Of a DNA stretch of 64,000 nucleotides, positions 1-64,000 are shown one piece after another. The position numbers were made by a program, and so were the translations under genes. The stretch lies in contig CAWKBC010000034.1 of assembly GCA_963847705.1 (NCBI GenBank), positions 128,001-192,000 of the forward strand, in the 5' to 3' direction. The stretch's first letter is position 1, and each line of letters opens with the position of its first letter. This DNA is from an uncultured Pseudomonadota bacterium. Lineage in GTDB: Bacteria; Myxococcota_A; Polyangia; Fen-1088. The notes below the pieces were generated by a model, which did not search any database, was not told where the DNA came from, and saw nothing but the letters and a program-made list of their open reading frames with translations.

Positions 1-354
1 GTGCAGCAGCACCGTCAGCAGACGCTCGACCGCCGGGGCGAGCCCGTCGGCGCCGACCCGCTCGCGGTACGGGACCTGGGTGTTGAGGCGGCCGGTGAGC
101 CACGTGCCGCCGCCCGGCCCGAGGTCGATCACCTCCACGGTCAGCGTCGACTCGCAGTCGGTGCTGGCCGCCCGGTGGGTGGGGTGGCGATCGAGCTCGC
201 TCCTGATGAGCCGCGCGAGCGCGTCGGCCTGCGCGGGCGCCGCCGCCACCTCGACACAGGTCCGGAGCTGCGCGCGCGCGAAGCCCGACCACGCGACGAG
301 CGCACCCGCCGCCGTCAGGCCCAGCAGCGCCGCCCGGGCCCGGCCAGCGCGCAT
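1..354 (-). CDS. Secreted protein (5' part only, runs off window), probable paralog of the N-terminal domain of the adjacent gene
   Basis: Manual translation from ATG at 354: MRAGRARAALLGLTAAGALVAWSGFARAQLRTCVEV...LARLIRSELDRHPTHRAASTDCESTLTVEVIDL. It has a signal peptide and parallels IRVCVSV...LKRMLEYEVTHE..AVNDACQQRLVVELYQL of 357..1511. It starts 2 nt after the upstream stop. Not in the supplied ORF track. Confidence 0.7.
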   Translation of the reverse strand, partial: MRAGRARAALLGLTAAGALVAWSGFARAQLRTCVEVAAAPAQADALARLIRSELDRHPTHRAASTDCESTLTVEVIDLGPGGGTWLTGRLNTQVPYRERVGADGLAPAVERLLTVLLH

Positions 355-356
355 GG

Positions 357-1511
357 CTAGAAGATGATCCCGATCTGCGCCAGCGCGCCGGGCATGTAGG
401 CGTCGATCGCCCCGCTGTCGTTCTCGGTCTTGAGCAGGTAGGTCGGCAGATCGAGCTCGACCTGGCCGAAGAAGTGGATGGAGCTGGCGCGCAGGAACTC
501 GTAGCCGACCAGGAAGTCGACGTTGAGACCGCCGCCGACCAGGAGGTCGCGGTCGGTGGTGCTGGTCCGCTCGGCGACCGGGCGGATGGCGTCGAAGAAG
601 GCCAGCTCGAAGGCGGCGCCGCCGCCGAAGTAGAGCGAGTTGATCCCGGCCGCGTCGAGGTAGCGCAGGAAGTGCAGCCCCGCCGAGAGGCTGAAGGAGT
701 AATCGACGTGGCCGCCCAGATCGTTGTCGTGAATCCCCGTCTGCTCGGTCCCGAGGTCGACGCGGCCAAAGGCGTCGAAGCCCCAGGAGTGCAGCTTGCG
801 CCGGTAGCCGGCCTGCACGGTGACGGGCGTCAGCACCCGCAGCTGGTCGGTGGCCGGCAGCGACTGCCCCTGCGCGGTCGGCAGCTCCGCCAGCCGCACC
901 TCCGTCCCCATGCCGAAGATGAAGTGCCCCGTCCCCTCGACGGTGCGCAGATCGCGCTCGCTGTCGGAGCGCAGCACGTTCTCGCGCGTGATCGTCTGGC
1001 CGACCGGGCGGCCACGAAGCAGCGCGAACGCCATCCGCTGCGCCAGCTCCACGAACTCGTCGAGCTCGGCCCGGTCGATCTTCTCCTCCCGCTCGCCGTA
1101 GTGCCCGAACACCGTCCAGCCGCTCTCCAGCTGATAGAGCTCGACGACCAGGCGCTGCTGGCAGGCGTCATTGACGGCCAGGAAGCCCTTCTCGTGCGTC
1201 ACCTCGTACTCCAGCATCCGTTTGAGGTAGAGCGTCGGATCGATCTCGTGCGTCTCCGCGGCGTGATGCGGCGCGGGCGCGTCGCCCGAGGACGTCGGCG
1301 CAGGCGGCGGTGGATAAGGAAGCGGCGGAGGGGGCATGAGCATCGGTGCCCCCTCGACGGTCGACACGACCGGAGGGGCGACGTGCAGCGCCGGCGGCGC
1401 CCGGTACCAGGACTTCTGTTGAACGCTCACGCAGACCCGGATGGTGGCGGCGGCGGTGTTCGACCAGATCACGATCGCGAGCGAGGTGAGTCCAAGCCAG
1501 CCCGGCTTCAT
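357..1511 (-). CDS. Secreted protein with Pro-rich linker and probable C-terminal outer-membrane beta-barrel
   Basis: AAGGAG RBS before ATG at 1511; signal peptide (MKPGWLG...TAAA); alternating hydrophobic/Gly-aromatic strands; C-terminal ALAQIGIIF resembles a beta-signal. Confidence 0.7.
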   Translation of the reverse strand: MKPGWLGLTSLAIVIWSNTAAATIRVCVSVQQKSWYRAPPALHVAPPVVSTVEGAPMLMPPPPLPYPPPPAPTSSGDAPAPHHAAETHEIDPTLYLKRMLEYEVTHEKGFLAVNDACQQRLVVELYQLESGWTVFGHYGEREEKIDRAELDEFVELAQRMAFALLRGRPVGQTITRENVLRSDSERDLRTVEGTGHFIFGMGTEVRLAELPTAQGQSLPATDQLRVLTPVTVQAGYRRKLHSWGFDAFGRVDLGTEQTGIHDNDLGGHVDYSFSLSAGLHFLRYLDAAGINSLYFGGGAAFELAFFDAIRPVAERTSTTDRDLLVGGGLNVDFLVGYEFLRASSIHFFGQVELDLPTYLLKTENDSGAIDAYMPGALAQIGIIF

Positions 1512-1574
1512 GTGAGCTCCTTGCGTGTACGAGGTCACGCCGACCGTGCGGCCGGCGATTTGCCGTCGACGTTT

Positions 1575-1590
1575 TGCAGACCGTGTGCCA
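1575..1590 (-). promoter_or_regulatory. Putative sigma-54 (-24/-12) promoter
   Basis: Minus strand TGGCACACGGTCTGCA gives GG-N10-GC, about 65 nt upstream of the 1511 start. Confidence 0.6.
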
Positions 1591-2018
1591 CACGCAGATC
1601 CCGCGGTTCGCCGCGACGGCGACCAAACCCGACTGTCAGAAAGCGAACGAAGCGCGTCGAGGGTTCACACACCCGTGCCCACCCGCCGAAGCCGTTGCGA
1701 CCGGCGCACGAAGAACGACAGTTCCTGGGAGATCCCGCGGCAGTGCGCGGCGCCGCAGGAATATTGCCCTCCGCCCACGTTCCCTGGGACGGACCGGCCG
1801 CTCCGGAGCAGCGCCTCGGGGAACCCCATTTTCCCTGGCCCGAACGCACCCGGTGACGAGCGCCAACAGAAAATGCAACGGGCTGCCGATCCTCATTCGC
1901 CGTGGTCCCCTCACCAGTCCGCAACCTTCCGCCCAGCAACTCGACGCTCACCTGGAGGGCGGTTTTCAGCCGCGCCCGCGTTCCCCTGGGATCACCGCTG
2001 GTTTACAGTGCCGCCGCC

Positions 2019-2744
2019 ATGCTGCCATCCCGCGCCAGTGTGGGCCTCCTCGTTCTCCTCTTGTCGTGTCTGGCGCTGGGAGGGCCGGCCCGGGCCGACG
2101 ACGTCGAACAGGCGCGCGCCTACGTCAACAAGGCGACCGGCGCCTACGCGCTCAGTCACTACGCGGTGGCGGCGGAGAACTTCGAGAAGGCCTTCGAGCT
2201 CAAGCCCGACCCCGCCCTCCTCTACAACGCCGCCCAGGCCTACCGGCTGGCGGGCAACAAGGAGCGGGCGCTGGAGCTTTATGAGAGCTACGTGCGCGTC
2301 TACACCGGCAAGAAGGACATGCGGCCCGACATCGAGGGGCACATCAGGCAGCTGAAGGAAGCCATCGAGCGCGACAGGGCGGCGGCAACCTCGCCGCCCA
2401 TCACGACGATGCCGATGGGCGGTACGCCGGGCGAGGGGCGAGAGCCCCCGCCCACCAGCCCGCCGCCGGTGACGCCCATCGCCCCGGCCGCGTCGGCCTC
2501 GACGTCGACGCCCGCGCCAGCTGCGATCGCGCCTCCTCCCGCCTCCGCGGCGCCGGCCTCGTCGCCGGTGGTGCTCACCCAGAGCGCCGGACCGCCGGAG
2601 ACCAGCGATTCGGTGACCAAGAAGACCTGGTTCTGGGTGGCCGTCGGCGGCGGCGTCGCGGCCGCCGTGATCGTGGGGCTGCTGATCGGGCTGAGCGGAA
2701 CTGACCCCGCCAGCGCCAGCATCGGAAAGGTGAACGGAAATTGA
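2019..2744 (+). CDS. Exported TPR-repeat protein with Pro-rich linker and C-terminal TM segment
   Basis: Signal peptide ending ARA-DD; TPR motif (AAENFEKAFELKPDPALLYNAAQAY); KKTWFWVAVGGG hydrophobic tail typical of myxobacterial TPR proteins. Its stop overlaps the next start (TTGA). Confidence 0.8.
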   Translation: MLPSRASVGLLVLLLSCLALGGPARADDVEQARAYVNKATGAYALSHYAVAAENFEKAFELKPDPALLYNAAQAYRLAGNKERALELYESYVRVYTGKKDMRPDIEGHIRQLKEAIERDRAAATSPPITTMPMGGTPGEGREPPPTSPPPVTPIAPAASASTSTPAPAAIAPPPASAAPASSPVVLTQSAGPPETSDSVTKKTWFWVAVGGGVAAAVIVGLLIGLSGTDPASASIGKVNGN

Positions 2745-5705
2745 AGCGTCTTCCCTGGTGGTTGTCGTCCGGACACGCTCTCGCGATCATGCTGCTCGCC
2801 GGGCTGGTGACAGCGGCGGGCTGTCGAAGCACCAGCTCGTGCAACGCGGGAACCGTCCTCGTCACGGTGACGTTCGACGCCACCACCAGCGCGGCGGATG
2901 ACGTTGACGTCGAGGTGAGCGTCGACGGCGGCGCGCCCAAGACCACCTCCCTGCCGCACAACCCGGGCGACACCAGAGGTTCGATCGAGGTCGACTTCCC
3001 GAGCGGGACCGGGTACCCGGAAGGTAAGCGCCTGGACGTCACGGTCGTGGCGCGGGCCGCGGGCAGCGTGCTCGGAACCGCCACGGCCAGCGTCGCGATG
3101 TTGCCGAGCGGCTGTGGCACGCTCGCGCTCAGCTTCGGCGTGACGGGGCCGGACGGCGGCACCGGGGCGGGCGGCAAGGGCGGCAAGGGCGGCCAAGCGG
3201 GCGGTGGCGCCACGGGCGGCCGCGACGCCGGCACCTCGGACGCCAGCGGCGACGGCCCCCTCACCGGGTGCACCAGCGGCACCACCCGCTCCTGCGCGGC
3301 GGATGGCTATCTCGGCAACTGCGCCAGCGGCACCGAGACCTGCGCCGGCGGCCGGTGGAGCGCCTGCAGCGTCTCTCCGGCGGCCGCGGACAGCTGCGCC
3401 ACCAAGGGCGACGACGCCACCTGCAACGGCACGCCCAACGAAGGGTGCGCCTGCCTGGACGTCGACCCGGCGCGCTCCTGCAGCGCGGGCGGCGCGCTCG
3501 GGGCCTGCGCCGCGGGGATGCAGACCTGCTCGGGAGGGAAGTGGGGCGCTTGCAGCATCGCACCCGCGGCCCAGGACGACTGTACGGTCAAGGGCGACGA
3601 CTCCAACTGCAACGGCACGCCCAACGACGGCTGCCCCTGCGTCAACGGGGACACACAGCCCTGCGGCCCGGCCGCGGTCGGGATTCTGCAAGCCAGGGAC
3701 GGCGACCTGCGCGAGCGGCGTCTGGGGCGCCTGCGTGGGGGCGGTCAACAAGGCGGCCCGCGACTGCACGTCGACGGCCGACAACGACTGCGACGGGTTG
3801 CCGGACAACACGGTCGACGTGGTGTGCAAGTGCGGCAGCGGCTCCACGCAGGCCTGCAGCGCCCACCCGGGCAACGACGGCTACGGCCCCTGCACGGCCG
3901 GAAAGCAGAGCTGCGTCATCGCCGCCGACAAGACCTCCTCGACCTGGGGCACCTGCTCCGGGGCGGTGGGTCCCGCAGCCGCCGACACCTGCGTCAAGGG
4001 CGACGACAGCAACTGCAACGGCACCCCCAACGAAGGGTGTGCCTGTGTCAGCACGGACGCGCCGCGCTCGTGCGCCGCGGCCGGCGCGCTCGGAAACTGC
4101 GCCGCGGGGACCCAGACCTGCTCCACCGCCGGCCAGTGGGGCGCCTGCAGCGTCCAGCCCGCCTCCGCAGACAGCTGCGCGGTCAAGGGGGACGACGCCA
4201 CCTGCAACGGGAAGGCGAACGAAGGCTGCCCCTGCGTCAGCGGCGACACGGAGAGCTGCGGCCCGGCTGCGGTCGGGATCTGCAAGCCCGGTGTGGCGAC
4301 CTGCACGAACGGCGTCTGGGGCGCCTGCGTGGGGGCGGTCAACAAGGGGACGCGTGACTGTACCTCGTCGGCCGACAACGACTGCGATGGGGTGCCGGAC
4401 AACACGATCGATCTCGTCTGCACCTGCACCTCCGGCACGACCCAGCCCTGCAGCGCCCACCCGGGCAAGGACGGCAACGGCCCGTGCAAGGCCGGCTCGC
4501 AGACCTGCGTGGTGGCGGCCGACAAGACCTCTTCGGCCTGGGGGACCTGCAGCGGCTCGGTGGGGCCGGCGGCCTCCGACACCTGCGTTCAGGGCAACGA
4601 CAACAATTGCAGCGGGACCGCCAATGACGGCTGCCTCTGCGTCAACAGCGTGACCACCCGCAAGTGCGGCTATTGCAACGACGGCTCGCAGACCTGCGTC
4701 GACGGGACCGTGGGAAGCTACACGACCTGCGTGGGGGCGACCGGACAGGCCTTCACCGCCCTGCCCCTGGTCAACGGTTGGACCGGCGGACCGTACTCCA
4801 CGGCCATCCCCGCGGCGGCGCTGGACTGCTCGGGCGTCGTGCAGCTCAAGGGGGGGATGTCGACCACCGGCACGAACCTGTCGGCGTTCACCCTCCCCGC
4901 CGGCCTGGCGCCTCCGGCGAGTCTCTGGATTCCGGCCGACGGCTACAGCTCGGCGAAGGTGCGCCTCTACGTCGCCAGCACCGGCGCGGTCAGCGTCCAG
5001 GCGCTCAATGCGACGACCGACGCCACGCAGTTCACGTCGCTCGAGGGGGTTTCGTTCCCGGTGTCAGCCAACGGTTACACGCCGCTGACGCTGCAGAACG
5101 GATGGACGGCGTACAGCGGGGCCCGCGCTCCGGCGGTGGCCAACGTCGGGGGGATCATCCGCTTCCAGGGCGCGGTCACGACCACCGGCACGAGCTCGAC
5201 GATCTTCACGCTGCCGGCCTCGATGGCGCCTCCGACCATCACCTACGTGACGGCCGATCTCTACCTCGCGGCGAAGGGGCGGCTCGTCATCTCGCCCACC
5301 GGCGCGGTGAGCGTCCAGGCCCAGAACACCTTCTCCGACGCGGCGAGCTTCACCTCGCTCGAGGGGGTCTGGTTCGCGCTGTCGTCGAGCGGCTACACGG
5401 CGCTCACACTCCAGAATGGGTGGGCGACGTACAGCACCACGCGCGGCCCCGCGGTCTCGGTCAGCAACGGGATCGTCCGTTTCCAGGGCGCGATCTCGAC
5501 CAGCGGCACCAACCTCCTGCCCTTCGTCCTGCCGGGTGGATTCCTGCCCGCGGCGAGCGTCTACACGCCCCTCGACCTCTACGCGGCCAGCAAGGGGCGC
5601 TTCTACATTCAGTCGAACGGGACGGTCGACGTCGATCCGGAGGGGGGCACCACCACGAACGCCACCGGCTTCACCTCGCTCGAGGGCGTCTCCTTCGCCC
5701 AGTAG
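2741..5705 (+). CDS. Large Cys-rich repeat surface lipoprotein with three C-terminal phage tail/RBP-head-like repeats; +1 frameshift near 3684
   Basis: Lipobox AAGC; Gly-rich linker; repeated DxxCNG/DNDCDG Cys motifs. The N-part is in ORF 2741..4357 and the C-part in ORF 3204..5705. Repeat copy 1 reads gggattctgcaag where copy 2 reads gggatctgcaag, i.e. one extra T. Confidence 0.75.
3422..4640 (+). repeat. Internal tandem duplication (~595 bp unit, 2 copies) encoding the Cys-rich stalk
   Basis: tgcggcccggc..cggtcggg at 3662 and 4257; tgcaacggcac.cccaacgaagggtg at 3422 and 4014; protein units GPAAVGICKPG..CVGAVNK..RDCTS.ADNDCDG.PDNT repeated. Confidence 0.85.
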
Positions 5706-5735
5706 CCCGCGGTGGCGATTCGCCTCCGGCGGCGG

Positions 5736-7130
5736 CTACTCCTTCTGAAGCGAACGGGCGGGGGCGAGCGCGGACTCGCTCTCCGACGAGATTCGGAACG
5801 AGTCGGTTCGAACCGCCCAGGCGATCGCCACACTGACGGCCAGGACAATCAGGGCCAGCCTGGCGGTGAGCGCGTCGGGCGCCAGCAGCGGTTGGCCTCG
5901 CTCGGCCTGGATGAAGGTCACCACGACGACGCCGAGCCAGCCGGCGCCCAGCGCCAGGACCGTGCGCGCGCCGCGACGCCGGCGTTCGAGGAGACAGGCT
6001 GCCAGTGGAAGGAGCTGCAGCGCGTGCAGGCCGAAGAAGTGCGGAACGCGAAGGTCGCCACCGACGGTGCTCCAGCGGGCGACCGGCAGGCCGGGGCCGC
6101 CGTCGGGGACGCCGACGGCGTGGGCGCCGATGACCGGGGTCGGCTCACCGGCGCGGAGGGTGGCGAGCTGGGCCGGGGTCGGTCGCGGCATCACGAACCC
6201 GACGGCTCCGCCCAGCACCGCCCCGGCCAGGCCGAGGCGAATGCCCCAGGTCCGCGCGGGGGTGGCGAAGCGATGCCGGAACGCGCGCACGGCGATGAAC
6301 AGCTCTGCCAGCCAGAGGCCGGTGATGGCCACCCCCATGGTCGAGAACACCAGGCCGTCGAGGCGGGAGGCGTAGTTGAAGTGGCTCGGTACGCCGCGGA
6401 GCGCCTGCGCGGTGATGAGGACCAGCTCGAGCCCCGCCACCAGGCTGATGAAGGTTCCCGCCCGATGGAGGCGCCGATCGGGGGGCAGCTGCGCCAGGAT
6501 CCAGGCCAACGCCGGCGCCATCATCGCAACGGAGACGCCGAACTTGGCAGGCTTGAGCCAGACGGGGGCACCGGTCACCTGGCGGTGGTCCACCAGCGCC
6601 AGCGAGAGCGAAACGACGAACAGCGCCGCCGAGGCGACCGTGATCCGGGCCAGCGGCTGATGGGTGGTGGCCAGCCAGCGCCGCAGGCGCCCGCCCGTCG
6701 CCGGTAAGCGCGGGCCGAGCGCGGTCCCGAGCAGGTAGAGGCCGAGGCCGAGCGGGGCGAAGAGCAGAGTGAGCACCAGAGCCGGCGTGGTCGCCCAGCG
6801 TCCGAGACCGCGCGCGCGGGCGTCGAGGAAGATCCAGCGTCCGGCGAAGAGGTCGAGCGCCAGAAAGTGCGCCCAGGCCAGGGTGGCGCCGGCCGGGGTC
6901 CCCAGCAGCCGCGCGATCGTCGCCAGCTGGGGATGGGCGACCGCGGGCAGCAGGGTCGCCAGGTGCGGGAGCGCCAGCGCGGCGTAGAGCGCGATGGGCC
7001 CGGCGACGATCCAGGGGCTCCCGATGACCCGCGCCGTCAGGGGGGCCCGCGGCCAGAGCAGCATCAAGAGCCAGAACGGCATCACCGGCCAGGAGCTCGA
7101 CGAGAACAGGAACGGCAACAGGCTCTGCAT
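5736..7130 (-). CDS. ABA4-like (DUF4281) domain fused to a multi-pass membrane protein
   Basis: PFWLLM..P, AWAHFLALDLFAGRWI and LTLLFAPLGL are DUF4281 motifs; second domain has WLKPAKF, GVPSHFN and GGDLRVPHFFGLHALQ. Confidence 0.75.
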   Translation of the reverse strand: MQSLLPFLFSSSSWPVMPFWLLMLLWPRAPLTARVIGSPWIVAGPIALYAALALPHLATLLPAVAHPQLATIARLLGTPAGATLAWAHFLALDLFAGRWIFLDARARGLGRWATTPALVLTLLFAPLGLGLYLLGTALGPRLPATGGRLRRWLATTHQPLARITVASAALFVVSLSLALVDHRQVTGAPVWLKPAKFGVSVAMMAPALAWILAQLPPDRRLHRAGTFISLVAGLELVLITAQALRGVPSHFNYASRLDGLVFSTMGVAITGLWLAELFIAVRAFRHRFATPARTWGIRLGLAGAVLGGAVGFVMPRPTPAQLATLRAGEPTPVIGAHAVGVPDGGPGLPVARWSTVGGDLRVPHFFGLHALQLLPLAACLLERRRRGARTVLALGAGWLGVVVVTFIQAERGQPLLAPDALTARLALIVLAVSVAIAWAVRTDSFRISSESESALAPARSLQKE

Positions 7131-7178
7131 GACTCACCTCCGCGCGACGTGGGCTGACCTGGACTGACCGAGGCTCGA

Positions 7179-7241
7179 ATGATGACAACGTAAACATTCA
7201 TATGTTACCGGTGTCAACAATTTTGTTTTCGCCGTCAACAT
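7179..7241. promoter_or_regulatory. Three 19-bp imperfect palindromes, putative TetR operators
   Basis: ATGATGACAACGTAAACAT (7179), ATGTTACCGGTGTCAACAA (7202) and TTGTTTTCGCCGTCAACAT (7223); consensus ATGTTgAC-N3-GTcAACAT; located in the divergent intergenic region. Confidence 0.7.
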
Positions 7242-7257
7242 TTGATACGTTCACCGC

Positions 7258-7893
7258 ATGGCCATCCGGGTCGCCCGCAAGCGGGCCAACGCCTACCAGC
7301 ACGGCGACCTGCGGGCCGCCCTCATCCAGGCCGGTCTCAAGCTGCTCGGTGAGGGGGGCGTTCGCAGCCTCACCCTGCGGGCGGCGGCCCAGCTGGCGGG
7401 GGTCAGCCACGCGGCGCCCTACCGTCACTTTCGCGACAAGGACCAGCTGGTGGCGGCGATCGCGGAGGAAGGGTTCCGCCTCCTCACCGCTCACATGCAG
7501 GCCGAGCTCGCCGCGGCGCCGGCCGGAGGGCCGCAAGGGTTGCGGGCCATCGGCTGGGGGTACGTCTCATTCGCGCGTGCGCACCCCGGCTACTTCCGGA
7601 CGATCTTCGGCGGCGTCGTCCCGGAGGATCGCGGACGCTTCACCCCCTCCCTGCAGGCGGCCGGTGAGGAGGCTTATCAGGTGCTTCGCGGGCAGATCCA
7701 GGCAGGCGTGCGCGACGGCTGGCTGCGCCGCGGCGATCCCGAGGAGATGTCGCTGGCCGCCTGGTCACTCGTCCACGGGCTCAGCATGTTGATGATCGAC
7801 GGCCAGCTCTCGGCGCTGGTCCCCCACGAGGCGGCCGCGCGCGCGATCACCGCGGCGCTGATTCGATCGCTCGAGAGCGGCCTCGCGATCTAG
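7258..7893 (+). CDS. TetR/AcrR family regulator (WHG-type C-terminal domain)
   Basis: YQHGDLRAALI...TLRAAAQLAGVSHAAPYRHF HTH; AWSLVHG motif. Confidence 0.9.
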   Translation: MAIRVARKRANAYQHGDLRAALIQAGLKLLGEGGVRSLTLRAAAQLAGVSHAAPYRHFRDKDQLVAAIAEEGFRLLTAHMQAELAAAPAGGPQGLRAIGWGYVSFARAHPGYFRTIFGGVVPEDRGRFTPSLQAAGEEAYQVLRGQIQAGVRDGWLRRGDPEEMSLAAWSLVHGLSMLMIDGQLSALVPHEAAARAITAALIRSLESGLAI

Positions 7894-8107
7894 CGCGGCC
7901 AGCGAACGAGCGCGCTCGGATGCTCTGACGTCCACGCATGCGACACCGCGACACCGCCGTGAACGGTGAGCGGCGCCCGATCATCGGCGTGATCAACCTC
8001 AACATCCCAAATGCTTGCTTGCGCCGGTCGTCGCGCAATTGGCACTTGTGAATCTGCCAGGGGGTGTATAACGCAACGCGCACGTCAACCCTCTCCAGGA
8101 GATCCCA

Positions 8108-9121
8108 ATGACAAGGTTACGAATGACGACGGTTGCATTCACTGTGCTCGTTGCGTCGGCCTCGGCCGCCAGCGCCGCCCCCACCTACGCGCCCCCGCCG
8201 CCGACGGCGCCCCACCTGAACACCTACCCCAACTGGGCCGCGCTCTGGTCGATCTGGGCGTATGGAACCCCCGCGGCCAACAACCCCGTGCTCGACACCA
8301 CCGGCGCGAACTGCGCGGTGGGCCAGCCGGTGCCCGGCACGTTCTTCCTCGCCGGAACCTTCGACGGCTCGACCGTGATGCGGACCTGCACCACGCCGGT
8401 CGGGGACGCATTTCTCATCCCGATCTTGAACGGCGTCGAGTTCGCGCAGCAGACGGATCCGCCCGATCAGCGCACCGAGGCCTTCCTTCGCGGAGAGCTG
8501 GCCTGCTTCGACACGCCCCCCACCCTGTCGCTGACGGTCGACGGCGTGGCGCTCCCCAATCCGCAGAGCTACCTCGAACACTCGGTGGTCTTCTCGCTCA
8601 ATCTCCCGGCCGGCAACGTCTTCGGCGTTCCGGCGCAGCTTCTCAGCCCGGCGGTGGACGCCGGCTACTACGCCTTCCTCGAGCCGCTCAGCGCCGGGAG
8701 CCACACCATCCACCTCACCGCGTTCTCGGCCGCCTGCGGCGGCGCGACCCAGGACACCACCTACAAGCTCATCGTCCAGGGCACCGTGGGAACGCCCCTC
8801 ACCTGCTCGGGCAACCAGCAGCTGACGCTCAACAACGTGGACATCCAGAGCACCGGGGCCGCGCTCACCGTCTCGGGCAACTGCAACGTGACCATCAACA
8901 ACAGCGTCCTCTTCGGAAGCACCTCGGCGATCGTGGTCCACGATCAGGGGCACGTGATTGTGAACACCAGCGTGGTCGGTGGCGGACCGGGCGCCGGCGG
9001 GTTTGCGGTCTCCGCCGACGGACACGGTCATGCGGAGTTGCGCAACTCCTCGGTGATCAGCCCGACCTCGGCGATCGGATTTTCGATCATCAGCAACTCT
9101 GGCGGCAACTCCGCCTTCTAG
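8108..9121 (+). CDS. Secreted protein with conserved unknown domain and C-terminal beta-helix-like region
   Basis: Signal peptide; DTTGANCAVGQ..FFLAG..RTCT..AVDAGYY..LEPL..G.HTI domain; Asn/Gly/Val repeats at the C-terminus. Start may be 8123. Confidence 0.75.
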   Translation: MTRLRMTTVAFTVLVASASAASAAPTYAPPPPTAPHLNTYPNWAALWSIWAYGTPAANNPVLDTTGANCAVGQPVPGTFFLAGTFDGSTVMRTCTTPVGDAFLIPILNGVEFAQQTDPPDQRTEAFLRGELACFDTPPTLSLTVDGVALPNPQSYLEHSVVFSLNLPAGNVFGVPAQLLSPAVDAGYYAFLEPLSAGSHTIHLTAFSAACGGATQDTTYKLIVQGTVGTPLTCSGNQQLTLNNVDIQSTGAALTVSGNCNVTINNSVLFGSTSAIVVHDQGHVIVNTSVVGGGPGAGGFAVSADGHGHAELRNSSVISPTSAIGFSIISNSGGNSAF

Positions 9122-9294
9122 CTCGCGTCGGCATCGAGGCGCGCGCTCGGCGCGCCTCGGTGTCGCTCTCTGGCGCGGCTCAACTCCGAACCAGCAGGTC
9201 GATGGACTGGTCGAGCGCCGTGAGGTGAGCAGCGCCGCCGGGACCAAATGAGTCGGCCGCTCACGCAGATAGAAGGCGGCCAGACGCCGGTCTC

Positions 9295-9864
9295 TTAAGG
9301 GTTCGGTTCGGCGACGAGGTGGATTCCAGGGCGCCCCATCAGGATGAGCGTGGCCGCCCGCCGGCCTGCCTCGGCGACGTGAATGGCCGGAGGCTCGGGC
9401 GCCGTTTCCGTCCAGGTGCCGGGTCCCCAGAAGCGGCCGAAGCGCAGAATGAGGACGTCGAGGCCCGAGGCGACGGCGCTGTCTTCGAGCGCGGCGACGG
9501 CCGCGGCCGAGTCGGCGCTTCCCGCGAAGGCGATGCTCTCGACGACCAGTCGACGCGCCCCACTGGCGCACGCCGCCGCGCTGACGATCGGCCCGCCTTC
9601 GCGACGAATTCGACTGTTTGCAGGACCCGGTCCGCCCGCCAGATCGGTGAGGAAGTTGACGACCACCTCGGGCGCGCAGGCCCGCGCGACACGTGCGAGG
9701 GCGTCCGGTTGGTAGACGTCGCAGAGCTCCGCGCGGGCACCGAGCGCGGCGAGGCTGGCGCGCCTGTCGGCGGAGCGCGTGGTGCCGGTGACGTCGTGCC
9801 CGCCCAGGTGCGGCAGCGTGGCGCGCCCCAGCACGCCGGTGGCGCCGACGATCAGGATCCGCAT
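9295..9864 (-). CDS. NAD(P)-binding Rossmann protein (atypical SDR/epimerase family)
   Basis: MRILIVGATGVLG; LRFGRFWGPGT. Confidence 0.8.
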   Translation of the reverse strand: MRILIVGATGVLGRATLPHLGGHDVTGTTRSADRRASLAALGARAELCDVYQPDALARVARACAPEVVVNFLTDLAGGPGPANSRIRREGGPIVSAAACASGARRLVVESIAFAGSADSAAAVAALEDSAVASGLDVLILRFGRFWGPGTWTETAPEPPAIHVAEAGRRAATLILMGRPGIHLVAEPNP

Positions 9865-9874
9865 CGCTGCAGCA

Positions 9875-10318
9875 TCAGGCTGACGTCGAGGCGGCCGGCA
9901 CCGACAAGGCCAGCCGCACGAGCTGGCGGACGTTCAACGGGCACTCGACGGGGACCGGATCGCCGACCCAGCGGACCGCCGTGTACTCGTCGCAGGCGGT
10001 GAGATCGCGGGTGGAGACGTCGGCCACGAACGCGAAGTTCAGGTGCAGGCCCTTGCTGCCGGCCGGGTGCTCTTCGTAGCCGATGAGGCCGGCGGGCGTG
10101 CCGTCGACGCCGAGCCCCGTCGGGAAGACTCCCTCGAGGCCGGTCTCCTCGCGCAGCTCGCGACGGGCGGCCTCGAGCGGGGTCTCGTCCGCCTCCACCT
10201 CGCCCCCCACGGGGAGCCACAGATCGAGGCGCTTGTGACGCACGAGCAGGATCTCCCCACCGTGCCGGCAGAAGACCGCGACCGAAAACGCGCGCCGCTC
10301 CGCCACGCCGGGGGTCAC
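9875..10318 (-). CDS. NUDIX hydrolase
   Basis: Nudix box GGEVEADETPLEAARRELREETGL; exact GTG start uncertain (10318 or 10306). Confidence 0.85.
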   Translation of the reverse strand: MTPGVAERRAFSVAVFCRHGGEILLVRHKRLDLWLPVGGEVEADETPLEAARRELREETGLEGVFPTGLGVDGTPAGLIGYEEHPAGSKGLHLNFAFVADVSTRDLTACDEYTAVRWVGDPVPVECPLNVRQLVRLALSVPAASTSA

Positions 10319-10325
10319 TCGCCCG

Positions 10326-11531
10326 TCACTTGTCGGTGAGGGCGGCGACGCCCGGCAGCACCTTGCCCTCGAGGAACTCGAGCGAGGCGCCACCACCGGT
10401 CGACACGTGCGAGACCTTGCTGGCCACGCCCGCCTTCTTCACCGCCGACGCGGAGTCACCACCGCCGATGATGGTGGTCGCGCCGCCCGCGGTCGCCTTG
10501 GCCAGCGCCTCGGCGACGGCCATGGTCCCCTTGGCGGTGGCGTCGATCTCGAACACCCCGACCGGCCCATTCCAGATGATGGTCTTGGCGCCCAGCAGCA
10601 CCTCGGTGAAGGTGGCGACGGTGGCCGGGCCGACGTCGACCGCTTCCCAGTCGGCCGGGATGGCGTCCTTGGTGACGGTCTTGAGGGCGCCCACGGTGCG
10701 GGCCTTGAAGTCCAGCTTGTCGGTGACGACGAAGTCGGTTCCCAGCTCCAGCTTGCCGCCGGCCTCGGCCATCAGGCTGCGCGCCAGATCGAGCTTGTCG
10801 TTCTCGACGATCGACTTGCCGACCTCCAGCCCCTGCGCCTTGAGGAAGGTGTAGGTCATGCCGCCGCCGATCAGCAGCTTGTCGACGCGCGGCAGGAGGC
10901 TCTTGATGACGTCGATCTTGCTCGACACCTTGGAGCCGCCGAGCACCGCCACGAACGGCCGTTTCGGGTTGCTGAGCGCATCGCCCAGGTAGTCGAGCTC
11001 CTTCTTCATCAAATAGCCCGACGCCGCCTGGGGGACGAAGCGGGTGATCCCCTCCGTCGAGGCGTGCGCGCGGTGGGCGCTGCCGAAGGCGTCGTTCACG
11101 TAGAGGTCCGCCAGCGCCGCCAGCTTCTTGGCGAAGGCGGGATCGTTCTCCTCTTCTTCGGCGTGGAAGCGCAGGTTCTCCAGCAGCAGCACGCCCCCGG
11201 GTGCCAGCGCCGCCACCGCCTGCTCCGCCGCCGGCCCCACGCAGTCCTCGGCGAAGGCCACCGGCGCACCCAGCAACGCCGCCAGCGCGTCGGCCACCGG
11301 GCGGAGGCTCATCTCCGGGACGCGCTTTCCGTCGGGGCGCCCGAGGTGCGACATCAGGATCACCTTGGCCCCCTGCTTGCGCAGGTACTGGATGGTGGGC
11401 AGCGACTCCTTGATGCGCTTGTCGCTCTCCACCTTGCCGTCCTTGAGGGGGACGTTGAAGTCGACGCGCACGATGACGCGCTTGCCAGCCGTGTTCAGGT
11501 CCTCGACGAACAGCTTCTTCCCGGTGCTCAT
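10326..11531 (-). CDS. pgk: Phosphoglycerate kinase
   Basis: [57 protein letters not shown]. Confidence 0.98.
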
Positions 11532-11624
11532 GACCAGGGATTTACCAGACTTCGCCTCGATTTGTCCCGGCGATTTGTCGACTGGTCGCCGCCGGCGCCC
11601 GGACGACGACGAAGGAAGGCCCGG

Positions 11625-12014
11625 TTACGGGGCTGACGCGGCGGCCGCTTCGTCCACCCGGCGCGCCGCTTCCATGAGCAGCTGCATCGTGGGGACACCG
11701 AGCTCGTCGGCCAGTCCCTCGTGATCCATCTGCGCGAAACTGAATCGGCCACGCTCCAGACCCAGGAGCTCGTAGACCGCCGACTTGTTGAGGCGGCGCG
11801 AGCCGTCGATGCGGGCGCGCAGCACGCGGCCGTGACGCAACCAGAGTCGCCCGACTTTATTGTTCGGGTCGTTCGGGTTGCTCCCCTGGTCCGCCACCAC
11901 GACCAGCTCACCCGAGCGTCGTTCGAGATCGAGGAAGGTCAGCACGGTCGCCAGGCCGAACTGCTCCAGGCGCCCGCGAAGTGCCGGTTCCAGCGATGAA
12001 CCCATTGATGCCAT
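11625..12014 (-). CDS. DUF4388 domain protein
   Basis: LRGRLEQFGLATVLTFL...SGEL...GRFSF...LLMEAARRVDE pattern. Confidence 0.8.
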   Translation of the reverse strand: MASMGSSLEPALRGRLEQFGLATVLTFLDLERRSGELVVVADQGSNPNDPNNKVGRLWLRHGRVLRARIDGSRRLNKSAVYELLGLERGRFSFAQMDHEGLADELGVPTMQLLMEAARRVDEAAAASAP

Positions 12015-12159
12015 CGGGAAGAGTTGACCCCCCTTCTGCCCGAAGCGCAAAAAACTGCCTCGGTCGGGACGTGAAGTCCTTGGATTGCCGCCCCTTGCGA
12101 GCTCCGCTCCAGAAAAACAGACCGACGGCGATCGGGAGTACAATGGGGCCGCCTCACCC

Positions 12160-12795
12160 ATGAGCGGAATCGAACGTCTGGTCTTCTGCCTGGCCTTCGC
12201 CGGGGTCGGCTCGCTGGGCTGTGGCAGCAACAACAGCAGCACCGCCGGGAGCTGCGGGCGCGTCGAATCCTGCGGGGGCGACGTCGTGGGCAGCTGGTCG
12301 ATCGTCCAATCGTGTGGCGTCAGCGACGCCTTCGTCGTCCAGGAGCAGCAGTTTTTTGCGGGGTTCTGCGACCCCGCCAACGCCGGAGCGGTCTTCGACC
12401 CCGGCACGACGACCTGGGTGGGATCGTGGTCGTTCAGCTCCGCGATGTCCTTCACCCGGTCGCTCCTGATCACCGAGCACCAGTCGTTCGTCTGTCAGGA
12501 CGGAGAGAAGTGCTCCGATCTCGAAAGCCAGATTCAAGCGGCCCAGGCGACCTATCCGATCCAGTCGGGCAGCTGCACGGCCGTCGGTCAGGGTTGTCGC
12601 TGCACGATCGACTGGTCAGCCCTCACGGAGCAGGACGGGACCTACACCAGCAGCGGCACCAAGCTCCTGCTGACCGTCGCGGACAGCTCGCCGACCGACT
12701 TCAACTACTGCGTCGAGGGGAACACGATGCACTGGATCGATCAGGACAACGCGCCCCCCACCGCCAACGCCGACATCGTGGCCGAGCGGCAGTAG
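12160..12795 (+). CDS. Cys-rich lipoprotein
   Basis: Lipobox SLGC; CGGDVVGSW..C and GTYT.SG..L..YCVEG motifs typical of myxobacterial lipoproteins. Confidence 0.8.
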   Translation: MSGIERLVFCLAFAGVGSLGCGSNNSSTAGSCGRVESCGGDVVGSWSIVQSCGVSDAFVVQEQQFFAGFCDPANAGAVFDPGTTTWVGSWSFSSAMSFTRSLLITEHQSFVCQDGEKCSDLESQIQAAQATYPIQSGSCTAVGQGCRCTIDWSALTEQDGTYTSSGTKLLLTVADSSPTDFNYCVEGNTMHWIDQDNAPPTANADIVAERQ

Positions 12796-12804
12796 GAGCC
12801 TGGC

Positions 12805-13203
12805 TCAGGGCGCTTGCCTGGACGCCACGAGGGTCTTCAGTCGGACCCATTCGCTCGACGCTTTGGCCCGGAGGGAGGTGACAATTCGACCTGTCCCGGG
12901 AGGAATATCGCGCGCCGCAAGCCACCCGAAGGCGAGGACGGCCACCGTCGCCAGCAAAAGGAGGGCAATCAGCATGGGCGCGCGATTGCGCGGAACCCTG
13001 TCGAAGCTGCGGAATCCCAGCTTGGCCGGAACCAGCGTCGGATCGTCGTGAGGCAGGTTCTCGAAGCCGGTGGCCTCCAGCTCGTCCCCCCGGCGAAAGA
13101 ACGCCTGGGTCCGCGAGCCCAGGCGCATCGTCGTGTTCTTGAGCTTGGTGAGAAGCACAATCCTTCGACTTGGTTGCGGCAGAACATCGGGATTGGGGAT
13201 CAT
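12805..13203 (-). CDS. Hypothetical single-TM protein
   Basis: TQAFFRRGDELE motif and one hydrophobic segment. Confidence 0.55.
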   Translation of the reverse strand: MIPNPDVLPQPSRRIVLLTKLKNTTMRLGSRTQAFFRRGDELEATGFENLPHDDPTLVPAKLGFRSFDRVPRNRAPMLIALLLLATVAVLAFGWLAARDIPPGTGRIVTSLRAKASSEWVRLKTLVASRQAP

Positions 13204-13236
13204 GCGCGCTCCATGCAATGCCGTGTCAATCGCCGA

Positions 13237-13419
13237 CTAGCGATCGAGCTTCTTGGCGGCGCCGTGCTTGGCTGCGCCCACCACGGCCTTCGCCGCCCCG
13301 ACGACACGATCCACCAGACCCTCGGCCTCCATCTTCTTGTTGCCGGAGACGACACCAGCGGCCTCTTTGAGGCGACCCTTGACGTTCTGCCCAGCGCCGT
13401 TCCTTTGATCTTTGTTCAT
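13237..13419 (-). CDS. CsbD family stress protein
   Basis: MNKDQ..G...NVKGRLKEAAG.VSGN..MEAEG. Confidence 0.85.
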   Translation of the reverse strand: MNKDQRNGAGQNVKGRLKEAAGVVSGNKKMEAEGLVDRVVGAAKAVVGAAKHGAAKKLDR

Positions 13420-13580
13420 GTGGCGAATGTGCTCATGCATCAGAATCCGTCAAGCGCCTACGAGTCTCTGCGCAGATCCATCGCCGCCTCCCCGCACCGC
13501 GCCGCCCTGAAGAGCCTGTCGATTGACTTCGCCAGCGCCCCACGCGAACCTCGCCGGCGGCAGGCGCGCGCTTCGTTTTC

Positions 13581-14516
13581 ATGTCCGGCCTCTATTCAGC
13601 CCTGTTCTCGATGGCGTTCACGTCGGTCGCGTGGTTCGCCAAGGTTGGCACCGTCGTGGGCGCGCTTCTCGGCGCCCTGCTCGCCTATCTGCCAATCGCG
13701 GGCGTCCTGCGCGCCCAGGGCGCGGTTCCCCAGCGGATCGCCGTGCGGCGGACGGCCGCCGTCTGCTGCCTCGTCTGGGGGCTGGTGCTCCCTCCGGTGT
13801 TCGCGGCCGCTGGGCTCGTATGGGGGTTGTCCCACGGGCTCAGCAACGTCGTCGAAGGGCCGCTGTCGACGACGGTCCGCGCGACGGTCGAGACCTGGAT
13901 GACCCGCGCCAACGGCCTGCGAAACGGAGTCCTCGGGCGGTATCCGCTGGCCAAGCGGCTCTCCGAGAGCGAGCTGGCGGCAGTGATGCGCGCGACCCCC
14001 GAGTGGATCTCGGAGGTGTTTGGCCACACCGAGGTCGCGGCGCTCCAGCAGAAGGCGGAGGATGCGATGGTTCCGGCGCCGGTGATCTCCTTCATGCGTG
14101 GTGAGTTCGAAGCGGTGGCGGCCGGCCACCACCACCGGGAATGGCTGACGCCCACCCTCGAGAATCTCCGCGCCCGGGCTCGCGGCGCGACCGCTGACTG
14201 GCCGACGATGCAAGAGACGATCGAGTCGATGGTGGCGCCGTCGGCCTTTCAGGGCGCGGCCAGCTCCATCCGCACGCGCGCCTGGCACTACATCTGGAGG
14301 ATGGTGCTGCGCGCCCTGTTGCTCTCGGCCGTGCTGGCGGGCGGCCTGCGGTTGCTCTGGCGGCTCCCCGCGCCCGCACCTGCGCCTGCGACCATGCCCG
14401 CACCTGCGACCGTGCCCGCGCCTGCCGCCGTGCCCGCGCCCGCCGCCGCGCCCGCGCCCGCCGCCGCGCCGAAGGAGACGCAGGATCCGCCTGGCGGTGA
14501 GACCAGCGGTGGCTGA
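13581..14516 (+). CDS. Hypothetical membrane protein with PAPA-rich tail
   Basis: Several TM segments; 18-bp repeats encoding PAPAxx near 14365-14470. Confidence 0.7.
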   Translation: MSGLYSALFSMAFTSVAWFAKVGTVVGALLGALLAYLPIAGVLRAQGAVPQRIAVRRTAAVCCLVWGLVLPPVFAAAGLVWGLSHGLSNVVEGPLSTTVRATVETWMTRANGLRNGVLGRYPLAKRLSESELAAVMRATPEWISEVFGHTEVAALQQKAEDAMVPAPVISFMRGEFEAVAAGHHHREWLTPTLENLRARARGATADWPTMQETIESMVAPSAFQGAASSIRTRAWHYIWRMVLRALLLSAVLAGGLRLLWRLPAPAPAPATMPAPATVPAPAAVPAPAAAPAPAAAPKETQDPPGGETSGG

Positions 14517-15600
14517 CGGCGATCCGAAGTCGCTGAAGTCGCCGAAGTCGCCGAAGTCGCCGAAGTCGCCCGGTTCGCCGTTCTCCGTGGGGGCGGCGGT
14601 CGCCACGATCTCGAAGCCAATCACGCTCCTGCGGGCGTTCGTCGCGCAGTACGCGCCCTGGATCTCGCTGGGCATCGGGCTGCTGTCGCGCGTCCTCAAC
14701 AAGCACGACATCCAGTTCGCGCCCAAGGCGGTCGCGCTGCTCGTCGTCGCCTGGACGTTGCCGGCGATCATGGCGCGCCTCATGCCGGACCCCCGCCCCG
14801 GCGTCACCGAGCCGGGCTGGCGCCGCGCCATCCGCACCGTCGGCGCCCCCTTCGCGGTGGTGGTCCTCTACAAGAACATCCTCTTCTTCCTGGTGCCGAT
14901 CTGGTTCGGCGCCGCGCATTTCCCTTCGCTGAACATGGGCGTGCCGCTGCTGCTGGCGGCGATGGCGCTGGGGACCTGTTTCGCCTCCCAGTACCAGCAC
15001 CGCATCATCGAGCACCCGGTGCGCCGCGTGCTCTGGTCGGCGGTGGTCCTGTTCGCGGCGCTGGTGCCGGCGCTGGAGGTCATGGCCTTCGCTTCCCCGC
15101 GCGTGTCGCTGTTCCTGGCGGCGCTGCTGTCGACGGCGGTGGCGACAGCCGCGCTGCGCAGCGACGGGGAGAGCATCCTCAGTCGCCGCGCGCTGGGCGG
15201 CATCCTGGCCGGCGCCGTCCCCGTCGCGTTGCTGGTCGTCCTGGCGGCGCCGCTCCTGCCGCCGGTTCCCGCCGATTGTCTGGACAAGGGCGCCGGCACG
15301 GCAATCATCAGTCGCAACCTGGTGGAGCGCGCCGAGGCGTTCCCGCGCGGCACCCATCGGGTCTACGCCTGGTTCGCCGTCTCGCTCCCCGCCCGTTACC
15401 GGCAGCAGGTGATCTACAAGTGGTTCCACGACGGCGCCATCGTGGGCGAGCCGATCGTCACCAACATCGAAGGCGGGCGCTCCGGCGGCTATCGCACCGC
15501 CACCTCCAAGCTCTCACCCGCGCCCGGCCATTGGCGCGCCGATTTGCTCAATGAGGCGGGCCAGTTGGTTGGTCGGGTCGCCTTCGACGTACTTCCGTAG
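14509..15600 (+). CDS. Multi-pass membrane protein with C-terminal DUF2914 domain
   Basis: About 8 TM segments, then VYAWFAV..P....IY.W.HDG....I.GGR..GYRT...PGHWR..L...GQLVGR..F.V. Confidence 0.8.
   Translation: MADGDPKSLKSPKSPKSPKSPGSPFSVGAAVATISKPITLLRAFVAQYAPWISLGIGLLSRVLNKHDIQFAPKAVALLVVAWTLPAIMARLMPDPRPGVTEPGWRRAIRTVGAPFAVVVLYKNILFFLVPIWFGAAHFPSLNMGVPLLLAAMALGTCFASQYQHRIIEHPVRRVLWSAVVLFAALVPALEVMAFASPRVSLFLAALLSTAVATAALRSDGESILSRRALGGILAGAVPVALLVVLAAPLLPPVPADCLDKGAGTAIISRNLVERAEAFPRGTHRVYAWFAVSLPARYRQQVIYKWFHDGAIVGEPIVTNIEGGRSGGYRTATSKLSPAPGHWRADLLNEAGQLVGRVAFDVLP
14524..14568 (+). repeat. 9-bp tandem repeat (CCGAAGTCG x5) encoding PKS
   Basis: Direct reading; one unit has a C-to-T change. 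Confidence 0.9.
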
Positions 15601-15716
15601 CGTCAGCTTCCTGACCGACGCAACGCAGGCCGAAGGTCTGTTTGTTTGTTGATTGGCCAATTGCCACGCGCGCAGTTCGTGTACCGTCGTCCCCCCCACT
15701 CGCGAGGAGAGCCCGC

Positions 15717-17258
15717 ATGCCCAACGCCACCCGTACTTTGTTCGCAGCTGCCGCCTTGGCCTGGTTCTCGACGGCCGGTTGCGGCGTCGACACCTCGAAC
15801 GACGCCACCACCGAGGCGCAGGGCGCCATCACTGCGACCTCCGCGAGCCAATCATTCCTGGTGTTGTTCTCGGGCGGAACGATTCCCGCCAACGCCGACG
15901 CCCTGGTGGCCGGGGCGGGAGGGACGATCGCCGCCCGCTACACCAACGTGGGCGCCGTGCTCGCCCGCTCGGCCAGCGCCTCTTTCGCCTCTTCGCTGCG
16001 CGCCACCTCCGGCGTCGACGCCGTCGGCGCAGTCAACTCCGTCCACAGCGCGCTCAGCCCGCTCATGGTCAAGACCGGGCACCGTCCGCCCCACACCCCC
16101 GCGCCGGGCCCCGGGGATCCGCTGTCGTTCCGCCAGTGGGACATGGATCAGATTCACGCTCCGCAGGCCCACAAGCTCTCGACCGGCAGCAAGTCGGTGC
16201 TGGTCGGCTTCCTCGACTCGGGCGTCGACGTGACCCACCCTGACCTCGTCGGCCAGGTCAACGCCTCCGCCAGCGCCTCTTGCCTGGGCGGCGTCGTCAA
16301 CACGTCGCCCGCGATCTGGGCCAACGACATCATCGGGCACGGCACCTTCGGCGCCGGGATCGTCGCGGCCGCCAAGAACGGCATCGGCACGGTGGGCGTC
16401 GCCCCCGGGGTCAAGGTCAGCATGGTCAAGGTGGCCGTCGACGACGTCAACGATCCCAACTTCGGGCTGGTCTTCCCCGACGCCGTGGTCTGCGGCATCG
16501 ACTGGGCCATCGCCCACAACGTCGACGTGCTCAACGCGAGCCTCACGATCGATCCCTTCACCGCGCCGATCGACGACATCTTCTGCAGCGATCAGCCCGA
16601 CCGGGCGGCCATCGTGCAGATCGTGCGCACGGCGATCCTGAAGGCGGCCGCCAAGAAGCTCACCGTGGTGGCCGCGACGGGAAACTTCTTCGACGACCTG
16701 GCGAACCTGCCGGGGTCGAAGCCCGGCGTTCAGTGCAAGGTCCTGCCGGTTTCGCTCCCCAAGGTGATCGGCGTGAGCGCCGTCGGCTACACCCAGAAGC
16801 TGTCGTTCTACTCCGACTACGGCTTCGGCGGGGTCGACCTGACCGCGCCCGGCGGCGACAGCCTGATTCCCGACGCGCTGGTCACCGACACCACCGCCTC
16901 GGGCCAGATCCTGTCGACCATCCCGGCGGGGAGCCTCTACTACCAGGGCGCAGCCGACTACGACGGACAGGTCCAGGACTGCTCGTCGGGGACCTGCGCG
17001 ACCTACGCCTACATCCAGGGGACGTCCGAGTCCGCCCCGCACGTGGCCGGCGTCGCCGCGCTGGTGATCAGCCGCTTCGGCAAGCTGACGCCCGATGCGC
17101 TGCTGGTGAAGCTGAGCCTGGCCGCGACGCCGCTGGCCTGTCCGCCCAGCCCTTACGATCCCGGCCAGACCGGCCAGCCCGCGACCTGCAAGGGGCCCGC
17201 CTTCTACAACAACTTCTACGGCGCGGGCGAAGTCGACGCGCTGGCCGTCCTGCGCTAG
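15717..17258 (+). CDS. S8 subtilisin-like serine protease, lipoprotein
   Basis: Lipobox TAGC; catalytic motifs FLDSG, GHGT and GTSESAPHVAG; oxyanion ATGN; GAGGAG RBS. Confidence 0.92.
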   Translation: MPNATRTLFAAAALAWFSTAGCGVDTSNDATTEAQGAITATSASQSFLVLFSGGTIPANADALVAGAGGTIAARYTNVGAVLARSASASFASSLRATSGVDAVGAVNSVHSALSPLMVKTGHRPPHTPAPGPGDPLSFRQWDMDQIHAPQAHKLSTGSKSVLVGFLDSGVDVTHPDLVGQVNASASASCLGGVVNTSPAIWANDIIGHGTFGAGIVAAAKNGIGTVGVAPGVKVSMVKVAVDDVNDPNFGLVFPDAVVCGIDWAIAHNVDVLNASLTIDPFTAPIDDIFCSDQPDRAAIVQIVRTAILKAAAKKLTVVAATGNFFDDLANLPGSKPGVQCKVLPVSLPKVIGVSAVGYTQKLSFYSDYGFGGVDLTAPGGDSLIPDALVTDTTASGQILSTIPAGSLYYQGAADYDGQVQDCSSGTCATYAYIQGTSESAPHVAGVAALVISRFGKLTPDALLVKLSLAATPLACPPSPYDPGQTGQPATCKGPAFYNNFYGAGEVDALAVLR

Positions 17259-17410
17259 AGGTCAGACCAGGCTTCGAGGATCCGCAGGCGGACAGAGCCG
17301 CGCACACCAGAGCCGCCGGCAACGCGGCGCCATGCGATCCTCGAGACAGGGCCTCCTCGTTCTATGGAGGCCGGCGCGGGCAACGTTCACTTGTTACCAT
17401 CCGGCACCAG

Positions 17411-18450
<1,040 letters not shown>

Positions 18451-18454
<4 letters not shown>

Positions 18455-18651
18455 GTCGTCGGCTTCGGGGCGGGCGGCGCCGCCGGCGAGACGGCCCGCT
18501 TCGTGGCGGCGAGCTTGACGGCGGTCGAGGGCTTTCCCGCGGCGGCGCGGGCGGCCTTGCCTTCCGGCGAGTTGTAGGCGCTGCGGTAGGCGTGGCGGAG
18601 GCGGCGATGCGTGGCCTGGGCGGCGGTGGTGGGTCGGTTGCGTTTGCTCAT
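18451..18651 (-). CDS. Small basic hypothetical protein
   Basis: 66 aa ORF filling the gap; Ala/Lys/Arg-rich; no motif. Confidence 0.4.
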
Positions 18652-18718
18652 GGCGCGGGACCTTACCAGCTTCCAGGCGACCTGGCACGCCGCCCCAGCG
18701 CCGGCGCCTCTGCGATCT

Positions 18719-21709
18719 CTACGGGCGCCCCGCGTCTCTTAGAACCCTCTGCACGGTGGTGGCCAGGGTCTCCATGCCGTACGGCTTGCCCAGCCAGGTG
18801 AGGTCCTTCTGGACCGCCAGCTCCGCGCGCTCGATCGGCGCGTGGCCGCTCGCCACGATGACCTTCTGGGCCGGGAACAGGCGCTGGATCTGTTCGATGA
18901 TCTGCAGACCGTCGACCGCCTCGCCCATCACCATGTCCATGATGACCAGGTCGAAAGGGCTCTGCCCCGAAGGCGCCGCGCGACTGAAGAGCTCATACGC
19001 GCCGAGGCCGCTCTCCATCACCTCGACCTGGTATCCGAGGCTGGTGAGCACCCGACGTCCGGTGCGCAGCTGGATCGGCTCGTCGTCGACGATCAGGATG
19101 CGCGCGCTCCCCCGGGGCGCGGCCAGCACCCTCTCCGTTCGCGCCGGGCCGTCGACGAGCGGCAGGTAGAGGGAGATCGTCGTTCCCCGACCGGGGGCGC
19201 TGACGACGTCGATGAATCCCTCGTGCTCTTTGACCACGCCATGGACGATGGCCAGCCCCAGACCGGACCCCGAGGTTTCGTTGATGCGCTTCTTGGTGAA
19301 GAAGGGCTCGAACACCCGGCCGATCTCCTGAGGCCCGATGCCGCAACCGTCGTCGGACACGGAGAGGGTGGCATAGCGCCCGGCCGGGATGATCTCGTAG
19401 CCCGCGCGCGGCTCGAGGAGGTCGACCTGGGCGCTCTCCACCACGACCCGGGCGGTTCTCTGCCGATTCTCTGGGGGATCCTCGGCGACGACCTCGCCAT
19501 TCCCGGCGACCGCCTCGACGGCGTTGCGAATCAGGTTGTCGACCGCCCTGGCCAGCTGCGACTCCGATCCCCGGACCACCAGCGGGGTCGCGCTGAGCTC
19601 CGCCAGCATGTGGACGCGAGGCGCCCCCTCGCCGACGAACCGCAGCGAGCCGTTGGCCCAGCACGACTTCACCACCTGACTGATGTCGAGGTTCTCCTTG
19701 GCCGTTCGCCCCTGGCGTCCGAGGGTGAGCAGGTCCTTGATGGTCTGGGCCGCGCGGAGGGCGGCCACCTTGATCGCCTCGACGTCGGCGCGCAGCTCGC
19801 GATGGGGCGGCGCCTGTCCCGAAGGCTCGCCGAGCTGGGCCAGGATGACGTCCGGCAGAGCGACCAGCGGCCCGAGCGCGTTGTTGAGATCGTGCGCCAC
19901 GCCGCCGGCCAGGATGCTCAAGGCCTCCATGCGCTTCGTGGCGGCCAGTCGCTCCTGCACGCTGCGTTCGTGCAACATGCTCGTCTGAACGAGCTCTTCC
20001 CGCAGGCGAATGCTCTTGAGCGCCGCCGCGATCTCGTTGCGAAACGCCTCGTAACCATTGTTCCCGTCGGCATAGCTGAACGCGATGACACCGAACAATT
20101 GATTTTCGAACGCCAGCGGCAGAACGAGGAGGCTCTCCCGCCGGTCGTCGGTCAGCGCGCCCGGCGGCACCAGCTGGCTGGCGGAGTAGTCGACGTGGTC
20201 ACCCTCCAGGAGCTCGCCGTCGCGCAGGCACATCGTGGCGCGCAACACCTCCCTGGTGTCGCCGGCCACGCAGGCCAGATACGCCGTGCGGACACCTGCG
20301 CTGGGCAAGCCTTTGACCAGCGCACCCCGCAACGACGCCAGGTCGAAGGCGATGGACGCCTGTTCCCCGACGCCGAGCAGGCGCAGGTAGTTTTCGTCCA
20401 GCAGCAGACGGTGCTGCATCTGGCTGGTCGTGGTGGAGAGCGCGACCAGGTTCAGCCCGTCGAAGAGGAGACGCTCGACCGGCAGGCTCGACCACCCGCG
20501 GAGCTCTTCGCGCAGGTAGCAGATGGCGCTGTGAAGCAGCTGTTGCCGCTCGTTGTCCGTACCGGCGCTCTCCAGCAGGCGGAGGATCGCCTGCTGGAAG
20601 GCCTCGCCCTTTCCCCGCAGCTCGGCGCGAAGCGCGTCGAGGAGATCCGTGGCTGCCGCAGCGCCGTCCGGGAAGCCAGCCCCGAGAATTCCGGCCAGCA
20701 CCGGGCGGAGGGCCTCCAGGTGCCCGGTCACGGAAAACTCGACGGAGGGAAGGTGGAGGGGCAGGTCGGACGAATTTGACCGGTAGACGCTGTGCCCGCA
20801 CCCGCACGATTGGCGGCGGACGAGCCGCGCTCCGATCTGCGTGTACGGAGGCACCGCTCGCCCCGCCAGCTGCGCCTCGATCGTCTGGACCGCCCAGGCG
20901 GCGACCTCTTCGAACTGCTGCGCCACCGTCGTCAACGGCGGATTTCCCAGCCGCGCCAGGACGAGATCGTCGAAGCCGGTGACCGCGAGGTCCTGGGGGA
21001 CCCGCAGACCCCGCTTGCGCAGGAAATCAATCGCTCCGGTGGCCATCTCGTCGTTGGCCGCGACGACAGCGTCGATCTCCACGCCGCTGGCGAGGATCCC
21101 CTCCATCGCCACCTTGGCCGAGTTGGCGCGGAAGTAACCGCGTGCCAGCCAGCGAGGATCGAAGGCGATGCCATAGCGGTTCAGCACCGCCCGATACGCG
21201 TCGAACCGAGCGTTGGCTTCCGGGTTCTCCGGGGTTCCGGCCAAAAAGGCGATCTGGCGGCGGCCATGATCGCGGATGAGGTGCTCGACCACCGCCTCCA
21301 TCCCCGGCCGATTGTCGAGCACCAGGCTGGGAACGCCGGGCAGCTCGATGCCGATGCTGCACATCGCGGGATGCGCCAGTCGCGCGGCCAGCCTGACCAC
21401 CCCGCTCGGTCCGCTGTAGGTCGACAGGAGTGAGGAGACGACGATGACACCGTCGGCCGAGTCCGGGCGAAGCAGCGCGTAGAGGGCATTGTCGGCGGCG
21501 TCTGGCGGTTGGGGGGCCTCCGCCGGCCCGCCATAGACCAGCAGCAGGTGATGGCCAGCCTCGCGGCACTTTCCGTGAATGGCGTCACGGAGCTGCGCCT
21601 CGTACCCCCCGCTGAACGAATTCAGGTGATCCAACAGCATCGCAATGCGACGCCGTCGCGGCGCTGTCGTCCCCAACCTCGAGCTCACAGTTTCCCGGGA
21701 GGGACCCAT
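18719..21709 (-). CDS. Cytoplasmic hybrid histidine kinase: LacI-type sugar-binding domain + HisKA/HATPase + receiver
   Basis: DNRPGM..VVEHL..HG, AANDEMA and VTGFDD..PPLTTVAQ (LacI effector domain); GVAHDLNN H-box; FEPFFTKK and GSGLGL; LIVDDE..DLVIMD..KPY receiver. The upstream ORF extension to 22654 is a shadow frame. Confidence 0.9.
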   Translation of the reverse strand: MGPSRETVSSRLGTTAPRRRRIAMLLDHLNSFSGGYEAQLRDAIHGKCREAGHHLLLVYGGPAEAPQPPDAADNALYALLRPDSADGVIVVSSLLSTYSGPSGVVRLAARLAHPAMCSIGIELPGVPSLVLDNRPGMEAVVEHLIRDHGRRQIAFLAGTPENPEANARFDAYRAVLNRYGIAFDPRWLARGYFRANSAKVAMEGILASGVEIDAVVAANDEMATGAIDFLRKRGLRVPQDLAVTGFDDLVLARLGNPPLTTVAQQFEEVAAWAVQTIEAQLAGRAVPPYTQIGARLVRRQSCGCGHSVYRSNSSDLPLHLPSVEFSVTGHLEALRPVLAGILGAGFPDGAAAATDLLDALRAELRGKGEAFQQAILRLLESAGTDNERQQLLHSAICYLREELRGWSSLPVERLLFDGLNLVALSTTTSQMQHRLLLDENYLRLLGVGEQASIAFDLASLRGALVKGLPSAGVRTAYLACVAGDTREVLRATMCLRDGELLEGDHVDYSASQLVPPGALTDDRRESLLVLPLAFENQLFGVIAFSYADGNNGYEAFRNEIAAALKSIRLREELVQTSMLHERSVQERLAATKRMEALSILAGGVAHDLNNALGPLVALPDVILAQLGEPSGQAPPHRELRADVEAIKVAALRAAQTIKDLLTLGRQGRTAKENLDISQVVKSCWANGSLRFVGEGAPRVHMLAELSATPLVVRGSESQLARAVDNLIRNAVEAVAGNGEVVAEDPPENRQRTARVVVESAQVDLLEPRAGYEIIPAGRYATLSVSDDGCGIGPQEIGRVFEPFFTKKRINETSGSGLGLAIVHGVVKEHEGFIDVVSAPGRGTTISLYLPLVDGPARTERVLAAPRGSARILIVDDEPIQLRTGRRVLTSLGYQVEVMESGLGAYELFSRAAPSGQSPFDLVIMDMVMGEAVDGLQIIEQIQRLFPAQKVIVASGHAPIERAELAVQKDLTWLGKPYGMETLATTVQRVLRDAGRP

Positions 21710-21795
21710 CGGCTGATCGGCCCGCGAACTTGCGAGGCTTAAATTGATCGAAATGAAAGTCCCAGATATGCGGCGGCCTGAGGCGGGCTGAAGCC

Positions 21796-23013
21796 TCAGC
21801 CGATCGTGATGACGCCGGTCGCGCAGGTGTAGATGAACTGAAAGCCGGTGTAGGTCACGCTCTTCAGATTGCTGCAGGCGTCGCCGTTGAGGATGATGGC
21901 CGTCTTGGTCGCGTCGGTGTACGACCAGCCGTTGGTGGCGTCCTGCATGATCTCGATGGTGTTGCCCGAGGCGTCCTTGGCGGAGACCGCCACCTTGTCG
22001 AGGTTGCCGCCCACGCCGGTCAGCGGGATGGTGCAAGAGACCGTCTTGCCGACGATCTGCGCGAGCACGGTCTCGAGACCGGCCGTATCGGTGACGGAGT
22101 AGTACTGGGTCGCCGCGCCGGTCTGGGCCTCGCCGCCGTTCACCGCCATGGTGTTGAGCGCGTTGGTCGCCGCCGCGTCGGTGCTGGTCGCGATCCCCAC
22201 GACGAAGGTTGGAAACCCGGCGGTCTTGGCCGCGGCGACCGCGTTCTCGGCGCCGACCGCGTCGGTCGCCCCGGCGTTTGCAGTGCCGGTTCCAGCGGCG
22301 CAGTTGGGCTCTCCGTCGGTGGCCAAGAGGAGATACTTCGGATTCGCGTCGGTGAGCCCCTGCAGGTAGGTGACCGCGTTGTTCATGACCGCCGTCGTCG
22401 GCGTGCCGATCTGGCCGGTGAACAGCACGCCGTTGAACGCGTCCTGGATCGGCTGAGCGCTGGCGGCCGGCGTGATGTCGACGACCGGCGCCGTCGCGGC
22501 CCCACAAACGGTCGCCTCGTCGCCCAGGAAGATGAGCCCCCAGTTCACCGTGTTCTGCGTCTGTCCGACAACCTGGTTGATGGCGGTCGTCACCTGCGAC
22601 CACTTCGAGAGGGCGCCACAGTTGCCGTCTCCGGCCGCCGTCCCACCCATGCACGGTTGATCGTCCGAATTGTCGGTCATCGACAACGATCGGTCCTGAA
22701 CGATCAGGATGTCGGGCGGCAACGGCATCACCGAGACGTTCGTCTGGCCGCAGTTGGGCGTGGCGGCGTCGACCGCAATGCCGACGTCCCCGCCGCTGCC
22801 CGGTTCGCCGCCCGTGCCAACGACCACTGTTCCACCTGTGCCCTGGCCCCCGCTCCCTTTGCTCCCGGCCTCGCCTCCGCTACCGGCGCCCATTCCGCCC
22901 GAGCCGCTGGTGGGCGACCCCGCCATACCGACCTTGAACCCGCAGCCGCCCAGCAAACAGGCAACCAAACAGGAGCCAAGGAAGCCCAGAACCTCTCCTC
23001 GTCCAAGGCGCAT
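21796..23013 (-). CDS. vWA-domain lipoprotein (CglB-like adhesin family)
   Basis: Lipobox LGGC; MIDAS DRSLSM, TPT, LATDGEPNC; NGWSY C-terminal motif. Confidence 0.88.
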   Translation of the reverse strand: MRLGRGEVLGFLGSCLVACLLGGCGFKVGMAGSPTSGSGGMGAGSGGEAGSKGSGGQGTGGTVVVGTGGEPGSGGDVGIAVDAATPNCGQTNVSVMPLPPDILIVQDRSLSMTDNSDDQPCMGGTAAGDGNCGALSKWSQVTTAINQVVGQTQNTVNWGLIFLGDEATVCGAATAPVVDITPAASAQPIQDAFNGVLFTGQIGTPTTAVMNNAVTYLQGLTDANPKYLLLATDGEPNCAAGTGTANAGATDAVGAENAVAAAKTAGFPTFVVGIATSTDAAATNALNTMAVNGGEAQTGAATQYYSVTDTAGLETVLAQIVGKTVSCTIPLTGVGGNLDKVAVSAKDASGNTIEIMQDATNGWSYTDATKTAIILNGDACSNLKSVTYTGFQFIYTCATGVITIG

Positions 23014-23233
23014 TGACCGACCTCCACCTGTGGGGCGACTCGGAGCTCGATGCGGCACCGCGCTCGCGATATCAGCAGGTAAACTGACGTAGGTATATAG
23101 GCTGCGGTGGGCGCGATCTGATCACAAAAATCGCCAAAGGCAGCGCGCCACGCACGTTTCGGGCTCGTCGCGTCGGTGGCAATCAAAGACTCCAGGAATG
23201 ATTGGTGGCCGCGTCCAACGAGCAGACCGACAC

Positions 23234-23677
23234 TCAGGCATCGTCGTAGTCGACCGCCAGCACCTCCAGCTCGTCGGCGCCGCCCGGCGCTCGCACGGTC
23301 ACCTGGTCGCCGGGGCGGCGTCCGAGCAACGCGCGCGCGAGCGGCGCCAGGAAGGCGACCAGCCCCTTGCCCGGGTCGGCCTCGTCGACGCCGACGATCT
23401 GGATCTCTCGAAGCGCGCCGGCCGCGTCTCGCGTCCTCACGCGGGCGCCGAAGCGGATCTCCTGGCGATCGGATGGCGGCGGCGCGACGACGGCGGTGGC
23501 GATTCGTTGTTCCAGCTCGACGCGACGCACGCCCGGCCCGGTCGCCGCGAGGATGTCGCGCAGCTCCTGGAGACCACGGCGGGTGACGTAGTTGGGCAGA
23601 CCCTCGGGGAGCGACGGCCGATGTCGAACGACGAGCGGCTCGTCCGGGCGATCGTCCTTGGTGAAGGCCTTGCTCAC
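23234..23677 (-). CDS. GreA/GreB family protein (short coiled-coil form)
   Basis: MSKAFTKD, PNYVT..G, IVGVDEADP..G.V...APLARALLG..GD. Confidence 0.85.
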   Translation of the reverse strand: MSKAFTKDDRPDEPLVVRHRPSLPEGLPNYVTRRGLQELRDILAATGPGVRRVELEQRIATAVVAPPPSDRQEIRFGARVRTRDAAGALREIQIVGVDEADPGKGLVAFLAPLARALLGRRPGDQVTVRAPGGADELEVLAVDYDDA

Positions 23678-23881
23678 CGGCGAAGCTTACGTCGTGCGCC
23701 GCCCACCGTTCGGGCGCGCGGCGGGGCGGTCTCGGATCGTGGACGGGAGAGAGAGACGTACATGACGGGCGCCAGCGGTGTCTCTCCTACAGTTGCTCAC
23801 CATCTCGCACGCCGTTGAGCTCTGTTCGACAAAAAAATCCTCGGGCGTGATCCGCTTCGGGATACCCGGGAATGCCTGACA

Positions 23882-24955
23882 ATGAGTTATCGTCTCCTCA
23901 CTTTGCATAGGTCGATTGGTGTCTTTGCTTTTTGTTTGGCCGCGCTGGCTTTGGTGGCGTGCACCAGCCCCTCGTCCGTCGGTGGCGAAGGCGGGAGCGG
24001 TGACAACCCAACCGGCGACGGTGGATCGCCCGGAACCGGCGGAGGCGCGACCGGCGGGATCAGCGCCACCGGCGGATCGACCGGAACCGGCGGGCTGACC
24101 AGCACCGGGGGTATCACCGGCACCGGCGGCGCCAAGGGCGGCACCACGGGGACAGGCGGCCTCACCGGCACCGGCGGCACCACGGGGACAGGCGGCCTCA
24201 CCGGAACCGGCGGCGCCAAGGGCGGCACGACCGGAACCGGCGGCACCACCAGCACCGGTGGTTCGACCGGCAGCGCCGGCTCGTCGGGGACCTGCACGAC
24301 GGGGACCCTTCCGAGCGGCGGAACGATGCACACCGGAGATACGCAGGGGACCGCGGACGGTCTGACCTGGCAGCTCTGGGCGAATGGGAGCGGGGGAAGC
24401 ATCACAACCTTCAGCGTCCCCGCATTTGGTGCCGCCTGGGCCAACTCCGGCGACTTCCTGGCGCGCATCGGCCTCGAATGGGGAAACAGTGGCAAGGCCG
24501 TCTCGGCGTTGGGAACGGTCACGGCGCAATTCGCCGAGACGAAGACAGGAAACGCCGGCGGCTACTCCTATATCGGAATCTACGGCTGGTCGGTCAACCC
24601 CTGCATCGAGTGGTACATCGTCGATGACTCGTTCAACACGATGCCGGTCAATCCGGGTTCCACGACCAACAAGGGCACGGTCACCATCGATGGTGGCTCG
24701 TACATCCTCTACACGCGCGCCACCACCGGAACCGGCGGCAACCGATGCGGCAGCAGCGTCACGAGCTGGAACCAGTTTTACAGCGTCCGGAAGACGGCCC
24801 GCACCTGCGGGCAGATTTCGATCTCCGATCACTTCAGCGCCTGGAGCGCCGCGGGCATGACGCTGGGATCCGTGCTGGAAGCGAGCATCCTCATTGAGGC
24901 AGGCGGCGGGACCGGGAGCATCGCTTTCCCGACGGCAAACGTGACGGCCCAATAA
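23882..24955 (+). CDS. GH11 endo-1,4-beta-xylanase, lipoprotein with Gly/Thr linker
   Basis: Lipobox LVAC; IYGWS..PCIEWYIVD and ILIEAGGG catalytic Glu motifs; QFYSVRK; HFSAW. Confidence 0.92.
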   Translation: MSYRLLTLHRSIGVFAFCLAALALVACTSPSSVGGEGGSGDNPTGDGGSPGTGGGATGGISATGGSTGTGGLTSTGGITGTGGAKGGTTGTGGLTGTGGTTGTGGLTGTGGAKGGTTGTGGTTSTGGSTGSAGSSGTCTTGTLPSGGTMHTGDTQGTADGLTWQLWANGSGGSITTFSVPAFGAAWANSGDFLARIGLEWGNSGKAVSALGTVTAQFAETKTGNAGGYSYIGIYGWSVNPCIEWYIVDDSFNTMPVNPGSTTNKGTVTIDGGSYILYTRATTGTGGNRCGSSVTSWNQFYSVRKTARTCGQISISDHFSAWSAAGMTLGSVLEASILIEAGGGTGSIAFPTANVTAQ

Positions 24956-24985
24956 AACAGGGCGAATCGGAGGCGCGTCGCGCCT

Positions 24986-26650
24986 TCACATCCCGGCGAC
25001 GGAGAAGCCGAAGCCCTGCTCGGCGGTGATCGTCTGCGACGGGTTCGAGGGCGGGCCGGCGGGCGAGCCGTAGAACACATAGACCGCCCCGGCGCCCGGA
25101 GAGAAGTAGACGAAGTCGAAGAAGCCGTCGCCGTTGACGTCGCCGATCCCCTTGGCGCCGATGGCGACGATCGGATTGCCGTCGTTCAGGTCGCCGGGCA
25201 CGAACAGAGGAACGAAGCTGGGGCAGGCGCTCGAGGTGCAAGCGGTCTGTCCGCCGAAATACACCCGCTCGGCCTCGCGCACCCCGACCAGGGACGAGAT
25301 CATGCAGAGCACATCGCTGAAGCCGTCGCCATTGACGTCTCCGACCCCCTGATAGAAGTACTGCCCCGCCAGCGCCTGAAACGAGGTCGTCGGTCCGTCG
25401 GGGCCGCCGGTCATGATCGCGTAGGCGGCGACGTCGGCGAACCCGTCGCCGTTGAAGTCGCCGGCCAGGGCGCCGAAGCCGCTCGACAGCGCCAGCCCCG
25501 GCTGCGAGAGCAGCGTTTGCCCGTCGCCGTCGTAGAGCATCCCGCCGTTGCCGCCGGAGATGATCGCGTCGGGATGGCCGTCGCCGTTGAAGTCGGCGTT
25601 GCCGATCGGCCAGCGCGCGTCGGGCGTCGCGGCCGGCGGCGGCGCCAGCATCTCGGCCGGCGTGGTGCTCACGCCGGTCGGGCCGCCCAGGAAGAGCTCC
25701 GCCACGTTGGCGCCGCCCACCAGCAGATCGCCGTAACCGTCGCCGTTCACGTCCCCGGCGCTGAGGACCCGCATCTGGTTACCGAATACAACCTCCGGTC
25801 CGGTGAACGTCAGCGGCGACGACGGTCCGGCCGGACCGCCACGGTAGACGGTCACGGTGGCGCTTTGCAGCTCGGCCAGGCCGCCTTCGGGGCTGTTCCA
25901 GACCACGAGATCGGCGAAGCCATCGCCGTCGAGATCGCCGGCCGAGCCCGCCTCCTGGGCGGAGAAGGGAGACCCCACGAGCGTCTGGGCCGGCGTCGAC
26001 GCCAGCCCCTGAGGTCCGCCCGGGAAGACGCGCACCTGGTTGGGCGCCGGCGCCCCCGTGGTCTGGACACCCACGGCGAGATCACCGAAGCCGTCGCCGT
26101 TGAAGTCCGGCACCGAGCCCCAGCTCCCGGTGCGTCCGCTCTCCCGGGCGGGGATCGTCAGCTCCCAGACCGCCGAGGTCCGGCCGGTGGTGGTGGCGCT
26201 CGAGACGCGCCAGTAGACGACGCCTGGAGGGAGTGGCTGCGGGGGCCGCGCCGACGAGCCGGTCGCCGCGAAGGAGATGATGAGGTTCTGGCAGGCCCGA
26301 TCGCGGCAAACGTCGATCGTCGCGCCCGTGGTGGAGCTCTCCGGCAGCCAGGTGAAGAGCGGGCTCATCGACATGGAGATCGCCGTCGACAGCGGCGCGA
26401 TGAGCCGCGGCGCGGTCCGGGGAGATCCGGACCCCGAAGTGGGCGTGGCCGGTGTCGACGTCGGTGTCGGGGTCGGCGTCGGTTCTGCCGTGGATGTGGG
26501 CGTGGGCGTCGGCGTCGATGTCGGCGTCAACGTCGGCAGCTTTGGACTGGAGCCCGCCACCGGGCTGTCAGGCGTTGACTGGCCGCACGCCGAAATCCCC
26601 GCCAACGAAACGATCAGCGCCACACCCAGTGTCCGCCCGCAGCTCCCCAT
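24986..26650 (-). CDS. FG-GAP/VCBS repeat lipoprotein
   Basis: Lipobox ISAC; PT-rich linker; multiple D(F/V/L)NGDG(F/Y)xD repeats. Confidence 0.88.
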   Translation of the reverse strand: MGSCGRTLGVALIVSLAGISACGQSTPDSPVAGSSPKLPTLTPTSTPTPTPTSTAEPTPTPTPTSTPATPTSGSGSPRTAPRLIAPLSTAISMSMSPLFTWLPESSTTGATIDVCRDRACQNLIISFAATGSSARPPQPLPPGVVYWRVSSATTTGRTSAVWELTIPARESGRTGSWGSVPDFNGDGFGDLAVGVQTTGAPAPNQVRVFPGGPQGLASTPAQTLVGSPFSAQEAGSAGDLDGDGFADLVVWNSPEGGLAELQSATVTVYRGGPAGPSSPLTFTGPEVVFGNQMRVLSAGDVNGDGYGDLLVGGANVAELFLGGPTGVSTTPAEMLAPPPAATPDARWPIGNADFNGDGHPDAIISGGNGGMLYDGDGQTLLSQPGLALSSGFGALAGDFNGDGFADVAAYAIMTGGPDGPTTSFQALAGQYFYQGVGDVNGDGFSDVLCMISSLVGVREAERVYFGGQTACTSSACPSFVPLFVPGDLNDGNPIVAIGAKGIGDVNGDGFFDFVYFSPGAGAVYVFYGSPAGPPSNPSQTITAEQGFGFSVAGM

Positions 26651-26750
26651 GGTCCGTTCCCCCCTCCACCAAACTGGAACCTGAGGGCGCGACGACCTTA
26701 GTCAACCAACACTTTGCGCGGGCGGATTGGGCCTTTTTTACGGTGTATCG

Positions 26751-26996
26751 GTGATTGACGACGTTGCGCGACCCGATCGTTTCCTCGAGACGTACCTCCA
26801 CGAGCCGATGCAAAAGATCGTGGGCGACAAGCTGCGGGGCGCCGGCCAGCGTGATCCGACCGGCGTGCACGCCGCACGCGAATCGCGTCCCTCCGATTCC
26901 GGAGGATCACGTCAAGCCACAGGCTTGGCGGGCGCCGACGCTCGACGGGCCAAGTCTCCGCTGCCCCTCGCGATTCGGCTGGATGAGCTGAGCTGA
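26751..26996 (+). CDS. Possible small hypothetical protein
   Basis: ORF in an otherwise unexplained gap (IDDVARPDRFLETYLHEPMQKIVGDKL); no motif recognised. Confidence 0.3.
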   Translation: MIDDVARPDRFLETYLHEPMQKIVGDKLRGAGQRDPTGVHAARESRPSDSGGSRQATGLAGADARRAKSPLPLAIRLDELS

Positions 26997-27154
26997 CCAG
27001 AGGCTCACGAAAATGCAGGGGTGATGCAGCCTTACGCTATTTGGGACCACAGCGACCGTTCCTGGCGGGCGTGGCCGACAAGATGACGCGAGGCTGGCGC
27101 AATCGAAGCCCTGAACGGGTCGCCGTCCAGTATGGTCAGTGCCGAGCCTTCGCC

Positions 27155-27726
27155 ATGAAACCCGAAGACCGAACCGTCGTTCAGTTGCTCGCAGAGCTCA
27201 AGGTGGACGTCCCGTTCGGGGTCGAGACGGGCAAGCTCGTCGCAGGCGGCCATCCGCAGATTCTCGCTGCGGCCACCAACGCGCTCTCGCGGGACCTGAA
27301 CTACTTTGCCCAGAGCGGCACGGTGCAGTTGAGGATCACCAGACACCAGATGGAGGCACTCAGACGAAGAGGGGCTGCGGGCGGTGATGTCGGGGTCATG
27401 CGGTCCTTCACGAACGATCGAAACATCACCTTCTCGGAACGCTGCCCCGGCTGCCAACGTTGGATCCATCTCGGCCGCGCCGAGAGCGCAGGCCAGTGTT
27501 TCTGCGGCCAGAACTACCGCGTGGTCTTCGATCAGACCCCTGAGAATTGGACCCGGCCGCAAGAGATGCGGTGCATGGACTGTGGCGTCGCGTCGACGCT
27601 CCCGGCTCCTGCAGGGTCGGGTCCAAGTGGCTGGCACGCGATCAACGGACATCAGATGCAGTGCGAGGCGTGTGCCCAAAAGCGCCTGGCGGAGCGAGCT
27701 TCGGAATCACAAAGACCAGGCGTGAG

Positions 27727-27730
<4 letters not shown>
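27155..27730 (+). CDS. Hypothetical protein with four Cys pairs (two putative Zn ribbons)
   Basis: CPGC, CFC, CMDC and CEAC; its stop overlaps the GTG start of the sigma factor (GTGA); start uncertain (27083 or 27155). Confidence 0.7.
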
Positions 27731-29500
<1,770 letters not shown>

Positions 29501-29523
<23 letters not shown>

Positions 29524-29710
29524 CCAGACCGACCAGCTCCCTGGCGTCGCCACAGTTCAGGTCGAGCTCGCGGTGGAGGATCCGGGCGGCCGACTCGAGG
29601 AGCGGGGTTCGTTCTTCGAGGGGCGCGTCGTAGGCCGCACGCAACGCGTGGCGCGCGGTCAATGGAACCTGGTCAGAGTGCAGGAGGAGCGGGGCGACGG
29701 AGAAGCTCAT
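29501..29710 (-). CDS. Small hypothetical protein coupled to pirin
   Basis: ATGA overlap with the pirin stop; [20 protein letters not shown]. Confidence 0.6.
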
Positions 29711-30597
29711 GACGGTGTCCTCTCGGCGCGCTGGGCGCGCGCCACTTCGCTCATGGGGGTGAACCGGCCAGCCCGGAATTGGCGGTGGAACTCGGTGATC
29801 TCGGCGGGCGATCCGGCCACGAAGGGACCGTGCTGGACCAGCGGCTCGCCGACGGGCTCACCGGCGTAGAGCACGAGGTGCGCGCCGCTGGCGCCGGCCC
29901 GAAGTTCCAGGTCGATCGCCAGATCGGTCGAGACCGAAGGGGCCAGCCATCCGACCTGCCCCACGGCGACGCGGTCGTTCCCGACGCCGGCTTCGCCCGC
30001 GACGACGTAGAAGAATCCGTTGTAGCTGGCGGGCAGCGCCTGGTGGAACGTGGCGCCCGACGCCAGCGTGAGCTCGAGGAGGGTGACGGGGACCCGGTTG
30101 CGGGTCGGCGAGCGCAGCGCTCCCGAGGCGCCGCTGTAGAGGCGCGCCTCGACGCCGGGCCCACGAATCACCGGCGCCGCGTCCCGGCGGATGATCTCGA
30201 AGCGAGGTGCCAGCGTCCGGTCGCGGGCCGGCAGCGCGATCCAGAGCTGGAGGATGCGCGATCGACCCGAGGCCTCGATGGACTCGCTGTGGATGATGCC
30301 GCGACCGGCCGTCATCCAGACCATGTCGCCCGCCTGGAGGTCGCCCTCGTCCCGGTCGGACAGCGTCCCTTCGAGCACCAGCGTCACCGTCTCCAGCCCC
30401 GCGTGCGGGTGGGCGCCCCCGATCTGACGGCGCTGTGGAATGTCCAGGCGGTCGTCCATCAGCAGCACGAAGGGATCGCTGACCGCCAGCGCCGTGGGGG
30501 CGAGCACCTCGACCGCGGTGTGTCCCGGCCCGATGAAGCCGGCCGCGGGGGGCGGCGTCGTGATGACGGACGAGAGGCCACGGGTGGAGGATCGCAA
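29707..30597 (-). CDS. Pirin family protein
   Basis: DPFVLLMDD, HPHAGLETVT, WMTAGRGIIHSE, LQLWIALP, GPFV. True start uncertain (TTG 30597, or upstream through the repeat). Confidence 0.9.
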   Translation of the reverse strand: MRSSTRGLSSVITTPPPAAGFIGPGHTAVEVLAPTALAVSDPFVLLMDDRLDIPQRRQIGGAHPHAGLETVTLVLEGTLSDRDEGDLQAGDMVWMTAGRGIIHSESIEASGRSRILQLWIALPARDRTLAPRFEIIRRDAAPVIRGPGVEARLYSGASGALRSPTRNRVPVTLLELTLASGATFHQALPASYNGFFYVVAGEAGVGNDRVAVGQVGWLAPSVSTDLAIDLELRAGASGAHLVLYAGEPVGEPLVQHGPFVAGSPAEITEFHRQFRAGRFTPMSEVARAQRAERTPS

Positions 30598-30714
30598 CCG
30601 AGCCGGCCGCGCCGTCCGAACCGGCGGCCGAGCCGGCAGGACCGGCCGGACCGGCAGGACCGGCCGAGCCGGCAGCACCGGCCGGACCGGCCGCGCCGGC
30701 CGAACCGGCCGCGC
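30598..30714. repeat. Degenerate 9-bp tandem repeat (CCGGC(A/C)G.. units) at the pirin 5' end
   Basis: ccggcaggaccggccggaccggcaggaccggccgagccggcagcaccggccgga...; reads (RPV/RPA/LPA)n in the pirin frame. Confidence 0.8.
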
Positions 30715-30733
30715 CACTTCCCGTTTGGCTGCG

Positions 30734-30800
30734 ACTATCCATTTGATAGTGAGCTTGGGCGGGGCACTCTCCTCTGTCAAGGTACTTTCTTTTGGATAGC
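30734..30800. promoter_or_regulatory. Two putative HxlR-family operators
   Basis: ACTATC-N5-GATAGT (30734-30750, perfect inverted repeat) and ACTTTC-N5-GATAGC (30784-30800), between divergent pirin and hxlR-like genes. Confidence 0.65.
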
Positions 30801-30820
30801 TTATTGGTTACGATCTCTGG

Positions 30821-31183
30821 GTGAGCGAGACGGTTCACTCCCATTGTCGCGCCTTCCAACTCGCCCTCGAGGTGCTGGGGCGCCCCTGGAACGCGCTCAT
30901 CCTCAACGTTCTGCAGGCCGGACCGCTGCGCTACAGCCAGCTCTCCGAGGCGGCTCAGGGACCGGGAGACAAGGTCCTCTCGGCGCGTCTCAAGGAGCTG
31001 GAGACCCACGGCCTCATCGACCGCCAGGTCGCGGCCGGCCCACCGGTGCGGGTGACCTACGAGCTGACCAGCCGCGGCCGCGGGTTTGGCGACGTGGCGA
31101 TCGCGATCGAGCGCTGGGGGCGCTGCCTGGACACGGCGGGGAAGCACCGCAAGACGAACAAGCGATCAAGCACGGCGCGCTGA
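30821..31183 (+). CDS. HxlR/DUF24 winged-helix regulator with N-terminal Cys
   Basis: HC.AFQ.ALEVLGRPW..LIL; LSARLKELE..GLI; V.YELT..G. Confidence 0.9.
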   Translation: MSETVHSHCRAFQLALEVLGRPWNALILNVLQAGPLRYSQLSEAAQGPGDKVLSARLKELETHGLIDRQVAAGPPVRVTYELTSRGRGFGDVAIAIERWGRCLDTAGKHRKTNKRSSTAR

Positions 31184-31238
31184 GGCCGGCGCCCGCCGGC
31201 GCGCTCGGACGCCGTTCCCCGGGCGAACCGCAGGGCGC

Positions 31239-31982
31239 CTAGCGGGAGGCGCGCTTGCGCAGGCGCAGGTTCAGGAGCTCCACCACCAGCGAGAAGGCCA
31301 TCGCGAAGTAGACGTAGCCGCGGCTGATGTGCTGACCGAAGGCGTCGGCGGTCAAGAGGACGCCGATGAGCAGCAGGAAGGCGAGCGCCAGGATCTTGAA
31401 GCTCGCGTGGCGGGTCACGAAGTCGGCCACCACGTTGGCGAACGCCAGCATCACCCCGACCGCGATCACCATCGCCACCATCATGATCGGGATGGCGCGG
31501 GCCATTCCGACCGCGGTGATCACCGAGTCGAGGGAGAACACGACGTCGAGGGCCAGCATCTGGATCAGCGTGACCGCGAAGCCGGCCTCCTTCCCCGCGA
31601 GCGCCTGCGGCGCGCCCGCGCCGTCCAGGCCGGCGGGCGTCTGCTCGATCCGTTCGTAGAGCTCGTGGGTCGCCTTGTAGATGAGGAACAGTCCCCCCGC
31701 GAGCATCACCAGATCGCGCCCCGACAACGCGTTGCCGAACAGGTGGAAGAGCGGCCGGGTCAGCCCCATCAGCCAGGAGAGCCCGAGCAAGAGGCCGAGG
31801 CGCAGAATCAGCGCCAGGCCGATCCCGAGCCGGCGGACCAGGCTGCGGCGCGCGGGCGCCACCTTCTGCGACAGGATGGCGACCAGGAGGATGTTGTCGA
31901 TCCCGAGGACGATCTCCATCACCGCGAGGCTGGCCAGGCTCACCAGCCCCTCCCACGTCAAGAGCGGTCGAAAGTCGAGCAC
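31239..31982 (-). CDS. TerC family membrane protein
   Basis: MEIVLGIDN, GGLFLIYKAT.E, LDVVFSLDSVITAVG. Confidence 0.92.
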   Translation of the reverse strand: MLDFRPLLTWEGLVSLASLAVMEIVLGIDNILLVAILSQKVAPARRSLVRRLGIGLALILRLGLLLGLSWLMGLTRPLFHLFGNALSGRDLVMLAGGLFLIYKATHELYERIEQTPAGLDGAGAPQALAGKEAGFAVTLIQMLALDVVFSLDSVITAVGMARAIPIMMVAMVIAVGVMLAFANVVADFVTRHASFKILALAFLLLIGVLLTADAFGQHISRGYVYFAMAFSLVVELLNLRLRKRASR

Positions 31983-32061
31983 GCGCGAAGGCTAACCTTG
32001 ACCGCGCTTCCCCGCTTGCTCCCGACGTCGAGGGACCCATGCTAGGCGTCGAGGTGAAGCG

Positions 32062-32988
32062 ATGACCGATCAATCGAAGATCTTGGCGGTGGTGGGGCTC
32101 GGGCAGATGGGGCGGCAAATGGCTGCCCGCCTGGCGGCGAATGGATTTTCCTTGCGCGTCTGGAACCGCACCCGCAGTCGGGCCGACGGCCTGCCCGGGG
32201 CGACGGTCTGCACCTCACCCGAGGAGGCAGCGGCGGGCGCGTCGATCGTGCTCAGCTCGCTGGCCGACGACGCGGCGGTGCGCGAGGTGGTGCTCGGTGC
32301 CCACGGCGTCCTCGCCGGGCTCGCCCCGGCGGCGCTCCACCTCGGGACCAGCACCATCTCGGTCCGGCTGGCGCGCGAGCTGGCGGCGGCGCACGCGACC
32401 GCGGGACGCCTGTTCGTGGCGACGCCGGTGCTGGGGCGACCCGACGCCGCGGGACGCGGCGAGCTCTGGCTCCTGACCGGGGGCGATCCTGCGGCGCTCG
32501 CGCGTGCGCAGCCGGTCCTGGCCGTGCTCGGCCGCGGCCAGGTCCACCTCGGCGACGCGCCGCAGGCGATGCTCGGCAAGATCCTGGCGAACTTCATGAT
32601 CGCCGGCACCCTGGAGTTGCTTGCCGAGGCCACCGCGCTGGGAGAAAAGGGGGGCCTCCCGCCCGCCACGCTGGTCGGCATGTTCACCGACACCCTCTTC
32701 GGCTCGCCGATCGTGAAGGGCTACGGCCCCCGCCTCGCCGCCGGCCAGTACCTTCCGGCCGGCTTCACCGTACCGCTGGGCCTCAAGGATGCCGAGCTGG
32801 CGCTGGAGGCCGCGCGCGAGCTGCGGGCGCCGCTCCCGGCGGCGGCCGTCGTGCGCGATCACCTGATCGGCGCGCTGGCGCGCGGGCGCGAGAGCTGGGA
32901 CTGGTCCGCCCTGGCGACCGCGGTGCGCGAGGCGGCCGGCCTCGCCGTGGGCGACGGCACCTCGCACGCCCCGCCGCCTCGAGACTGA
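32062..32988 (+). CDS. NAD(P)-dependent beta-hydroxyacid dehydrogenase family
   Basis: VVGLGQMG, WNRT, STIS, PVLG.P..A..G.L, GLKDAELA. Confidence 0.88.
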   Translation: MTDQSKILAVVGLGQMGRQMAARLAANGFSLRVWNRTRSRADGLPGATVCTSPEEAAAGASIVLSSLADDAAVREVVLGAHGVLAGLAPAALHLGTSTISVRLARELAAAHATAGRLFVATPVLGRPDAAGRGELWLLTGGDPAALARAQPVLAVLGRGQVHLGDAPQAMLGKILANFMIAGTLELLAEATALGEKGGLPPATLVGMFTDTLFGSPIVKGYGPRLAAGQYLPAGFTVPLGLKDAELALEAARELRAPLPAAAVVRDHLIGALARGRESWDWSALATAVREAAGLAVGDGTSHAPPPRD

Positions 32989-33030
32989 GGGGGTCGCGCT
33001 GCGCGCCGAGCGCGAACAGCGCCTGCGCCG

Positions 33031-34089
33031 TCAGCCGGTGGTGCGGCGGCGCGTCTGCCAGCTGTCGATGATCTCTCCCAGGATCTGGCGCAGCGAGATC
33101 TCGACCTTCCAGCCTGGAAAGTGGCTCTCGAGCTTCCTCAGGTCCGAGATGTAGCAGATGTGATCGCCGCGCCGGGGCTCGTCGACGTACTCGGTCTTGA
33201 GACGCGACCCCGAGAGCTCGGCGACCAGCTCCGCCGCCTCCAGGATGGAGCAGCTGTTCGGGCGTCCGCCGCCGATGTTGTAGACCTCGCCCGGACGAGG
33301 GGCCTCGTAGAAACGATGGATCGCCCGCAACACGTCCCGCGAGTGGATGTTGTCGCGAACCTGCTTCCCCTTGTAGCCGTAGATGCGGTAGGTGGTGCCG
33401 GTCAGCGCCGCCTTCACCAGGTACGACAAGAAGCCGTGTAGCTCGACGCCGCTGTGCTGCGGCCCGGTGAGGCAGCCCCCCCGGAACACGCCCACCTTGA
33501 GCCCGAAGTAACGCCCGTACTCCTGGGCCATGACGTCCGCCGCCACCTTCGAGGCGCCGAACAGCGAATGCAGGCAGCGATCGATCCGAAAGCTCTCGGC
33601 GATCCCGTTCCAGTCCTCCGGGCGCGCGTACTCCCAGCGGGTCGGCAGCTCCTTCAGCTCCAGCTCGTTGGGGGCGTCACCGTAGACCTTGTTGGTGCTG
33701 GTGAACGCCAGCACCGTCTCCGGCTGATGCCGCCGCACGCCCTCCAGAAAGTTGAGCGTTCCCCCGGCGTTGACGTCGAAGTCTTCGAACGGCATGCGCG
33801 CCGCCAGGTCGTGCGAAGGTTGGGCGGCGCAGTGAACGATCAGGTCGAAGCGCTGCTTGGACAGCAGGTCAAGCACCCCCTCCCGGTTGCGGATGTCCAG
33901 CTCGACGTGCTGAAAGCGCGGCGTCGCGCGCTGCAGCCGCTGCTGATTCCAGCGCGTGTCGCCGTCCGGTCCGAAGAAGACCGCGCGCATGTTGTTGTCG
34001 ACGCCCACCACGTCTGCGCCCAGCCCGTCGAAATAACCGACCGCCTCGGACCCGATGAGTCCGTTCGATCCCGTGACAAGGACCCGCAT
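33031..34089 (-). CDS. NDP-sugar epimerase/dehydratase (CDP-paratose 2-epimerase-like)
   Basis: [45 protein letters not shown]. Confidence 0.9.
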
Positions 34090-34184
34090 GGCCGGAAGCT
34101 AACTCGACGGGTGGGCGGCGGCAAGGAATGCCGACGACGATCCTGGCCCCCCGTGCGGCAGAGGCGGTAAGCTCGCGGCGACGG

Positions 34185-35330
34185 ATGTCTTCGCACCGCC
34201 GCTTCGCGCTGGTCTGCCCCAACTACCATCCCGTGACCTGCGGCGTGGGCGACCATTCGATGCGCCTCGCCGCCGAGCTTGGCCGCCGCGGCTTCGAGGC
34301 GCGTGTCTTCACGCGCACACCCGTCGCCCCGCACCCGGAAGCGCCCGAGATCGTCGTCGTCGGTGAGAGCGGACCCACGCCCACGGTGATCGCCGAGCGC
34401 CTGCGGCGGCGAATCCTGGAGTACGCGCCCACCGACCTGATCATCCAGTACACCCCCCACATGCTCGGCGCCTGGCGGCTGGGCAGCCCCGCGATGCTGT
34501 GGTTGGCCGAGGCAGCCCGGCGACGGCGGATCAACGTCGTGCTGCTGGCGCACGAGCTGTTTCTCCCCTGGCGGCGACGGCCGGACCTCGCCCTCAGCGC
34601 GGCCATGGTCCGGGTTCAGCTGGCCGCCATGATGAAGGTGTCTGATCACGTCCTGGTAACGATGGAGACCCGGCTGGCCGAGATCGCCTGGCTGGCCAGA
34701 GCCGTGCGCCTGCGACGGCCGGCGGGTATCGTCCGCGTCGGCGCCAACGCGCTGCCTGTGACCCGCGCGCGGCGGCCCGGGCGCCTCCGGGTCGGCGTGT
34801 TCTCGACGCTGGCCAGCACCAAGCGGTTCGACGTGGTGCTCGACAGCTTCCGCCTGCTGCACGCGCGGCACCCCGAGGCCGAGCTGGTGTTGCTGGGCGA
34901 CTTCGGGTCACCCGACGACCCGCGCGTGCGCGCCCTGCACGCCGCCCTGCAGGCGCACCCGGGCCGTGCCCGCATCCGCGTCCCCGGCAAGCTGGCGCTC
35001 GACGCGATCGCCCGGGAGGTCTCCGAGCTGGACGCTTACCTGTTCCCGATGATCTCGGGAGCCAACACCCGCAGCGGGACCTTGCCCCTCGCTCTCGGTG
35101 CGGGGTTGCCCGTCGTCGCCATCAAGAGCTACGAGACCGACCCCCTGTTCGTCGACGGGGACAACCTGCTCTTCGCGCGCAGCCTCACGGGCGAGGCCTT
35201 CGCCGAACAGGTGCTCCGCCTGGTGGCCGATCCGGCGCTCGAGCTGCGGATATCGCAGGGCGCGAAAAGACTCTATGATGCGGACCTCTCTTGGGAGCGG
35301 ATCGGCGAGCAAGTGCTCTCGCAAATCTGA
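34185..35330 (+). CDS. Glycosyltransferase, GT-B (family 4-like)
   Basis: CGVGDH, LLAHE, KRFD.VL, RSGTL..AL..GLPVV, LSWERI. Confidence 0.82.
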   Translation: MSSHRRFALVCPNYHPVTCGVGDHSMRLAAELGRRGFEARVFTRTPVAPHPEAPEIVVVGESGPTPTVIAERLRRRILEYAPTDLIIQYTPHMLGAWRLGSPAMLWLAEAARRRRINVVLLAHELFLPWRRRPDLALSAAMVRVQLAAMMKVSDHVLVTMETRLAEIAWLARAVRLRRPAGIVRVGANALPVTRARRPGRLRVGVFSTLASTKRFDVVLDSFRLLHARHPEAELVLLGDFGSPDDPRVRALHAALQAHPGRARIRVPGKLALDAIAREVSELDAYLFPMISGANTRSGTLPLALGAGLPVVAIKSYETDPLFVDGDNLLFARSLTGEAFAEQVLRLVADPALELRISQGAKRLYDADLSWERIGEQVLSQI

Positions 35331-35350
35331 GGAACCCTCCTGCCCAACCG

Positions 35351-36088
35351 ATGATCTCTAAGACCGATGTGCTCTGGAGGCTGCGCCGGGTCCTCAATCG
35401 CACCGGTCTGGACGTGGTCCTCTACCGCCACACGCGCCATCCGGTGGCCCGCCGGAAACACCTCTTCTCCCATCACGGGATAGACCTGGTCCTCGACGTG
35501 GGCGCCAACGCCGGCCAGTACGGACGGTTTCTGCGAAACATCGGCTACCTCGGGCGGATCACCTCGTTCGAGCCGCTGTCATCGGCGTTCGCCGCGCTCG
35601 AGCGCACCCGGGCGGGGGATCCGCTGTGGGAGGCACAGCGGGTGGCGCTCAGCGACCGGGAGGGCTTCGCGACCCTGAACCGCGCCGGGAACTCCGAGTC
35701 GAGCTCGTTCCTTCCGATGCTGCCCGCCCACCTCGCCGCCTTTCCGGAGTCCCGCTACGTCAACACCGAGCGGGTCCCCATGACCACGCTGGCGCGGGTG
35801 GTCGCCACCGTCCCGGCCGACGCCCGGGTGTTCCTGAAGGTCGATACCCAGGGCCACGAGCGGGCCGTCCTCGAGGGCGCGGGCGCCGCCCTGGAGCGCT
35901 TCAGCGGCGTTCAGCTCGAGATGTCGATCGTCCCCTGTTACGACGGAGAGCTGCTCATGCCTGAGATGATCGCCTACATGTCCGGGCGCGGCTTCGCGCT
36001 CATGAGCCTCGAGCCCGGGGCGAGCGACCGGCGCACCGGGCAGCTCCTCCAGCTTGACGGGCTCTTCTTCCGCGCACCGCCGAGTTGA
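35351..36088 (+). CDS. FkbM family methyltransferase
   Basis: VLDVGANAGQYG, SFEP, SSS(F)L, LKVDTQGHE..VL.GA. Confidence 0.92.
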   Translation: MISKTDVLWRLRRVLNRTGLDVVLYRHTRHPVARRKHLFSHHGIDLVLDVGANAGQYGRFLRNIGYLGRITSFEPLSSAFAALERTRAGDPLWEAQRVALSDREGFATLNRAGNSESSSFLPMLPAHLAAFPESRYVNTERVPMTTLARVVATVPADARVFLKVDTQGHERAVLEGAGAALERFSGVQLEMSIVPCYDGELLMPEMIAYMSGRGFALMSLEPGASDRRTGQLLQLDGLFFRAPPS

Positions 36089-36100
36089 CGGCGGTCGCCC

Positions 36101-37306
36101 TCATCTCGGGTCGAGCGGCGGCACCAGCGCGTTCAGAGGTCCCAGCAGGGCCGCCTGGTTGGCGGGCAGGTCGTAGTGGGCGCGCCTGAGCCGCTCGGCA
36201 GGGACGTGCTGGCTGCGGTGCGCGTCGGGGAGATTCCACAGCCTGAGCAGCCGGGTGACACCTTCCTCGACCCGCTCGTTGCCCCACCAGGCGACGTAGT
36301 CCGTCATGCCGGAGAGGTGAGCGATCGAGCTGTCCAGCGGCGCGTGCGCGAAGAGCGGCCGCGCCGCGAGCAGGTAGCTGCTCAGCTTGGTCGGGAACGA
36401 CGTCTGGCGGAGAACCGCCGCGCGCCGAGAGAAAGGGTAGTTGAGGTAGAGCGCGAAACAGCGGCTCAGGCGCTCGATGGCGTGGCGCTCGTCGAGGTGG
36501 CCGGTGACCTCGACGTCGATCCGGCCGCCGACCTCGGCGCGCAGGCGCTCGCCCGGCCCCTGTCCGATCATGACGATGCGCCCACGCGCGCCTACCCGGC
36601 CCGCGGCCTCTTCGAGCACTCTGGCCAGCAGGGGCAGCTGATCGTAGCCGTAGGTGTTGCCCATGACGCCGATCTCCAGCGACCCACCGGCCAGGTGGGC
36701 CGGCCGCTCGAGGACCGGCTCGGCGATGCCGCGGTGAACGATGGTGGAGGCGATTCCGTATCGCTCCCGGTATCTGCGGGCCATGCCCTCGCAGACCACG
36801 TCCACCGAACGAGCCCGGCGCAGCGCGTACCCGAAGTCGCGTTCGATGAGCGGCAGCAGCGCGACATGCCGCCGCGACATCAGGGCCACACCGAACGCGG
36901 GGTCGTCGTGAACCGAGAGGTGGACGGGCAGTGACGGCCGGCTCAGCAGCCGCGCCGCCACGTGCACCATCGCCCCGTGCATGACGATCCAGAGCGCGCG
37001 CGCCTGGCGCTGCCGCGCGACGACCTCGACCTCCCGCGCCAGACGCCACGACAGCAGGCCGTCGATGGTCACCGAGCGCGTGGCCAGGCGGCTTGCCAGC
37101 ACCGACGGGAGCCCGAGCGAGCCCCGTCGCAGCCCGATCTCCAGCGGACCCGCCGCGCCGGTCATGGAGGGAGAGGCCCAGAGCACCCGCTGACGCACCT
37201 CGCCCGGCAAGAGGCTCCGCAGGATCACGGCGCCTCCACCGCCCGCCGCCGGCGGGTAGTCCGTGAGCAGCAACAACGGGGTCTCGGCGGTGTATCGCTC
37301 CAACAT
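36101..37306 (-). CDS. Glycosyltransferase-like protein (GT-B)
   Basis: YPP..GGG, VHDD, MARRY...YG, SFPTKLSSYL.A.RP. Confidence 0.7.
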   Translation of the reverse strand: MLERYTAETPLLLLTDYPPAAGGGGAVILRSLLPGEVRQRVLWASPSMTGAAGPLEIGLRRGSLGLPSVLASRLATRSVTIDGLLSWRLAREVEVVARQRQARALWIVMHGAMVHVAARLLSRPSLPVHLSVHDDPAFGVALMSRRHVALLPLIERDFGYALRRARSVDVVCEGMARRYRERYGIASTIVHRGIAEPVLERPAHLAGGSLEIGVMGNTYGYDQLPLLARVLEEAAGRVGARGRIVMIGQGPGERLRAEVGGRIDVEVTGHLDERHAIERLSRCFALYLNYPFSRRAAVLRQTSFPTKLSSYLLAARPLFAHAPLDSSIAHLSGMTDYVAWWGNERVEEGVTRLLRLWNLPDAHRSQHVPAERLRRAHYDLPANQAALLGPLNALVPPLDPR

Positions 37307-37340
37307 CAGCGGCGGCACGATAGCACGGGCGAAAATCCCC

Positions 37341-38203
37341 TCAGCCGAACTGTGGGGCCAGCCGCGCGCGCTCAATCGCGTCGGAGGGCGCGTCGGTCGG
37401 AAGGGGAACATCGGGACGGGAGAGCCGGGCCAGCCAGCCGCGGTCGAGCGGCCGCTCGAGGTCGCTCACCGCGACTGCGGCCGCCGTGGTCTGCGCCTTG
37501 TCGCCGATGGCGTCACCGACGCCGACCGCCCAGCCAGCCAGCAGCAGGGCCAGGCGCGTCGCGGTCGAAGCGCTGTAGGTGTAGAGCGCGCAGCGGGGAC
37601 CGGCGAGGCGCCGCGCCTCCGAGAACGCGGCCACCGTCCAGAGGGCCGGGTTCGCGCGCGGCGAGAAGGGATCCCAGTAGATGACGTCGGCGCGAGACCT
37701 CTGCCGGGCCAGCGTCTCCAGGAGATCGCCGCGGACCAGGCGCCAGTGCGTCCGCGCGGTCTCGTGCGCATCGTGGGCCAGGAGGGCGCGGGCGGCGTCG
37801 GCGGGCTCGCCGCGCCAGCCGAAGGGTTCGCCGGCCGCCAGCGCCAGCTCGAGCGCGCCGAGCTCGCGTTCGAAGCTGACGAGCTCGAGGAGCGCCGCGC
37901 TGTCCGGCAGCCCCTCGGATGCGCACCGCGCCGCCAGCGCGTTCGAGCCAGCACCCAGGCCCACATCGAACAGGACCAGGCGACCGGCACCCTGCCCTGC
38001 CGCCTCCCTTGCCACCAACCTCTCCGGAGCCGCGACTGCCGGACGTAGAGCTGCTCGGCCTCGACGAGAGGACCGACGCCCGGGTGCATGACCTCGCCGT
38101 CGGCGAGGCTGCGCATCGCCAGCGCGCCGCCGCGCGTCCGGACGATTTCGTGGCTCACGCGCGGGTGGCTGGCGCGCTCCTGGCTCGGGCGGTCGTCGCT
38201 CAC
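37341..38203 (-). CDS. MnmD/MnmC-N-like SAM methyltransferase, apparent frameshift near 38024
   Basis: The N-part (GEVMHP..GPL.EA..LYV.QS.L) is in ORF 37466..38203 and the C-part (FDVGLGAGSNA, SFE, IYWDPFSP..NP.LW, YTYS.ST..R..LL.AG) is in ORF 37341..38252. GTGA overlap with the tgt stop. Confidence 0.75.
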
Positions 38204-39360
38204 GCGCGCACCCTGGCGTGCTCGTGGCGATCGATCTCGGCCAGTCGCTCACGCGCGAAGCTGGCGTAGACGCCTTTGTCGATCGCCTCGCGCGCCTGTC
38301 GCATCAGCTCCAGGTAGTGGTGGAGGTTGTGGATGCTGAGGAGGCGCGGCCCGAGCGGCTCGCTGCACTTGAAGAGGTGGTGCAGGTAGCTGCGACTGAA
38401 GGTCCGGCAGGTCGAGCAGGCGCAGCGCGCGTCGAGGGCCTCGTCGACCGCCGCGTTGGCCCCGCGCGTGACGCGCACGCGCCCCGTCCAGGTGAAGGCC
38501 GTCCCCTGCCAGGCCAGGTGTGTCGGCAGCACGCAGTCGAACATGTCGACGCCGCAGCCGATGGCGTAGAGGAGATCGGGCGGCGTGCCGACGCCCATCA
38601 GGTACCGCGGCTTCGCCTCCGGCAGGAGATCGACCGCCAGGCCCGTGACCTCCTCGCGCTCGGCCCGCGTGTCCCCCACCGCCAGGCCGCCGATCGCGAA
38701 GCCGTCGAAGGAGTGCTCGGTCAGGAAGGCGGCCGATTGCCGCCGCAGCGCCGGGACCAGGCCCCCCTGCACGATGGCGAACAGCGCCTGCGCCGGGTTC
38801 TTGCGCGCCGCCAGGCTGCGCAGCGCCCAGCGGTGCGTCCGCTCCATGGCCGCCCGCACGGCCGCCTCCTCGGCCGTCGACGGGACGCACTCGTCGAGCG
38901 CCATCATGATGTCCGACCCCAGCGCCGTCTGCATGTCGATCGACGTCTCGGGGGTGAGGTGATGGCGGCGGCTGTCGATGTAGCTGCGAAAGCGCGCGCC
39001 GCTCTCGTCGATGGTGCGGTCGGCCGGCAGCGAGAAGATCTGATAGCCGCCCGAGTCGGTGAGCACGGCCCGCGGCCAGCGCATGAAGGCGTGCAGACCG
39101 CCGACCCGCCGGAACAGCTCGGGCCCCGGCCGAAGCAGCAGGTGATAGGTGTTGGCCAGCAAGATCGGCGCGTCGAGCGTCAGCAGATCGTCCGGTGTCA
39201 GCCCGGTCACCGTGGCGCGGGTCCCGACTGGCATGAAGACGGGCGTCTCGATCGCTCCGCGCGACGTCAGCAGCGTCCCCCGCCGCGCGCGCGAGCCGGG
39301 ATCGCTGGCGCCGCGAAGGAAGCGCAGCGGGGAGGTGGGGGGTGGGTCGGCTGTTTCCAA
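38200..39360 (-). CDS. tgt: tRNA-guanine transglycosylase, divergent
   Basis: ETPVFMPVGT, LANTYHL, TDSGGYQIFSL, LDEC, IVQGG, YLMGVG, DMFDCV, Zn site CACSTC..H; start uncertain. Confidence 0.92.
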   Translation of the reverse strand: METADPPPTSPLRFLRGASDPGSRARRGTLLTSRGAIETPVFMPVGTRATVTGLTPDDLLTLDAPILLANTYHLLLRPGPELFRRVGGLHAFMRWPRAVLTDSGGYQIFSLPADRTIDESGARFRSYIDSRRHHLTPETSIDMQTALGSDIMMALDECVPSTAEEAAVRAAMERTHRWALRSLAARKNPAQALFAIVQGGLVPALRRQSAAFLTEHSFDGFAIGGLAVGDTRAEREEVTGLAVDLLPEAKPRYLMGVGTPPDLLYAIGCGVDMFDCVLPTHLAWQGTAFTWTGRVRVTRGANAAVDEALDARCACSTCRTFSRSYLHHLFKCSEPLGPRLLSIHNLHHYLELMRQAREAIDKGVYASFARERLAEIDRHEHARVRA

Positions 39361-39521
39361 GCGGGCGCGACAGGCTACAACATTGCTACCGTCGTCGATC
39401 GCGCCGAGGGTCGAGGTCGAGGGGGATCCACGCTCAGCTCCAGCGGCGCCGTCCGCTGGAGCGAGGCTCGGCAATCGCGTCGAAAAGCAGGAGGGCGAAC
39501 AGCGCCGACATCAGGGGGCGC

Positions 39522-40568
39522 TCACCGGCCGGCGCCCCGCAGCAGGCGGCGAACCTCCAGGGCCACCCGTCCCATGGGACGCCGGATGACGTCCGGTAGA
39601 CGGCCCACCATCATCATCGCACGCAGGTCGGGGCGAGTGACCATGGCCTCGGCGCGCGAGAGGACGGCGGCCACCTCGTCGCCATGGTTGTTCTCGAGCA
39701 GCGCGAACACCAGCGATCCCACCGTTCGCGCATATTGCGGTTCGACGAAGGATCGGAACTCGCGCAGCGCTGGATCCTCGAGATACCGCTGCAGGACGAG
39801 CTCCGACTGGCGCAGGGCACGGAGACGCCCTTGGCTCGATCCCCAGGAGCGGGTCTCGGACTGGTTGTGGACGCGGTAGCGCGTCAGCCGGCGCGGCTCG
39901 TAGTAGGCCCTCGCGCCGGTGCGCGCGGAGAGGTACGTGATCCAGAGGTCGTAGAAGGTCCCTACCCCGTCGGGAAAATCGGTCCAGTCGATCGCCGACT
40001 TCCTGAACAGCGCGGCCATCGCGGCGGGGACCACCCGATGCAACACCACCTCGGCCAGAAACCGATCGATCGGGCCGCGTGGCAGGGCGCTGCGGTACCA
40101 GAAGCGCGTATTCTGATCGCTGAGCTCCGGGTTCAGGCTGCCGTCCTCGTTCATCACGTGATGATCGGAGAAGGCCACGCTCATCGAATCGTCGGCCTCC
40201 AGAGCCGGAACGAGGCTGGCCAAGAAGTCCGGCTCCCAGGTGTCGTCGTCGTGAATCGTGGCCACGTACTTCCCGTTGGCCGCGGCCAGCGCCGCCCAGA
40301 TGTTGGCGCCCATCCCGACATTCTTGGGGTTCCGTCGGTATTTGACCCCGCGCGCCTCGTACCTCGAGACGACCGCCCCGTAGACGTCCTCGGTGCTGGC
40401 GTCATCGCTCACCACGATCTCGACGCGGGGGTAGGTCTGAGCCAGGGCGCTCTCGATCGCGTCCGAGAGGAAGCGCACGCGATTGAAGGTCGGGATCACC
40501 ACCGTGACGAGCGGAGCCTCCTCGGCAACCGCCACCGCACCTGCGTCTCGGGTTTCGGCCAAGGTCAC
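39522..40568 (-). CDS. Glycosyltransferase family 2
   Basis: VTVVIPTFNR, VVSDDAST, IHDDD, YRVH. Confidence 0.92.
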   Translation of the reverse strand: MTLAETRDAGAVAVAEEAPLVTVVIPTFNRVRFLSDAIESALAQTYPRVEIVVSDDASTEDVYGAVVSRYEARGVKYRRNPKNVGMGANIWAALAAANGKYVATIHDDDTWEPDFLASLVPALEADDSMSVAFSDHHVMNEDGSLNPELSDQNTRFWYRSALPRGPIDRFLAEVVLHRVVPAAMAALFRKSAIDWTDFPDGVGTFYDLWITYLSARTGARAYYEPRRLTRYRVHNQSETRSWGSSQGRLRALRQSELVLQRYLEDPALREFRSFVEPQYARTVGSLVFALLENNHGDEVAAVLSRAEAMVTRPDLRAMMMVGRLPDVIRRPMGRVALEVRRLLRGAGR

Positions 40569-40678
40569 TCTTTTAGACTACGTTTGCCATGGTGTTCAAC
40601 CGCAGCCGGTGAAAAGAGCACCTGCCACTTCCGGTCGAACGAGATTGCCCCTCGCATCGTATCCAAACCGCCCCGCGC

Positions 40679-40740
40679 TTGCAGTGACTTAACTCAAGTG
40701 GGGGCCGGAGGATCGGACCTCCGACATTCTGCTCTCCAAG
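40679..40740 (-). repeat. Degenerate copy of the tRNA-Pro 3' half and flank (putative distal att site)
   Basis: gtgggggccggaggatcgga-cctccgacattctgctctccaag vs gtcggggcgagaggatttgaacctccgacattctgctcccaaag (52198-52241); 18-bp perfect core acctccgacattctgctc (40717-40734 = 52218-52235). Confidence 0.85.
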
Positions 40741-41078
40741 TTTTGAGGCAGGTGGGTCCGGACGTGGCGAACCGATCGAACCATCTGAGATGATTACAGA
40801 ATCAGCTCGTTCGTTTTCGCCGACACGAGGTTGGTGTACGTCGGCGTGGAGGTGTGCTGCCGGATGAACTCGTCGATCTCCGCCGGCCTCTGTTCACGTT
40901 CATGTTGAACCGCGTCCCGCTCCCCCTCATCCAGACGTGCAGCGGAAACATGTGGCGGTGCGCACCCGCCAGGATCCAGCCCAAGCTCCCACGACGATGG
41001 ACCAAGCATCGTCCCGGAGCTTCCGGACCAACCCCTCCGGAGCTGCGCCCGACTGTGGCGCTCACCACACCGGTGCGG

Positions 41079-41741
41079 TCAGCGGCCGGCGACGGTCGAT
41101 GGCTTGCCGGCGTTGACCGCCAGCTGAGCGTCGAAGGCGCGCTTGTAGGCAGGCCGCGCTTCGCCGCGGGCCACATAGGCGGAGAGGTTCGAATATTCGT
41201 CCAGCAGCCCTGACGCTCTCAACCTGAGCAGCACCGACACCATCATCAGGTCGCCTGCGCTGAACGCGCCATCGAGCCAGTCGGCATCGCCGAGGCGGCG
41301 GGAGAGCTGGCCCAGCCTGTTGCGGATGCGCTCCTCGACGAGAGGCATGCGTTGTGCGGACCAGGGCCTGTCGCCCTCGAGGATCCTGGCGGTCACGAGC
41401 TCGAGGATGGGCGGCTCCACCGTGCTGAGCGCGGCGAACATCCAGGCGATGGCGCGCGCCCGGGCATTCGCCTGGCCCGGCAGCAAGCCCGGGTGTCGCT
41501 CGGCGATGTGAAACACGATCGCCCCTGTCTCGAACAGCGCGAGATCGGCTTCCTCATAGGTCGGGATCTGGCCGAAGGGATGAAGCGCCACATGCGCGGG
41601 TTCCTTCATCGCACCAAACGAAACGAGGCGAACCTGGTAGGGTTGGCCCACCTCTTCCAGCGCCCAGCGAACGCGCGTGTCACGCGCCAGCCCCTTGCCG
41701 CCGTCAGGTGACCGTTCAAAGGCGGTGATCGTGATGGTCAT
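41079..41741 (-). CDS. Glutathione S-transferase family protein
   Basis: [37 protein letters not shown]. Confidence 0.92.
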
Positions 41742-41768
41742 CGGTCAATACTCGCCCTGGTGCGCTCA

Positions 41769-42389
41769 CTATAGCCGGAGGTGGGCCAGGAACATCTCGG
41801 CGATCGCGGCCGCCCAGCGGTCGACCTCGGGGCGGCTGCGGGCGGTCTCGGAGACGTGCTTGCCCATCCCCGCCAGCGTGGCGACGTAGAGTCGAGCGGC
41901 GAAGGCGCGACGGCGGCGCGGAAGGTCGGGTGCCGCCTGGGCGATGAGCGCGCGCAAGAGCGGCATCCCGCGGGCGCGGTGCTCGCGGGCCTGGGGCGCG
42001 TCCCGGTAGAGGGGGGCGGCATCGCCCAGCGCACGCCGCAGCGGCGCCTCTTCATACTCGGAGCGAAAGAAGGCGCGCAGGGCGGCGCGCAGGCGCTCGG
42101 CGGCCCCCAGCCGCTGGTCCGTGAAGATCCCATCCAGGAGGCGGCCGGTGGCCATCCACTCGTCCTGCTGCAGGCGAAAGAGGATCGCCTGCTTGTTGGG
42201 AAAGTACTGGTAAAGCGAGCCGACGCTGACCCCGGCCCGCTCGGCGACCCGCACGGTCGTGAAGCCGGCAGCCCCCTCTCGCTCGAGAACGCGAACCGCC
42301 CCCTGGAGGATGGCCTCGACCAGGCGGTTCGAGCGGGCCTGCTGCGGCCGTTTTCTCGGGACAATGACGACGGCCGGCTTTCTGGGCAC
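41769..42389 (-). CDS. TetR family regulator
   Basis: RKRPQQARS, FTTVRVAERAGVSVGSLYQYFPNK. Confidence 0.92.
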   Translation of the reverse strand: MPRKPAVVIVPRKRPQQARSNRLVEAILQGAVRVLEREGAAGFTTVRVAERAGVSVGSLYQYFPNKQAILFRLQQDEWMATGRLLDGIFTDQRLGAAERLRAALRAFFRSEYEEAPLRRALGDAAPLYRDAPQAREHRARGMPLLRALIAQAAPDLPRRRRAFAARLYVATLAGMGKHVSETARSRPEVDRWAAAIAEMFLAHLRL

Positions 42390-42399
42390 GCACGCTCCG

Positions 42400-42434
42400 A
42401 ATGCGAATTGTGAACGCGAAGGTAAATTCGTATT
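42400..42434. promoter_or_regulatory. Inverted repeat, putative TetR operator
   Basis: AATGCGAATT-N15-AATTCGTATT between divergent tetR and methyltransferase genes. Confidence 0.55.
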
Positions 42435-42476
42435 TTAGACCTGTCGCCCACCAGCCGCCAACAGGTAGGTCATCTC

Positions 42477-43145
42477 ATGTCCAGCACACTCACCGCCTCG
42501 CCCGTCGCCCCGCTGCTCGATCGGCTGTACGCCGACGCCGCCCGCAGCGGAAAGCTCCTCGGCCAGATGTTCGGCCACCTCACGCGCGAAGAGCGCCTGG
42601 CGCGGATGTCGGATCCGAACGCCGACTACCGCGCCTTCTTCGGCAAAGCCCGGGAGATCCACATGCCGGTCTCGCGGGCCACCGGGGCGCTTCTGTACAT
42701 GCTGGCCCGGGGCAACGGCGCCCGCGCCGTCGTCGAGTTCGGGACCTCGTTCGGGCTCTCCACGATTCACCTGGCCGCCGCCCTCCGCGACAACGGCGGC
42801 GGCAAGCTGATCGGCAGCGAGTTCGAGCCCCACAAGCTGGCCCAGGCCCGCGCCAACCTGGAGGCCGCCGGGCTCGCCGATCTGGTCGAGATCCGGGAGG
42901 GTGACGCGCTGGAGACCCTGGCCCGCGATCTCCCCGGCACCGTCGACCTCCTGCTGCTCGACGGCCACAAGCCGCTCTACGGCAAGATCCTGGCGCTGGT
43001 CGCCCCCCGCCTGCGCGCCGGCTCCTACGTGGTCGCCGACAACGCGGACGCCTGCCCCGACTACAAGGCCCACATCCGCGCCTCCGGCTCCGGCTACCTC
43101 TCGATCCCGTTCGGCGAGGATGTCGAGCTCACGATGAAGCTGTGA
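42477..43145 (+). CDS. O-methyltransferase (class I SAM)
   Basis: VVEFGTSFGLSTIHLA, EGDALETL, LLLDG.K..Y, VVADN. Confidence 0.9.
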   Translation: MSSTLTASPVAPLLDRLYADAARSGKLLGQMFGHLTREERLARMSDPNADYRAFFGKAREIHMPVSRATGALLYMLARGNGARAVVEFGTSFGLSTIHLAAALRDNGGGKLIGSEFEPHKLAQARANLEAAGLADLVEIREGDALETLARDLPGTVDLLLLDGHKPLYGKILALVAPRLRAGSYVVADNADACPDYKAHIRASGSGYLSIPFGEDVELTMKL

Positions 43146-43214
43146 GGTCCGCGCTTCGCGCCTGGGATCTCGGATCACAGTTCCAGAGTGGTTCGTGGCG
43201 TGCGCGTGGACCCG

Positions 43215-43400
43215 CCCGGCCATCGAGCTGGAGCACATCTTCGTTCGATCGATACTGGCAGGCGCGTCGCGCACGGAGCGCCGGCTCAGGGCTCGGCCTG
43301 CGCATCGCGAAGGGGATCGTCGAAGCGCACGGCCAGCGCATCTGGGACGAGAGCAGCCGGGGCGCGGGAGCTGCGTTCTGTTTCACATTGGTCGCGCAGG
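43215..43400 (+). pseudogene. Histidine kinase HATPase C-terminal remnant
   Basis: LEHIF|DRYWQA..GSGLGL.IAKGIVEAHG.RIW.ES..G.GA.F.FTL, split by a TTCG duplication at 43240-43247; no N-terminal part. Confidence 0.75.
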
Positions 43401-43468
43401 TTCCCGCCGCACCGACCCACGCCTCCCCTGAGCCGAGCACCAGAGACGGCGCTCACCGGAGGCCGGCG

Positions 43469-43729
43469 TCAGGGTGAGCCCAGCGGGTTCCGCGGCGAGC
43501 TCGGCGACGAGTTGGTCTCCGTCGGCGAGAGGGTGGGAGAGCTCCCTGGGATCGGGACGTCGCTCGGGACGATGACGCCGTGCTTGGAGGACGGCTGATC
43601 GAGGTCGGCCGGAAAGTCCGGGGAGGGCGAGCTTGGCGCCGCGGAGGCTTGCGAGCGGTGAGCCCCCGAGGTGCCGCAAGCCAACAGACCACAGGTTCCC
43701 AGCACAAACCCGAGTGCCCTGTAGGTCAT
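43469..43729 (-). CDS. Small Pro/Ser-rich lipoprotein
   Basis: Lipobox LLAC after a hydrophobic stretch. Confidence 0.55.
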   Translation of the reverse strand: MTYRALGFVLGTCGLLACGTSGAHRSQASAAPSSPSPDFPADLDQPSSKHGVIVPSDVPIPGSSPTLSPTETNSSPSSPRNPLGSP

Positions 43730-43770
43730 CCACCGAAAGTAATCGCGATCCACACCGGAGCAAGACCGTT

Positions 43771-44310
43771 TCAGTTGTCGGCGTGCGCCGTGGGCTCCAC
43801 GGTCGCGGACTCTGTGGCCGTGGTCTTGGCCGAGATCGTCGCCGTATCCGGCGCTTCGGGGATGGTCTCCGCCAGGGCGGCCGCCTCTGGCGCGGTCGTG
43901 TCAACTGCGGCAGCCGTCGTCGGGACGGCGGCGACACCGGGGACGCTGGCGACATCGGCGACGTCGGCGACGTCGGCTGCCGCCTCGACGCGCGCTCCCG
44001 CACGCGCGAGCGCTGCCATCTCGCGTCGATGCTGCTGCGCCAGCCTCAACGCCTCGGCGCCCTCCTCCTGCGCCTTGGTGGCCAGCTGCCGCGCGCGGTC
44101 CGGGTATCGGGGCATTCGCTGCGCATAGTTGAAGTCAGCCTTGGCATCGGCCAGGCATCTGGCGGCCTCGGGCGATCCCTCCACCGCGCCGGCCGCCTCG
44201 GCCTGCCGAATGACGTCGTTGAAGAGGGCGCGCTGCTCGCTCGAAGGCATGAACGGCTGCTCCGCGCATCCGACGGCTCCCACAATCAGGCAGATCCCGA
44301 TGAAACGCAT
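43771..44310 (-). CDS. DUF4398-like lipoprotein with Ala/Thr-rich tail
   Basis: Lipobox AVGC; IRQAEAAGA...PEA...L..A; 9-bp ADV repeats near 43930-43978. Confidence 0.65.
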   Translation of the reverse strand: MRFIGICLIVGAVGCAEQPFMPSSEQRALFNDVIRQAEAAGAVEGSPEAARCLADAKADFNYAQRMPRYPDRARQLATKAQEEGAEALRLAQQHRREMAALARAGARVEAAADVADVADVASVPGVAAVPTTAAAVDTTAPEAAALAETIPEAPDTATISAKTTATESATVEPTAHADN

Positions 44311-44734
44311 GATGAACTGCTGACGCAGCAAGCGGCGTGCCGGGAATCGCATACGGATCAAGCGGGAGAAGGCCAGCGACCGTCACCATTCGGTGCCGTC
44401 CTCCGTTACCGCGGCAAGAGAGAGGTGGCGGCGGGATGCCGAGCGCACGAGGTGGCGGCGACCGGCACCCACAGTCTCCCCGGGCCTGCGAGATCGGCGG
44501 CGTCCCCCCAAACACGGTTCAACGGCGACCACGACAACACGGTGAAAGTGCTCTCGCAATCATCGCGGCGCCGCACGCTCTCATGGACCGTCGGCGCCGG
44601 CATCGCCCGGGCAGCAGGCGAGCGAGATCGTGTCCGCCAGTCGGTGGCCGCGCGGTTGCCCTGCGCGCAAAACAGGTCCAAGATTTCCCGCGGCGCGTGG
44701 CGGACGGTGCGCCGAAGAGAAAAGGAGCTGCTCG

Positions 44735-45133
44735 ATGTTGAAGGTGAAAGACATCATGACGAGTAAGGTCTACACGGTGGAGTTCGACGCTTCGGCCGAA
44801 GAGGCGGCCTGGGGCCTGACCCGCCGCCAGATCGGGGCGGCTCCCGTGAAGAACCGGCAAGGCGAGCTGGTCGGGATCTTGACCAAGGGCGACCTCGTCG
44901 ACCCCGAGCCGCATCAGTGGATCAAGAAGGAGGCCACGGTGGGCGATCTCATGGACCCGGAGATCATCGCCGTCTACGAGGACGACCCGGCGCTGGAAGC
45001 GGTGCACGAGCTCGCCAGCAAGAACCAACACCGCCTGGTCGTCTTGAACACGGAGAACAAGCTGGTCGGAATTGTGAGCACGATGGACGTCGTACGTGCC
45101 CTCGACAAAGGGCTGTCATTCGCCGTCCAGTGA
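44735..45133 (+). CDS. CBS domain pair protein
   Basis: VKDIMT, APV...GELVGILT..DL, TVGDLM, RLVV...LVGIVSTMDV; AGGAG RBS. Confidence 0.88.
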   Translation: MLKVKDIMTSKVYTVEFDASAEEAAWGLTRRQIGAAPVKNRQGELVGILTKGDLVDPEPHQWIKKEATVGDLMDPEIIAVYEDDPALEAVHELASKNQHRLVVLNTENKLVGIVSTMDVVRALDKGLSFAVQ

Positions 45134-45454
45134 GGCGGCAACCCCGGCCACGGTAGGCGTTCTCTGAGGGCTCGTCCGGCCCCCGCCCCGCCTCACCCAT
45201 TTCCTGCCCCGACGAGCTCGTCGAAGTACCCGACCGTCCAGCCCCATGGCGGAAGTCGCCCCGGGTGTCCTCTGCCGGCCCGCCCGGGCCCTGCATGACT
45301 CCGTCCATCGATACGGTGGGTCAACACGTTGATCTGTCGCATGAGTCTCACCTGCCTCTGACAACACGACGAACGGGCCCGCCGTGGATCGACATCGGGA
45401 TCATCGACCCGTAACGGCGCGAATTCGCTGACACGACAAAGTTCACACCGCGGT

Positions 45455-45481
45455 TGTCGATCCGGTAGCCCGTCGATCGTC
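45455..45481 (+). promoter_or_regulatory. Putative ECF42-type promoter
   Basis: TGTCGA-N17-CGTC directly upstream of a DGPF/YciI gene, matching the known ECF42 motif and target class. Confidence 0.65.
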
Positions 45482-45518
45482 GCTCCGATACACCACCCGA
45501 ACCACGAGGAGACACGCG

Positions 45519-45992
45519 ATGAGGGTCATGATTTTCGGGAAGACGACCAAGCAAACCGAAGCGGGCCAGCCGCCGACCGAAGAGGCGCTGCTGGCGATGC
45601 ACAAGTTCAACGAGGAGTTGCAGAAGGCCGGCGTGCTGCTCGATCTCGGCGGCCTCACGCCGACCAGCCGCGGCGTGCGCCTGAAGTACAGCGGGAGCAA
45701 GTGCAGGGTGATCGATGGCCCGTTCGCCGAATCCAAGGAGGTGATTGCCGGCTACCTGCTGCTCGAGGTCAAGACGCTCGCCGAGGCGGTCGAATGGGCC
45801 AAGCGCGCGCCGTTCGGCCTCGGCGCGCCAGACGGCGAGGAGGCGGAGGTCGAGCTCCGACCGCTGTTCGACGCGGCGGACTTCGACGTGCCGGGCGAGG
45901 CCGAGGAGCGCGCCAGGCGACTCGGCCTCGACGTGCCGGGCGAGCCCGAGCAGCGCGCCAAGCGACTCGGCGAAAAGCCCGGCCAGGCGTGA
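45519..45992 (+). CDS. YciI/DGPF family protein
   Basis: VIDGPFAESKEVIAGY..EAVEWAKR.P; C-terminal 45-bp duplication at 45882-45971. Confidence 0.9.
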   Translation: MRVMIFGKTTKQTEAGQPPTEEALLAMHKFNEELQKAGVLLDLGGLTPTSRGVRLKYSGSKCRVIDGPFAESKEVIAGYLLLEVKTLAEAVEWAKRAPFGLGAPDGEEAEVELRPLFDAADFDVPGEAEERARRLGLDVPGEPEQRAKRLGEKPGQA

Positions 45993-46049
45993 CCGCGACG
46001 TGGGGCGCGGTTACGGTCAGCCCCCGCCGCCCGCGTGCCTGGGGGATGC

Positions 46050-46526
46050 CTATCCGCGCCGAGCTGCATCGATCGCGGCGACGTCGATCTTCTTCATGGT
46101 CATCATCGCCGAGAAGGCCCGCTTCGCTTCGCCGCCGCCAGCCGCCATCGCCTCGGTGAGCGTGCGCGGCGTGATCTGCCAGGAGAGGCCCCATCTGTCC
46201 CTGCACCAACCGCACGCGCTCTCTTCGCCGCCGTTGTTCACGATGGCGTTCCAGTACCGGTCGGTCTCTTCCTGGCTGTCCGTCGCGATCTGGAAAGAGA
46301 ACGCCTCGCTTTGCTTGAACGCAGATCCGCCGTTGATGGCAACGCAGGGGATGCCGCACACCGTGAATTCGACCGTCAGCGCCTCCCCCTCCTTCCCGCC
46401 CGGGAAGTCCCCCGGCGCCTTGTGCACGGCCGTCAGCTTGCTGTCCGGGAAGGTGGCCGCATAAAAGCGCCCCGCCGCTTCCGCGTCCTTGTCGAACCAG
46501 AGGCAGATCGTGTTCTTGTGGATCAT
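46050..46526 (-). CDS. VOC/PhnB (3-demethylubiquinone-9 3-methyltransferase-like) family
   Basis: ICLWFD..AE.A..FY, INGG..F, CGWCRDRWGLSWQI.P. Confidence 0.9.
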   Translation of the reverse strand: MIHKNTICLWFDKDAEAAGRFYAATFPDSKLTAVHKAPGDFPGGKEGEALTVEFTVCGIPCVAINGGSAFKQSEAFSFQIATDSQEETDRYWNAIVNNGGEESACGWCRDRWGLSWQITPRTLTEAMAAGGGEAKRAFSAMMTMKKIDVAAIDAARRG

Positions 46527-46566
46527 GTTCAGTCAGCCCTTTCGCTGTTGCTCCACTCAGCCTGCC

Positions 46567-46773
46567 CTACTGCCCGGTGCTCGCGACCGGCATCGCGCCC
46601 GTGTAGCAGCTGCTCCTTGCGGGGCTGAAATATACGTACTTCATCGGGGTGGCGGAATAGGTGCCCGGCACGAAGGTGCTGCGCGCCTTTCCGCCCGCGC
46701 CCACCGCCGCCTGGGAGACGGTGACCTCGAAGCCCCGCTCGGCGAGCTCGTGCGCGGCGCTGAGGCCCCCCAC
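46567..46773 (-). pseudogene. N-terminal remnant of an FAD-dependent oxidoreductase
   Basis: GGLSAAHELAERGFEVTV...GGKARS dinucleotide-binding fragment with no continuation. Confidence 0.65.
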
Positions 46774-46833
46774 CGGGACAGGACTTTCAAGAGGCCTTCC
46801 ACCCGGATGGTAGCGAAGCGATGCCGGAGGCGG

Positions 46834-47196
46834 TTATCCGTCTGTCTCGCTGACGCGTTGTAGTTCGAGCGCCAGCACCGTCGCGCGCATGGGCGTCTCG
46901 ACGAACCGAAGTCCCAGCCCGCTCGGTAGGTCGACCAGATCCTGAAACGGACGCCACCAGCGAACCTCGCCGAGGATTTCGACCGGCTCGGTGGCCCCCG
47001 GAATCATGAAGCGCACGATCACCCAATCCCCCACGGCCAAAAGCCGCGGTGTCGAGACGAAGAGCCCGCCCAGGCAGACGTTCCGCGCTATTCCCGGGCC
47101 AGATCCGGTGCGACTTCGCAAGTGAACCGGGATCTGGATGTCGGTGCGCTCCGGTCGAGGAGGGATCTTCTCGGCAGGAGACTGGGCGTGGGTCAT
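46834..47196 (-). CDS. PilZ domain protein
   Basis: RPER (RxxR), NVCLGG (D/NxSxGG variant), GEVRW, GLGLRF. Confidence 0.8.
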   Translation of the reverse strand: MTHAQSPAEKIPPRPERTDIQIPVHLRSRTGSGPGIARNVCLGGLFVSTPRLLAVGDWVIVRFMIPGATEPVEILGEVRWWRPFQDLVDLPSGLGLRFVETPMRATVLALELQRVSETDG

Positions 47197-47282
47197 GGCG
47201 GTCCTCCCATCGCTTTGGTGGCCTCCGCCGGGCCGGAGGTTAGTCCCTATTTCGGGGCGGGGCGTTTCCCTGCCTCACTCAC

Positions 47283-47993
47283 TCACTCCTCGTGCTCAGC
47301 GAACCGCTCGAGGCGATACGCGAGCGCCGGACCTTCCGAGCCTTCGTACGCCAGCTGGGCAATGAGCAGAGAGAAGGGCTCGGTGTAGCGCGCGATCCGA
47401 AGCGGCCCCGCGTCGATTGGGTCAAAGCCGAGGTCACGGATCAGCCCGGCCGCGATCTTCTTCGCGGGTTCATCGTCGCCGCAGTACACGAGACTGGGCC
47501 GCGTGAGCTTTCGACGTGCCTCAAAAACACCGAAGAGCACCTCGCTGGGCACGGTGCTGAACGCAGCAACAACACGCGAGGCGGGGAGCCGCCGCGCGAG
47601 CTCTTCGGCGCCGGACGTATCGCGGCCAAGCACGAGAGCCGTGTCGTCCGTGTTCATCGGTAGGCTGCAACTCACGATGACCTTCCCCGATAGGTCGCCG
47701 GCTTGCTTCAGAACGTCATCGAGCCTCGACCAATGCACCGCGAGTAAGACAACCTCGGCGTGTGTGGCCGCTTCGCGGGGCGTCCCCGCCCGAGTATCGC
47801 CATCTGCCCCGCGCGCCAAGCGCTGCAGCTTGGCCTTGCTCCGGGCGTAGCTGAACACGACGTCATGACCTGCACGCGCGAAAAGGGTGCCGAGCTTGCC
47901 GCCCATCAAACCAGAACCGAGGATACCGATCCGGGTGTGCCCACCGTGGCTGTCTCCGCGGGGGCGGAGCTCTCGCGTGTTCGATCCCTTCAT
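47283..47993 (-). CDS. NADPH-dependent F420 reductase-like oxidoreductase
   Basis: IGILGSGLMG, LLAVHW, TSGAEELA, YCGDD..AK..LI.DLGF.P.DAGPL. Confidence 0.85.
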   Translation of the reverse strand: MKGSNTRELRPRGDSHGGHTRIGILGSGLMGGKLGTLFARAGHDVVFSYARSKAKLQRLARGADGDTRAGTPREAATHAEVVLLAVHWSRLDDVLKQAGDLSGKVIVSCSLPMNTDDTALVLGRDTSGAEELARRLPASRVVAAFSTVPSEVLFGVFEARRKLTRPSLVYCGDDEPAKKIAAGLIRDLGFDPIDAGPLRIARYTEPFSLLIAQLAYEGSEGPALAYRLERFAEHEE

Positions 47994-48850
47994 GGGGTCG
48001 GCCTCTTGCCGGCATCATCGAACGCGAGCGAGGTCGACAGCTCGCGGAAGGCGTTGGTCTGCTGCTGAAGAGTGCTGGCCACCTGCTCGGCGGTGGCGAC
48101 GGCGTCGGCACCGGCGATAAAGCGCAGCGGGGGCTGCTTCTGCTCGGCGATGGTCAGTAACGCCCGGGCCAACTTAGCGGGGTCGCCGGCCTGCTTGCCG
48201 TTGTGTCCTTTCCAGAAGTCGAGCTGCTTCGCTCTGCGGTCGGCATAGTCCTCGATGGACGGCTCGGCGTAGGTCGTCGACTGCTCCGTGAGGAGCTCGG
48301 TGCGAAAGAACCCTGGGTTCACGATGGTGGTGTTGATTCCGAACGCCGCGACCTCGACCGCCAGCGACTCCATCCAGCCCTCCAGTCCGAACTTAGAGGC
48401 GGCGTAGGCGCTGCAGAACTCGAAGCCAACCAGGCCTGCGGTCGACGAGATCGAGATGACGTGCCCCGACCGCTGCTTTCGCATGACCGGCAGGACAGCG
48501 CGGGTGACATTCATCGGGCCCACGAGGCTCGTCGTCAGCTGCCGTTCGAACTGCTCTGGTGCCAGCTCCTCGAAGTAGCCGGCGTGAAAATTGGCAGCGT
48601 TGTTGACGATCACGTCGATGCGGCCGAATCGGTCCACGGCGGCTCGAACCGCAGCCTGGGCCTCACCCAGTCGGGTGATGTCGAGCTTGACCGTCAGGAG
48701 ATTGCCAGACGTGCCCAGGGTCTCGGACAGACGGACCGTATCTCGGCCCGTGGCCACGACAGCACGCCCAGTCGCCAGCGCTGCCTTGGCAATCTCGACC
48801 CCCATGCCGCGGCCGGCGCCCGTGATGAACCAGACCTTCTTGTTTTCCAT
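47990..48850 (-). CDS. Short-chain dehydrogenase/reductase
   Basis: WFITGAGRGMG, VNNA, YAASK, PGFFRT. Confidence 0.92.
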   Translation of the reverse strand: MENKKVWFITGAGRGMGVEIAKAALATGRAVVATGRDTVRLSETLGTSGNLLTVKLDITRLGEAQAAVRAAVDRFGRIDVIVNNAANFHAGYFEELAPEQFERQLTTSLVGPMNVTRAVLPVMRKQRSGHVISISSTAGLVGFEFCSAYAASKFGLEGWMESLAVEVAAFGINTTIVNPGFFRTELLTEQSTTYAEPSIEDYADRRAKQLDFWKGHNGKQAGDPAKLARALLTIAEQKQPPLRFIAGADAVATAEQVASTLQQQTNAFRELSTSLAFDDAGKRPTP

Positions 48851-48925
48851 GGGCACAGTCTGCGCACGAGGCCGGCGCAGGACCATGCTTCACTTTCTTA
48901 AAGGACTCGGTAGCCTGGCTACACA

Positions 48926-49144
48926 ATGCATCGACGTCCTTCGAGTCGCTCATACCTCTCCGGCGGCCCTACGTCCGCGAGGTCGGAGGCCATCGATGCG
49001 GCTCGCGAAGGATCGATGGTCACATGCGAGGTATGCGGTGCCCAAGGCACCCTGGCCGAGCGACGCGGCTGGACATCGGTCAAGTGCGACGCGCACGAGA
49101 ACTGGTCCCGGTTCGACCCAAGGCCGGCTATCCCTTCAGCGTGA
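48926..49144 (+). pseudogene. Fragment of a small Zn-binding hypothetical protein
   Basis: AIDAA..S..TCEVCG.QG....GW..V.C..H; N-terminus looks degraded. Confidence 0.4.
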
Positions 49145-49363
49145 CCGGAGCATGGGTGGGGGCCGGCGAGGTGCCGTTGCCTAACTCAAACTGAGGCAAG
49201 GATATGTTGGACCCGGAATCAGATGTCGACCAGCGTCCAGCGGCCCAGGAGCTCTTGGCGAAGCTCAGGAGCGCGCTGCCAGACCTGAAAGCGATCGGGA
49301 ACAGGTCCGCCATCGCGGCGACCTGGTCTCGACTTTCTTGTCTGCCCGCGCGGCCGGACTAGA

Positions 49364-50095
49364 TTGTCGGGCGTGCACGTCGTTTTCGTTGCCGGCGCTG
49401 CGGGCGTGATCGGCAAGCCTCTGGTGACCCTGCTGGTGCAGGGGGGGCATCGCGTGTTCGGAACGACCCGGTCGAAGACGCGGGCGGCCAACCTGGAGCA
49501 ATCGGGGGTGATTCCGATCGTGCTCGACGTGTTCGACCGCCAGGCGGTCGCGGAGGCGATCAAGGGGGCGTGCCCGGACGTGGTCATCCATCAGTTGACC
49601 GATCTCTCCGGCGGTTTGCAGCCCGATCGGATCGCGGAGAGCCGCGCCAAGACCAGCCGCCTTCGCATCGAAGGCACCCAGAACCTCGTCGCGGCCGCGC
49701 GGGCCACCGGCGCGCGCCGGCTGATTGCCCAGAGCATCGCCTGGCTCTATGCCCCAGGCCCGCTGCCATACCGCGAAGACGATCCCCTCGACCCCGCGGA
49801 GGGCACACCACAAGCGGTCACTGCGCGTGGAGTCATCGCACTCGAGAAAGCCGTCCTCGACGCCGCCCCCGTCGAAGGCATCGTGCTGCGCTACGGCCGG
49901 TTCTACGGTGGGGGGGCGGACGCAGCGCCGGCTGGCATCCCCGGCGTGCACGTGGACGCAGCGGCGCACGCCGCCGTGCTCGCCATCGAGCGCGGAGCTC
50001 CGGGAGTTTACAACGTGGCCGAACCCAGCCCCGCGCTGGCGATCGACAAGGTCCGCCGAGAGCTGGGGTGGGATCCTGGCTTTCGCGCCGGATGA
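49364..50095 (+). CDS. NAD(P)-dependent epimerase/oxidoreductase
   Basis: VFVAGAAGVIG, GTTRS, IHQLTDL, LRYGRFYG, VYNVAE. Confidence 0.85.
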   Translation: MSGVHVVFVAGAAGVIGKPLVTLLVQGGHRVFGTTRSKTRAANLEQSGVIPIVLDVFDRQAVAEAIKGACPDVVIHQLTDLSGGLQPDRIAESRAKTSRLRIEGTQNLVAAARATGARRLIAQSIAWLYAPGPLPYREDDPLDPAEGTPQAVTARGVIALEKAVLDAAPVEGIVLRYGRFYGGGADAAPAGIPGVHVDAAAHAAVLAIERGAPGVYNVAEPSPALAIDKVRRELGWDPGFRAG

Positions 50096-50139
50096 CCGCG
50101 AGCCAGACCGGCACGGGCTATTCCGATCTCGCCCGGCGG

Positions 50140-51420
50140 TCATATGCGTCGCGCGGCGCTGCGTTCCGGGTGCTCGAAGGCGGAGGCAAAGGGTTCGAGC
50201 TCGGCGTCGGTCATTCCGAGTGAACGGCCCTCGGCGCGCCAGCCAGCCACCACGTGCTCGACGTGGGCCGCGACCTCCTTGGCGCGAGCCCGCGAAATCC
50301 TGAAATATGGAGCGACGGAGAGCAGTGCCTCGATCGTCGCCTCCGGGCCGGTCTCGGGCGAGATCCAGGTTTTGAGCTCACGCACGCGATCGGGGAACGG
50401 GTTCAGGTCGAAAGCCGGGGCCAGCCGCCACTGGCCGTAACCAGCGTGCAGGAAACCGTGGTTGAGTAGATGGTCGTCGACGTTGGTGATCAAGATGGAG
50501 AACGCCATCCGTCGCCACAGCTCTTCGATGTCCGCCTGCGCCGCAGCTCCGTAGATACGAAGCGCGTCGACGATTTCCGTATAGGCGTGCTCGCCTGGAT
50601 CTCCCGGCTCCGCGCCGAGCATGGTCGCGGCCGATACGTAAAGCACCCGGCCTCCTCCATCTGCTCGATCGAAGCGCTTGATCAGAGCGACCGGGACACC
50701 GTCGCTATCAATGAGGCGTGCGTCGGCCGCCTCGATTCCTGCCGCCCTCGCCAGATGCATCGCGAGAACCTCGCCTTTCGTCACCGCGCGCTCATCCGAA
50801 ACGCTCGGGAACTTGCCGATGGACAACCGGCCATTCTCGTCCACGACCGTACACTTCGGCCGCAGGCCGCCGAGCGAGGTACCCCGTCCTCGCAGGTTCG
50901 CTAGATCCGCCGCGGTTTCGCTGTTCGTCTCAACCGAGCGACTCGCGGCCGCGAGACTGGCGAGCTCGATCAGCGGCGGCGCTGTGCGGCGACCTGGCTC
51001 CGAAGCCCGCTGGAAGCTTCCTTCCTCGTCTTGAAAGCGAAGGGCACCTACGCGACTCGCGTCGTCCACCTCCAACAGGAAGCCGAGGTCATTCAGGGGC
51101 CGCGGGTCGAATTCCGTCCCAGAGCGACGAGCTTCCTGCATGCGCTTCGCGTGGTCGCGGAGGATGACACGTCGGCCCCAACCGTCTGGTTCCGTGTCGG
51201 CGATTGAGGAGTGGAAGATCGAGCCGTCGCGAGTCTTTTTGTGAAACTGCGGCCCGGCAACGAGTTGCAGTGCCGGGTCGATCGAAAATCGGTCCCGAGC
51301 CGACAGCCAGCTGGCGTCGTACTCGAAGGCGGCGCTCGCTCGCGCTCCGTCCGCGCTGTATCGGATCATTCCGATCAAGCGCGGCTCGTCGCCCACGAAG
51401 ACCTTGATGGTGCGTCTCAT
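50140..51420 (-). CDS. hipA: HipA family toxin kinase
   Basis: N-terminal coupling domain (PDGWGR), P-loop GTSLGGLRPK, RFDR, NVDDHLLNH, LAPAFDL. Confidence 0.92.
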   Translation of the reverse strand: MRRTIKVFVGDEPRLIGMIRYSADGARASAAFEYDASWLSARDRFSIDPALQLVAGPQFHKKTRDGSIFHSSIADTEPDGWGRRVILRDHAKRMQEARRSGTEFDPRPLNDLGFLLEVDDASRVGALRFQDEEGSFQRASEPGRRTAPPLIELASLAAASRSVETNSETAADLANLRGRGTSLGGLRPKCTVVDENGRLSIGKFPSVSDERAVTKGEVLAMHLARAAGIEAADARLIDSDGVPVALIKRFDRADGGGRVLYVSAATMLGAEPGDPGEHAYTEIVDALRIYGAAAQADIEELWRRMAFSILITNVDDHLLNHGFLHAGYGQWRLAPAFDLNPFPDRVRELKTWISPETGPEATIEALLSVAPYFRISRARAKEVAAHVEHVVAGWRAEGRSLGMTDAELEPFASAFEHPERSAARRI

Positions 51421-51749
51421 AGAGGGACCGGCTCCCTCTTGGGACGCACGCGCTTCGGAACGCGCTGCTCATCGAGCAGCAGGCCCTGTTCGTCGCTGCT
51501 CGCATCAACCAAATCGCCTAGCGCATCGCCGAATCCAAGGACGAACAACGCCATCGCGTACACCCCCATCGACACGGTCGGGTCCCCTTTTTCGAGGCGC
51601 ACGTATGTGCTCTTGGCGACGCCCAAGCGTTCCGACATCATCGCGGTCGTCAGATGACGTTTGCGGCGCGCAAGCGCGAGGTCCGATCCGAATTTCTTTA
51701 GGGATCGCCGGACCTTGGCCGGAAGGACGTCGTGAACGGATGAGCGCAT
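51417..51749 (-). CDS. XRE-family HTH antitoxin (HipB-like)
   Basis: LARRKR.LT...MSERLGV...TY.RLEKGDP.VS; ATGA overlap with hipA. Confidence 0.88.
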   Translation of the reverse strand: MRSSVHDVLPAKVRRSLKKFGSDLALARRKRHLTTAMMSERLGVAKSTYVRLEKGDPTVSMGVYAMALFVLGFGDALGDLVDASSDEQGLLLDEQRVPKRVRPKREPVPL

Positions 51750-52198
51750 CGTAATGGCCTATATATGATTCCGTATGTCGGATTAGAATTCGTATATACT
51801 ACCTTACGGACGGTACAGCGCTAGCCCCAAAAGGTCGCTGTTCTTGAGGCGGCGGCGCAGCTCGACGTATTCTTCGACGCGCCTGTTCTCGGAGTCGGTA
51901 GGACCTTTGCTCTCCGCTGTGGGCTGCGGCACCACCCACCGATGGGTCGCGCTTCCGCTCCCGGTCAGGGTTCAGCTGAGGAGACCACTCCCAGCGATCG
52001 CGGTCCCCATTCAGGGCCATCGCCACCTGGCCGCTGACAAGTCAGGGTGGACGCGGTGGCTACATGTTGGCGAACCGACTGTCGTTTCGACCCAAGACCG
52101 ATGGATTTACTTCACCGGTACTTCAAGGCTCTGGCGAGAGCGATTCAGCCGTTCTCCCCCGACTGGAACCAGCCGACGATTCCAGCGACTTAGGTCGG

Positions 52199-52272
52199 TC
52201 GGGGCGAGAGGATTTGAACCTCCGACATTCTGCTCCCAAAGCAGACGCGCTACCAGGCTGCGCCACGCCCCG
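52199..52272 (-). tRNA. tRNA-Pro (anticodon UGG)
   Basis: CGGGGCG acceptor stem, D arm GCAGCCTGGTAGCGC, anticodon arm TCTGC-TTTGGGA-GCAGA, T arm GGAGG-TTCAAAT-CCTCT; followed by CCG rather than an encoded CCA. Confidence 0.96.
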
Positions 52273-52304
52273 TGGGGCGTGAATATACACGACCTGTGGG
52301 CGCA

Positions 52305-53006
52305 CTACTGCCCGCGATAGAGGTCGGGAAAGAGCTTCTGCAGGTGGGTCACCTTGGGGGCGTCGTTGAACATGATGTAGGGGTTGTCGGGGTGCAGGGT
52401 GGCGTAGTTCTGGTGGTAGGCCTCGGCCGGGTAGAACGCCTTGAGGGGGACGATCTCGGTGACGATGCGGTCGGGGAAGGCCTTCGCGCGACCGAGCTGG
52501 GCGACGTAGGCGTCGGTGACGCGCTTCTGATCGGCGTCGGTGTAGAAGACGACCGACCGGTACTGCGTCCCCTCGTCGGCCCCCTGGTGATTGAGCTCGG
52601 TCGGATCGTGCGCGACGGAGAAGAAGACCTTCAGGAGCTGGCCATAGGTCACCTGCGAGGGGTCGAAGGTGACCCGCACCGATTCGGCATGGCCGGTGTC
52701 GCCACCGCTGACCAGCTCGTACTTGGCGTTCTCGGCCGAGCCGCCGGCGTAGCCGGACGTCGCCTCGGTGACGCCCTTGACGTGCTGGAAGACGGCCTGG
52801 ACCCCCCAGAAGCAGCCGCCCGCGAAGACGACCGTCGACTTGCCGGGCTTGGCCCCGCGCGCGACGTCCACGGCGGGGGATGGCAGCGTGACCGCGTCGT
52901 GGGCGCCGGCGCGGGCGCAACTCGCGAATAGACCAACCGTGGTCAGCGCAACCATCGGCACTGCCAGGGCCAGCGCGCGTCTGAGCTTGCTCGAGTGAAA
53001 CGTCAT
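52305..53006 (-). CDS. msrA: Peptide-methionine (S)-S-oxide reductase, exported
   Basis: FAGGCFWG, SGYAGG, GHAESV, QG.D.GTQYRS, AE.YHQNY; N-terminal signal sequence. Confidence 0.95.
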   Translation of the reverse strand: MTFHSSKLRRALALAVPMVALTTVGLFASCARAGAHDAVTLPSPAVDVARGAKPGKSTVVFAGGCFWGVQAVFQHVKGVTEATSGYAGGSAENAKYELVSGGDTGHAESVRVTFDPSQVTYGQLLKVFFSVAHDPTELNHQGADEGTQYRSVVFYTDADQKRVTDAYVAQLGRAKAFPDRIVTEIVPLKAFYPAEAYHQNYATLHPDNPYIMFNDAPKVTHLQKLFPDLYRGQ

Positions 53007-53025
53007 CGGAACCTCCACCCAATGC

Positions 53026-53050
53026 TACGCGACAGCGGTCCGCCGGTTAC
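53026..53050 (-). promoter_or_regulatory. Putative ECF16/SigF-type promoter of msrA
   Basis: Minus strand GTAAC-N16-CGTA, ending 20 nt upstream of the msrA ATG. Confidence 0.65.
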
Positions 53051-53243
53051 GCGTGGCGCGAGTGCTCTGCGCGGAAGCCATCTGGGCCGAGCTCGACGGT
53101 CGACGACCACCCGGGCCCGTCCCGAAAAAATCACGTCTTCTTGGCAAACTGCGATTGCCTTAACTCAGCCGTCTGATACGGATGGTCGATGAAAATTCGA
53201 CCGTCTTCCCTTCGCCGCGCCCCGCCGCGCCGGGCGTGGTTGG

Positions 53244-54011
53244 TCAGACGCCGCCGTACCACTCGTAGCCCTGGTCGCTCCAGTAGCCGCCGTTCCGCTC
53301 GGGCAGGAAGAGGATGCGGGTCAGGTACTTGGTGTTCTTGTAGCCGAGCTTGACCGGCGAGTAGACGCGCGCCGGGGCGCCGAAGGCCGGGCCCAGGGGC
53401 GCGCCGTCCTGGCCGTAGACGATCAGCGTCTGCGGGTGGAGGGCGCTCTCGAGGTCCCAGCTCTCGTGATAGTCATCGTCGAAGGACTGGAAGTCGACGT
53501 AGCGCGCGTCGGGCGAGAGGCCCACGCGGCGGGCCAGCTCGCTGAGCTGCACGCCGGTCCTGACGGAGACGGCCGACCAGCCCTCGACGCAGAAGTGCTC
53601 GAGGCGCAGCTCGGTCCGCGGCAGGCGCATGAGGTCGCCGAGCGTGAGGCGCAGCGGGTGAGCCACCGCGCCGCCGATCTCCAGCCGCCAGACGCCGCGC
53701 TCCTTCTCGTCCCAGGTCGGGACCGCGTCCGCGATGAAGTAGGAGGGGAAGGCCGCGCCGGCCAGTTGCGCGCCCGGCGGCGCGACGTTCATGGCGGTGT
53801 GGCGGAAGAGCGCCCGCTCGAGCTTTTCGTTGAAGCGCTCGGAGGCGGCCAGGAGACCGGCGGCGCTCTTCGGGCCTTTGGAGTCGCAGCCGGCGAGCGC
53901 GAGCGCGGTCAACGCGCCAGCGCCGGTGATGAGACTGGCGCCGAGGAAGGTCCGGCGATCGATCCCCAGCCTCTCTGCGGCGTGGCGCGGCGGCAGCCAG
54001 AGCTTGCTCAC
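53244..54011 (-). CDS. MsrP/YedY-like molybdopterin oxidoreductase (Tat-exported lipoprotein)
   Basis: DRRTFL twin-arginine motif, lipobox LAGC, HFCVEGWS Mo-ligand Cys, GAP.R..P.KLGYK..KY, GGYW.DQGY.W. Confidence 0.88.
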   Translation of the reverse strand: MSKLWLPPRHAAERLGIDRRTFLGASLITGAGALTALALAGCDSKGPKSAAGLLAASERFNEKLERALFRHTAMNVAPPGAQLAGAAFPSYFIADAVPTWDEKERGVWRLEIGGAVAHPLRLTLGDLMRLPRTELRLEHFCVEGWSAVSVRTGVQLSELARRVGLSPDARYVDFQSFDDDYHESWDLESALHPQTLIVYGQDGAPLGPAFGAPARVYSPVKLGYKNTKYLTRILFLPERNGGYWSDQGYEWYGGV

Positions 54012-54018
54012 GACCTCT

Positions 54019-54966
54019 TCACGACGTCTTGGGTGGCTCTGAGACCGGCGGTTTGGGCGGCCCGGGCGGCGCCGGCGGATCTCCGGCTGGCGGTTCGGGG
54101 TGGGCCGGTTCGCCAGGAGACCTCGGCGGCGGCGGCTCGCTCTCCGGCTGCGGCGGGTTTCGCGGCTCCGTCACCGGCGGATTCTCCGCCGGCGGATCGA
54201 TCGGAGGCGGCGTTTCCGGCACCTCCCCGGAGGTCGCCGCAACCGACCCCGTCGCGGCGGCGTGCGGCCCGGCCCGCAGGTTCACGAACGGACGCGCGTT
54301 GCGCGCTTCGGGCGACTTCGATTCGTCGTAGCCGCCCGTGGTGATGGAGCGCAGCGAATAGGGATCGACCGCGAACACCATGAAGACATGCCCCAGCGTG
54401 AGCGCCACGAGAGCCAGCATAACCACGAAGTGCCAGTAGCGCGCCCAGACGTAGCCGCCCAGCAGATGTGTGAGCGGCGCCAGCTGCACCGGTTTCCAGA
54501 TCGCGACGCCCGAAATGACCGCCGCGGCGGCCACCCAGGGGAGCGCAAAATAGACGCTCCGCTGAAGCGCGTTGTGCTTCCCCTGGCGCGGGTGGACCTT
54601 TCGCCGCCCGAGATAGAACCTCACCATCTCCAGCGAGTCGCGGATGAGGCCGCGGCGGGGAACCAGATCGCGCCATTCACCGTGCAGGTAGATGAAGCCG
54701 AGATAGACGAGGCCGTTGACGACCAGCACCCACATGACCGCGAAGTGCCAGTGGCGCGCGCCGGCCAGCCAGCCGCCGAAGGTCAACCAGGCGGGGATGG
54801 CGTCGCCTTCGAACGGGTAACAGCAGAACGACTCCCCCTTGCGCGCGAACGCCGGGTAGGCGTTGAAGATGCGCAGGCCGCTGCCGATCATGATCACCAG
54901 CGCCAGCGCGTTCACCCAGTGGGTGAGGCGGACGATCCAATGATGGCGGGGGGTCGTCGTTTTCAT
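54019..54966 (-). CDS. Cytochrome b/b6-like membrane subunit (partner of the Mo enzyme)
   Basis: VRLTHWVN, GGWLAGARHWHF, HNALQR, ARYWHF, GHVFMV; Pro-rich tail. Confidence 0.88.
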   Translation of the reverse strand: MKTTTPRHHWIVRLTHWVNALALVIMIGSGLRIFNAYPAFARKGESFCCYPFEGDAIPAWLTFGGWLAGARHWHFAVMWVLVVNGLVYLGFIYLHGEWRDLVPRRGLIRDSLEMVRFYLGRRKVHPRQGKHNALQRSVYFALPWVAAAAVISGVAIWKPVQLAPLTHLLGGYVWARYWHFVVMLALVALTLGHVFMVFAVDPYSLRSITTGGYDESKSPEARNARPFVNLRAGPHAAATGSVAATSGEVPETPPPIDPPAENPPVTEPRNPPQPESEPPPPRSPGEPAHPEPPAGDPPAPPGPPKPPVSEPPKTS

Positions 54967-55032
54967 GTGCGCCTGCCGGGGGGCCACGAGGACGGGCGAG
55001 GTCCCCGATGAGATCGGCAAGTTGCGCGTGAG

Positions 55033-55206
55033 CTACTTGGCGTCTTCTCCGCTCATGCCACCCATTCCGCCCTCCTTCTTCTTCTTCTTCTTCGACTTCT
55101 TCTTGGTCTCTCCGCTGGCGCCGCCCATGCCTTCGGCGTGAGCGATCGTCCACGAGGTCGGCAGCAGTACCGCGAGCGTCAGAAACATTGCGCGAATCAA
55201 CTTCAT
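55033..55206 (-). CDS. Small secreted Lys/Gly/Met-rich peptide (copy 1)
   Basis: AAGGAG RBS; MKLIRAMFLTLAVLLPTSWTIAHA-EGMGGASGETKKKSKKKKKKEGGMGGMSGEDAK. Confidence 0.8.
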   Translation of the reverse strand: MKLIRAMFLTLAVLLPTSWTIAHAEGMGGASGETKKKSKKKKKKEGGMGGMSGEDAK

Positions 55207-55309
55207 GGTCATCTCCTTTGTTTCGTTTGTGACAAGGCGATCCAAATGGATCGCAATTGTCACTATAGGATCAAAGGAGGTCGATTGCGTAAGGAAGGCG
55301 CATTGCAAA

Positions 55310-55352
55310 GCCGGAGGTCATCGGGGACCGTGAGATCCCCGACGCCATCGGC
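55310..55352. terminator. GC-rich hairpin between the two peptide genes
   Basis: gccg..gg.c.tcgggga...tccccgacgccatcggc imperfect inverted repeat; only a short U-tract on the minus strand. Confidence 0.4.
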
Positions 55353-55362
55353 ATCTTGCGCG

Positions 55363-55539
55363 CTACTCCCCCTTCTTCTCGTCGCCCATGTCGCCCGAAC
55401 CGCCCGTGCCGCCCTTCTTCGACTTCTTCTTGCTCTTCTTCGACGGGCTCGAGCCGCCCGTGCCTTCGGCGTGGGCGATCGTCCACGAGGTGGGCAACAA
55501 CACGGCGAGCGTGAAGAACAGTGCGCGAATCAGTTTCAT
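55363..55539 (-). CDS. Small secreted Lys/Gly-rich peptide (copy 2)
   Basis: AAGGAG RBS; MKLIRALFFTLAVLLPTSWTIAHA-EGTGGSSPSKKSKKKSKKGGTGGSGDMGDEKKGE. Confidence 0.8.
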   Translation of the reverse strand: MKLIRALFFTLAVLLPTSWTIAHAEGTGGSSPSKKSKKKSKKGGTGGSGDMGDEKKGE

Positions 55540-55600
55540 GGTGGTCTCCTTGTCTCGTTTGTTGGGACGCGGTCCGTTTGGACGCGCCCGACAATATGAG

Positions 55601-58300
55601 TCACCGGAGATCGAAGTCGTAGGGGAGACGCGCCGCAAATCCGGACCCGTTACCTTGAACCAGGAACGGCGCCAGCAGCCGCAGCGCTGCGCGCGCGTCG
55701 TCGGTCAGCAGCCTCGCCGGCGGCGCGACCGTCGGACCGATCAGCGGAGCGGACTCTTGCGGCGACTGCTCGTCTGAATCGGCCGCCGCGTCGACCAGTG
55801 AGCCGGCGGCCGGCCCACCTTCGGCCGGCCCACCTTCGGCCGGCCCACCTTGGGCCGACCCGCTTTCCAGCACCGAGGCCGCGCCCGCCAGCCGGCGCAA
55901 CAGGCCCCTCTGCTCGACCGGCAGCAGCGCCAGCTCCGGAAGCCGGTCGCGCCCGAGCGGCACACCGCCCAGGCGCGCTGCTTCATCGACCGCCGCCGAG
56001 ACACCGCCCAGCCGGTCGACCAGCCCCAGCTGCTGCCCCTGCGCGCCGGTCCAGATGTGCCCGCGGCCGAGCTCGTCGACCCGCGCGGCGGTGAGCCCGC
56101 GCGTGCGGCGCCCGTCGGCCACCGTCGCCACGAACAGCTGATAGAGGTGCTGAATCTGCTGCTCGGCCAGCGCGCGCTCGTCCTTGGTCCAGGGCCGGTA
56201 GGGCGACAGGAAGTCGGCGTGAGCCCCCCGCCGATAGGTCTCGACGTTGATCCCCAGCGTCCCCAGCAGCTTCTGGCCGTCGACCTTGTAGCCGAACACA
56301 CCGATCGATCCGGTCGTCGTCGAGGGCTCCGCGTAGATGACGTCGGCTGGCGCGGCGATGTAATAGCCGCCCGAGGCCGCCAGGTCGCCCATCGAGACGA
56401 CGATCGGCTTGCCAGCCTCGCGCACTTTCTTGATCTCGCGGGCGAGGACGTCCGAGGCGAAGGCCGAGCCGCCCGGGCTGTTCACCCGCAGGACGACCGC
56501 GGCGATGGTCGGGTCCCGCCGGCACTGCTCGAGCGCCGCGCCCAGCGTGTCGGAGCCGGCGAAGGCGCCCAGCCCGAACGGCAGCTCCGTGTTGGGGCCG
56601 TCGACCATCGTGCCGTCGACGAACAGCACGGCGACGCGGCGGCCCGGCCAGGCGGCCGGCGCCGGTGGAGAGGGATCAGGATCGCGCAGCTTGAGGCTGG
56701 CGCGGCCGAGCGCGTGCTGGACGAACGGCTCCAGATCCCCCTCGGCGGCGACGGCGTCGGCCAGCCCCGCCAGGTTGGCGTCGCCCGCCGAGAAGATGCC
56801 CCGGTCGATGAGGCCACGGACGATCGTGGCGTCCATCGGGTGGCCGGCGCGCGTGCGGTCGGTGGCGATCGCGGCCGTCAGGCGGGTGTAGATGTCGTCG
56901 AGCAGCTGGTTCTTGTTCTCGCGCACCGCCGGCGACTGCTCCGTCATCACGAACGGCTCCATCGCCCCCTTGAACGCCCCGACGCGCACCAGCTCCAGGC
57001 GGACGCCCAGGCGGTCCATGCCCTCCTTGTAAAAGGTGACGTTGCTGGCGACGCCGGTCACCGCCAGCTCGCCCGCGGGATGAATGAGGATGACGTCGCA
57101 GGCGGCGGCCAGGTAGTACTCGCGGGTCGACGGGAAGGTCAGGTAGCCGAAGGTTCGCTTGCCGTGCGCGCGCAAGAGCGCCACCAGGTCGCGCAGCTCC
57201 TCGAGGCGGGCGTAGCCGAGGTTGACCCCCTCGATCTTGAACAGCACGCCGGCCACGGCCGGATCGACCGCCAGCGCCCGCAGCCGGCGCACCAGCTGGA
57301 AGAAGTGACGATCGTCGTCGATCCCCTCGAGGCGCACGCGCGCGACATAGGCCGGCGCCGCCAGCGCTGGGCGCCGCTCGCCGTCGAGGTGGATGCGCCC
57401 GGCGATCCCGGCGCCGCTCCCGCCGGTGCTGGGAATGAGGATCGGGACGCCCACGACGGCGCCCAGGTGGTCGAAGTCGATCGCCAACCCGAAGGCGAGC
57501 CGGGTGTCGCTGCCGTCTCCGAAGGTCCCGCCCGTCCCCCGGGGGACGTTCTCCCCCTCGCCGTAGAGGCGAAGGCCGTCGACCAGGGTGACGGAGACGC
57601 GGGCGCGTGGCACCAGGCGATCCCAGTCGTCGGCGTTGGCGTGCGCGGCGCCGAGCGCCACCTCCAGCCGGGTGGTGCCGAGCGGTCGCAGCAGCAGCTC
57701 CGCCGTCCAGAGCCGCGGCAGCGTGGCACCGAAGGCGTTCGGGTGCGGCTGGCCGACATCCTCGACGGTGGCCCCGAGCGCGACGTAGCGCCCGGCGCGC
57801 GCCGAGAAGCCGAAGTCGAAGGTGTCGGCGCCGGCGAAGGAGCCATCCCAGATGTGCGCCCAGGAGACGCCCAGGGAGGCGTTGCGCAGGAAGTGCAGCG
57901 CGTAGGCGAGCTGCAGCGTCGTGTGCGCGTCGATCCCCACGGCGCTGGCGCCGATGACCCGCGACAGGCCCAGGCCCAGGGAGCTGCGCAGGAAGATCGG
58001 CAGGCCCAGGTAGGCGCCCAGGCCACGGCGGGGGACGACGGCGGGATCGGAGGCGTCGGCGCCGACCAGCTCCAGGCCGGCCGCCGGGAGAAATCCGAGC
58101 GCGCTCGGGTTCAGCTGGACGGCGGTGGCGTCGGCGTCGCCGGCGCGCGAACCGTCGGTGATGTAAGGCCCGCGGGTCGGCCGCAGCTCGGGATCGCTGG
58201 CCTGGGCCCGCGCCGGCCGCGCCGCCAGCAGCGGCAACGCCAGGAGCACCGCCAGAAGAGCGAGGACTCGACCACCGACGCCAGGAGGGCTCGAACGCAT
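55601..58300 (-). CDS. sppA: Signal peptide peptidase SppA (S49), long form with N-terminal barrel-like domain
   Basis: YYLAAACD, G.FKGA.EPF, LRVNSPGGS, VVSMG..AASGGYYIA, TGSIGV, GHIWTG.Q...GLVD. Confidence 0.92.
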   Translation of the reverse strand: MRSSPPGVGGRVLALLAVLLALPLLAARPARAQASDPELRPTRGPYITDGSRAGDADATAVQLNPSALGFLPAAGLELVGADASDPAVVPRRGLGAYLGLPIFLRSSLGLGLSRVIGASAVGIDAHTTLQLAYALHFLRNASLGVSWAHIWDGSFAGADTFDFGFSARAGRYVALGATVEDVGQPHPNAFGATLPRLWTAELLLRPLGTTRLEVALGAAHANADDWDRLVPRARVSVTLVDGLRLYGEGENVPRGTGGTFGDGSDTRLAFGLAIDFDHLGAVVGVPILIPSTGGSGAGIAGRIHLDGERRPALAAPAYVARVRLEGIDDDRHFFQLVRRLRALAVDPAVAGVLFKIEGVNLGYARLEELRDLVALLRAHGKRTFGYLTFPSTREYYLAAACDVILIHPAGELAVTGVASNVTFYKEGMDRLGVRLELVRVGAFKGAMEPFVMTEQSPAVRENKNQLLDDIYTRLTAAIATDRTRAGHPMDATIVRGLIDRGIFSAGDANLAGLADAVAAEGDLEPFVQHALGRASLKLRDPDPSPPAPAAWPGRRVAVLFVDGTMVDGPNTELPFGLGAFAGSDTLGAALEQCRRDPTIAAVVLRVNSPGGSAFASDVLAREIKKVREAGKPIVVSMGDLAASGGYYIAAPADVIYAEPSTTTGSIGVFGYKVDGQKLLGTLGINVETYRRGAHADFLSPYRPWTKDERALAEQQIQHLYQLFVATVADGRRTRGLTAARVDELGRGHIWTGAQGQQLGLVDRLGGVSAAVDEAARLGGVPLGRDRLPELALLPVEQRGLLRRLAGAASVLESGSAQGGPAEGGPAEGGPAAGSLVDAAADSDEQSPQESAPLIGPTVAPPARLLTDDARAALRLLAPFLVQGNGSGFAARLPYDFDLR

Positions 58301-58378
58301 CGCCGCCCGCGGAGTATAGTGCCCAAACCGCCAGCGAGAGCGAGCAACGGCGAGCAAAGAACCAGGACCAACGCGCAG

Positions 58379-59008
58379 ATGGACGCAGACACCACCAAGA
58401 GCTGGGATCGGCCCCCTTCCGACATCGCGCTGCCGGAGCTGTTCGAGCAGTGGCTGCCGGGAGCGTTCGCGGCGACCCGTCAGCGCGCGCCGGCGGGGAC
58501 GCCGCTCCTGCGGGTGACGGTCTCGGGCAGCGGGGGCGGCGCCTGGGAGCTGGCGCTCGAGGGCGATCGGCTCCGCGTGGAGCCGCCCGGGCGCGATTCG
58601 CCCGACATCTGGATCCGCCTCTCGGTCGCCGATCTGCGGCTGGTGCTGGGGGCCGCCGATCCCGACCTGCCGCCGATCGTCTCGGCCGACTGGTCGGCGC
58701 ACCACTTCCTGACCGTCAATCCGAACGAGATCGATCTGGTGCGGCAGATCTCCGGACGTCTATTGCTGGAGATCGAGGGGCGGCGGCGGCGGCGGTTCGC
58801 GCTCGACCTGGGGTTCGGCAAGGCGGGGGTCAGCGCCGGGCGGCCGCGCACCACGGTGCGCCTCGACGCCGCGACGTTCGAGGGGCTGCGCAGCGGCGCG
58901 CTTCCGCCGATGCAGCCGCTCATCGACGGACGGATCAAGCTCGAGGGCGATCGGGCGCTGGCGATGCAGCTAATGCTGCTGGTCGGGAGTCGGCTCGGCC
59001 GGCGCTGA
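58379..59008 (+). CDS. SCP2 sterol/lipid-binding domain protein
   Basis: C-terminal G.L.PM...DGRIKLEGDRALAMQL; a second SCP2-like half (SGSGGGAW..PDIWIRLS). Confidence 0.72.
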   Translation: MDADTTKSWDRPPSDIALPELFEQWLPGAFAATRQRAPAGTPLLRVTVSGSGGGAWELALEGDRLRVEPPGRDSPDIWIRLSVADLRLVLGAADPDLPPIVSADWSAHHFLTVNPNEIDLVRQISGRLLLEIEGRRRRRFALDLGFGKAGVSAGRPRTTVRLDAATFEGLRSGALPPMQPLIDGRIKLEGDRALAMQLMLLVGSRLGRR

Positions 59009-62000
59009 GGGCGCCGCTTTCTCGGAGGCGCCCTTGTCGTCGCTCTTGTCCTCGCCGCTTTGGTCGCCCTTGGGGCTTCGCTCGTCCGGGCGCTTGTCGT
59101 CGTGATCCTCCGGCCTGGCGGCCGGGCGCTCGCGCTCCGGCGCCTCGCCCGACGGCGGGGGAGACGCCTGCTCCGACGGCGGCGCAGCGGCTTCTGAGGG
59201 CGCGTCCGGCTGCGCCTCGACCGCCGCCGGCGCGGGGGTCGCCGTCGAGGCGGCCGCGCGATGGGCGTGGGAGGTGTGCTCGCGCTTGCTGTCGGTGGCC
59301 AGCGCGTGCCGCGCAGCGCTGAGGCCGTGGGTGAAGGTCGGATCGTCGGGACGCGTGGTCAGCGCCTTTTCGTACTCGGTGACCGCCTCGCCGTCCTCGC
59401 GCAGGGCGTGGAGGCACTCGGCCAGAAGCGCGTGCGCCTCGGCGTTGCCACCCGAAAACGCCACCACCTCGCGCGCCCAGCGGACCGCCTCGGTGTCCTT
59501 GTTGGCCGACAGCGCCGATTGCGCGCGCGTCCGCAGGGCGGCCACCAGCTCCGCCTCGCCACCGCCGTGGGCGTCGAGCGCCAGCGCGATCCGGTAGTGG
59601 GCGACGCCGGCCTCGATCTCGCCGCGATCGAGCTCCTCCTCGGCCGCCTTCACCAGCAGCCCCTTGGCGCGCGTCGCCAGGGTGTCGGCGATCGCGCTGC
59701 CGCCGTCGGCGCGCAGGCGCGCCAGCTGCTCTTGCAGCGCCGGGAGCTGCGCGAACCCGAACCCGCTCCCCATCATCCGCTCGACGTCGGCCACCCCGGA
59801 GCGCAGGCGCTGCGCCCGCCGCTCGGCGTCGCTCGGCTGGGCGGGCGCCGAGGTGGTCGCGAAGGCAGCGCCCGGCAGGGCGGCCGTCTGCGCCTGTGCG
59901 CTCCAGGGGAGCCTCCGGTAGATCGTCACCGCCGCGACGCCGACCAGCGCCAGCGCGGCGAACGTCCCCGCGTACCGCCAGCCGCCGCCCGCGTCGCGGG
60001 TCGCGCCGGCGCCGGTCGCGGCGGAAACGCCCAGGTCGTCGCCGCGGCCGCCGCGCTCCGCCTCCCAGGCCGGTGGCGGAACCGGCGAAGGCGCCCGGCG
60101 CGGCGCGGCCGGCGGGCTGTCGGCGCGCGGGTGCGTCCCGCCGGGGGCCTCGTCCGAGTACGAGATCTCCGGCACCACGCCGCGCTCCTGATCGTGCAGA
60201 CCCAGCATCTCGGAGACCGCGCGCGAGCGCCCGAACAGCGACTTCACCAGGTCGTATTCGAACTGCGCCATGCTCTGGTAGCGGTGCGCCGGATCGGCCT
60301 CGAGCGCGCGCACCACGATGCGGTCCAGCTCTTCGGGGACGTCGGCCTTGATCCCGCGCGGCGGGATCAGCTCCTTGTCGCGCGACATCTGGGGCGGCGA
60401 GCCGGAGACCATCTCGTAGATGAGCGCGCCCACCGAATAGATGTCGCTGCGCTGATCGACCGCGCCCCCCTCCGCCTGCTCGGGCGCCATGTACTCCGGC
60501 GTCCCCATCGCCACCCCTGGATTGGTGAGGCGGCGCGCGCGCCCCATGCTGCGGGCGATGCCGAAGTCGAGCACCTTGACGAAGTCGGCCTGGCCGTCGC
60601 GGGCGACCAGAAAGATGTTCTCCGGCTTGAGGTCGCGGTGGATGACGCCGGCCGCGTGCGCAGCGGCCAGCGCGCGGCAGATCTGGGTGGCGATCTTGCA
60701 GGCGCGCTCGGGGGCCAACCGCCGCTCGTGCGACAGCACGTCGGCCAGATCGATCCCGTCGAGGTGCTCCATCACGAAGTAGGCGCAGCCATCCTCGGTC
60801 TCGCCGAAGTCGGTCACGTCGATGATGTGCGGGTGGCCGATGCGGGAGGCGGCGCGCGCCTCGCGCCGGAACCGCTCGACCAGATCCTGCTGCGTCGAGT
60901 AGGCGGGGTGCAGGATCTTGATGGCCACGTCCTTGCCGATCTCCACGTGCTCACCCGCGTAGACGGTCCCCATCCCCCCTTCCCCGATCTTGCGGATCAC
61001 CCGGTAGCGGCTGTCGATCACCCGCCCGGTGAAGTCGACCCCCGTCGAATCGTCTTCCTTGGGGAACTGCAGCTTGGTGCTGCCCGATTCCAGCAACGAC
61101 AGCGGCACCGGCATGCGCGCCGACTGGCGCGGCGCAGGCGCGGGGAGCAGCGCCGCGCTCTCGGCCAGCAGCTTGTCGCGCTCGGCCCGCTCGTCCTTCG
61201 CGGTCGTGTCGTAGAGGCCGCGCAGGAAGTCGGCGGTCCGCTCGGCGTCGGCGCGCGGCGAGATCTGCGTGATGATGTCGGAGAGCGCCTTGCGCATCTC
61301 CTCGGCCGACTGGAACCGCGCCTCCCGGTCGGGCGCCAGCGCCCGCAACAGGAGCGCGTCGAGGTTGGGCGTGATCCAGGGGGCCTTCGACGAGGGGGGC
61401 TGCACGCGCGGGTGGCGCACCAGCGACATCGCCGTCGCGGGGTCGAGGTTGGCCAGCTGCAGATACTGGTTCCCGGTCACCAGCTCCCACAGCACGATCC
61501 CCAGGCTGTAGATGTCGGTGCGGGCGTCGGCGATCTCGCCGCGCGCCTGCTCGGGCGACAGATACGACGCCCGCCCGAACACCACGCCGGGGGCGGTGTT
61601 CTCTTGCTTGAGCACGCTGCGCGCCAGGCCGAAGTCGGTCAGCTTCACCTCGCCGAAGTAGCTGATGAGGATGTTGGGGGGCGCCACGTCGCGGTGGACC
61701 AGGCGCAGGTCGGCGTGCGAGTGGACGTAGGCCAGCGCGCGGCAGATCTCGCGCGCCACGTGCAGGGCGACGTCGAGCGGGATGCGGGTGCGGGTGCGGA
61801 CGCAGCGGTTCCAGATCTCGCGCAGGTCCTTCCCCTCGACCAGCTCCATCGCGATGAAGAACTCGCCGTCGACCTCGCCGGCGTCGAAGGTGGGGACCAG
61901 GTTGGCGTGCGAGAGACGCAGCACCACCTTGGCCTCGTCGAGAAAGCGATTGGACTTGGCGCGATCGTTCTTCTCCGCCAGCACCTTCTTGACGACGCAG

Positions 62001-62116
62001 AACTTCTGAAAGCCGGCCGCGCCGGCGGCAGCCAGAAAGATCGCACCCATCCCGCCGCGCGCCATCGGCTTGAGGAGCACGTACTTTCCGAATTTGAGCG
62101 GGTAAGTTTCCGCCAT
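58970..62116 (-). CDS. Tandem dual Ser/Thr protein kinase with TM segment and extracytoplasmic TPR region
   Basis: Kinase 1: GGMG, HRDVAPPN, DFGLA, YLSPEQ. Kinase 2: GEGGMG, VAIK, HRDLKPEN, DFGIA, GTPEYMAPEQ. TM segment then TPR-like helices. Confidence 0.93.
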   Translation of the reverse strand: MAETYPLKFGKYVLLKPMARGGMGAIFLAAAGAAGFQKFCVVKKVLAEKNDRAKSNRFLDEAKVVLRLSHANLVPTFDAGEVDGEFFIAMELVEGKDLREIWNRCVRTRTRIPLDVALHVAREICRALAYVHSHADLRLVHRDVAPPNILISYFGEVKLTDFGLARSVLKQENTAPGVVFGRASYLSPEQARGEIADARTDIYSLGIVLWELVTGNQYLQLANLDPATAMSLVRHPRVQPPSSKAPWITPNLDALLLRALAPDREARFQSAEEMRKALSDIITQISPRADAERTADFLRGLYDTTAKDERAERDKLLAESAALLPAPAPRQSARMPVPLSLLESGSTKLQFPKEDDSTGVDFTGRVIDSRYRVIRKIGEGGMGTVYAGEHVEIGKDVAIKILHPAYSTQQDLVERFRREARAASRIGHPHIIDVTDFGETEDGCAYFVMEHLDGIDLADVLSHERRLAPERACKIATQICRALAAAHAAGVIHRDLKPENIFLVARDGQADFVKVLDFGIARSMGRARRLTNPGVAMGTPEYMAPEQAEGGAVDQRSDIYSVGALIYEMVSGSPPQMSRDKELIPPRGIKADVPEELDRIVVRALEADPAHRYQSMAQFEYDLVKSLFGRSRAVSEMLGLHDQERGVVPEISYSDEAPGGTHPRADSPPAAPRRAPSPVPPPAWEAERGGRGDDLGVSAATGAGATRDAGGGWRYAGTFAALALVGVAAVTIYRRLPWSAQAQTAALPGAAFATTSAPAQPSDAERRAQRLRSGVADVERMMGSGFGFAQLPALQEQLARLRADGGSAIADTLATRAKGLLVKAAEEELDRGEIEAGVAHYRIALALDAHGGGEAELVAALRTRAQSALSANKDTEAVRWAREVVAFSGGNAEAHALLAECLHALREDGEAVTEYEKALTTRPDDPTFTHGLSAARHALATDSKREHTSHAHRAAASTATPAPAAVEAQPDAPSEAAAPPSEQASPPPSGEAPERERPAARPEDHDDKRPDERSPKGDQSGEDKSDDKGASEKAAPSAPAEPTPDQQH

Positions 62117-62213
62117 TGTCCGCTTGAGGCTCGCGATCGTAGGACATTCGCCGCCCAGACGCGAGCGGCCACCACTCAATCGCTCGAAGACGCTTACCCG
62201 GATGAGCTTGCCG

Positions 62214-64000
62214 TCATTCACCAATGTCCAGATCGCGGTCGCGGGCGCCGGACCGCAGCACGGTCAAAGCCGACGGTGGCGCCAGCGCCGAATCGCCGAG
62301 GAGGGTGCGGAGCCGGCCGACCGCGTCGTCTCGTTCGGCCAGATTCGCAGAGGGATCGTAGTCGGCGGCGAGCCCGTCGCCCGGGGAGGCGTCGGGCGCG
62401 ACCAGGCGGCGCAGGCTGCGCCAGGCCAGGTGCCGCACCGCCGGGGTGCGATCCTGCGCCATGACGTCGAGCAGCGCTCCGACGCGACGCGCCCGGGCAC
62501 CGGGGTCGATCAGGGGAGCTCGGCCGAGCGCATCGGCCGCCGCTGCGCGTGCCACCGGCGGACCTCCGAACAGCGCCTCCAACGGCGACGTTCCCGCCGG
62601 AACCGGGGCGCCCGGCGCGAAGCGCGCCCCACCCCACAGCCTCCGGGCAGCCGCCTCGGCCCAGGCGGCCGTCCGCTCGACGTGGCAGGTGGTACAAGCG
62701 TCGGGGCGTCCGGCGGCGGCGGCCCGGGCCGGGTCGGGAACCTCGATCCGGTGGCTGCGGTGCACGTCGAGCACCCCGTAGACGATCCGGGGCATGTGGC
62801 AGGAGACGCAATGGATGCCGCCCCCTTCGCCCCCTGCCCCCACCTGTCCCCCTTGGCCCGCCCCATCGTGGTGCGCGTGGAGCCGCGCCGCCTCCGGGGT
62901 CGCCAGCGCCGGGTGGCAGGTGGTGCACATCGAGCTCGACGTCTTCCCCCCGGCCTTGCTCCCGAACCGCGCCCGGATCTGCCCGCGCGGATCGCCCTCG
63001 TGCATGCCATGGCAGCTGATGCAGGTGAGCGGCCCCTGCATCGTGCAGGGCGATTGCAAGAGCCCCTGGTATTCGTACGCGGTGAGGCGCGGCGTGCCGT
63101 CGTCCCAGAAGCGCGCCGCGAAGGCCTGGCGATCGCCGTGCATAGGCGTGTCGCGCCAGAGCGGCGCGCTCTCGATCGCCAGATCGTCGCCGGGAACGAA
63201 GGGATCGCCGTGCTCGAGCAGCGGTTCGAGCTGATCGGCGATCCGCTGGCCGTGGCAGCGACCGCAGAGATCGGCGGCGCGCTCCGGCGACAGGCGCGAC
63301 GGGTTCACGATGGTCGGGTCGGCGCCGCCGTTCACCTGCAGCGCCCAGCGGCGCAGCGGATTGCCGTTGCGCGCCACGTGCTCGGCGCCCGGGCCGTGAC
63401 AGGCCTCGCAGGCGATGCCCAGCTCGGCGACGGAGGTGGCGAACCGCCCGCTGGCGGGATCGCGCGCCGGGTTGGGCGCGACGTTGTGGCAAAAGACGCA
63501 GTTGTCGTTCCAGCGGGTGACGTGCCGATCGAAGTCGCCCCCACCGAACACGGGCCGCCCGGTCGGCGCCGCTGCGAGATCGCCGGAACGATCGGAAGAC
63601 CGATCGGAAACCGGATCGGAGAATAGAAACGCGCCGGTCATCGGGAACCAGCGCCGCTCCTCGACCTGCCAGGCGACGGGCAGCCGCCAGTAGGTGTCGC
63701 CCTCGCGGGCCAGGTACTGCTGGTAGCGGCGCGACCCGACGGTGCGGACGACGTCGACCGTCCGGGGCGGCGCCCCCGCCGAGGTGAACGTCATCTGATA
63801 TCCGCCCTGCGCATCGCGCGCCATCCGGGTGGTGACGCCGGCTTGCCGCAGGGTCGCGCCCGAAAAATCGCCGCGGACACTGTCCGGGGTCGCTTCCGCC
63901 GTCATGCTCCGGTGGAACGTCCGGTGCCAGCTGGCGTAATGGTCTTCGTGACAGCGGCGGCAGGCGAGCGAGCCGACGTACCCGCCGCCGTGCAGATCGC
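62214..64000 (-). CDS. Multiheme c-type cytochrome (c554/c552-like) with C-terminal HEAT-like region; 5' end outside window
   Basis: Eight CxxCH motifs visible (CRRCH, CVFCH, CEACH, CGRCH, CISCH, CTTCH, CVSCH, CTTCH); YVGSLAC..CH...Y.SW..H..M; YQQYL. Confidence 0.9.
   Translation of the reverse strand, partial: DLHGGGYVGSLACRRCHEDHYASWHRTFHRSMTAEATPDSVRGDFSGATLRQAGVTTRMARDAQGGYQMTFTSAGAPPRTVDVVRTVGSRRYQQYLAREGDTYWRLPVAWQVEERRWFPMTGAFLFSDPVSDRSSDRSGDLAAAPTGRPVFGGGDFDRHVTRWNDNCVFCHNVAPNPARDPASGRFATSVAELGIACEACHGPGAEHVARNGNPLRRWALQVNGGADPTIVNPSRLSPERAADLCGRCHGQRIADQLEPLLEHGDPFVPGDDLAIESAPLWRDTPMHGDRQAFAARFWDDGTPRLTAYEYQGLLQSPCTMQGPLTCISCHGMHEGDPRGQIRARFGSKAGGKTSSSMCTTCHPALATPEAARLHAHHDGAGQGGQVGAGGEGGGIHCVSCHMPRIVYGVLDVHRSHRIEVPDPARAAAAGRPDACTTCHVERTAAWAEAAARRLWGGARFAPGAPVPAGTSPLEALFGGPPVARAAAADALGRAPLIDPGARARRVGALLDVMAQDRTPAVRHLAWRSLRRLVAPDASPGDGLAADYDPSANLAERDDAVGRLRTLLGDSALAPPSALTVLRSGARDRDLDIGE

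Follow-up and report, generated by a model that had tools for sequence, protein, structure and literature searches.

The closest described relatives of the protein considered here are the receptor-binding heads of tailed phages. In gp15 of the Listeria phage PSA (6R5W) and in the lactococcal phages bIL170 (2FSD), TP901-1 (2F0C/4IOS) and p2 (2WZP), the head lies at the C-terminus of an elongated carrier with a neck or stem, each chain has a single copy and the assembly belongs to the virion. A review (PMC7291167) describes the PSA and lactococcal receptor-binding proteins (RBPs) as homotrimers. In p2 and TP901-1, glycerol is bound between the heads through an aromatic residue together with His, Asp and Arg (PMC6115969). 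The tail needle gp58 of the Pseudomonas phage Pa223 (9NXP) is three-fold symmetric and forms a homotrimeric plug of a podophage tail; its knob, which has the same fold, is only suggested to have a receptor role (bioRxiv 2025.06.11.659172). On the bacterial side, PMC10769870 describes the mosaic adhesive trimer (MAT) fibres of Bdellovibrio, which are homotrimeric, carry phage-like adhesive tips on the bacterial surface and form a repertoire of paralogs in a predator, one member of which binds prey glycans. The tail fibres of contractile-injection systems have also been modelled as trimers (PMC12923769).

The window, a stretch of 64,000 nucleotides, holds a gene ending in three tandem repeats. 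Like the PSA and lactococcal heads, each repeat is predicted to be a β-barrel (Z 9.2–12.8 against those structures), with a probable trimeric arrangement at the C-terminus of an elongated carrier. Unlike them, the three copies have diverged and lie on one chain of a putative cellular lipoprotein without a neck helix. Phage-like adhesive tips on a bacterial surface are predicted here as in the MAT system, but the head is formed by a single chain on a monomeric Cys-rich lipoprotein, the stalk consists of Cys-rich modules rather than a homotrimeric fibre shaft with or without an S74 chaperone, and the module occurs in many lineages that are not known to be predatory. Myxobacterial tail fibres of extracellular contractile-injection systems (eCIS) end in one copy of the same repeat domain, and there the copy sits on a trimeric fibre that belongs to a secreted machine. 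The gene in the window, in contrast, has no baseplate-anchor N-terminus and does not lie in a sheath-tube-baseplate operon. We consider it probable that the tip is a single-chain pseudo-trimer of phage heads, likely binding glycan from a lipid-anchored stalk. The features of the locus are as follows.

1902..2744, forward strand: TPR protein whose C-terminal segment is hydrophobic (weak Pfam TPR matches below curated cut-offs)
2741..2824, forward strand: putative signal peptide and relaxed lipobox TAAG/C, Cys28 (sequence pattern)
2825..3265, forward strand: N-terminal anchor-side domain of about 110 aa, followed by a Gly-rich linker (sequence; weak DUF7363 match below cut-off)
3266..4748, forward strand: Cys-rich stalk, seven modules of 60–70 aa in the order a-a-b-c-a-b-c, and a short cap (sequence)
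3684..3684, forward strand: extra base, +1 frameshift (absent from the X1 and X2 contigs; relatives intact)
4752..5075, forward strand: repeat 1, predicted phage receptor-binding-head fold (PHROG, AlphaFold, VIA-align)
5076..5393, forward strand: repeat 2, predicted phage receptor-binding-head fold (PHROG, AlphaFold)
5394..5705, forward strand: repeat 3, predicted phage receptor-binding-head fold, up to the stop codon (PHROG, AlphaFold, VIA-align)

In the assembly, the lipobox-side open reading frame (2741–4357) and the repeat-side open reading frame (3204–5705) are in different frames, as one surplus base at 3684 introduces a +1 frameshift between the lipobox and the tip. The first-pass annotation had described a duplicated Cys-rich stalk anchored by a lipobox; both elements are present, but the lipobox is not in frame with the repeats and the frameshift had been missed. 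The lipobox Cys is encoded at 2822–2824, and the Ala at −3 makes the motif a relaxed one, judged by pattern only; a similar pattern check finds AAGC or ASGC at this place in 11 of 15 relatives. A putative lipoprotein signal peptide with its lipobox Cys is present, though out of frame with the tip here. The base at 3684 is missing in the contigs of runs X1 and X2, two near relatives that are about 94–96% identical; since these are other strains, an assembly error and a strain-private mutation both fit. Intact relatives of 972–978 aa can be aligned over their full length with the two halves (in P0058, residues 1–305 and then 306–978). Open frames of 1024–1144 aa with three terminal repeats are present in three genomes of the same genus. 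The strain thus either makes the protein, if the shift is a sequence error, or has lost it. Neither half has a Pfam fibre or S74 match at E 0.1.

The N-terminal domain is a display platform, common to two paralogs in the genome that have other C-termini. The stalk is duplicated internally, with matches of 58–69% at an offset of about 197 aa, intact relatives carry 67 Cys, and the stalk is likely a disulfide-bonded spacer. Tandem Repeats Finder reports a 9-bp unit in the Gly linker and nothing else. The stalk is matched in 23 of 89 family genomes, and in relatives it bears Lcl_C, FGE-sulfatase-like, propeller-like and other tips, so that the exchange of tips proposed for survey by the first-pass annotation is indeed seen within the family. 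The stop codon of the upstream TPR gene overlaps the TTG start of the lipoprotein gene. This TPR gene is kept upstream in the three closest loci (L010, L011 and L017) and also precedes a paralogous lipoprotein on contig C27; its product is likely a partner co-expressed with the lipoprotein. The other neighbours are ABA4-like, TetR-like and NUDIX genes. No phage structural family was matched in the 16 neighbouring open reading frames (357 to 29523), as the first reading had it, and no RNA holder is listed.

The three C-terminal repeats and their motif are present as originally described. They begin with Phe (4752), Tyr (5076) and Tyr (5394), have lengths of 108, 106 and 103 aa and end at the stop codon at 5703–5705. 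In the translation of 4749–5702 their pairwise identity is 49–51%, with 34 columns invariant among the three. A repeat profile built from homologs scores 107–126 bits on each repeat, and a genome-wide search with it finds this locus as the sole one with matches. The Cys65–Cys94 pair of the family is absent from the repeats of the window.

The proposed likeness to phage tail and receptor-binding heads is borne out by both sequence families and fold matches. PHROG 3285 and 11445, both minor tail families, match every repeat with E values from 5e-10 to 2e-6; Pfam and NCBIfam gave no credible match on the repeats, and searches of PDB sequences, whether by the tip or by homolog alignment A1, reached a best E of 0.1. 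AlphaFold with a 128-sequence alignment returned a tip model with pLDDT 97.9 and pTM 0.94 (five models), while single-sequence prediction of the tip gave pLDDT 33. When the model was compared with 48,161 chains by VIA-align, the best match was 6r5w_A, PSA gp15 (Z 12.8, rmsd 2.0, 98 aligned residues), followed by the Pa223 needle 9nxp (Z 11.6, rmsd 2.2) and the lactococcal heads of bIL170 (2fsd, Z 9.9), TP901-1 (Z 9.6 and 9.3) and p2 (Z 9.2). Zamilon Zav_19 follows at Z 8.3, adenovirus and reovirus heads at Z 5–6 and unrelated cellular chains at Z 5.1 or less; the top ranks hold viral attachment heads only. Sequence identity to PSA gp15 and the lactococcal heads is 13–22%, and none of the matches listed among the 48,161 representatives is a solved chain spanning more than one repeat at high Z. 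In Foldseek, 6r5w alone reaches probability 1.00 in a listing of 44 PDB rows. Against the viral library, numerous tail proteins align with a single repeat. Each repeat is therefore predicted, from the model, to have the β-barrel fold of phage receptor-binding heads. A cellular propeller or lectin fold, represented by WDR91, BamB and the BP39L lectin, was rejected because these aligned in Foldseek with TM 0.11–0.19 and rmsd of 15 or more. The ESM Atlas returned unnamed clusters only. PF27455 is found as a precomputed accession on some homologs and was not returned by a Pfam search of homolog P0127; it could be a newer Pfam accession that already names the repeat domain. Putative Pgp3, BON and DUF6107 Pfam matches each occur on single homologs.

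The copy number of the repeat is almost always three or six among ranked homologs. In the best 120 of 253 long homologs, the window protein included, 100 have six copies and 20 have three, and 111 of the best 120 of 720 near-length homologs have three, while the other nine matches begin within a repeat or at its end. At the genome level, 79 loci drawn from the best 80 of 114 confirmed stretches contain 83 genes, namely 76 with three copies (two of them frameshifted and one truncated at a contig end), five with six (one frameshifted, one cut) and two with two. A single-repeat profile was also searched against 1.84 billion representatives, a search in which more copies give a higher rank and whose highest copy number is six. 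Among the best 150 of 2256 representatives, the 128 with a leader comprise 97 with three copies, 24 with six, six with two and one with four, and the remaining 22 are either truncated or lack a leader; no protein with more than six copies and no complete five-copy protein was present among these 150. As the lists are ranked, one- and two-copy forms are under-sampled in them. Two of the six two-copy rows of the library appear damaged. Complete two-copy proteins are P0331, P0339, P0346, P0357, L075 and L080, and the four-copy exception is P0334. The complete two-copy proteins are nearest to three-copy ones, and P0346 equals P0213 at 100% identity without one 106-aa repeat, so the few two-copy forms look like deletions. 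The linker span is 23 residues within triplets in 102 of 107 and 103 of 115 cases in three-copy proteins, and mostly 21–22 residues (51 of 68 cases) at the junction of R3 and R4.

Covariation among the repeats was analysed in 492 distinct triplets (Neff 371). The strongest directional pairs are Arg71>Phe95, Arg71>Asp63, Ile30>Phe3, Lys69>Asp63, Thr56>Ser20 and Tyr59>Thr19. The top 10 directional pairs were picked on R1>R2 and R2>R3; in the ring-closing direction R3>R1, eight of these 10 have z above 2 (mean z 4.37), compared with none (mean z −0.18) in the reverse direction R1>R3. None of 5000 permutations matched the R3>R1 signal, which is lost when R3 is shuffled among proteins (−0.14 against 2.16). 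In 105 six-copy proteins, scored with pairs picked on three-copy proteins only, 1>2, 2>3, 4>5 and 5>6 score 2.1–2.7 and 3>4 scores 0.5; closure by 3>1 and 6>4 is weak at 0.7 each, near noise, and reaches 1.9 with pooled pairs. Taken together, covariation, linkers, copy number and pTM are what a closed three-membered ring would be expected to show, with two rings in six-copy proteins. The pTM of 0.94 implies that the three domains are placed rigidly, and this value, the cyclic covariation and the copy number in threes make it likely, on model and sequence grounds, that the three heads are arranged about a three-fold axis. The single-chain pseudo-trimer put forward by the first-pass annotation is thereby strengthened, and neither a cellular lectin or unrelated fold, nor free beads, nor a freely varying copy number, the outcomes it had named as contrary, was encountered.

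The same repeat occurs as a single copy in fibres. Within the class, 17 of 401 genomes have repeat matches, in a survey that scored only four candidates per genome. The strong matches are all three- or six-copy, and the eleven weak ones are single copies at or near the C-termini of fibre-like proteins. The neighbourhood of one of these, L114, includes genes for a sheath, three tubes, a CIS tube, a spike, gp25 and baseplate J, and that of L113 includes sheath and spike genes; these neighbours identify the two proteins as contractile-injection fibres. In phages, each of the best 60 of 64 matches spans one repeat, and a single copy is present in Donnerlittchen gp170, Liandry gp63 and Hankly gp17. 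Fusions of three heads already exist in some phages, which the first-pass annotation had not noticed: three diverged copies are found in Akoni gp37 (same species as Truong) and in gp101 of L120, and the Microbacterium phage Truong minor tail protein A0A6M3SZL4 superposes on the whole tip with TM 0.86 and rmsd 2.8. These Akonivirus minor tail proteins and L120 gp101 resemble the window protein in having three heads per chain, but the Akonivirus protein is a virion protein of 18% identity whose repeats are strongly diverged by position. The distribution between fibres and fused chains suggests that one copy is used when the fibre provides the trimerisation, and three copies when the heads are fused. 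In a quick, unrooted tree, the 48 sampled bacterial repeats fall on one side of a branch with SH-aLRT 92 (not starred) and are separate from the phage triplets, and the phage repeats pair by position. We infer a viral origin of the module from the distribution of the fold. Exact patterns found no relatives in IMG/VR, and none were found in plasmids.

Carriers of the module, judged by record titles, belong to Actinomycetota, Acidobacteriota, Myxococcota and Alpha- and Gammaproteobacteria. Of 240 homologs, 174 have no more than 120 residues ahead of the first repeat, 26 contain a trypsin domain, as in the fusions of Sorangium and Kofleriaceae, and 16 have a Cys-rich stalk; further passengers are Kelch, NHL, FG-GAP and metallopeptidase domains. 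Many six-copy homologs end in a hydrophobic, basic tail, which we take to resemble a PEP-CTERM anchor. The module is mobile across carriers.

In the mechanism that we favour, three fused heads would pack round a pseudo-three-fold axis to give one trivalent head, held out by the lipid-anchored Cys-rich stalk to bind a cell-wall or matrix glycan. By analogy with p2 and TP901-1, the candidate ligand sites would lie in the three inter-repeat clefts and involve Asp63, Arg71, Phe95 and Tyr59 (profile numbering). Across repeats, near-invariant Asp and Arg and two aromatic residues covary, and all are kept in the window's repeats, with Asp63, Arg71 and Phe95 present in all three. A glycan site in each cleft is likely, by that analogy, because of these covarying residues and the glycerol sites of p2 and TP901-1; Asp63–Arg71 may, alternatively, be a structural salt bridge only. 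A one-chain trimer would be free of the trimeric fibre scaffold and, being so, could be joined to monomeric secreted proteins of any kind, giving them a portable targeting or adhesion module.

The readings that compete with this mechanism differ in what they leave standing. Most of it would survive if the pseudo-trimer were real but bound a protein or other non-glycan surface, or acted as a stable cap or scaffold, for which adenovirus knobs binding protein receptors and the Pa223 needle knob are precedents. The fold class does include adenovirus and reovirus heads (Z 5–6) as well as the Pa223 needle (Z 11.6), the conserved covarying residues could be structural only, and many members consist of a leader and the module and nothing more. 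Yet the closest solved head and four lactococcal ones come from phages treated as binders of cell-wall polysaccharide, the Asp/Arg/aromatic set lies between repeats as in p2 and TP901-1, and fusions to proteases and other extracellular domains suit a targeting module, which leaves a non-glycan role unlikely in our estimate. We give slightly less credence still to an adhesin by which a predatory myxobacterium would specifically recognise prey or kin, comparable to the MAT fibres, whose proteins provide the precedent (PMC10769870). A close relative, L011 (65% identical), is titled Polyangia, varied tips occur on the stalk in 23 of the 89 family genomes and the trypsin fusions are in Sorangium and Kofleriaceae; many carriers, however, are Actinomycetota, Acidobacteriota and Proteobacteria MAGs, only five of 24 same-genus genomes carry the module, and this genome has one copy and no paralog repertoire. 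The link to predation drawn by the first-pass annotation consequently finds no support, the more so as many carriers have just a leader and the module. Because the module is mobile, the stalk tips are swapped and many carriers are not myxobacteria, prey recognition is not its general role; in the myxobacterial members, recognition of prey or kin is possible by analogy.

A more radical alternative to the glycan-binding pseudo-trimer is that the repeats fold as separate beads along a string and that their count of three is accidental. Rare two- and four-copy proteins exist, and repeats are more alike within proteins (0.63) than between them (0.56), which points to ongoing amplification or gene conversion. 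Against such beads stand the pTM of 0.94, the directional covariation of R3>R1 with none in R1>R3, the lack of any complete protein with five or with seven or more copies among the best 150 of 2256, and the fact that P0346 is P0213 minus one repeat, and we regard them as very improbable. The remaining alternative concerns this strain and not the family, which would still be functional: the frameshift could be true and the gene copy dead. The extra base stands in the assembly, and the database proteins P0062 and P0091 (656 aa) likewise start just past the point equivalent to 3684. On the other side, the base is absent in relatives at about 94–96% identity, and the halves have no further stop or shift and are 90% and 84% identical to P0058. 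Single-base indels are also a common assembly error. A dead copy is accordingly rather doubtful, though less so than a non-glycan role.

The fold itself is known; its use in secreted cellular proteins as one chain with three or six copies appears to be new. The literature searched, which included few subscription papers, yielded no description of an RBP head in tandem or pseudo-trimeric form in such proteins, nor is one given in the accessible part of PMC12309495; the three-head fusion of Akonivirus likewise has no description in that literature and is known as a prediction only. A broader proposal, which we would put at even chances, is that the repeats constitute an undescribed virus-derived lectin module in at least four soil phyla, in which an RBP trimer has been drawn into one chain, is inherited in quanta of three, is swapped onto stalks, proteases, propellers and anchors and is aimed at microbial cell-wall glycans, some phages having made the fusion separately. 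If so, a viral homotrimeric adhesin would have become a monomeric, freely fusable cellular module, through a transition from oligomer to tandem repeat of which the single-, three- and six-copy states are all extant. Hundreds of secreted proteins that lack annotation, from dominant soil phyla, would thereby have a likely glycan-targeting domain named in them, and probes of bacterial glycans could draw on a natural scaffold of one chain whose three clefts can vary separately. Cultured carriers, namely Sorangium cellulosum So ceGT47, Catenulispora sp. GAS73 and Jatrophihabitans sp. GAS493, make the module directly testable.

Three heads fused in one chain, all strongly diverged, are also found in two Microbacterium phage tail proteins, each of which is likely to form an asymmetric single-chain trimer on the virion:

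L117:4597-6699, phage tail protein with three fused heads (Akoni gp37)
L120:3206-4666, phage tail protein with three fused heads

The head also occurs as one copy, at the tip of myxobacterial contractile-injection fibres (L114 below, with further examples at L096 and L099-L105) and in two short proteins (<190 aa), where a hydrophobic leader and a short fibre-like segment precede it. The latter are possibly secreted homotrimeric mini-adhesins.

L114:5582-7255 (-), contractile-injection fibre tipped by one head
L097:1435-1998, short protein with one head
L098:1513-2016 (-), short protein with one head

An exception in copy number is P0334, a database homolog in which trypsin is joined to four head repeats. 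Its R3/R4 linker is of the short type, and the protein looks like a former six-copy protein that has lost two repeats. Three-repeat modules also stand in tandem, one per gene, in four genes of an Acidimicrobiales MAG (L054:5361-9933) and two of an Actinomycetota MAG (L040:5863-8104). In the ESM Atlas, one cluster with tip-like features carries a mainly eukaryotic label (Chlorophyta; a phylum is given for 3 members), which may be due to contamination.

The Cys65-Cys94 pair, kept in ~85% of family repeats, is absent from all three window repeats (4752-5702) and in close relatives is confined to repeat 3. Two database homologs of 656 aa each (P0062 and P0091) start directly past the position of the window frameshift; these late starts may stem from a true slippage site, from errors that recur or from the ends of contigs.

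The N-terminal domain and Gly linker of the window lipoprotein are shared by two paralogous lipoproteins of the source genome:

G000:C27:696933-698891, paralogous lipoprotein
G000:C14:204474-202267, paralogous lipoprotein

What follows the linker is either a Cys-rich region unlike that of the window protein or a C-terminus that resembles a metallophosphoesterase (labelled by eye); a TPR gene sits ahead of the C27 paralog. Divergent from the TPR-lipoprotein pair of the window is one further gene, near which a second ORF runs off the window start:

window:357-1538 (-), 393-aa secreted-looking protein

This protein has no match in Pfam, NCBIfam or PHROG and is 88% conserved in the near locus L010, where it likewise adjoins the TPR-lipoprotein pair.
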